Below are positions 1-45,389 of a DNA stretch of 45,389 nucleotides, piece by piece. Below the pieces are notes generated by a model. That model saw only the letters and a list, made by a program, of their open reading frames with translations, did no database searches and had not been told where the DNA came from. This DNA comes from Paraphysomonas bandaiensis (Eukaryota > Protista > Chrysophyceae): positions 1-45,389 of the forward strand of contig CBFFRP010000402.1 in the NCBI GenBank assembly GCA_965644295.1, read 5' to 3'. The translations under genes and the position numbers were made by a program. Position 1 is the stretch's first letter, and every line of letters starts with the position of its first letter.

Positions 1-291
1 TTAGAATATGGACTGTATCCTAGTATATTCAATGTGGTACTTGAAGACAATGTACGAGAATACAGTGAAGTATGGTGATGTGTAGATGCTGTTATGATAT
101 TGAGAAAACTGAAATAGTTTGCTCTTTCAAGATATGTTTAGTAGCGAAAGGTCTACAGAAGTAGTGATTTATGCATGGCACAAAACGAGCTTGTGTTGTT
201 TAACACAATTCGTGTAAACGATATTAATAAATCTATCTAGTCTAACAACTTAATCTCTCTTTGATCTAAGTAAAATGAGCATTTCCCAACA
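1..291 (+). repeat. 5' LTR of copia element (truncated by window start)
   Basis: Direct repeat of 5162-5452, ends ...TTCCCAACA immediately before the PBS. Confidence 0.95.
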
Positions 292-3200
292 TGGTAGCGA
301 GCGAGGAGGAGAGAAGGAGGATAGAGGAGTAGTTCCTCAGTTCAACGAGACTAACGTTGAACAATGGATTGAGGACTTCGAGACATTCCTTGTGAGGTAG
401 GAACAAAGCGAGGTAGCGGTGGAACTGCCACCTAAGGAGAGCGACTTCGGGGAGCAGCCACTTACGTTGATGGAGGAGAAGGCGTACAGACAGGCTGTGA
501 AGAGGTATTGGAAGGCGAACGCCATAGCTTATTCTTACTGCAGGGATGCGGTGCAGCATTCCCCGAAAGCGCTGCGTAAATTCCATCTTACCCACAAAGC
601 GTTCAAGGCAGAAGGGAGTGGTGTAAACAGGTTCAAAACACATGTAATGATTGATGAGTTGAAGAAGTGTTTTGCTGGAGGGAAGCAAAATAGGATCAGT
701 GACCTCTTAACTCAATATGGTTCTTTCCGTATGCGTCCGGAGGAGACGGCGAAGGACTACGTACTACGGTTCGAACTACTGCTGAAGGAACTACAGGAGC
801 AGCAGCAGGATATCTCGGAGGTATCAAAAACAAGTCGACTACGAGAAGGCTTGCTCAATGAAGAGTATGCTCAACTGAGAGTTGGATTATACTTGATGGA
901 TGATGATGTTAATTATGTAACTGTATCACGTAAGATAGAAGGCTATGATGATACTATGGCTGGGAAGGAAGCGTTGGAGAAGAAGCGTAAAAGAGTGGAG
1001 GAGCTGAACCTGATAGACAGTAAGAAACGATATCGCAGAGAGAGGGATCATCGTAAGAAGAACAACGGTAAGAAGAAGCCGATGAAGAAGGATACAGAGA
1101 TTACAGGGCAGCGACCTGGAAGTGCCGAATATACTGGGTGCAGAAATTGTAAGTCAAAGGAACATCTTGCCATCGATTGTCCAGCATCGAAAAAGAAGTA
1201 CTCGCAAAGCAAGAGCAAGGCTGTGAGGTTTCAAGATGGAAGGAAACCAGACAAAAGACTACTTACAGTTGAAAACATCAGGCGTGGAGAGCCAGCGGAT
1301 TTGTCTGACGAAGACGAAGCAAATATGATCGAGCAACAGGAAGAGTATCACTTGTCATGTAATGTGTATGAGACGAATATATGCAGTAGTGTGCATGAGG
1401 ATATTCACTATACATACATTGATACCTGTTGTTCGTCATCAATGTTTTTGATAAATGATGTGAATATACTTGATAGTCATATGCACACATCAAAGGTTAT
1501 TAATGGTTCGAAAAAAGGGTCAGAGATATGCGTCACGAGTGTAGGTTCCCGTGGAGCATGGAAGAACATTGAGGTATCAAGTCAGATAAATCGGTGTCTT
1601 TGTTCTGGACGGAAGTTGAACGATATGGGATATCGATTTACTGTATGGTATGGTATACAGATATATGACAGAAATACGGATGAGCTGGTGTTGGAGGGAC
1701 CTATGAAGAATGGAATGACTGCTGTGCCAACACAGCAGTTATTGGAGCTTCCAGACGTATCGACATCCAGTGATTCAGAAGTAAATCTCAGTGACCGTAC
1801 GGGTGAGGATGAACTGGAGCTGTTACATAGGAGAGCGGGTCATTTTAACAAGCATGCGTTGGTAGAAGCCCACAAAAGAATGCTAATTATTGGGACTGGA
1901 CTGAAACGAAAACATCTCTCGAAACGTGTTTCCAAAGAACAGTGTCTATGTGATGTATGCGCCAGGGCGAAGATCACCAGAGTAAGTTTTCGGACAAAGG
2001 ATGAGGACTCCGTTCGTCCAAATTTCTCGGCCGATATAGCAGTATACTTAAATTGTCCAGCTCGAGGAGGGGAAATATATGTGCTCAAACTAACACACCA
2101 TGCCAGTCGGATGTTCTGGTCGGAAGGGCTTGTTCATAGGACTGGGTCATCGGTACTGCAGGTTTTCAAGAAGATTTTTGAAGGAGATGTGAAAAGGTAC
2201 AAATTAGAAATGCATCATTACCATGCAGATGGAGCAGGGGAGCTAATATGTGATGAGCTGCGACAATATCTTAGGTCACAGGGTTGCTATCAACATACGT
2301 GGAGCTCTACGGACTCTCCTGAGATGAACGCGATTGAGGAGCGGAAATTCAGGACCTGTGGTGAGATGACATTAGCGATGCTGATTCAGTCAGGATTGCC
2401 TTCACAGTTTTGGCTAGATGCCTACATGGCAGCCAGGTACATATTAATTCGATTGCCTACAAAGACAGCGAAGGGGTATATGTCCCCTCTTGAATTTTTG
2501 ACTGGTGAGGCTCCCAACCTGAAATATCTCAGAGTATGGGGGTGTCGTGCGTATGTCCTCACTACAAAGGCGGATCGACGGAAAGACTGGGACGACAAGG
2601 CCCTTATCGGATATCTGATAGGATATTCAGATGAAAAGGTAGGATATGATGTATATCTACCTGCGACTGATAGGGTCGTCACGTCGGTACATGTATTAAC
2701 TGATGAGTCCATACCGTCACGCTCGGAGAGCTATTTCGCTGAGATAGATGCTCTTCGAGTGAAGGAGGCCGAGAGACCGAAAATTGTGTCTGACTATGCG
2801 GGCTTAGAAGGTACATATCATATTGATGATGAGGATGGTCTTCTCTACAAGACCACGAGAGTAGTAGAACGAAAGGGGGTAATAGTAGCCTATCGATCTC
2901 TGGTAACTGCAGGTCGGAAGCATATCGAGCACCGGGTGCCGATTCACGTCGAGGACGTAGTGCGAATGACTGCAGAAACTCCCGGGAATACCGGATATAT
3001 AGGAAAGGGGGACGCCCTGAGTACTATGCCAGCCAGGGTGCTGGACCAGGGAAGACCTGGAGGGTTACAGGAGAGTCCTGACCCAACCTGTCAGGAGACA
3101 GCTGTGAGGTTGCAGACCTCTGAAGACTATGAGTCTGGGGTTGTGAGCGGGGCTCCTCCCACAACGCACGATGTGCGTGCTCAGGATGAGCAAGGTACGG

Positions 3201-4986
3201 GTTCTTATATACCTCGTCGACCGATTGAACTAGATGGTGATGGTCGGGTCCGACGCAAACGGCTGCAGCGGAGACTGGCAAACGCGTCAGTTTTAGGAGA
3301 GATTAATATGGTTGAAGTACCGGATGCGCATAATATTGATCTTAACCATGCAGAGACAGAAGATATCAAGATACCAAATTCATATGCCGAGGCAGAGAGA
3401 TCTCCACAGTATCAACAATGGAGAAAAGCTCGAATGGTGGAGAAGACATCATTGCTGAAAAGACGTGTCTTGAAGATCGTGAAAATTCCAAGCGGAGTGA
3501 AATTAGTTAGAGCGAAATATGTGCATACGGTGAAGCGAGACATACTAGGGAATATAGTAAAGTACAAGGCTCGGCTAGTGGCATTAGGAAATCTCCAAGA
3601 GAAGAAGGAGGAGGAGCCGTCCACTTTCGCTCCAGTGGTTAAGGGTATAACCATTAGACTAGTGTTAGCGATTGCGTTTATGTTACAGATGCATGTGCAT
3701 CAATTAGATGTATCATCCGCATTTTGCTATGCAGATCTGGAGGATGACGTGTATATGGCACCTCCACCAGATGAGGAATTACTAGCTGGATGGTGTTTTC
3801 AACTAATCAAGGCATTGTATGGACTGCGATCTTCACCGCGACAGTGGAATAAACATATTGACAAGTTTATTAAATCATTGCATTTTACTCCGTGTATTTT
3901 GGATACGTGTTTGTATATGCGATGGAGTAACGGAAAACTGCATTTATTATTGATATATGTTGATGATATCATAATTGCATCCGCTGATCTGACTTACTTG
4001 GAAAGCGTAAAGCGTAGGTTCTGTGAAACATTCGAGATGCATGATCTGGGAGTGTGTAAGCGATTTCTGAACATCAGGATAACCAGAGGAGAAAATTGGT
4101 ATATGTTAGATCAATCTGAGTATGCTAAGAATATTATCAAGAAATTCAGCTCAGTTATGGGAAAGAGTAGTAAGAATAAGGAGGCCCCACTACCTACTAA
4201 TGTTCAGGATCTGTTGGCAGAGGAACGTGAACTTACGGAGGAGCAGAAGCAGTGGGTTGACTCATTTCCGTATCGGCAAATTATTGGAGCAGTGTTGTAT
4301 CTAGCAATGCATACTAGACCTGATCTGGCTTATGCAGTGGGGTTATTGTCTCGATTTAGTAGTTGTCCGACATATGCATCGTGCAAACTGGCGATTCACT
4401 TATTGAAATATTTGCGTGGAACAATTGATGAGGGCATCAGATTCAGTGGGAGTGAGTTCGACTTACATGTGTTCAGTGATTCAGATTGGGCTGGTGATAG
4501 ACTGACTCGGCGATCGACAACAGGATACATTGTGTTCTTATGTGCAGGCGCATTGGCCTGGCAGTCTAAACTACAGACCACAGTTGCAACTTCGAGCATG
4601 GAATCTGAATATATGGCGGAGTATGCGGCTATGCAAGAACTGGTGTGGCTTCGGGGGTGTTCAAGGAGCTCGGGCTCTTAGTTGCGAAGCCGACTCCATT
4701 CTTTATGGATAGCAAGAGTGCGAAAGATCTCTCCGAGAATCCTGTGTATCATAAGAGGTCGAAGCATATAGACATCAAGTATCACTGGGTGAGAGAGCAT
4801 GTAAATGGAAAATTTCCTACGGCAAAGTTGATTCATGTGTCGACGGATGATATGGCGGCTGATATTTTCACGAAGGCATTGTCAACGAAACTTTTCAGTC
4901 GTCATGAGAAAACTATTACCGGGGTTAAGAGAAGTGTGTCAACCAGAGTTGAGGAGCAGCAGAAGAAGCGACCCCGAAGAGGTTAA
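275..4986 (+). CDS. Copia Gag-Pol polyprotein, interrupted by an in-frame TAG at 398-400 and a 1-nt frameshift at ~4653-4657
   Basis: ATG at 275 is in frame with ORF 419-4681. CCHC knuckle CRNCKSKEHLAIDC; protease YIDTCCS; LLHRRAGH...CDVC; integrase HADGAGE...EMNAIEER; LRVWGCRAYV; RT YKARLVA...LYGLRSSPRQW...IYVDDII; RNase H FSDSDWA...SSMESEY, continuing in 4645-4986 (MDSKSA, HKRSKHIDIKYHWVRE, ADIFTKAL). Confidence 0.95.
292..303 (+). promoter_or_regulatory. Primer binding site, probably for initiator tRNA-Met
   Basis: TGGTAGCGAG immediately after the LTR is complementary to a ...CUCGCUACCA tRNA 3' end, resembling the Ty1 iMet PBS TGGTAGCG. Confidence 0.75.
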
Positions 4987-5159
4987 AGGTGTGTTTTAGT
5001 GGGTGAGAATCCCACATAACTATATATCTAGTTGACTGCTAGTTATATATGTATCTTGATAAGATTTCACATCTATTTTACCTATGAGACTAGTTTATAG
5101 CATGAAGATCACTGTACTCATTGTTGTTTCGTATCACTGCATTCTACATTGAGTGGGAG

Positions 5160-5452
5160 TATTAGAATATGGACTGTATCCTAGTATATTCAATGTGGTA
5201 CTTGAAGACAATGTACGAGAATACAGTGAAGTATGGTGATGTGTAGATGCTGTTATGATATTGAGAAAACTGAAATAGTTTGCTCTTTCAAGATATGTTT
5301 AGTAGCGAAAGGTCTACAGAAGTAGTGATTTATGCATGGCACAAAACGAGCTTGTGTTGTTTAACACAATTCGTGTAAACGATATTAATAAATCTATCTA
5401 GTCTAACAACTTAATCTCTCTTTGATCTAAGTAAAATGAGCATTTCCCAACA
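5160..5452 (+). repeat. 3' LTR of copia element (293 bp, TA...CA termini)
   Basis: Starts directly after the PPT (GAGTGGGAG|TATTAG), ends CCAACA, no mismatch seen against the 5' copy. Confidence 0.93.
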
Positions 5453-5756
5453 GATATTAATAAATCTATCTAGTCGTACGACAAATTCTCTCTGAGATCT
5501 AGTTTAGAATGAGCAATTTTCAATATGGTAGTGAGCGAGAAGGAGAAAAGGAGGATAGAGGAGTACTTCCGCAGTTTACCGAGAATAATGTTGAGCAATG
5601 GATCGAGCAGAGTGAAATAGCGGTGGAACCGCCTCCTAAGGAAAGCGACTTCTGGGAGCAGCCACTCACGTTAATGGAGGAGAAGGCTTACAGACAGGCT
5701 GTGAAAAAACACTGGAAGGCGAAATATTACGAGTGAAGAATGAGCAGTTTCCAACA
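5453..5756 (+). mobile_element. Older, diverged and internally deleted relative of the same copia family (LTR 3' part + PBS + gag 5' end + LTR-like terminus)
   Basis: Begins GATATTAATAAATCTATCTAGTC (= LTR nt ~220-242). ORF 5509-5736 MSNFQYGSEREGEKEDRGVLPQF parallels gag MSISQHGSERGGEKEDRGVVPQF. Ends AATGAGCAGTTTCCAACA, like the LTR end AATGAGCATTTCCCAACA. Confidence 0.88.
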
Positions 5757-5973
5757 AGGACAAATCGATGACGCAGTAACTTTTCGCATTTTGATTTGAT
5801 TACTTCAGTGCTAAATCGGAATGTCCATTTATAACACAGGAAATTTTACTAGTAACCACCAATATTTCCGTTGTAACTTAGTTTACTAGCTAATTTAGAA
5901 CAAAAGTCACGAGAATAGATAATGTAGTATCAAATCATCACATCTATACTACAACTGGAACTGGCACCTCCAG

Positions 5974-8768
5974 CTAGCCATCTTCGTTCTTTGGAGCGGT
6001 GGATTCAGCATCCGCAAATACATCTACCGCTGAGGCTGTTCCAAAAGGATCAAAAGTATCACCTATTCCATCAGATAGAGTTAGTGAGAGAGTCACAAAT
6101 GACACAGAAATCTACCCGTTGATGCAGCTTCAGTTGACTTGGAATCAAAACCACTAGTAGAAAAGTCAGCAAATACTTCAGCGGGTCCACTGGAGTCAAA
6201 ACTAGCCTCAAAGGGAGCAGTGGTTGCTGACTCGAAGTCTGCGAACGCAGCATCAAACGTGTTTACCATATCACTTCCCTTTGACGGAAAAGCGAAGTCC
6301 GAGTTTTCGAAGGCATTAAATTGTTCCCCAATACCCTGTTCCGCTGTATTATCCTCTTCATCACTGTCGTCATCACTGCTACTGGACCCAGAAAATTGGT
6401 CACCTGAAGCTTGGTTGTCCATAGCATGTACGAGACGATCGGCAGTATGCTCTAGCTCCTCGTCGTCAGGGGTAGTGGGGTCGATCTCGTCCACCTTTGT
6501 ATTAGCCCACGCTGATCGGTCATTGAGTGCTAGGGCTTCCAGAGCCACATCCATTTGTGATGGCGACTGAACCTTCGGGCTGGAATCCTGCACAGTGTTA
6601 TTACGCACCAACAGAATGCTGTAATAAAATAAACACTCATATGATTACTTAATTACTTACGGGTGTCACATCTACAGCAGCAAAAACGGTTTGCTTTTCG
6701 ATTAGCGCACGCAATTCCTTGCTTTCGAATGCGTCCCACTGCTCGGCTATGTTACACTCCTCCATAACACGTCGCAAGACAGAGGCGCCAGAAGGAATCT
6801 TCTCACTGTCCTGACTATTTATCAATTACACAAAGAAAATATAATACGCATGTATCCATGACAGCAAAACAAATACTAACGTGGTGTGGAGCGCGCTCTT
6901 GGTCTTGTCCTGGCCGTCATTCTCCATCGACATCGCTAGTACGCTGTCCTCTTCCGCCCTCAGAACAGCCGAAAGCGTCTACGCTTAAGTATTAATTGTA
7001 ATAAAACTGCGATGACCTACTGCATTAACCTGTGCAATTGTGATTACGTGTCCAACTATCGGACGTCTGCTGCCAGCAATCAGCTGTCTCGGTGATCTTC
7101 CGTTTCCATCACCGTCAGTACGATCGCCATCCTTGGTGCCTGATTCCTCTCCTACCACCTCCATTACATGTTCAACCAGTCCGCAATCAGATAGAAGGTG
7201 CTTAAGAGTCCTACATACAATACGCGAGTTGAATATATAGTTTTATTGGAGACAGTGTCCTTACCGATCAGTTGCACCACCTTCAATGAGAATTAGTACA
7301 ATACGCTGTACGGATAAATGAAGCAAGGAGTTTAAAGGGTATGCAAACATGAGATCAATACAGGCACGAAATGCCCCTGAAGAACAGAGCGCCTCGTCTA
7401 CGTCATCATTGGCCAGTCTCACAACTGCCTCCACTAATTTTACTAGATGAAGGCCCCTGGGTCCCAGTCGGGTGAACGTCTGATTGCACTGAGCATCAAA
7501 TGTACCACATATAGGCGATGAAGAAGGAGTGGTCCCAGCACAGTGCGCTCTGAGTTGTTCCGCAATCTGCGGCACCACTGGAATGAAGGCCCGGCTAATC
7601 TTCTCAACGCTCTCTGCGATGAGTGCAGAAGTTCGCCCCTCAGCATCTGCACCTTCTTCTCCCTGTTGAGCTCCACCAAATTCGAAAGGGTTCAGAGACT
7701 CACAAAGTCTCGAGACGAGGGACTCAAGTACAGACATGGAGGCCAGACTGATGCTAAGCTCCACAGTGGGTTGATCGGTGTAAGAGGTCGGCTCGGAGTG
7801 CTCCATCGCAACGTAGGAGAGCATCTCAGGCAAATACTTCGAGTCCCGAAGGTTCGTAAGGAACAAGGACTCATGCGGGGAAAGCTGAAGCACAGTAATA
7901 AGTAAATCAGATATGTGAGAGGGAACATCAGGCGATTGCTTCTCCAGCATCCGTTCAAATAGCATGTCACAGGTCTCCTCCTGGTAAGACCAGTCGCACT
8001 GATAGCTTCTGCGTTCCTCCAGGCTCAATGACTCCATATCTTCATTGGAAAAAGGAATGTGAGGAAGCATAATGCGCTGCACAATCTGCATCATTGAGTA
8101 ATTATCTATATGTGTCAGAAACTTTCTTAGCAAGGGCATTCCACCCTTGTTGAGGTATGCCATAACAGGTACTGTCATACGCCGAAAGAGCATCTCCAAG
8201 ATTTTCTCAAAATAGCCCGCCAGATAGTGGTCCAGTGGGGAATCCAACGAAAGGATTGAAAAAAGTCGATCAAAGTACTTCCCCTCAAATTCATTCACTA
8301 GTAGCTCCAGAATTGTGGAAACTTCACAACAAAACACCTCACAACTCGCGTAAGGATACCTGTAATCCAAATAAGAACGAATACAAGGACACACATTCAA
8401 TGTACATACTTATATTTTCTAAGGTCACTGGCATCTTCGTCAGCGGGAGTGATAATATACCCGACTAATTTTTCAATAACCTCTTCAGTTGCAAGGCTGT
8501 AAGAGCATTAGACGAAAGCTGAGATGCATATATACATAATTACAATTCAATGAGACGTCCGTTCCCGGATTTGACTTCCTGAAGAAGCTCATCTTCTTCT
8601 AACAGCTCTTCTAATGTGTATGACTCCTTGTCGAGGATATCATTAACGGGGCTAATGAATGTAAGCATGTTAGCAGTCGTCACAACAAACATCATATAGA
8701 AACCTCGCAAAACTTATTCCGCTTATAGACCATATATCTCCCTGTCCCAAGGAGGCAAATAAAGACAT
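5974..8768 (-). CDS. SIT4-associated protein / protein phosphatase 6 regulatory subunit (SAPS family), multi-exon
   Basis: Spliced N-terminus MSLFASLG...SPVNDILDKESYTLEELLEEDELLQEVK; YRYPYASCEVFCCEV; LAGYFEKILEML; YPLNSLLHLSV; acidic low-complexity tail. GT-AG introns; stop at 5974-5976. Confidence 0.9.
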
Positions 8769-9308
8769 TCTCCACACTAATCTGTTCGACGATATATCTT
8801 AGTTGCAACTCATGACCTTCAGTGTGGATTATATTGAGGAAATGCTTGTGTGTTTATGTACAGTATGTATGTATGTGTGTGTAGATGTGTAGACGTGCAT
8901 GCACATGTATATATGGGGGGGGGTGTATGCGTGTGCTCCAGTATTTGTGTGTGAATGGGAAAGACTAGAGAAGGAAGAGTAATTCACACCACCACCAGAA
9001 TACTATGATTTTGGGATTCGTGTTGCTAAAAACCCCTATTTTACTGTATATGAATTTGAAAATTAAAAAAATGCGGCCCAGTGTATACTGCTGTACTCTA
9101 TAGGTATACAACGACACTGTTGTATACAGCGGATTTTTACGTTTCGTTGAGATGTTTGTTGGGTATTGTGATGCATACATACACATATAGATCCGTATAT
9201 AGATGTGTACATATGCATGTTTCTAGACAACGAACTCGCATCACAACAATATCTTGCTCTATATATACCACTGCTGCCCACTCGTTCCATCACTTACTCT
9301 ATATTGAT

Positions 9309-9737
9309 ATGAAGAGCTATTTTATTGCCGCAGTCCTGTGCGCATCTGCTTGTTTCTTGTCTGTTCAAGGTTGGTTATTTACTATTTAAATTAATTCCTT
9401 CAACTGTGCTGCAGCCGACGGAGAAGTGTGGGTTTGTTCAATTGGAGATGAAAGATTTTTGGGCAAGTATACTTCTGGAAATGAAATGGATGATGCGCCT
9501 ACATACGTGAATGATAATGGGATGGCTTTTTTTCGAAACAATAAATTTTGGTACCTTGGTAGCCTAGAGTCGTGGCCACCTGTGACATATTATCGATGTG
9601 TGGATTATGAAGGGTGCAATGCTAACGAAGTTATTCCACCATCTCCCGGTAAGTGGACTACAAACAAGAAATTTGGAAAAGAACCGACTCCAGTTGTGAG
9701 CATGACTCCCTGTGACCAGGGTAGCGAAGAGTTGTAA
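9309..9737 (+). CDS. Small secreted/ER-lumenal protein (signal peptide, C-terminal SEEL), 2 exons
   Basis: MKSYFIAAVLCASACFLSVQA signal peptide. GT-AG intron 9370-9414 joins in frame to ORF 9426-9737. Ends ...GSEEL*. Confidence 0.75.
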
Positions 9738-11175
9738 CTTGCAACCTAATTAATAACATGAAATTCAGTTGTTCGTATTATTATATTTTGTTGTCGTAGT
9801 AACTGTACATGTTGTGTTTAACCTCACTAATGACTGTGCAGCTACTAAGTACATCAGCAAAATGTTCCTCAGCCCCTCAGCTACTTAGTACGTTTGCTGT
9901 TTCTACAAGTCTAACAGTGACACCGCTGCAAAGTGCAAGCTCCTTCAATGATATCAACAATACATACATTGAAATCATATGCAAGGATACACACATGACA
10001 ATGACTGGATAATGGTATTCTAGTAAGCTGTACACGAATTGCCTGCCTTCTGCTTTAGTACAACAGCGGCGAATTCGATTTTGTAATCCATAATTATTGA
10101 TAAACTTTACTATAAGAACTTCTGTAGCATTTTTATTCATTATTAGGTCTCCTTACAAATAGATGTACTGAATCTCGCACGACATTATATTTACATGCTA
10201 CAAGAAGTGCTTAATATACAACACTTGCTATACACTATATAGGCATAGAAGAGGTCCATTCATATCTTAGCGACATCATATGTTCCCATACAATCTACTT
10301 GTACTAGCACAAATAATTTTCAATAGAGCTAGAACATTATTCTTGCAAGGGGATGCCAGAAGTAGTACTAGCATCTACCTAGCTAAATGGCTCAACCTAG
10401 AATTCGTACAAGATCCGGTAAATTTAGAATCCCTCCTTCATACTGCCAGAGATATCATCATACCCCGTTCATCAAATGAACACCCCCTCCGTATTATTGT
10501 ACCACCGTAGCCTGTAAATCACTGGCTGCGGTATGAACGTCTGATAGTTGCGTAGATTCTGTTGGTTGTCCTAGTCGGGATGTTAAGTAAAACGACAGCA
10601 ATACACACTAAATATCGTTCCAATAATATGTGTTCCGTGTTTGACAGCCTCGCTTATACAAGTATTCCAGTTCTATTCCTATCCGATAGATATTCCCACA
10701 CCTCTTCTACTGTATATATAGGGTCTGACCACATCGTCCTGTGTGTTTGCATCCCACTTATTATTCGGTATGCTAATCGCATTCAAGACATGCGCAAGGT
10801 ACTCCATGTTGTGATTGTAGTCCGCTGGGCCCTATGTATTACATTGCCCCGATCTGACCATTTCCTTTAAACTACCTCTCATATCATACAGCGATATCTC
10901 GGTCCTCATATCTACTCTGTGTACTGTATACAGCAGTATATGCAGAGATGTAAAAATCCTCTAAAGCAGAAAAAGAGGGAAAATGCGATAAAATTTGGGG
11001 ATTTTAAGACTCAAGGCTAATATATCTCCAGTGTAGTGTCTGTATTTCGACTGTATTCTCACCTCTTTGTGCGGCGACACTGACATCTTCACCTGCGAGA
11101 GCACACAGCACACAGCACGGGTGTATTAATTAATATCAGGACAAGAGCGACCGAGAGCGGCGATTCACCTCAACA

Positions 11176-13180
11176 ATGTCAAATTATGCTCCTGTGTACG
11201 ACCCCCTTAACACAGACCCTCCGAATGATGCGGACAGAGAGATCGACAAGACTCTGTTCGAGTTTATGGGCAAGAACATAAAGCTAGAGACAGATGAGGA
11301 GATGGAGAGACGTAACTATGCCCTTGCTGAGGTCAAGCGAATATTCCGGGAGTGGGTGCGATATGTGGCGGTAGAAGTGGTGCATCTACCGGCGGAAGAG
11401 GCAGTTGACGTGGGAGGGAAGCTCTATGTGTCGGGGTCTCATAGGCTGGGCATTCGTGAACCTGGGGTTGATATTGACGTTGTCTGCGTGGCGCCGAGGT
11501 TTTGTTCACGAGAACATTTTTTTACCTCCCTAAAGGATAGGCTATTGGCCCATCCTGAGGTAAGTTTACTGCAACAATCATTTCTGTAGTTTGATAAGCA
11601 CTGCTGATAGGTCTCGAAATTAAATGCCGTGGAGAGCGCATTTGTTCCGCTTATATCTTTCCACTTCGGGAGTATAGATTTCGATTTATTGTTTGCGAGG
11701 TAAATGATTTCTTTTGCATGACTCATGTGCTGAACGCAAAGTTGTTAGACTGACTGAAAACTCAGTACCGGAGGATGTTGATATATTTGACGACCGCATT
11801 CTGCGCAATGTCGATCAGGCAACAGAAAAGTCATTGAACGGTCCACGTGTGACCGATTTGGTTTACGACCTTGTTCCGGAGTACCACAAAGCAAACGGCG
11901 ACATGAATTCGAACTTTTTGCGTGTCTTACGATGTGTTAGGCGGTGGGCGAAAGTCCGAGGTCTCTACGGCAACAAGCTCGGTTACCTGGGTGGTGTTAA
12001 TTTCAACATCTTAGTGGCCTTCGTGTGTCAGCTGTATCCCAATGCTAGTCCATCTTCACTTCTTGCTAGATTTTTCCGAGTCTTGCATACTTGGAATTGG
12101 CCAGACCCCATACTGCTGACTCAGATTCGTCCTAACCCTCCTGGAGAGAAACTGGAAGTTTGGTCGCGTGAGATGTACCCCTTTCATTTGATGCCTATTA
12201 TCACTCCGGCGTACCCTTCATTTAATTCATCTCTCAGTGTCACAGAGCGCACCCGGGCAGTAATGTGTGCGGAGATAAAAAAGGCGTATGATATTGTCAC
12301 AAAGATTATCCGCGAGAAAGGAGAAGGATGGGGACGCCTTTTCCAACCGTCGGAGTTTTTTGTCAAGTACAAGTACTACCTTCAATGTCATATTATTGCT
12401 GTGGGAGACGATGAAAAATCCGAATCATGGACTGGCTTCGTGGAATCTCGTTTAGGCCGATTGCCCGACTATTTGCAGAAACTACCGTTTGAACCGATAC
12501 ACTTATACCCCGTTAAGCATGTGACTCAGAAATCTGCCAAATCGTGCTCCTATTTTATCGGGTTTAACCTCGACCACACGCGAATACGAGATGATAAAAC
12601 AATTAATATAGAGATGGTTATGAATGAGTTTCGTTCTCAAGAACTTTCACGATTCAATCCAGGGCCTGGTTTAGAGTTTGAATACGAACACTTGCCATGG
12701 AAAAAACTTCCCGAAGAGGTGTTTACCGCAATTGGTGGACGGGCGTGTGCGAAGATGATGCGAAATCTTAATGAGACCTCGGGCGCAATTGTTCCCGCGT
12801 CGAGCAAGAAACGAAATGCAGATGAAATGTCATCCACACCTTCAAAAGGTACCACAGTTGTAGGTACAACCCCTGGTGCAACCCCTAGCCAAGAGCCTGG
12901 TGTGAAATCCGAATCTCACCCAAGCACTGCCCCACCACCGTCCACCGCACTTGCTGCACCCGCGACTGGAGAGAAGGAGGGAACAGAGCGAAAGAGCATC
13001 AGGAAAAGAAAGCTAGCCTCAACAGAAGGAATTACATCTCTCGGGCGCAGTTGGGCTCATAGTAGTACTGCTGACATAGACAAGGTCAAGTCAACTAATA
13101 AAATATTACCACCGTCCACAGAAAAAATAACACCTCACTTTATACCACAAGTGACATGGAAATTGAATGATGTGAGGTGA
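11176..13180 (+). CDS. PAP: Canonical nuclear poly(A) polymerase, 3 exons
   Basis: GSHRLG...DIDVVCVAP nucleotidyltransferase motif; SLNGPRVTD; WAKVRGLYGNKLGYLGGVNF; MPIITPAYPS; GFVESRL. Introns ~11560-11610 and ~11699-11748. Confidence 0.95.
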
Positions 13181-15293
13181 TAAACATTAGTTATGGTTTT
13201 TAATGACAGTTATAACGGATAAGAATAAATATGCATGATAAAATAGTTTCATTTTCGTGTTATCGTGGTGTTGAGCCCTACTAGATTGATTAGCCCTAGA
13301 TTTTTGCTGTATTGGCATGAATATCTAGATACTTACTCGAATATGATGTTCAGTCGTTCAGTGGGGTTGATATGGCTGGGTGTAAAGTAAAATATAATGA
13401 AGGTTGTAGAAGCAGAGAGATATTAAGAAAACTGATTTGTTTTGTCTAACTCCCCATCACTGTTGCTTTGCATTCATTCCTTAATAAAGATGTTTAATGA
13501 CAAGGAACTTTATTTTAAAGTCTCTTTAGTATTAACCTACTCTTCTTTTTCATAAATGGCATATTGAGAAGAGGCTTTGGCCTTTTCACTCTCACTTGTT
13601 GTCCCTTCTTGACTACGTTGTTTTCAGTGAGTATAACATAATGGGCCATGAATATTGTAGAGTTGTAAGAAAAGTAAAATTGAGTGGTAAAAAAGTGATT
13701 ATGAATACCTCAATCACTATTTCTATGAATTCACTAGTTCTTTAAAACTTGTTCATAGTCTGTAGTCACTCGTAGTTGTTTAGGATAACATTTCTTCTTA
13801 TATCAGTGGCTTTTATGCAGTTGCTACTCTCACACAACTAAAACCCTTTCTAATGATGATAAAGTGTTTCTAGTTTCAAGATGCATAGATTTCATTCTCA
13901 GTAGAATTTGAAGTTAGCCGCAGGTCCGGCTATCATATCGCTCTCTTCCGTTAAGTGAGCCAAAGACTGCTAGCAATTTCATGTGCTGTTGCTAGCAATG
14001 CACTGAGCGGTACTTAAAACTCAACATGAGGACAGATGAGTAGATGCACTCCTTCTGGCTCCTACAGGTGCCACCAGAGTGAACCGACGTCGCCTCATAT
14101 CTCCAACGCACGTATGCATGTCTGAAGTCGTATCTAAATAGAGTTCCAGCCTAGATATGGAGATCTCGTGCTGTATGATAAGACTACAGTGTTGTATGTG
14201 CCTGTATCTCTATGTAGAGCGTTCTGAAGTATTCTTGGTCCAGAAATGAAATCCCAAAAATCACTGCAAAAAAAGGCTTTTTGGAGGTTTCATTTCGGTG
14301 TCTGTTGTACTACCGTCAGTAATACTGTACTACACGAGATGATGTTCTTGCTATATATGATGCATATCTGGATACAGTATCCATCCGGATAGTATGAAGG
14401 AGAGAGTTCAGATGCAGGTTCATTACGCTGTTCTTATCAATATATATTTAGGTAAACTAGTTCCCATATATGCCTTGTGTATCTTTGTCATCAGTAGTTG
14501 TCTCGGTTTAAGGTCATCACATACCGCAGAGTGACTTGTGTTATTGTTTTGGATTGAGAGTAGTGCTCGTAGGGTGTAATGCGCATGTAGCCAACACTGG
14601 CCAACGGTGGTGCCCCATCCAGAGCTAGACTTCCAGCGACTTGATAGCTAATGTGGAATAACAATATCATACATAGCCTTCATATATAAAACTTATATGT
14701 ATATATTACATCACCTCGTATAGTAAATTGAAGGGTGGGCGTAGCCGCTGCAAGGCTACTACTGCAGAGATGAAGGCCCAGGAACTGGTCTATATGCGGT
14801 GTCCTAATGAGTTAACACAAGTAATTGCATGTTATTGCTTTTTACCTGTGGCGTTGTGTTTCTAAGCCTCTCTAGGCTACATTGGCATTTATTTTCTTGA
14901 CATCATTTTTAACTTCCAGAAACACATTACTGGCCTTTGGAATAAGAATTATCAATCAGGTGAAAATGTTAAACCTTCAAATTTTGAGCGTTTGTTTGTT
15001 TATGTTGTTTCCAACAGGAACTGCAGCGCTGCACGAACTTTTGATGATATATCCCTTGCATGATGTGTGATATATTATGTATAATGTTTGATATATATGT
15101 GCTGCTTTGACGTATGTTTTGCATTTGTATCCATGATTTGCTGGTTAGTTTTCACCGACCGCAATTACAGTACATTTATAAATTCACTATTATATTTTGT
15201 GCTGATATAATAATTATTATCATATTACTTAATAAAACTAGAAACGGTTCAACAATGAAAAAATAGTTGGTATATATTAGTACGGTATAGTGG

Positions 15294-16300
15294 CTAGATG
15301 TTATTTTCAATAACAGCTGCTTCAAGCATTTGCAAATGAGATATCATCACATCTACTAAATCATCGTAATCATCTGCTGCATCACTCGTAGTAAACTTAC
15401 TTGTATTCTTTATCTCTTAGCGTTTAATGAAAGATACACTTTGTATTGTTAAAAGGTAATGCTTGATTATTATGAAGAATAAGGCCTAATAGTATAATAG
15501 CAAGAAATGGGGTTCTTGAAATGAACACCAAGATTCGCATTGATTGAAATTTTGCTTATGTCGAAGAGGTTGTTTAGGAGTGTTACCTTGACATGAACCT
15601 CTGGCAGCAGAACACTGAGGGACATATTGGCCTGGACCCTACTATTTGCTTTGCATTGTCGATCAGCGTAGGAAAACATCTGCTCCGCTGATGTGCCAGT
15701 CAATGAACTTGCCGAATAACCAAACTCAATTGCTTCCATAAGACATGGAAAGTGTTGACATTACAGAGACTAGAAGCTCTGAATATTGTCTCCCACCAAA
15801 CCAGTGAGTATTGGCGTGCAATTCTGCCAGAAATAATCCACGGCACAGATCCTGCAACTCATTCAAATGTTTATCGGAGTTAAATCCTAATGACAACATG
15901 TTTTCCCTGAAGTCTATAGGATTTTCCACAAAGGTCTTTATCAATGCGTCCCTGAACTGTAAATAAGTCATGTCTCCGAAAGAAACGGCATCAGGACGAG
16001 GATTTGTGGGTACTGGTGTAACTGTTTTGGCTCCGAGCAAGGGATATTCTCATGAGACTTGAAAATGGCAGTGAGAAAAGAAAAAATCTCATTAAACGCA
16101 CAAAACTGTTTTCCATTATCGGAAAACGTAAGCAATTGTATACTATTAAGTTCAGAAAAGTCCATTAGACACTCTGAGATAGCAAGCAAAGCAGGCCATC
16201 TTCAACCTCTTCCATATTGAAGCAAAGAGCTCTTTGGCGATAATCCTTTGACACAGTGCAAGAAGAATGATACAGGAAGATGATCTAAAAAGATGGGGTG
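15294..16300 (-). pseudogene. Frameshifted ORF remnant, possibly a decayed hAT-like transposase
   Basis: Three overlapping ORFs in successive frames (15968-16189, 15726-16040, 15470-15739). SSLTGTSAEQMFSYA resembles the hAT dimerisation motif (TS..ER.FS). A further piece ends ...LEAAVIENNI* at ~15294. Confidence 0.4.
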
Positions 16301-17310
16301 ATATATATTATAAATTAGAGTCATGAATGGCCGAATGGAAAGATGTGACAAAGGCAACCTTTTGAGCCCATTTTGTCATTCTTTTCGGACAACTTCCGAC
16401 AGAGAAAAAAACATTCAAATGCTATGAAAATCAACGCACTCGCGATATATCGCGATCTCACTTCTGGACCAACAAGTTCTGAAAGAATGAGTTTGATCCA
16501 TTTTTTTGTTCATATGCTCTGCTGCAACTTTTTTTGGGAGAACTTTTCGTATGTATGTGTATGTATGTATACCACTCGCTCCGTTTTCCGGTGCCGCTGT
16601 TTTTTGAGGTGCCATTCTTTGGTGTGTTTTTTATCATCAGAATTGCAATCGGATCTTCATATAGATATACATGTATGTATATTCCTTTAAAATCATCATA
16701 TTTGTACACTCCTGTCATAATAAATACACCAATACATAAGAATGGATAGTTCCTGTGGTTAGTCACATCAACACTGATATCTGGTTGAAATATCAGATGA
16801 TGGGGAGTGAGAGGGATGTATTCCTGGTCCTCTGAACCTGGTGATGTACTCAGCGTTGTTGCCGCTTCCTGTAAGCTCATTGTTTGTATTTTTAGGGGAG
16901 ATAATCATTCAGCTGCTATGTAGACAATAGGGAGTCTTCCATGCGCAGACCTCACTTCATTATTAGTCTCATTTGTAGTGTATTTGCGGATATATATCGG
17001 ATCTATGCGATATATGGCTTCATTGTGTTTGTGTCATCTGCATTGAAGTGTAGGTATTTGAGTGGAAGAGTATATAAGTGTGTTATATTGTCTCTTGTTG
17101 CATTCTGCTGCTTGTTTACATGATTATAGATGCTAGTGCTACACATAACCTCGTTATTATTACGTATTCTCGTTACAATATTTTAAGACTGTGTTTTCAC
17201 GAATATTGAAGTCGTCATCTTATGGCATATCAGCATAGATTACCTATTCACCAGCTATACATGTATGTACTCAGTGTGTTCATGTTCATGCAACAGTTCA
17301 AGATCTAGAT

Positions 17311-18157
17311 ATGTGGTATATGTTCTGTGTCTTCGCTCTGTGTGCTTCATACAACATATATAGACCATGTATGTGGCATATGTTCTCTGTATGTGCTTCA
17401 TACAACACATTGAGACCATATATGTGGTATATGATCTGTATGTTCGCTGTGCTGTGCTGTAAGTACACAGCACACAGAGACTGTGTATGTGAAATGTGCT
17501 CTGTATATTCACTCTGCGTGCTTCATACAACACGCAAGAACTATATATGTGGTATATGATCTGTATGTTCGCTGTGCTGTGCTGTAAGTACACAGCACAC
17601 AGAGACTATCTGTATATTCACTCTGCGTGCTTCATACAACACGCAAGAACTATATATGTGGAATATGATGTGAATATATTACTCTGTGCTCTTCATGCAA
17701 CATACAGGGACTATGTATGTGTTATATGGTGCGTAGTATCACACTTTGCCCCTCATACAACACGCAAAGACTATATATGTGGTATATGGTATATGCGTTC
17801 ACTCTGTGCGCACCATGCGACACGCAGGGACTATATAAGTATTGTATGATGTATGTATTATGTATTCACTATGTGCTCTTCATGCAATACACAAGGGCTA
17901 TTTGAGTGCTATATGATGTGTATTTTTGCACTCTGTGCTACATATAACACAGAGAGACTATTGAAGTGTTTTTTTAGTGATCTGTATGTTTACTATGTGC
18001 TCTTCGTACAGTACACAAGCACTCAATGTATGGTATATGACGTGTAGTTTCGCTCTCTATGCTTCGTATAGTAGCCGGGGATTATATCAGTGTTATATGA
18101 TGTATGTGTTTACTCTCTATGCTTCGTATATCGTGTATAGTATATAGCACATAGGGA
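17311..18157 (+). repeat. Degenerate ~60-bp tandem array (about 14 units) in the left arm
   Basis: Recurring ATGTGGTATATG...CTCTG(T/C)GTGCTTCATACAACAC...GACTATAT units. Confidence 0.85.
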
Positions 18158-18677
18158 CTATGTAGGTAGTAGGCGCAGCACTTTGCAGTTGTATATAGCA
18201 CTGGGTTTATATGTTTACTCTGTAAACTCCGTCGAGTAGAATTTTAATAACAGTGGAAAATGACATTAAATTGTCATATTTTATTGTGTAGTATTAGTAC
18301 TTAGAGTGCTACTGCCAACTGTACACGATGGGATAGGAAGCCAGATTAGTACAATAGTAAAGTACTTATGTAAATAGTAAACCCTTAAAGCAAAAAATAC
18401 GTTATCTATTAAAAACTAAAAACAAGCGTGCACTGTGGATTACAGTGTTCAAATTAAAAAATCAGCAACATCAAACTTAACCATACGCTATGCTAGCTAC
18501 AACCATATGCTACGCTACTTCCATCGCCCCATTGTCATCAAGTGTTCTTAGGGCCTCGATTGCTTTATCAAGTCTGTACTGACGCTTCTCGGCGATGGAC
18601 ATTCCTCGTAACAATACTTTTTCTTCGTCTCTCTTTTCTTTGGCCTCAGCCTTGGCTGTCAGCCTATCCAAGCTATA

Positions 18678-19524
18678 TCCCTATGTACTATATACTATAC
18701 ACGATATACGAAGCATAGAGAGTAAACACATACATCATATAACACTGATATAATCCCCGGCTACTATACGAAGCATAGAGAGCGAAACTACACGTCATAT
18801 ACCATACATTGAGTGCTTGTGTACTGTACGAAGAGCACATAGTAAACATACAGATCACTAAAAAAACACTTCAATAGTCTCTCTGTGTTATATGTAGCAC
18901 AGAGTGCAAAAATACACATCATATAGCACTCAAATAGCCCTTGTGTATTGCATGAAGAGCACATAGTGAATACATAATACATACATCATACAATACTTAT
19001 ATAGTCCCTGCGTGTCGCATGGTGCGCACAGAGTGAACGCATATACCATATACCACATATATAGTCTTTGCGTGTTGTATGAGGGGCAAAGTGTGATACT
19101 ACGCACCATATAACACATACATAGTCCCTGTATGTTGCATGAAGAGCACAGAGTAATATATTCACATCATATTCCACATATATAGTTCTTGCGTGTTGTA
19201 TGAAGCACGCAGAGTGAATATACAGATAGTCTCTGTGTGCTGTGTACTTACAGCACAGCACAGCGAACATACAGATCATATACCACATATATAGTTCTTG
19301 CGTGTTGTATGAAGCACGCAGAGTGAATATACAGAGCACATTTCACATACACAGTCTCTGTGTGCTGTGTACTTACAGCACAGCACAGCGAACATACAGA
19401 TCATATACCACATATATGGTCTCAATGTGTTGTATGAAGCACATACAGAGAACATATGCCACATACATGGTCTATATATGTTGTATGAAGCACACAGAGC
19501 GAAGACACAGAACATATACCACAT
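18678..19524 (-). repeat. Mirror copy of the ~60-bp tandem array in the right arm
   Basis: Reverse complement of 17311-18157. Confidence 0.85.
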
Positions 19525-20473
19525 ATCTAGATCTTGAACTGTTGCATGAACATGAACACACTGAGTACATACATGTATAGCTGGTGAATAGGTAATCTAT
19601 GCTGATATGCCATAAGATGACGACTTCAATATTCGTGAAAACACAGTCTTAAAATATTGTAACGAGAATACGTAATAATAACGAGGTTATGTGTAGCACT
19701 AGCATCTATAATCATGTAAACAAGCAGCAGAATGCAACAAGAGACAATATAACACACTTATATACTCTTCCACTCAAATACCTACACTTCAATGCAGATG
19801 ACACAAACACAATGAAGCCATATATCGCATAGATCCGATATATATCCGCAAATACACTACAAATGAGACTAATAATGAAGTGAGGTCTGCGCATGGAAGA
19901 CTCCCTATTGTCTACATAGCAGCTGAATGATTATCTCCCCTAAAAATACAAACAATGAGCTTACAGGAAGCGGCAACAACGCTGAGTACATCACCAGGTT
20001 CAGAGGACCAGGAATACATCCCTCTCACTCCCCATCATCTGATATTTCAACCAGATATCAGTGTTGATGTGACTAACCACAGGAACTATCCATTCTTATG
20101 TATTGGTGTATTTATTATGACAGGAGTGTACAAATATGATGATTTTAAAGGAATATACATACATGTATATCTATATGAAGATCCGATTGCAATTCTGATG
20201 ATAAAAAACACACCAAAGAATGGCACCTCAAAAAACAGCGGCACCGGAAAACGGAGCGAGTGGTATATGTATGTACGTATGTATCGTATAGATGTCTGTG
20301 TCTGTGTTGTATGTGGGTGGGTCTTGTGGTTTCTCTCAATGCACAGGCTCATACATAAATAGCCACCAGAAGCCACAAGACTATACAGTAATATCTCCAC
20401 TCTGTTGGTTGGTTGTTGTGAGTGTTTCATTATCGTGATAGTGACATATGTTTGTAGATATAAGCATATCATA

Positions 20474-23400
20474 ATGAGAGGTCAGAGGTATGATAATTAC
20501 AGTAGCAGAGGTCGATACAACGACACAGGAGGGGGATGGGACAGGCATCGGGATTATGATAGAGATCATAGCAGAGGAGGGAGGAGAGCGCGTAGTAGGA
20601 GCCGCGAGAGGGACCGGCATAGAGAGAGAGATGACGATAGGAGGCAGAGGCGGGATAGAGACCGACACGATACACAGGGACAGGGATATGGTGGGTGAAT
20701 ATTAGTGATGGATTCACGGGAGACACATTGTACTACATGTCTTTATCAATATTGAGAGTCCTGGTCTACTGCCACAGGCGAGTCCGGTTACGAGTACAAC
20801 CAACACCATCATCCGAGGAGCGAGCCGAGCAGCACGGTGATGATAAAAGGCCTTCCTGCGCATACGACAGAGCCTTCTGTAAGTAGAATCAGACTAGTCA
20901 TAATTATGTGTAATGTTTGTTTAGCTGTATGCTGTCCTGGCTCCCTACGCTCCTCAGAATATCCGCTTGATTCTACAGAGGGTATTGTCTTGCTTCTATG
21001 CTGAGCAAGTGTTGATCTGTATGTAACCAGGACACTGGGGAGTGCAAGGGCTTCGCCTTCATAGAGTTTTACTCCCTGGAATACGCACAGTATTTTATGG
21101 GGATGTATGGTAGGTATTTTTATAACTTGACTGCTTTCTGTCATTTGTTTTGCAGCTGGATCTGCAGGCGACATGAATGCACCGCAGCTTATTGTAGAAA
21201 ATCGTGCTGTCACCCTGGAGTACGCGCGCGATATCCGTGGTGGCTCTGGGGGGGGAGACACAGATGGGCAGACAGGTGCCCCGCGACGAGAGGGTGGTCC
21301 CAAGAGTGATTGGCTGTGTGATGCGGTACCCACTTCTTGTGTGCAAGTGCAATTCGTGTTACCTCTAATGGCGGAGCTATGTAGTGCGGATGTCAAAACT
21401 TTGCGAAGCGGATGCAGTGCTATCGGTGTTCAGCACCAAAGTCAGCTAATGCTGTGGCGGTTACGGCAAATCTTACTTCCGACCCGTACGCAGATGTGGT
21501 GAGTCTACTCTACCTGTACTTATATATATATACTTTAAGGCGTGGTAGTATCTGTTGATCATGTTTTCTGCACTTTCCGATTTATATTGAAGCGAGTTCG
21601 TGTATGCTGGGATTTGTATACAGGCGATTGTTAGTGCTACTCCCTCTTCGACTCTGGCGGTGAGAGGTATTCCTCTCTACTCTACCGAAGAACAGGTACG
21701 ATCTACTTCCGCTTGTATGCGGTTGCTATGTGGTATCTTAGACTATTATATTTAATAGGTGGCCGAGACTTTTCGTCAGTTCGCCCCTGTGAAGAATGTC
21801 TTCCTAGTTCGAGATTTAGCCAGTCGTATGTCTCGTGGAATAGCGTTTGTCGAATATCATTCTACTGACTATGCAACACATGCTCTGAACAATTCCCAGC
21901 ACTTGCAGATGGACCGAACTACCCTTAAAGTGAACTATGCGAAGGAGGCCTTTATACAAAGTATCCCCGCTCATCAGCAGCAGCAAAGAATGATGATGAT
22001 GGTACAGCAGGTAACGTCATTGTTAGTATACGTTACTACTGGAAGTTTGTATAGCTGCAGTGTTTTCTTCCTATATCGTGTATAATCGTGTATCTCAGTC
22101 TCAGTACCCGGGTGCGGGTGTCGGTAACACAATGCAGCAGTACCAAACTCCTGCTGCCCGATCCGACACCAGTATGTACGCTGCTGCTGCTCTCCAAGCT
22201 GCACAGTGGTCATCCTCCAGCGCTTCTGCATCAACTAGTGTCGCCCCGCAGTCTGGCGTATCAACTGATGTCTCTACCACTGCGTACACCCCCCGGGTGA
22301 AGTCTCATTGGCCACTGAACTTCGAATCTAATGGTGCAGCTTACGTTTTCCAGCCGCAAACCGGCGTGTTCTACGACTCTATACAGAAGTACTACTATTG
22401 CCCAAAGTCCAAGTTATATTACAGTGAAACTGACGGAAAGTATCTTCGCGCAGCGGCTGCTGGGTCTGATCCCCCATACGTAGAGTTCGACCCGCCCGCT
22501 CCATCTCATCAGCCGTCTGAAGAGACGTCCACGATGATGGTAGGAGTTCATTTCCACACTGCGTATTCTTGACGTTGCAATATAGTCTGCAATTAAATTA
22601 GACTCAATTTTTGGTAATTTCAGGGTAGCAGCACGGCATCAGCTGGCGATGGTCTTGACAAAAGTGCTGCCCGGAAACCAGTCAAGATGGCTATTAGCTT
22701 TGGTGCCTTAGGAAAGTCTAAGGCTGTAAAGGGGTCAGATAAGAAGGCGGATTCCGTCGTCGCAGATGCCGCAGTGGTCATGACATCATCTAAGAAGGTT
22801 TCGGAAAATATTGCGAAGTGGGGAGAGCGGAAGTCAGAACTGGAGGCAGAAGAGATCTTGGAGCAGCCAACTCGATCCAAGAAGAAGTCTCAAGAAGTTC
22901 AGATTTTGAATGTCGATACCACTACAGAGGAGTCAGGGAGTGCATTTCGCTCCGCCGGCAGTAGTGGTACAACTGCCCCTGGAATGGAGAAGCAGTCTGG
23001 TGGGACCCCTGCAAAGGCGAAGAGTGGGAATGTGTGTCTTTTATGTCGCAGACAGTTCAAATCTGCAGAGCAACTGCAAAGACACGAGAAAGAGAGTAAA
23101 CTTCATGCCGAAAACGTGGCAAAGGCAAAGGCATCTTCTGGTGCTAGTTCGGTGTCTTCTGGTGGTGGGTACCGAGACCGTGCCTCTGAACGCAGGGCAA
23201 TTTACGGTCAAAGTGCGACGCCAGATGATCTCTACGACTCATACGATAGTGGAAGAGGATCAGGGGGGCGTAGGAGACGCTCGAGGAGTGAAGATCAGAC
23301 CCCGGAGGTAGCTCATAGCACATTTGAGGAAACTGCGCCGCCTGTCGCTTTGACGACGGATGTTTCCAATCCTGGCAATCAGATGCTGCGTAAACTCGGG

Positions 23401-23631
23401 TGGAGCGACGGTCAAGGGCTTGGAAAGGATGGGTCAGGCATGGTGGAATCCATAGCAGTTCAAGGATCGGCTGGACGTACGGACCAGTCGAAAGTTGGTA
23501 TTGGGTCGGACACTGGAGCCATACCGGCTCTGGAGTACGGTGAAGCTGGGGTGTATAAGAATAGCCTCTTGCGTGCGGCAAGGGCTAGATACGACCAAGT
23601 TAGTGGAACGAATAGTAGTAAGGACGCGTAG
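20474..23631 (+). CDS. RBM5/RBM10/SUA-like splicing factor (RRM, RanBP2 ZnF, RRM, OCRE, C2H2 ZnF, G-patch), multi-exon
   Basis: RS/RD-rich N-terminus; PSSTVMIKGLP; SDWLCDA|CGCQNFAKRMQCYRC; SRGIAFVEY; YVFQPQTGVFYDSIQKYYY; CLLCRRQFKSAEQLQRHEKESKLH; YRDRASERR; NPGNQMLRKLGWSDGQGLGK; RARY. Confidence 0.93.
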
Positions 23632-23747
23632 TGATCTAGCTTAGAAAATAGTACATACCATGAATACATAACTAAACTCAATGTATAATGCGTGTTCGAT
23701 CTCTACCATTTCCGCTACGTAGTACCGTATTTCATTTGGATTAATAT

Positions 23748-25405
23748 CAGGGCCTGGTAACCGTTAATGGTAATGCCATTATAATTGACGGGAACTGCAC
23801 TACCATTAATGGCTACCCATTAATGACACGTACTGCTATTTATAAAACTGAGTATTTTAAGGTAATGGATAGTATCTCCTCTATACTCCGAAGAAACTCT
23901 AAACAATATTAGACAATAATGTTCATGCAACTCTACAGGTACTTTGTGGCAACTTTGTTCAGTATCTTCTCAATGCTCTCTAGAGTTAGAGAATAGTTTC
24001 CTGAGCAATATGCATAACAACGTACTCATATACTCGAAAACTCTAAAATAATCATTAAAATATGCAATTTTTCCCCAAAGTTGAAAAAATCTATAGTACA
24101 AAACTAAACAAAGATATTATACTCTGTATTACATATAATAAGCAACGATGATGGCCAAAAAGTTGATGGCAGTGTCATTTACAGTCTGAGTCTTCTTCCG
24201 AGTGGTTTCAGAGAATCCTCTCAGTGCTCTGTATCATATTTGTTCGCTGTGCAATGATCGCCTCAAACAAGATATAAAGCGAGGTTACACGACTGGTGTG
24301 AATCATGTAAGCAAGAAGGGCGCCAAACATGCGGAATTTTCTTGACGAGAGGAACTCGAGAGAATTTTGGGAAATAAAAGACTTCACGGTGGCGATTTCT
24401 TGTCTTTTATAAGAAAGAAAGTATCTCCTTACTCCAGATTCTTACTCTAGCTAACTTCGAAAGCTGAAACAATGTTTGACGCAACTTGAAAAATTACAGA
24501 GTGTTACGTTTGCCTTACAAAGAGATGGAACCGATTTGTACCGAGCCCGCCAGTTATTTGATACAGTGCTACAAAAATTTCCAGAGCTGCATCCATACCT
24601 TTCCCTGAATGCAAGCATTGTTTCCACTGCAAATATTGAGAAGGCAGTGGTTAAAATTCAAGGGAACGATAAAAGAGAGTTGACAAGCAATGAGAGAAGA
24701 GCAGTTAGACATCTGCAACTGGATTCATCCGTTGACGTTGGTACACCCGACAGAATAACGAGGACGAGAGTGAAGGAACTGATTTTTCACAGCGTGTTCT
24801 GGACATCGCCGAGGTCACCAAGAGAGCTCGGCTGGGTATAAAGATCTGATTATTACATACATGAGAGAACTACTTTGTTTTTAGCTATCTACGACTTTAG
24901 GCTAGTGGTATCAAAGTTGCTAAAAACTGAGTTTTCTCGGGACTGCTTGTGCATTGCTGCAAGCACCTTGGTGCAACCAAAGCTCGGCTGGGTACCTATG
25001 AGTCCAACTTCCGCTGCTAGCTTCATATTGAAGCACAACCTAATGTTGTTGACAGGCTCTTTACTCGTGCAAAGTTGATAATCACACCTGAACGTAGAAA
25101 CATGAATCTATATCGTTTAGAATCGTTGCTATTCCCAATTACATGTTGTGGGATGCTTATCTTCCATGAAGCCCTGCAAGAAGATCATGATGTGCCAGTA
25201 GAGAGAGAAAAGTAGTTACAATTCGTAGTCTGCTATTTAATGAAAAATTAGTAATTAAGGGAGCACCACACTATCTATTATTATCTACTTTAAGTTAGTA
25301 GGTATTAATGGCCATTATAATTGCCGGGATATTTCTCATTAATGCCATTATAATTGTCGAGAACTGGACTACCATTAATGGTCTATTAATGGTTACCAGG
25401 CCCAG
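23748..25405 (+). mobile_element. hAT-superfamily DNA transposon, internally deleted/degenerate
   Basis: 21-bp TIR CAGGGCCTGGTAACCGTTAAT / ATTAATGGTTACCAGGCCCAG (2 mismatches). 8-bp TSD ATTAATAT at 23740-23747 and 25406-25413. BED-like remnant ICSLC...NHV; LEKLQSVTFALQ; NVVDRLFTRAKLIITPERRNM dimerisation remnant. Confidence 0.92.
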
Positions 25406-26408
25406 ATTAATATATTGCAAATGTCATATTGCTCTAATTTCTTAATGATACTGGTGAATGCGAGGAGTAAAGCTTTTTTAATTATGTTTGTAAAACTAAA
25501 ATATATTGCCTGTACAATATTGTATCAATCGAAGACAAATTGGGTTCAACAGAACGGGCATATTAGCACTGGGCATATATAGATATAGAAATAGATATTC
25601 AACAATATTTAGTTCGAACAAAAACTATCTTCTATCTTGATTACGACATTGACAGTCATACGTATGTAATTTCGTTACATTACACCATTATGGAATATCA
25701 TCAAAATAGGTAATGAAAGATACATTTCGTACTTTATAAAAGGTAATGATTGATTATAATAAACTCCACATGAAGAATAAGGCCCAATACGTAGTATAGT
25801 AGCAAGACACGGTTGAATATAGCATTAGAACCAATCATATATTAGCGTATCTTGTACAGTCGTGTATCTTATACTGTCTGGTAATTATTTAGTCAATTGA
25901 TATTTACTGTATTATCTTGTTGTATGCACGTGTTAAGAGCTATAAAACAGAGACCAAACACTGCAAGTTATACTTCATCCTTTGTCTGATGTAGAAAATC
26001 AAAATGTTGTTAGTGGTAGTGACTTATCTTCATGATCAATGATCAACACTTCGTAACAATAAAATTTTAGCTAGGGATAAGGGGTACCGGCCCTTGTCCA
26101 AATATTTACAACTCAAAGATTTCGCCCAAGTTTCAAAATTTTGAGCGCGGGGGCAATATAGGCCTCCTTATTACTGCGGTTGAATATAGTTCTGACTCTT
26201 AAACGCCTATTATTAGTAATAAGACATTCGCTATGGCTAAATACAATTAGTTATTATGATGAGATAAATGAAAAAGGAGTTTCTGGTCACATGAAAAATA
26301 GTGTAAAAGCCCACATATTATAAAATATTAATAATATTAATACTAAAAAATTTACAACTAGTCGAGAAATGGCACATATGACGTAGGGCCCAAATCAGAA
26401 ATAATTCA

Positions 26409-26837
26409 CTAAAAACGCTGTTTTCGGAATGCTAAATTCCTTTCCCGTAATTCTTCTTCATAAATGTCATCATCGGCAGCAAATAAAGCGGCCATTCTCT
26501 GTTTTCGAACTTGATTAACTTGATCAGTCAAGAGTTTGGTTTGGCGTTGCATAGCTGCGGCCTGGCGCTTTTTCTCGGCAGCGAGTGATTTAATAGGCAG
26601 TTGTGATTCCCAAGCAGCCTGAATGAGATACAACGATGAGGCAGTTAAGTATTGTATCGATATATATACATACCACAGCTAGTGCATCATCTTCATTTTT
26701 CTTTGCTTCCAAAAGCAATCGAATCTACGAATATGCAGTACATGTTTCCAGTGATTAAATGTTTCGATATTGTCGCTTGATGTTACCTTGATGTCCATTT
26801 CACGTAGTTTCGCATTTCTCTGTTCCGGTGACGTCAT
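26409..26837 (-). CDS. Small coiled-coil ciliary protein resembling CFAP141/C1orf189, 3 exons (5' end uncertain)
   Basis: Splices to ~100 aa: MTSPEQRNAKLREMDIK|IRLLLEAKKNEDDALAV|AAWESQ...VRKQRMAALFAADDDIYEEELRERNLAFRKQRF. The C-terminus resembles the C1orf189 pattern VR...L..LF....Y..EL......AF...RF, from recall. Confidence 0.6.
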
Positions 26838-27380
26838 GCCTGTAAATAAAATATGTTTCCACTGATATTGATAATGCGCTCTGGTATAACAGAAGTCAGT
26901 GATGCTACGAGGAAGCAGTGAAGAGAGCTGCTGTGATATATGAGGATGATGGATGCATATCAGCCCAGCAGCTGCTGATCCATCATGCTCATCTACACTG
27001 AAACGGTTATGACATCACCAGCAGCACACATCCACAACGAACAGATAATACAGCTGTAGTCGAGTGTAGTCGGATGGTATCAGAGAATTATCTTGGAATT
27101 AATGTCAACCACACATACACCTTCTTAGTAATACCGTGTATTTTCACATGGCACCAGAATACACACTAGAACATTCGTCTACGTAGGTGCCGTATGAGCG
27201 GCTGTATATGCATGTCTGTGTTGCATATGGATGTACTGCTGCTGCTGTACATATACATGCATCCACCATACTGCTGCTGTGTATGCGTGTGGAGTCTCAT
27301 GAGGACAGCTGCAGCCGCTGTTCCGCTTGCACTGCTATCAACACATCTAATCCATAACACCATCTTCAATCCTCTTAACA

Positions 27381-29204
27381 ATGTCTTCTTATGCTGATGT
27401 CGAGGCTGCTCTCCCCCGCATATTATCCGTGATACCAGATGAATGGCGCGGCACCACATTCAAGAACTCTAATCTGCTGGGTCGAGAGAGGTTTGCTCAG
27501 AACCTGTCTGCCCTCATACAATCCAAGGGAGATACCATCACCACAGAGGATCTTGTTAATCTTGGTAATGCTGAGGACTATCTGCGTGTTAGTTCGAATG
27601 TGTCGAGTGTGTTGGAGTTCGTGTTGGCCTCTGAGATGGGGTTCGATATATCCAGAGTGTTCACTTTTGGATCGACAGTTATGCCAATTGTTGCTGTTGC
27701 ACTGACATCTACTACGACTGTTCATCTGCATGCTGAAGTCAATCCTATTTCACCACAATTGTTGGACACACTCAATCTTCTTGGCTGCAAATTGGTGATC
27801 CATGAGAACGTTGCTGTTGCCCACCCTGGTGATGTTGTTTTGTCAACATCCACGAATGCATTTTCATTAGATTTTGTTGATGGAATTGTTTCACCAAATA
27901 CACTTTATATCAAAAACCCATCTGCTATTGCGCCACCCAAGATCTTGACCATTAGGAAGCGTATGTCCACTCCTATGACCACCCCTGCTGCCGAAGCTTT
28001 GTTGCAGACCATTGCCAAGGTGCCCATCACTGCAGATGCTGTGCTAGTCGATGATGCTCGTGCTTCGGAATTCTATTCTCACCTTCAACAGCTTTCTGGT
28101 GTTGACGTTAACCCCGCATCGTATCCCGTGTGCTTTACTGCTGGTCTGCCTGCTATCTGCTCTTTGTGGATGACCCTCATCGGACATGGGGGGGCCGATA
28201 TCGTCATGGCATCAACATCATATGGTGGCAGCAGCGAACTAACCGACCTTCTACATACCCGCGCAGGACACTTCAACAAGCACACTTTTGATATCACTGG
28301 CCGCAATGACATTGCCACCTCTATCGAGACTGCTCTCAACACTCTGGCTGCTGACCCCTCAGCTCTCATGCCTCGCACCGTGCTTTTCGTGGAGATTCCC
28401 ACGAACCCTGATATGAAGGTTCCTGATATCGCTGTTCTGGCCTCCATTCTGGACAGATACAAGACTGCTACCTCTAGGGATGTCCTGCTTTTGGTTGACA
28501 CCACCTTCGCCCCCCATTCGAGAGTACTGGAGAAAATGCACTCCGTGGCACCGGACCTCACTGCGATGGTTTTTATCAGCATGTCGAAGAGTGTTTCCCG
28601 CGGCCTCACTACTGCTGGTACACTAGTTGCTGGTAACTCAGAGGCCTCGTGTGCGCTTCTTGAAAGAGTGCGTCAGACAGCAACTGCCCTCGATACTACT
28701 GCAAAGCGCGACCAATTGGTAATCCTCTCCAAGGAACACATTGGAGTAGAGGACAGAAATGCGAAGGCTTATCAGGTCGCTGTAGCAGCAGGAGCTGCGT
28801 TACGCGATGCTGTGAAAGAACACTGCGGAGGATTTGACATGGATCTAGCATTTGTAAAACCCGAACACGCCGCCGCTGGTTTTACTTCGATGACTTTCTC
28901 TTTCAATCTTCCTCCTGTGCCAAACGCAGCTCCAGGTGTCAATGAAGGACTTGCTCAACGCTTTGTAGATCTTCTCACAGCGCACGAAGAGTTCAAGCCG
29001 TGCGTTAGCTTTGGCCAGGACAATGGTCTTGTGTATGCAACCGTTCCTGCCACAAGCACTCAAGGAGCCATTAGACTCGAGGACAAGGCCAAGCAAGCCG
29101 TTGGTGGTGTGCAGCTGACTCGCCTGTCATTCCCTCCCACTTGTAATGTGGAAACCGTTTGTAAGATTCTATCTGATTCCGTGAAAGCTTGCTATCAGGT
29201 CTAA
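27381..29204 (+). CDS. Long-form PLP-dependent Cys/Met-metabolism enzyme (cystathionine beta-lyase/gamma-synthase-like), intronless
   Basis: YGGS; VEIPTNPDMKVPD; VDTTFAP; SMSK (PLP lysine); VSFGQ; RLS. About 230 extra residues at the N-terminus. Single 607-aa ORF. Confidence 0.85.
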   Translation: MSSYADVEAALPRILSVIPDEWRGTTFKNSNLLGRERFAQNLSALIQSKGDTITTEDLVNLGNAEDYLRVSSNVSSVLEFVLASEMGFDISRVFTFGSTVMPIVAVALTSTTTVHLHAEVNPISPQLLDTLNLLGCKLVIHENVAVAHPGDVVLSTSTNAFSLDFVDGIVSPNTLYIKNPSAIAPPKILTIRKRMSTPMTTPAAEALLQTIAKVPITADAVLVDDARASEFYSHLQQLSGVDVNPASYPVCFTAGLPAICSLWMTLIGHGGADIVMASTSYGGSSELTDLLHTRAGHFNKHTFDITGRNDIATSIETALNTLAADPSALMPRTVLFVEIPTNPDMKVPDIAVLASILDRYKTATSRDVLLLVDTTFAPHSRVLEKMHSVAPDLTAMVFISMSKSVSRGLTTAGTLVAGNSEASCALLERVRQTATALDTTAKRDQLVILSKEHIGVEDRNAKAYQVAVAAGAALRDAVKEHCGGFDMDLAFVKPEHAAAGFTSMTFSFNLPPVPNAAPGVNEGLAQRFVDLLTAHEEFKPCVSFGQDNGLVYATVPATSTQGAIRLEDKAKQAVGGVQLTRLSFPPTCNVETVCKILSDSVKACYQV

Positions 29205-31271
29205 TACTCTGTTAGACGAAGTACTAGTAGTTGAGTTTCGGTGGCATTGTGTCCAGCGTTTCTTGTCAACTGTTTTGTTGTCACTGTGTTCACTCCTATA
29301 AATGAAAGGCGAATAGTGTCTGGTATAAGAATCATCGATACCATAATACTATAAAGTACTTAATCGAGAACAGCATTTTGTTTACTCTACAAAGAATAGT
29401 CTTTATTATTTGTATTGTAATACTGAATAGTAAAGACTGCTTGATACCCACAGCTATGTCAACTTTTATAAACAAGTATGTAGTTAAGACACAATACTCA
29501 CTGATATAACAATTTCTGCCGTTGGAAACTATAACTTTCTCACTCTATAATTAGAATTCATTTGATCACAAGGCATGTGTGATACACAAATTGAAACATT
29601 TACAAGTTACACGAAACTACTAAAACATCAAAAATGATAATAACGAAATATGAGTTTATAGTGAACGGTATGAGGGACTTTAAGGTATATACATCAGTGT
29701 ATACTCTACTGCAGTGAAGAATATACGTTAGACTGCTTTGTATACAATATACATGTGGTCCATACGTCCATACATAGAACATAGAGCATATATATGGATG
29801 TATCGTTTCCCTGTAGAGTTACGGTATGATGCTTTATGTTTACTAAAACTATATACTATATACTGTTCGAAACTACTAACAACAAACGTAATAGATTAAC
29901 GTAAGAACTCGAAAAGTTGGTATGGGTTATATTTGCTTGAATAATGATGTGTGTTTGGGACACCATGCTGTATAATAAATAATACGGAATATTAATTGAG
30001 TTAATAAAATCAAAAATTGTTTGCTACGGAAAAACGTCCAACCGCTTTAAGATAGAATTACAAGTTACTAAGAATTTTAAAGTATTATTCACCAGAACGC
30101 CCCATGGTGGGTAAATTAGGGAAGAAACCTTTTTTCTAGATGATTTGGATTGCTTGAAGCTCTGAGTATTTGAAGTTCACTAGAATGCACACTATATACA
30201 CTTTAACCGCTACCTTTAACAGGTTGCTGGAATACATAGGTTTACCTGAGATAGAAATGTGTTATTATTTGTTAAATATAATGTGAAAAACGATAAAATA
30301 CTGAAAAGCTATATAAATATGAAAATGAAATATCTTGACGATTAAAGATACAGAAGTTTAGCTGTTGTAACTATTCGAATGCTTAAATTATGTTGTTGAT
30401 GAGCTTAATAGGAAAGGAAACAACTGTGTGTATGATAATACTAATAATCTATATAGTCTTGTGACTTAACTTCTTGTCTTCAACGATCTAAGTGATGAAC
30501 AGAGCAAAAGTCAATTATTTTCTCTACTAAATAGTTGGCTTTTCCAATGGTAGCTATCTTCCAGGTGTTTGAAAGATGTAGTTTTCTCATCAACTCGAAT
30601 TTGTACAGATAAATGATTATAAATTTGAATGGTAAAAAGTAATGAGCAATACATATTGACTTTTAGTCATTTTCACAATTAATATCGTTAAGAGAAGTTT
30701 ATTGTAATCACTAGATAGACTCTTTTTCTAAAATGCATACACAATTGTGTGTTGTCATGTAATACATGTCAACAACATGATAATTTATTTCTTCATGTCA
30801 ACCACTGCTCAACTTCCTTATCTGGAATCGTCATGATACAATACTTCAATTTCACAGTTATAGCTATATAGAATCTTTGACTACGTATTACTGTTTTTCA
30901 CTTTGTATTTAACGTATTCTACAGTTCTATCTTAGAGAACTATTCGTATTCCAATAATACCTATGAATTACTTGGTAGGGAAACAACCAATTCACAAAAC
31001 TGTCGATAATATCAGGATTAGAATTAAAGTACTAATAATAACCCTAATAGGTTTAGGTAGTAGAGATTCAACAAAAACGAATAGGGTAAAACATGTAAAC
31101 CACGAGGATGACATACAATGGTGTAGACTTTCTATATTCAATTTTAATTTGCTCCACATCATTCCACTTGATAACCAAATTGTAACAATTGATCTAATGC
31201 ACTGCTACATTGTCTGCATATTTATAAATACTCAATTTAAACCACAGCACTTGCAATATTCACAACATTCA

Positions 31272-31829
31272 TCAAGCAGCAATAAATTGCCAGCCACAGT
31301 CACAGCCTGGTGGGCAGTTAACATTTCTTTTAAATGAGCCCTTCAAAGCGTTAATTGAGGCAACTGCATCTGCACTTCCTTGTTCAGCAAAAAGTGCCTT
31401 ATAGATGATACTACATAAATCGTTTCGACAGCAAGCCAACCCAGATGCCCAAACCTGAACGTCAACAGACGCCAGTGCATCTGCAAGCTTGGAATCATTA
31501 CCTTTCAAAAACTTAAAACTGCTCCAACATTTAGTGACATGAGGAGCCTCATTTCCAAAGGCTGTGAGCAACTTTATACGCTCATCCTCTCCTGGAGCGG
31601 TGTATATCTCCTTGAACACTTGTATGATTTGACTGATCATAAACACCTTCTTCTTCTTGCCTCTGGGAAACACGTTCTGACATATCCAGCACTGGTTTTG
31701 AATAAGCATATCGTTTATACTCTTCCATGCCTCGGCTGCTTCCTTCTTACTGGTGATGTCATTCGTTCCGTCCCCTAATGAGTGATACTCAGAGACAGGA
31801 CTGCTATCAACCGACTCCTCTGTTGTCAT
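31272..31829 (-). CDS. Hypothetical Cys-rich protein (185 aa)
   Basis: Clean ATG-TGA ORF downstream of a promoter-like TATG tract; CWIC, CCRNDLC and CPPGCDC clusters. Confidence 0.55.
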   Translation of the reverse strand: MTTEESVDSSPVSEYHSLGDGTNDITSKKEAAEAWKSINDMLIQNQCWICQNVFPRGKKKKVFMISQIIQVFKEIYTAPGEDERIKLLTAFGNEAPHVTKCWSSFKFLKGNDSKLADALASVDVQVWASGLACCRNDLCSIIYKALFAEQGSADAVASINALKGSFKRNVNCPPGCDCGWQFIAA

Positions 31830-32268
31830 GCTTTATACAGGACAGCAACAGAACAGTGTTATCTATAGTCCTCTCAACGACCTGATGCAGGCAACGGTGA
31901 TACAGTTCTATCTCCTCTTGCCTCTACCACTCTGCTGGTATCGATACACGCTCCACGACTAGCTACATCTCTATGTATATGTATACGTATGTATACGTAT
32001 ATGTATATGCATGTATATGTATGGACCGCTGCTTCTACTGCTGTATGTAGTACCCATCACTTAAATACTATGTATTATACTGACCAATTGATAAGTAAGA
32101 ATACGAAGATAAGTAATTTGATTGGCTTTAAGTGCATACGTCCACGTATAGTGGATAGAGAATACCATCCATAATACATCCATATAGTAGCAGCACGCAG
32201 CACGTCCACAGACACATACACACACAGCGCACAGCACAGAGAGAGCCCCCTACTCTTGTAATGGTGTA

Positions 32269-33536
32269 ATGACTGAGCCTGAGGGACGCTCATTGTGGTG
32301 GTTTGGAGGCGGGTGTATCTCCCGTTTCCTATGTGTGTGTGTCCCCTGGGACTCCTCTGCGTCTACACTGCAACACCTCTGCAGGGACACTGACGACGTA
32401 TGCTTCATCAGCTATCACTGCAATACAGTCACTGTTGTAGCTGAGGCTTCTCGTTTTAAAGATGTTGATGTGTCTGTGTGCTCAATGAGGGAGTTTGCGT
32501 GTATGGTTATACGGTCAGATGGATATGGTATAGAGCTGATGCGGTTAGCATGTGCGTGTGCTGGCAGAGTAACTGCTGAGTGGTTTATTCACTCTGTTGA
32601 TAGTGCATTTTACTTATTTGTGGATACTAACAATATCAGTTTGTTTGAAATTTGTCTGTCAAATATTGCACCAGCTTCGTCGTTTACTATAGACAATAGC
32701 ACTCTGCAGGTCTGTTCTCCCACAGATTCCCGAACATTGACTATACTCTCTGCACTCTACCGGAACTTTTCTTTAGAATTGCCTAGTGTACTGACTATAC
32801 ACTGTGTTGGTAATCATAATAACATGTTGAGCCGCTACTCTGGAGTTCACTTGTGTTGACAGGTTCGGATGGCACAGAATGTCGAGAATTGTCTTCAGTA
32901 CTCCAGCATTATGCTTTTCTAATTGATTCTCTCGAATCCGTTGGCGTCAGAGAGCTGAACCTGTCGTTTATTGGTCCCCAGATGTTGTGCAGCTTAGAAG
33001 GTGTGGATGAATGTGTTGTCGGCAGAATGATAGTACGTGTATCGGCCCGGTGCGAACTATATCACGAATACATCCTCAGGGAACAACCGTACCTATGTGA
33101 CCAGACATTGCTAAAGTGCCTGATACCTGGTCAGAAGAATACTTGTGTTTGTTGTGGTGAGGAATCGCCTGTCTCTAGTGTTGACCTTTTGGTGTGTTTC
33201 AACGCTGGTATGTGGGGATACGATAGCTGGATACCGACTCTACGCTTGATCTCTGCCATGCGTATCAAACAGATACTTGTCACATCTTACACATTACAAG
33301 AAGCTGAAGACGATTTTGACGCAATACAGGAACACTGCTCTTGCGTAATATCGCCACATGATAGCAAAAGCGACATGTTGACCCGATCCTGCGACCGAAC
33401 AGTTAAAGTGGAATGGAATTTTGAACCAGAAATCAACCCGAGCAGGTCCCGTAGTGCAATGAAGCGCGCATCTTCACCAAATGAAGTCCCATACTATGAT
33501 AACTTTGCGTGGCAGTCATTTGTAATAAAAGTATAG
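32269..33536 (+). CDS. Mss51 C-terminal-domain-like protein (start uncertain), spliced
   Basis: LTIHCVG|SDGTE across intron ~32809-32862; LSFIGP; DLLVCFNAGMWGYDSWIPTL; VTSYTLQEAEDD; INPSRS; DNFAW. Confidence 0.65.
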
Positions 33537-34952
33537 TCCTGTGAAGTATTATCCTGCATTTGTAATGTAAGTCGAATGCAAGTAAATATTAGAGCGTATT
33601 GAGTGATTTATGAACACTTTACTCAATTTCAAATAATCCATACTTTAACTTTCCATATTCTAGACTTTCTAAACTATAAGTTCTGTCTTCTCTATAACTG
33701 CTACGATAGCTACGATTTATAATCCATTAACGGTTTTTAATACTTTAATATTTAATGCAGCATTACAGGGGTCGATAACAATAGATCAATTTAAATGAAA
33801 CAATAACAATCGTTTCATACTTGCTTGAATATATATTACACTTGGATTTTTTTTACTTCATTGTTTCCGTCCGTCATATCAACAGATTTTTGTTTACAGC
33901 AATATAAACAGTAAAATAATCACTCGTTTCTTTAATTGCTTTATCTTCAATGGTAATAATAAATCAATGCCCATTTTAAATCATCTTCTACGAATTTGGT
34001 AATTTAAATGTTTCACTGTGAATTCAATACTATTACTAATATCGTTTATTTGAAATCTGAAATATACACTTACAAATACCTTCTTAAATATATTGAAAGT
34101 GTGTTATTTAGCAATATGCGTTAAAAGCCTGCATCGTTTTAGTTGCTAGATTAATCAGTACCTGTAACTAATCAGTGCAAACTCCATTATCCTACTATTT
34201 AACGCTACAGAAGCTGCTTGTGCGTCGCCGCAAGCACCAAGGTGCAACCACTTCCGCTCTGAGTTCTTAAGGCGAACATCCCGGATGCTTGACTTCAGCA
34301 GGCAGCCCAATACCCCGGTTACCCTTCAGGTGGGCCCTGTCCCGGATGCCTTTGTGGTGGACCCTGTCCCTTATGCCTGTCAGGGCCCAAAGACGTCTAC
34401 ACAAGTGACACTTATTGGTGTCCCTTGTACCAAACAAGCATTCGGCTATGAGTGGGCAGAATATTATCTGCTGACTATGCTTGCGGCTCACGGTAGTTTC
34501 CCAGAGAGAATCTCTCCGGTACTTATCCCCCAGAAAACCACGAAAAGGCGCGAGTCCGACTTTGTTGAGGGTCTCAGTAAATATATCAATGTTCTCTCGA
34601 ATTGAACTTGAAGGGTTAAGTTCTTAATTGTACTTCTTAACTTGATTTAATACTTTTACAGAGTGACAGAGTGGAATGAGAGATTAAAAGAAAAGTTCTC
34701 TGTCGTCGTCTTGTGTGTCTGTACAATTGCGAAAAGTAATATCTGACTAAGTATTGTATGAAAAGTTAGGAAAACGTTGTTTGAAATAAATTCATGATAT
34801 TAAGAAAATGGTTCATAGAAACTGAGTAAAAACAGTCTATCAAAACTTAGGTATCATATACCTTTTATCAATCATTTCAACTTTGTTGGCCCATTGTAAC
34901 AAGTAGTCTGGGGCGTATTTCAACACGCTGATAATTAGTATTAGATATATAA

Positions 34953-36239
34953 CTAAGAGAGCATATCAATCTCAGTTTCTTGCTCTTTCTTCGAGGATTC
35001 GGCCTTAAGAGCCTTCATGGGCATCTTGTCGCATTGCGTGCGCAGCTGTTTCATCAAACGCGACAGTTCTGGCAAAGAAAACTCCGTTAGCACCACTTCC
35101 TGCCACGTTTGAACACTCCTTGATGCAGTCCCATCAGAGTTCTTAAATGGGGTCGGATTCAAGATAACTCGTACGACGGGGTCACCGGACCCGTCCCCAT
35201 CAGGAGATGAGTCCCACAGCTCGAACAGGATATAGGCTGAGAAGCTCATGGCGACGCGAAATTCTTTCACAACACCCAACACACACAGAGTACCCAACAG
35301 AGTATAGTCATGCCCGGAGAATATATTCACGGAGTGCTCTAGGCTAAGTGCGTGCTGCAAGATGATACTATTAGACACAACTCAATAGACAGTAAACTAA
35401 ATAAACCTCTAGAATATCGACCGCCATCCTTCCACCCATTTCCTCTGTAAAACCACTGTGCAGAAACCGCTGTTCCCATACCCATAGTGCCAGTTCCGTC
35501 ACACGGCGCTCATGCTCAGGCGGAAATATTTTAGATAGTTCTCGGCGTTCCTCTTCCTCTTCTGGCCAGTAAAGCTCACATTCTCGTGCTGCATGGAGGT
35601 AAGTCGTCGCCCACAATGCTTTCTGGAGTTTGCCAAGAATAGATTCATTCGCTCCAACAGTACGAAAAACATCTATGAGAAAGTCTTTGTTTTCCTCAGT
35701 TTTAGCTTGCCAGCTCTCGTCAGTGTTCTGTCTGTTTTTTATAATATCCGCTTTATCTTTAAACACCTTCCACGGCCGGAAATAATTATCCGCGTCCACG
35801 GAATAGAAAGAAGGGTCAGGGCCAACAACCTGCGCGCATAATGACGTAAGTGGCACACATCATAATTTGTTACCTCGGCTCCCATCGCTCTATTGAACCC
35901 TACTATAAAGTCATCACCACTCTCCTTGGCTCTGTCAGACTTGCTACATCTCCAGAATATGCGACAAGGCTCTGCATCCACAGCACCTGATCGAATATAG
36001 CGATCAACATACCACTCCCCCAACACTTCGCACTGCATGTGTCCGACAGAGCTGAGGTTCTCCTTCTCATGCTCCTTCCACTGAGATTTAACAGGATGAT
36101 CATCCGACCAAGGGGTCAACTCGGATGCTGTTACACAATATATAAATATATATACATATACAGGGGGGGGTGCAGTCTCACCTCCTGGACCTCTTGAGCC
36201 ATGCCGGTGCAGGATAGATACGGACAGTAATCTTGGCAT
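34953..36239 (-). CDS. Histidine acid phosphatase (branch 2), 4 exons
   Basis: LHRHGSRGP catalytic motif; LSSVGHMQC..LG; SDRAKESG; FSGHD proton-donor motif. Confidence 0.9.
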
Positions 36240-36527
36240 ACGCGATGGATAGATCCTGTAATGTCAATACAACAGGGAATAATCCTACTCTGAAGGGAAC
36301 TGGAATAATTTATGCTGACCAGTGGAAGATACTTATCGCTATATGTATGTGGGGGGTGAACATCCACATACACATACATACACATACATACATATCTAGA
36401 TATGTACAGCAGTACATACAGTACATGTACTCTGTACATATGATACCATCCCACCACATCCATAACGTACATCTCCCGCTGTAGCAGCAGTAGGATAGAT
36501 ATGCATATACATATGCATTGCATAGTA

Positions 36528-38376
36528 CAGCGCATTCTCGATATATCGCGGTATGTATATCGCGATACCCTTTTATATCGCGGATTTTTGGTCCAGGACA
36601 CTTCATCACACATAATTATAATGGAAAACTGAGGTCATTTTCTGTTACAAGGGTAAGCATTTTTTTGGTAAGCATTCCTTACCAAAAAACGCCGAAAATC
36701 AATTTCTGTTTACCCTGGTAAGCATTTTCGGGGTAAGTTTTTGAAAATGCTTACCAAAATGCTTACCCTGGAGAGAGAGTGGGGGGGTAAAATTTGGAAT
36801 CCTTACCATGTAGATTTTTTGTCGGGGTAAGGATTTTGGGGAGCATAAAAACCTCTAGATGAACATATATCCATAGTATATTAATCACATTTATTGATAA
36901 CATGAGTGATAGTGAGTCAATATAAGATCCTGTCGACGACACTCTCGTTGAATGCGAACCTGAGGATGAAATGTAATGAAGCGCAAGAGTCTTTTTCTCT
37001 CATCGAAGGACGTCTGCTCATAAGAAGGATATATGTCTCATGATATTCAATGTCGCGTGCTGCAAGAACTTCGAATACCTGTTATTGAGAAATTTCTTCG
37101 TTACATACCCTCAATAACAGGAGGCTCATGAGACCATTCTGGAGTCATTCCCTGAGAATGCATGGAGTTCACAAATAGCAACACTTGGACACCTGATTGA
37201 AACTTGGGCAAAAGCCGAAAAAGGCGGAGACATGTTTGGCACTTACTGAAGAGTACACTAAGGAAAATGCACTGGGGGATATTTACCTCAAACAAATGCG
37301 TAATATGACTTTGGAGTGAACATCGAAGTGCAGGCAATTGAAAGCTGAATTGAAGCATTGAGTATAAGTTTACCTTCTGTTGTTAAGTTAATACTTCTCA
37401 TATAATGTCAAACTTTGATACAGAGGATGAGTATGAGAAAACTTTTAATTGGTTAAGCAGTAGGGTTTCATTATCAAGTGACATTATAAGACAAGTACTA
37501 ATAATTCAATTTACGGAAACCTTAATGCGTGTAAGAACCAGCTATCAGGTTATTTTATGCTATATGAGCTCTCTATTGTATATGCTTAAGTTTGTACATA
37601 CCATCTGTACAACATAGGTTGAATATTGCTATGTTCTATATTGTTATTCATAATTTTCACTCTATCGTGTTCATTACTAACACTCTAATAATCACAACAT
37701 TGTTTTACTATTATAAAGATCAATTCTTTATTATAATGACACATAATGAAGAACAAATAAGAGCAGTATCACTGCACTTCAGCAGTCAATGTCTTTAGAG
37801 GACGAAGGCGATGACGATGACGAGGATGATTGTATTAACACCAATGGAAATGATAGTGCTATTACTGCTGTGCAAGCCGACAATGCTGTTTTAATGTTAC
37901 TCGATTATGCTACCCAGGAGGGGCATTCAACAGCGCATATTGAGCTCCTCAGAAAAGTGCAGAATAATATTCATACAGAAAGGCACAAGAATCATTCTAA
38001 GGTACAAACTTCTCTGCATCAGTTTTTTTCAGCACGTACTAAAGGTTCTGAAGTCCATGAAATTTAATAATTTTATCTTATTGTTAGCTAGGAATGTAGT
38101 AAGTGTGTTAAGAAATTGAATACCATAAATTCCATAAATAATGATATATAACTTATTTCACAAATTCTTTGCATGTGCCATTCAGTACAAGGAGTACTAT
38201 GCTATACAGACACGACATTGTGGATATATTGCACAGTCTTAAGCTCCTTAAACTTGTTCTCTATGACTTTGCGGAATACAGTGCTGTATTTTACTATTAA
38301 ATTGTATATCGCGATATTGCGATATATCGCGATTTCCTCTCCAGGACACTTTCCGCGATATATCGAGAATGCGCTG
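36528..38376 (+). mobile_element. pogo/Tigger-like Tc1-mariner element, degenerate
   Basis: Perfect 24-bp TIR CAGCGCATTCTCGATATATCGCGG, TA on both sides. ORF 37789-38067 has an acidic stretch followed by KVQTSLHQFF (C-terminal PIP box typical of pogo transposases). Confidence 0.9.
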
Positions 38377-38813
38377 TACTCAACTACGAGTAGACTACGA
38401 TACCAGAGTCGTACGACGTGAAGAACTCACCCTCTCAGCTGACGAATACCGTGGAATACTGTCTAATAATACAAAGTAAAAAGTGAACTTTCCAATAAAA
38501 ATACTGAACTGAATTTATAACGACAGATGAGATTGATGATATCAGATTTTTCTCTTCTTTTTAAAAAAATGGCTGGTTTTTTTAGATTTATTAGGGATAA
38601 GTGGACTGTTTTTACTTAAATCGGTAATTTTATGGTCGCGGATCCAACAGTTCCATCTCGACTATTATATATATATATATGTACATGTACAGTGTATGCT
38701 GTGCTCAGAGAGTCAGTCTGCAGTTCACTGCGATGCGATGTGTACTGCGAGTGCGCGTAGAGTAATGCAGATATAACAACACATATCCGTGTCTATTGAA
38801 TAGAAGGATAGTA

Positions 38814-41572
38814 ATGGATCATAGAGGAGAGAGATGGTTCTCCAGGACAGCTGATGCAGTGGAGTCCCCTAAGCCCCCGTCTCATGCCAAGCGATCCAAC
38901 AAGTTCTCTCACAGTACAGTGCAGTCCCCAAGAACATACGTGCCTAGACGACCAACACTATTAACTGAACTAGAAACATATCTATCAAATGGTTTGGATC
39001 AGCTCAGCAAGGATGACCTCATCCCCACTGAAGATTGGCTCAGTATAAAGCGTCTGAAAGTTTATAGAGAGGCTTTTCAAATGTTTATTGATGAATTCAA
39101 TATATATAAACCATTCCTCTCTGCGGTAAAATATGAATACGAATCAACGCTAGATTACTTTTCTGGAAGGTATTCTCTAAAATTCAATGCTACGAATGTA
39201 ATATAGAAAACAGGGCCCGTAATTACTTAACGATGAAGACTGATCTTGTTGCTAAAGAAAGAGAGTTTACACAGAAACTAAAAATCAAAGAAAGTTTACA
39301 TGAAGATAGGGTTCTGGAGCTGAATCAAGAAATCAATGTGTTGCAGCGACAACTCGCGGAAAAAGATAGAAATTTGAATGTTCTACAAACACAGGTTTTA
39401 TATGTCTTAACCTGTATATGAGACATAACATGGGTACTTTTTTCAACATACAGATCGATGTGCTGAATTTGACTGCGGGACGCACTGACTCAGATATAGC
39501 GGACGTGAAACAATCTTGCCTTACGTTAACTGCTGCTCTGAACCGCCTTGAAGATGAGAAGAAGAAGCTCGCCGCCAAGGATACTTCAAAGCAAGCTGAA
39601 ATTTTAACATTGAAGGTCTCTTTACAAAAGGCTAATAATGACCTGGAGCGTTTACGCCTCCAACTTCACGATCTAGAATCCGAGCAGAGTAGCATGGTAC
39701 CCTTGGATGTTGTCGAGAAGCATCTCAGCAGAATACAAGAGCAGCAGGACCAGTTGAAGCTCAGGGAGGCGCAACATAAACATCTCATACAGAGGTATAG
39801 CCTACTCAAGAACTCCATCGAAAAAGCGTTTGCTACTCACAACTCGCGACTAGGGGACGGAAAAGGTGAGATGTCGTCTTCCTTTGCTACGGTGATGTCT
39901 CACTTTTGAGTGTGTAGAGTATATTAGTATGAATAAATTCGACTGGACGGATAAAAAAATTGCACGACAAGTGGGGGAGGCACTAGAGCGTTGTAAGAGT
40001 GATCCTAGACAAATAGTTGAGGTGTTGTTGGACAATATATGCTCCTTGCAAAAGGAGATTGCAGATGGGAAAGAGGAAGACGGGGTAGAAGACGGATTGC
40101 AATCTGGCATAGTGGACGATGAAAATGATGGTAGAATATAGTGTTTTTGGTTAAAATAGCATGTAACCATACTTTTTGCCTAGGTATTGTGGGACTTGAA
40201 AATAAAGACAAGGATGATTGGTTCGACTCCCCTTGGACACATTTTGAGGGATTGGGTCTGGATCCGTCTGTTCCCATCTATTTGCGTGCTGTTGGGCGGG
40301 TGCAGAACCTAAACTTTTCCAAGAAAGAAACAGAAGTGTATCTAAATGAAATATGGATTGCGAAAGAAGCATATGAAGCAGAGCTTCAAAAAAAAAATGA
40401 TGAATCACGGTTGTCTAACCCACAGGAAACCGCAGTCACAGACATCGCAGAGATATCTGTTCTGAACCCGGGGAAGATTCATCTTAAAGATTTCTTTAAC
40501 ATATTTCTTGAGGTGCAATAAACGTTCTGTCCCCAAGTTTGATTAACATATATGTTTGAACGAACTCAGCAAAAATTCAAGACAACAGCTCGAGCAGTCG
40601 AGTTTGCGTACAATTACTTGGATGCTCTCAAGAAGTATGACTTCGATAGCGACTGTAGACTCTTCCTTATGATAATGGCTGAGGAACTCCCTGAAGAGGT
40701 CAGGGAGAACTACGTTCATGTTGCTTGAACTTAATTTGCTTTGTTGTACAGATTCGATTTGACCAATTGGCACTTCTAAATAATCTCATAGTGAGCTTTG
40801 TGCAAAACTTTTTGGCGTGTGGTTACTGTGTACGTTTAGGATGAATTTCAAAGAGAAGAATCCACTATTCGGCAACCAATAGAAGGTCGTCTCCCTGTGG
40901 ATTCGTTTATGAGAGCACTGCGACGAGTGATTCCTACCAAAGGAGAACACGCCTTGCGAAGACTAGAAAAGGTTTCTGGTCATATCTAGTTTGCATGATA
41001 AGGGTGACTTTGATATCAGGCGCTGGACTTGGAAATTAAAGGCCGCAAATATGTTCTCTACAACGAAATTCTGGAGGAGGATGAGCAAGGCAACCAAGGA
41101 AAGTTCTGTGAAACCCTCCGTATACAGGTATGTAATAGTGTGTTTACAAAATACGTCTCACTATGCTTGCTCTAATTAGCATCTCACGGAATGCACCACC
41201 TTCGCGAATCATGTCATGGATATTATCGAGCAGTTCTTAGAGGACGAAGAGCAGCAGTATGAGGAAGACGAAGATAGGTCGTCTAACTCATCAGCAGCTG
41301 CGGAGGCTCTGGCCGAGCTCAAGGCAAGAAAACTCAGAATAAGTCGACTGCGTGAAGCGCTTATCTTTTCCGACCCGGATAACTCTCGGGCTGGTGTTAA
41401 TAAACTACTCGCGAGAGGTTGCGGTGTCTCTGTGGAAGATATGCTCCTATTGGAAACGCGAAAAGTTTATATTTCTGTGGACACGTTCAAACAGAACTTG
41501 AGACGTGGACTTCTCAAGAAGAGTTATCCTGGCACTGGAGGCGATCAAGCGAGGGGCAAGCTACAGTATTGA
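38814..41572 (+). CDS. TSNAXIP1-like (translin-associated factor X-interacting protein 1) coiled-coil ciliary protein, multi-exon
   Basis: RLKVYREAFQMFIDEFNIYKPFLSAVKYEYE; HFEGLGLDPSVPIYLR...NLNFSKKETE..LNEIW; AVEFAYNYLDALKKYDFDSDCRLFL. Confidence 0.85.
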
Positions 41573-41837
41573 TAAATACAGCAGAATTCTTATACACTTG
41601 ATTTGTATCTGTTACTGTTATATTAATGCGTATTGTATTTTGCTATGGTAAGGATCGTACTAAGTATCAATATTTTTTTACTGGAACACGTGTCTAACTA
41701 TTATGATGAATGCGGAATGTAGTGTTGTGACGAAAGTAATTTTGACCAACTAAAGTATATAATGCGTTGATTTCTTCAGTATGATGTGATATATAGTGTG
41801 CAGTTGATGTGAGTTAATAGTGTGCAATATGTGAAAG

Positions 41838-42150
41838 CAGGGCTGTGTATCAATTGATATTCAATTAATCGCCAATAATTATTGAAATTGCAATAATTGA
41901 AATTGGGGCATCAAATCTTTTGTTTTATTGAAAAAATCCAATTTTAGGATAAAAATCGAAGATTGGTGAAAGACTATAAAATCCATAGGATTATCTCACA
42001 TAGTAATTCATTTAAATAATTAGCAATATGAGTGATAAACTGGTGCCTGAAGTCTTTGCACGAGTTTTTTGAGAAAGTAAATGATAGTAACGAAGAGGCT
42101 GCAATAGAGATTTGTCCTGTAGGAAAAGGGGCTCCACATATTCCATGACT
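41838..42150 (+). mobile_element. Left end of a second hAT-like element (interrupted)
   Basis: CAGGGCTGTG start followed by clustered CAATT/AATTG subterminal motifs. Frameshifted ORF from 42028, MSDKLVPEVFARVF-FEKV, resembles MAKKLMAVSFTV*VFFRVV in the 23748 element. No right end in the window. Confidence 0.5.
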
Positions 42151-42737
42151 GACCGCTACTTGCTTCTATCTAATCATATGTGGTCATTCGAGTTTGTTTC
42201 CAAAAAAACGGGGAGAGAGAGGAAAGGACAAGCCTTTTTCTACCCCATATGCCCCTCAAGGGGCCTCTTCTCTTCGAGTGTTTCCAATTACAACCTTCGG
42301 TTGTAATTCCTTCTCTTTGCTAATTTAACTTTATATATTATTAATAACTTTTAATTACTTTATATATTATTTATATTCTTAAATAAAATTAATTACTTTA
42401 TATATTATTTATATTGTTATAATAAAAAGTAATATAGATAGTAAAGTAGATTTAATAAGTAGATTTAATAGTAGATATAGGGGGAGGGAAAAATTAAAAT
42501 GAAAAATAATTTAAATTTGTAAAGGTTGTAAAACCCCGGGATTCTACCATAAAAACTACTTATTAAATCTACTTTGTTATCTATATGACTTTTTTATAAT
42601 AATGTATAATGGCAATGCTTAAAGCTCTGGAATGTAGTTGTAGTGATATAATGGCGAAGCTTTAAGCAAAAACTCATAAAACCTTGAATTCTAATTTAAA
42701 TATAGAATATAATAATGTAATGCTATATTATATATAG

Positions 42738-44237
42738 ATGTCAATTTATACAAAGCCCAAAACAAGCAATAATGCCATTTTCAATGCAGAAAATCATAAA
42801 CAGATTGAAACAGCAAGAGTAATATTAAATATGGCGGAATATGCAAGATTAGACAATGCTAAATTTACAGCGAACGTTGAAATCTTGAATGGTAATAACT
42901 TAACCATAAACAATGAACCCCAAACAGTTGCTTTCACAGATTCAAAAAATAATATGTTGTCAGATATGAATACAAGATTATTAAACCTCACTGGAAATGA
43001 AATACAAACATTAGACGGTATAAATACCAATGAAACTATACAATCACAATTGAACACATTGACAGAAAGTTTTAACGGTCTTGATGCTCTCCAAGATTTA
43101 GACTTAATTAATATACCGAATTTGCAGATGGATGTAGCAAACTTACAAGCCCAAGATATAACATTACAGAACAATATTGACACTAAACATGATATAATAG
43201 ATGTAAATAATAAGTTGGATTCTTCATTAGTGTATGATTCAACAGAATTAAACACAATGGATAATATAATAGTAAGTTTACAAGATCAAATAACTAATAA
43301 TGACACTGATATAACAAACTTACAAAGTGACAAACATGATTTAATCGATGTAAATAATAAGTTGGATTCTTCATTAGTGTATGATTCAACAGAATTAAAC
43401 ACAATGGATAATATAATAGTAAGTTTACAAGATCAAATAACTAATAATGACACTGATATAACAAACTTACAAAGTGACAAACACGATTTAATAGATGTAA
43501 ATAATAAGTTGGATTCTTCATTAGTGTATGATTCAACAGAATTAAACACAATGGATAATATTATTTCTAGTTTGAAGACTCAAATAATAAGCAATGACAC
43601 AGACATAACAAACTTACAAAGTGACAAACACGATTTAATAGATGTAAATAACAAGTTGGATTCTGGATTAGTTTATGACTCAACAGAATTAAACACAATG
43701 GATAATATTATTTCTAGTTTGAAGACTCAAATAACAAGCAATGACACAGATATAACAAACTTACAAAGTGATAAACATGATATAATCGATGTAAACAATA
43801 AATTGGATTCTTCTTTAGTTTATGACTCCACATTTACTGAAACGGTTGATAACTTGATAAGTACAATAGACGGCAATATTACAACACTTGAAAATACAAA
43901 ATTGAATTTAACAGGCGGAACAATGACAGGAAATATAACAACTAAACAAATAAGCGAATCCATCAGCACAACATATACGTTTTCTTCAAATGTGTTGACA
44001 TATAATTATAGCAATGGTTCAATCATATATTTCAATGGTTTAACAAGTGATACAAATTTTGAACTTGATATAACGAATATTAATTCAAGTAACTTAACAA
44101 ATACTTCTTTCACAGTGTCAGTTATAATAGATACATCAAGTTATAAAGCACATATAAACACTTTAAAAGTTAATACAGTTTCAGAAACGTTGAATGTGTC
44201 AGGAGGACTCGCAAATGTGGATATCAGTACGACGTGA
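42738..44237 (+). CDS. Viral fibre/adhesin-like protein with 49-aa tandem repeats (probably extends to 44335 across a frameshift)
   Basis: Coiled-coil N/D/T/I-rich repeats, KLNLTGGTMTGNITT tail-fibre-like motif, beta-rich C-terminal domain. Confidence 0.75.
   Translation: MSIYTKPKTSNNAIFNAENHKQIETARVILNMAEYARLDNAKFTANVEILNGNNLTINNEPQTVAFTDSKNNMLSDMNTRLLNLTGNEIQTLDGINTNETIQSQLNTLTESFNGLDALQDLDLINIPNLQMDVANLQAQDITLQNNIDTKHDIIDVNNKLDSSLVYDSTELNTMDNIIVSLQDQITNNDTDITNLQSDKHDLIDVNNKLDSSLVYDSTELNTMDNIIVSLQDQITNNDTDITNLQSDKHDLIDVNNKLDSSLVYDSTELNTMDNIISSLKTQIISNDTDITNLQSDKHDLIDVNNKLDSGLVYDSTELNTMDNIISSLKTQITSNDTDITNLQSDKHDIIDVNNKLDSSLVYDSTFTETVDNLISTIDGNITTLENTKLNLTGGTMTGNITTKQISESISTTYTFSSNVLTYNYSNGSIIYFNGLTSDTNFELDITNINSSNLTNTSFTVSVIIDTSSYKAHINTLKVNTVSETLNVSGGLANVDISTT
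43185..43832 (+). repeat. 147-bp coding tandem repeat, 4 full units plus one partial
   Basis: KHD(I/L)IDVNNKLDS starts at 43185, 43332, 43479, 43626 and 43773. Confidence 0.95.
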
Positions 44238-44383
44238 CAACCTCAGGAACAATATTACAAACAATAACAATAATATATACTAATTCAGGAACATCACCAA
44301 CGAAAGTAATATCAAATATAGGATCATATTATTAAAAATATATAAAACAATTTAAAAAATATTATATATATATATTATATATC

Positions 44384-44551
44384 ATGCCTAGAGAAATTAA
44401 AAGAAAGTGCAAACATTGTGATAAAACTATAAGAAGAATAAACAAAGATTGGGAGTCAAGAGAATATCATAAGAAATGTTATAAAGAGATTGAAGAGATG
44501 AAGTCAATGATTATGAATATGGAGAAATATAAGAAAGTGTATAATTTATAA
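44384..44551 (+). CDS. 55-aa putative Zn-finger microprotein (not in the ORF track)
   Basis: MPREIKRKCKHCDKTIRRINKDWESREYHKKCYKEIEEMK...: CxxC-x16-HxxC, with the TATTATATA motif before the ATG. Confidence 0.7.
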   Translation: MPREIKRKCKHCDKTIRRINKDWESREYHKKCYKEIEEMKSMIMNMEKYKKVYNL

Positions 44552-44614
44552 ATTTTGTTGTCATTATAGTTAGTTAGTATTATATATACATATGTATATG
44601 TAACGTTTCAAAAA

Positions 44615-44938
44615 TTAATAGCCTTGTTCAGGTTTAATATAAGTGCCATGTTGGTCATCATATTCTTTTAATAGCTTTTTTCGTTTTTCATAAGCTTTAG
44701 TTTTTTCAAGTTGTTCACTTGGTAAGTTTCTATTAATAGGATTCTTATAATATATTTGTTGTCTTTCATCTAATAATTCAATACTTTTCAATTTCTTTTG
44801 TATATCCAAGTCTTTAATCAATGCTTTATATTCATCTATTTTTTGATTCAGTTCATTAATTTCTCTTTGAACTTGTGGTTTTCTAGATTTAGAAATACTG
44901 TATAATTCATTTTTTAAACAAATAACAAAATCGCTCAT
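44615..44938 (-). CDS. Hypothetical basic coiled-coil viral protein (107 aa)
   Basis: Intact ORF in AT-rich DNA, same upstream TATTATATA motif. Confidence 0.6.
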   Translation of the reverse strand: MSDFVICLKNELYSISKSRKPQVQREINELNQKIDEYKALIKDLDIQKKLKSIELLDERQQIYYKNPINRNLPSEQLEKTKAYEKRKKLLKEYDDQHGTYIKPEQGY

Positions 44939-44988
44939 CTGTATATAATAGATTTAGAAAATATTTATTTCCCTAATTTTTTATATAT

Positions 44989-45389
44989 TTATTTCCCTAA
45001 TTTTTTACCAGGTTTTAAATATTTCAATTCATCTGTATTATGAGACTTCAAAAGATTATTAGTTCTTGAATTGAATACATGTGTTTTATTATCATTGGAA
45101 TTGAAATGATTTAAAGATGATACAGGGTCATTATGTGTTTTAATATCTATTTGATTGTCATTAGTTCTTCTTGTCATTTCTAAAGGAGATATTGCCTTAT
45201 TAAATGTAATAACGTTTTTTGAATTCTTCCCTACTTCTTCTGCAACGAGTCCACCTAAAGAATGCCCTAATGTGTGCATGTTTTCAGTTCCATATTTCTT
45301 TTCTGCTTTCTTTTGTATTTTTTTAGCATGTTTAAATCTATTTCCTCTATGTCCAAATAATAAGCCTGCATCAGTTAATACATCTTGTT
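44989..45389 (-). CDS. Class-3 lipase / alpha-beta hydrolase, 5'-truncated by the window end
   Basis: Frame is open to the window edge: QDVLTDAGLLFG...RFKHAKKIQKKAEKKYG..MHTLGHSLGG...TFN...DPVS...H (Ser-Asp-His triad pattern). Confidence 0.85.
   Translation of the reverse strand, partial: QDVLTDAGLLFGHRGNRFKHAKKIQKKAEKKYGTENMHTLGHSLGGLVAEEVGKNSKNVITFNKAISPLEMTRRTNDNQIDIKTHNDPVSSLNHFNSNDNKTHVFNSRTNNLLKSHNTDELKYLKPGKKLGK

Follow-up and report, generated by a model that had tools for sequence, protein, structure and literature searches.

The FB and Galileo elements of Drosophila have kilobase inverted arms, internal tandem arrays and a short centre, and are mobilised as non-autonomous copies whose arms evolve in concert; they are flanked by 7-9-bp duplications and fall in transposase groups other than Tc1/mariner/pogo, Galileo in the P superfamily. 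Mu killer of maize is an inverted duplication of part of MuDR, a single immobile locus for which silencing is proven. Pogo/Tigger elements (Pfam DDE_1) combine one ORF with simple terminal inverted repeats and duplicate TA; in their transposase a pair of N-terminal helix-turn-helix domains precedes an RNase-H-like DDD domain. The described Tc1/mariner/pogo families that were checked all duplicate TA or, for Tc4, 3 bp, and none duplicates 4 bp. In Tc4, a TcMar DDD element of Caenorhabditis, cleavage at C|TNA|G leaves a duplication of 3 bp, not of TA (PMC11071193). Sola elements have been reported as unlike known transposases (PMC3985635).

The window analysed here, to which all coordinates refer, is a 45,389-nt stretch of contig CBFFRP010000402.1 of Paraphysomonas bandaiensis, and it contains a palindrome that resembles FB and Galileo in its kilobase inverted arms, internal tandem arrays and short centre, in being a mobilised non-autonomous copy and in the concerted evolution of its arms. 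Positions 16572-20263 are very probably one young foldback copy, non-autonomous and derived from a cut-and-paste transposon; its likely parent is an element on another contig, C428, whose Tc1/mariner/pogo-type transposase, with a candidate DD40D triad, would act in trans with a 4-nt stagger. Without its target-site duplications the element is 3692 bp long, and both of its ends read CCACTCGCTCCGTTTT. Gapped BLAST of the element against itself gives arms of 1590 nt (16572-18161) and 1589 nt (18675-20263) that are 99.87% identical, with one mismatch and one indel, both near the loop side, and a loop of 513 nt (18162-18674). An ungapped inverted-repeat search returned a single inverted pair, its arms 1599 nt long and 520 nt apart; the additional 9-13 nt that it places outside the arms are (TATG)n microsatellite, where pairing is only partial. 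TRF detects tandem arrays at 17309-17837 and, as their mirror image, at 18896-19530; the period is 51-65 bp and the share of matches 68-86%. The original prediction had the interval 16568-20267 right, as this is the element plus both 4-bp TATA duplications, and its near-identical arms with one mismatch near the inner edge, inner arrays of units of about 60 bp and loop of about 520 bp are all borne out, with the indel to be added. Set against C428, the locus reads as follows.

16568-16571, no strand: left copy of the 4-bp target-site duplication (TATA), identical to 20264-20267; matching 4-bp flanks, varying in sequence, are present at 10/10 full copies.
16572-16631, plus strand: left terminal inverted repeat proper, about 60 bp, with tip CCACTCGCTCCG; C428 is inverted-repeated only over its outer 60 bp (57/60 matches), and this is the likely end for transposase binding and cleavage.
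16572-18161, plus strand: left arm; it runs colinear with the autonomous element from base 1 to about base 2002 and consists of a unique subterminal 730 nt and then the tandem array.
17300-18160, plus strand: degenerate tandem array in the left arm, with units of about 60 bp and a mirror image at 18676-19536 (TRF and repeat families D1 and D4).
18162-18674, plus strand: loop, made up of the parent's 3' untranslated stretch and the 3' end of the transposase gene; colinear with about 2003-2516 of the autonomous element at 93-98% identity.
18510-18680, minus strand: what is left of the transposase ORF, its final 53-56 codons and stop, corresponding to the coiled-coil tail; it shares 96% identity with C428 protein residues 610-663.
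18675-20263, minus strand: right arm, which repeats the left arm in inverted orientation; the loop junction at 18674/18675 has an identical sequence in 7/7 copies where it was located.
20204-20263, minus strand: right terminal inverted repeat proper, by sequence comparison a copy of the left end.
20264-20267, no strand: right copy of the 4-bp target-site duplication (TATA), from comparison of the 4-bp flanks of copies.

The likely autonomous parent (G000:C428:11465-15968) is 4504 bp long with 60-bp terminal inverted repeats and has, on its minus strand, an intact 663-codon ORF, the sole intact transposase copy in the genome; an in-frame 51-nt GT..AG intron within it would make the protein about 646 aa. 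The long 3' region of C428 combines some 730 unique nucleotides with an array of units of about 60 bp repeated in tandem. Parent positions 1-2516 run colinear with 1-2104 of the foldback, whose remainder is inverted; in terms of the parent, the foldback is bases 1-2516 joined to bases 1 to about 2002 in reverse orientation. As the seven copies where it was located all share the junction, the rearrangement took place only once; because the centre differs in the C357/C24 subfamily, not every copy fits a single-origin scheme. The 1.59-kb arms are a secondary rearrangement of single origin and not a family trait, the functional ends being only about 60 bp in the parent, and in this derivation from an element with short terminal repeats the locus is unlike FB and Galileo. 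The rearrangement, perhaps by template switch or fold-back repair, removed the gene save for its last 55 or so codons and yielded an element with two identical left ends. The C428 transposase would bind these ends in trans, excise the element and catalyze its integration by a 4-nt staggered cut at T-R-Y-A-like sites, often within (TATG)n microsatellites, with intramolecular conversion probably keeping the two arms alike.

There are about 13 copies in the genome, some 12 of them foldbacks against one intact autonomous element. The first 729 nt of the arm have 46 matches genome-wide, including 10 full inverted pairs on different contigs, and the tip CCACTCGCTCCG has an exact match at 22 places; the ends are thus multi-copy and belong, as originally proposed, to a mobile element and not to a local duplication. 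Perfect 4-bp direct duplications with the consensus T-R-Y-A flank all ten full copies (TATA four times, TACA twice, and TGTA, AGCA, TATT and AATT). The copy on C92 is 100% identical to that in the window across 3692 bp, while the copy on C431 has arms identical to those of the window copy and a centre that matches only in the opposite orientation. The number of array units varies between subfamilies, which also differ by substitutions, and the presence of paired substitutions in both arms demonstrates arm-to-arm conversion. Transposition is recent, there being three identical copies. The palindrome is a real, recently mobile, gene-less foldback copy of a 4.5-kb DNA transposon. Recent transposition and arm conversion had been offered as alternatives and both have occurred, and the search that had been advised for copies with the same ends and a transposase gene led to the copies above and to the intact ORF of C428. 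The TA target that had been read from the ends does not hold, since the duplication is 4 bp in every full copy and 'TA|CCAC' takes in only its inner half; with it goes the argument for Stowaway/mariner from TA target and tip motif, which was the wrong evidence. An empty-site allele was sought with the flanks of the window and C431 copies, themselves repeats, and no haplotig lacking the insertion was found in the assembly.

The C428 protein is laid out as two N-terminal helix-turn-helix domains, an RNase-H-like catalytic domain and a coiled-coil tail. Its candidate triad is D188, D347 and D387 (DD40D); across 56 sequences D347-G-E, N186 and K374 never vary, and D188 and D387 hardly do. Pfam hmmscan of the protein gave no match at E<=10, hence none to DDE_1 or rve. 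The AlphaFold model (pLDDT 75.5) superimposes on the catalytic domains of Mos1, Metnase and Sleeping Beauty (2f7t, 3k9j, 5cr4) with Z 10.9-11.1 over 192-201 residues at rmsd 3.4-3.9 (VIA-align), the match spanning residues ~150-480 and full-length Mos1 aligning from residue 20, whereas the next fold class, integrases and Tn5, reaches a Z of about 6 versus about 11 for Mos1; Foldseek of the model against Mos1 gives E 4e-5. When a profile of 56 members of the family was compared by HHalign with one of 14 DDE_1 proteins, the probability was 93.5% and E 2.3e-7 over 316 columns, with all three acidic motifs aligned; against a shallow 4-sequence pogo alignment the probability was only 12%. With the Pfam model silent and the shallow comparison this low, the link to pogo rests on one deeper profile comparison and the predicted fold, on which the C428 transposase is to be regarded as a distant, unnamed relative of pogo/mariner transposases. 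The nearest clusters in the ESM Atlas are DDE_1 clusters, its unnamed clusters provide weak bacterial leads only, and a pattern scan of genome contigs revealed no bacterial relatives. The family profile has weak helix-turn-helix matches only among PDB sequences (Cgl2762, Brinker and CENP-B; E>=0.03). The family comprises at least 2554 unnamed protein clusters (50% identity); none of the members looked up has a family name or a significant Pfam match.

The C428 family has the domain order of pogo/Tigger, shares simple terminal inverted repeats and a single ORF with it, and aligns with it in the profile comparison at the motifs N.D[AE]T, D after strand 4 and Q..D. It differs from pogo/Tigger in duplicating 4 bp, T-R-Y-A-like, instead of TA, in tips that start CC, in a D-D spacing of 40 versus 32 in the pogo set used and in the long coiled-coil tail of the protein. 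The 4-bp duplication and CC-starting tips recur in three further lineages, C523 (46% identity), C406 (28%) and one metagenome contig, and across the four lineages 13 of 14 elements have perfect 4-bp direct duplications, AGCA, AATT, GACT and TTCT among them. The family accordingly lacks the TA duplication of IS630-Tc1-mariner elements, and has their Mos1/Sleeping Beauty-type RNase-H-like DDD/E catalytic domain with paired helix-turn-helix motifs. A Tc1/mariner-type family with long terminal repeats, as originally predicted, therefore stands for the transposase fold and falls for the repeats, which in the parent are about 60 bp. Likened by description, Tc4 is a precedent for an altered stagger within the same fold, though its 3-bp duplication lies in a strict CTNAG target and it is confined to ecdysozoans. 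In the literature no pogo-like element with 4-bp duplications was found, nor such elements in diatoms, and the accessible literature appears to contain no description of the family, which had been thought undescribed. Among other assignments tried, Foldback/Galileo is ruled out by the 4-bp duplication, with a Z of only 5.4 for the P element transposase 6p5a. For piggyBac, none of the 14 duplications is TTAA, there is no Pfam match and piggyBat 9c0f gives Z 5.1. Only the duplication length fits Ginger1/2, there being no rve match and Z 5-6 for retroviral integrases versus 11 for Mos1. A Stowaway-type MITE would be under 600 bp with a TA duplication and CTCCCTCCGT-like tips, as against the 3692 bp, 4-bp duplication and tip of the present element.

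Long-read libraries are known to generate perfect long palindromes as artefacts, and the near identity of the arms in the window would suit a foldback read that is chimeric, or a single inverted duplication of local origin that does not move. Such readings, to which scarcely any probability can be given, are refuted by the multi-copy evidence: ten different contigs hold the same structure, each with its own flanks and its own 4-bp duplication, and the differences between subfamilies in substitutions and repeat numbers tell against an artefact. A further potential is for the mobile foldback to be at the same time a hairpin locus in the manner of Mu killer, with read-through giving a 1.6-kb dsRNA and small RNAs that silence the autonomous copy via its 3' region. 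As with Mu killer, one end of an autonomous transposon has been inverted-duplicated and by analogy could form hairpin RNA against it; the arms represent what in the parent lies immediately 3' of the transposase stop codon, and the loop contains the 3' end of the gene; Piwi-domain (Argonaute) loci number at least two in the genome, and a single intact autonomous copy stands against a dozen or so foldbacks. Yet the foldback, unlike Mu killer, keeps both ends and transposes, and the three identical copies mean that foldbacks, though present, did not prevent recent transposase activity. A silencing role is unlikely. The palindrome might also extrude a cruciform, as originally suggested.

Instead of being related to pogo/Tc1-mariner, the element could belong to the Sola superfamily, whose members have a DDD transposase, a 4-bp duplication and inverted repeats that range from 11 bp to 1124 bp; this is the other reading to be weighed. 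The published definition of Sola, with DDD, 4-bp AT-rich duplications, inverted repeats that vary and can exceed 1 kb, no Pfam model and occurrence in protists, fits the C428 family (PMC10741241, PMC3627910, PMC5751038), which has the 4-bp duplication and conserves D188, D347 and D387. However, profile and fold tie the C428 protein to pogo and Mos1, and the RNase-H clade to which Majorek et al. assign Sola is not that of Mariner and Tigger (PMC3985635). Two Sola2 transposases (PMC3627910, supplement 3) have DFKEN, W.D.A.HFKS and YHGKS..D.HF with a cysteine-rich region before the first D, where by eye the C428 family has instead N.DATQF, CDGE and Q..D..FK with two helix-turn-helix domains, and the tips (GGACCG...) and AWWT target of Sola1 are also unlike those of the C428 family (PMC3845634). 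With catalytic motifs, N-terminal DNA-binding region and tips of the Sola1 and Sola2 examples all different, as judged from descriptions and by eye, a place in Sola is decidedly improbable, and the pogo/mariner relationship is preferred.

A wider reading is put forward tentatively, as a possibility with the balance against it: the parent may represent an unnamed, superfamily-level sister group of pogo in the Tc1/mariner fold class, abundant in marine microbial eukaryotes, with a 4-nt and not a 2-nt stagger, and the foldback may both parasitize the sole autonomous copy and, as a source of hairpin RNA, restrain it. Duplication length is a defining trait of DNA-transposon superfamilies, and if this were true a large clade of mariner/pogo fold with a 4-bp duplication, and unrecognized by Pfam models, would blur the border between Tc1/mariner and 'Sola-like' elements, annotators of protist genomes would gain a missing family, and there would be a natural case for asking how the distance between the two active sites sets the stagger of the target cut. 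With its single origin, known parent, three identical insertions and clear paired substitutions, the foldback is also a study system, in a marine microbial eukaryote, for arm-to-arm conversion and for possible self-silencing by hairpin RNA. A host protein from the window is present in the MMETSP transcriptome collection.

The window, which is contig C402 of the 62.6-Mb assembly (669 contigs) in which the searches were made, has eukaryotic gene content: besides the ORF of a Ty1/copia polyprotein, it encodes poly(A) polymerase and proteins of the SAPS and G-patch types. One of its host proteins is also present in MMETSP, in keeping with a marine microbial eukaryote. Repeat finding yielded a single inverted pair in it, with 1599-nt arms and 520 nt between them. 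By gapped self-BLAST the arms are 1590 and 1589 nt and 99.87% identical, the only differences, a single mismatch and a single indel, being at the inner edge. TRF resolves the inner half of each arm into degenerate 51-65 bp units. The original prediction was accurate in its description of the inverted repeat, as its arms, their near-identity, the loop and the inner tandem units were all re-found by these means.

Window 419-4681, + strand: Ty1/copia polyprotein, apparently intact; its open frame of 1420 codons encodes RVT_2 and retroviral SH3-like domains
Window 16572-20263: foldback element proper
Window 16572-18161 and 18675-20263: foldback arms
Between the arms: foldback loop, 513 nt

A genome search with the first 729 nt of the arm gave 46 matches; ten are complete inverted pairs, each on a different contig. 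The pieces of C474 and C370 that were examined contain truncated or partial copies, and there are also older relatives with 73-85% identity. The copy on C92 is 100% identical to that of the window across all 3692 bp, while the C431 copy has identical arms and a center that matches in the opposite orientation only; the flanks of both are different from those in the window. Perfect 4-bp direct repeats flank all ten full copies and vary by locus (TATA four times, TACA twice, and TGTA, AGCA, TATT and AATT), the target consensus being the degenerate palindrome T-R-Y-A. Several insertions are within, or adjoin, (TATG)n microsatellites. With flanks such as AGCA, TATT and AATT, neither a TA duplication nor a mere extension of the inverted repeat is tenable, and the TA originally read as the target ahead of CCAC is the inner half of TATA. 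Because the ten loci have different flanks and their own 4-bp duplications, an assembly artefact and a local inverted duplication are likewise ruled out. No empty-site allele was found in the assembly with the flanks of the window and C431 copies, which are themselves repeats. The left flank in the window (15900-16478) belongs to another repeat family of at least eight copies, one 100% identical (C159:61541-62119) and the others 86-97%, and ends about 90 bp short of the insertion site. The C431 flank (400-1000 of piece L009) has units of about 160-190 bp with hundreds of genome matches at 84-93% identity (942 first-look candidates), and is probably an abundant MITE family.

Every foldback copy has in its loop a small open frame that is the last 53-56 codons of a longer one, and on contig C428 this frame ends a 669-codon open frame within the likely parent:

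C428:11465-15968: parent element, 4504 bp, duplication TACA

The left end of the parent is the same as that of the foldback, its ORF is of 663 codons on the minus strand, and its inverted repeat is confined to 60 bp at the right end (57/60 matches). The expectation of further copies with the same tips and a transposase was borne out in that the 18-nt tip has 22 exact occurrences and the C428 copy carries the ORF, but not with regard to long inverted repeats, those of C428 being only 60 bp. Bases 1-2104 of the foldback are colinear with parent 1-2516, and the remainder is inverted parent bases 1 to ~2002. The junction sequence is identical in the seven of seven copies where it was located, and as these span three subfamilies the rearrangement arose once and its product then spread. 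The two sequences joined there have only 2-3 nt in common, and the origin was probably strand switching or fold-back repair during gap repair or replication. A fourth subfamily, on C357 (2741-3571 of piece L019) and identically on C24 (L020), has a different center of ~830 bp of unrelated DNA with a 106-codon ORF (L019:2954-3274) whose product begins with RKRGRPR, a motif resembling an AT-hook; this stretch could be captured host DNA or a second gene.

The unique outer 740 nt were aligned for all 20 arms and the parent. Among copies sharing the junction, eleven variable sites show a derived base that the two arms of an element or subfamily have in common; two of these sites are each changed in one copy only (C75 at column 430, C474 at column 35). 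Five differences affect one arm only. Given the single origin, the paired changes require conversion, either between the arms or of both from another copy. The inner-edge mismatch is common to all copies, and so is old and outside the reach of conversion. Three identical copies show that foldback transposition has also been very recent; what had been offered as alternatives, recent transposition or arm conversion, both hold.

The C428 transposase has no Pfam match at E<=10 and no match among PDB sequences. A word-index search gave ten homologues, nine hypothetical or without a source name, and one member of one homologue cluster is named 'transposase-like protein'. Relative to the ten, the C428 ORF has a 17-residue insertion, which corresponds to 51 nt bounded by GT and AG and is putatively a short in-frame intron. 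An exhaustive profile search extended the family to 2554 cluster representatives at E<=0.001 (628 at E<=1e-30), and the ten of these that were scanned against Pfam gave only sub-threshold helix-turn-helix matches. An AlphaFold model from an 11-sequence alignment (mean pLDDT 75.5) has two three-helix bundles, an RNase-H-like domain and a long coiled-coil tail. With it Foldseek returned Mos1 chains alone at E<0.001, and VIA-align comparison with the catalytic domains of Mos1, Metnase and Sleeping Beauty gave Z 10.9-11.1 (192-201 of ~200-224 residues aligned, rmsd 3.4-3.9) against Z ~6 for the next fold class (retroviral integrases, Tn5 and ISCth4). In the ESM Atlas the nearest clusters are DDE_1 (pogo/Tigger). 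For HHalign a DDE_1 alignment was seeded with a genuine pogo-like ORF that this genome encodes, and against it the alignment of 56 family members scored a probability of 93.5% (E 2.3e-7, 316 columns), pairing N.DATQ with NvDETG, CDGE with LLMD...SH and Q..D with QPMD; with a shallow 4-sequence DDE_1 alignment the register was the same, though the probability was only 12%. N186, D347-G-E and K374 are invariant in the 56 sequences and D188, D387, F392 and K396 nearly so, making D188/D347/D387 a candidate catalytic triad, DD40D.

Judged by modelled fold and profile, the C428 enzyme is a distant pogo relative within the IS630-Tc1-mariner class, whose rule of TA duplication its family breaks with 4 bp; the TNA duplicated by Tc4 is a precedent for a changed stagger within the class (PMC11071193). 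Perfect 4-bp duplications and tips beginning with CC recur in two further lineages of this genome and in an element from a metagenome, so that the duplication characterizes the transposase family rather than the foldback. In a second element of metagenome origin the duplication is imperfect, AATT versus ATTA.

Elements with relatives of the C428 protein
C523 element: 46% identity to the C428 protein, duplication GACT, tip CCACAGGG
C406 element (697-codon ORF, no Pfam match): 28% identity, duplication TATT, tip CCTACAAACC
Metagenome VFQO010006185 element: 28% identity, duplication TTCT, tip CCACTGCG

PiggyBac, Ginger, P/Galileo and Stowaway are ruled out on the features tested. Membership of Sola is considerably less probable than a pogo relationship, even though its definition (DDD, a 4-bp duplication, possible long inverted repeats and no Pfam model; PMC10741241) fits, since Sola is placed in a different RNase-H clade from Mariner and Tigger (PMC3985635), the Sola2 proteins compared by eye have other motifs and a cysteine-rich N-terminal region, and Sola1 tips and target, as published, are unlike those here. 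The family was not found described in the literature and databases searched, which did not include Repbase and Dfam. The foldback is real and young, and derives from a DNA transposon that is related to pogo and makes an atypical target duplication of 4 bp.

The single intact C428 transposase would bind the 60-bp ends, excise the element and integrate it via a 4-nt staggered cut, with foldback copies, having two perfect left ends, being mobilized in trans. The foldback arms match what in the parent lies just 3' of the transposase stop codon, and there are at least two Piwi-domain loci in the genome; that the foldback, if transcribed, forms a 1.6-kb hairpin that could be directed against the parent is conceivable but rather unlikely.

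The right flanks of the C92 copy and the C428 parent, otherwise unrelated loci, both have the TACA duplication followed by GCTG (TACAGCTG). This may be a coincidence or reflect a target preference that extends further. At the right end of the C523 element (L045:7464-7486) the terminal 17 nt are tandemly duplicated, so the tip motif is present twice, and the GACT duplication flanks the outer copy, not the inner. A ~90-bp fragment at C239:183850-183940, with tip bases 3-40 directly joined to inverted bases 48-100, may be a miniature hairpin remnant of this end. An older relative of the arm (L022, C238:240823-249534) occurs as two inverted copies of 290 bp and 95% identity; the 8.4 kb that separate them lack a long ORF, and the whole may be a larger, degenerate element of a sister family.
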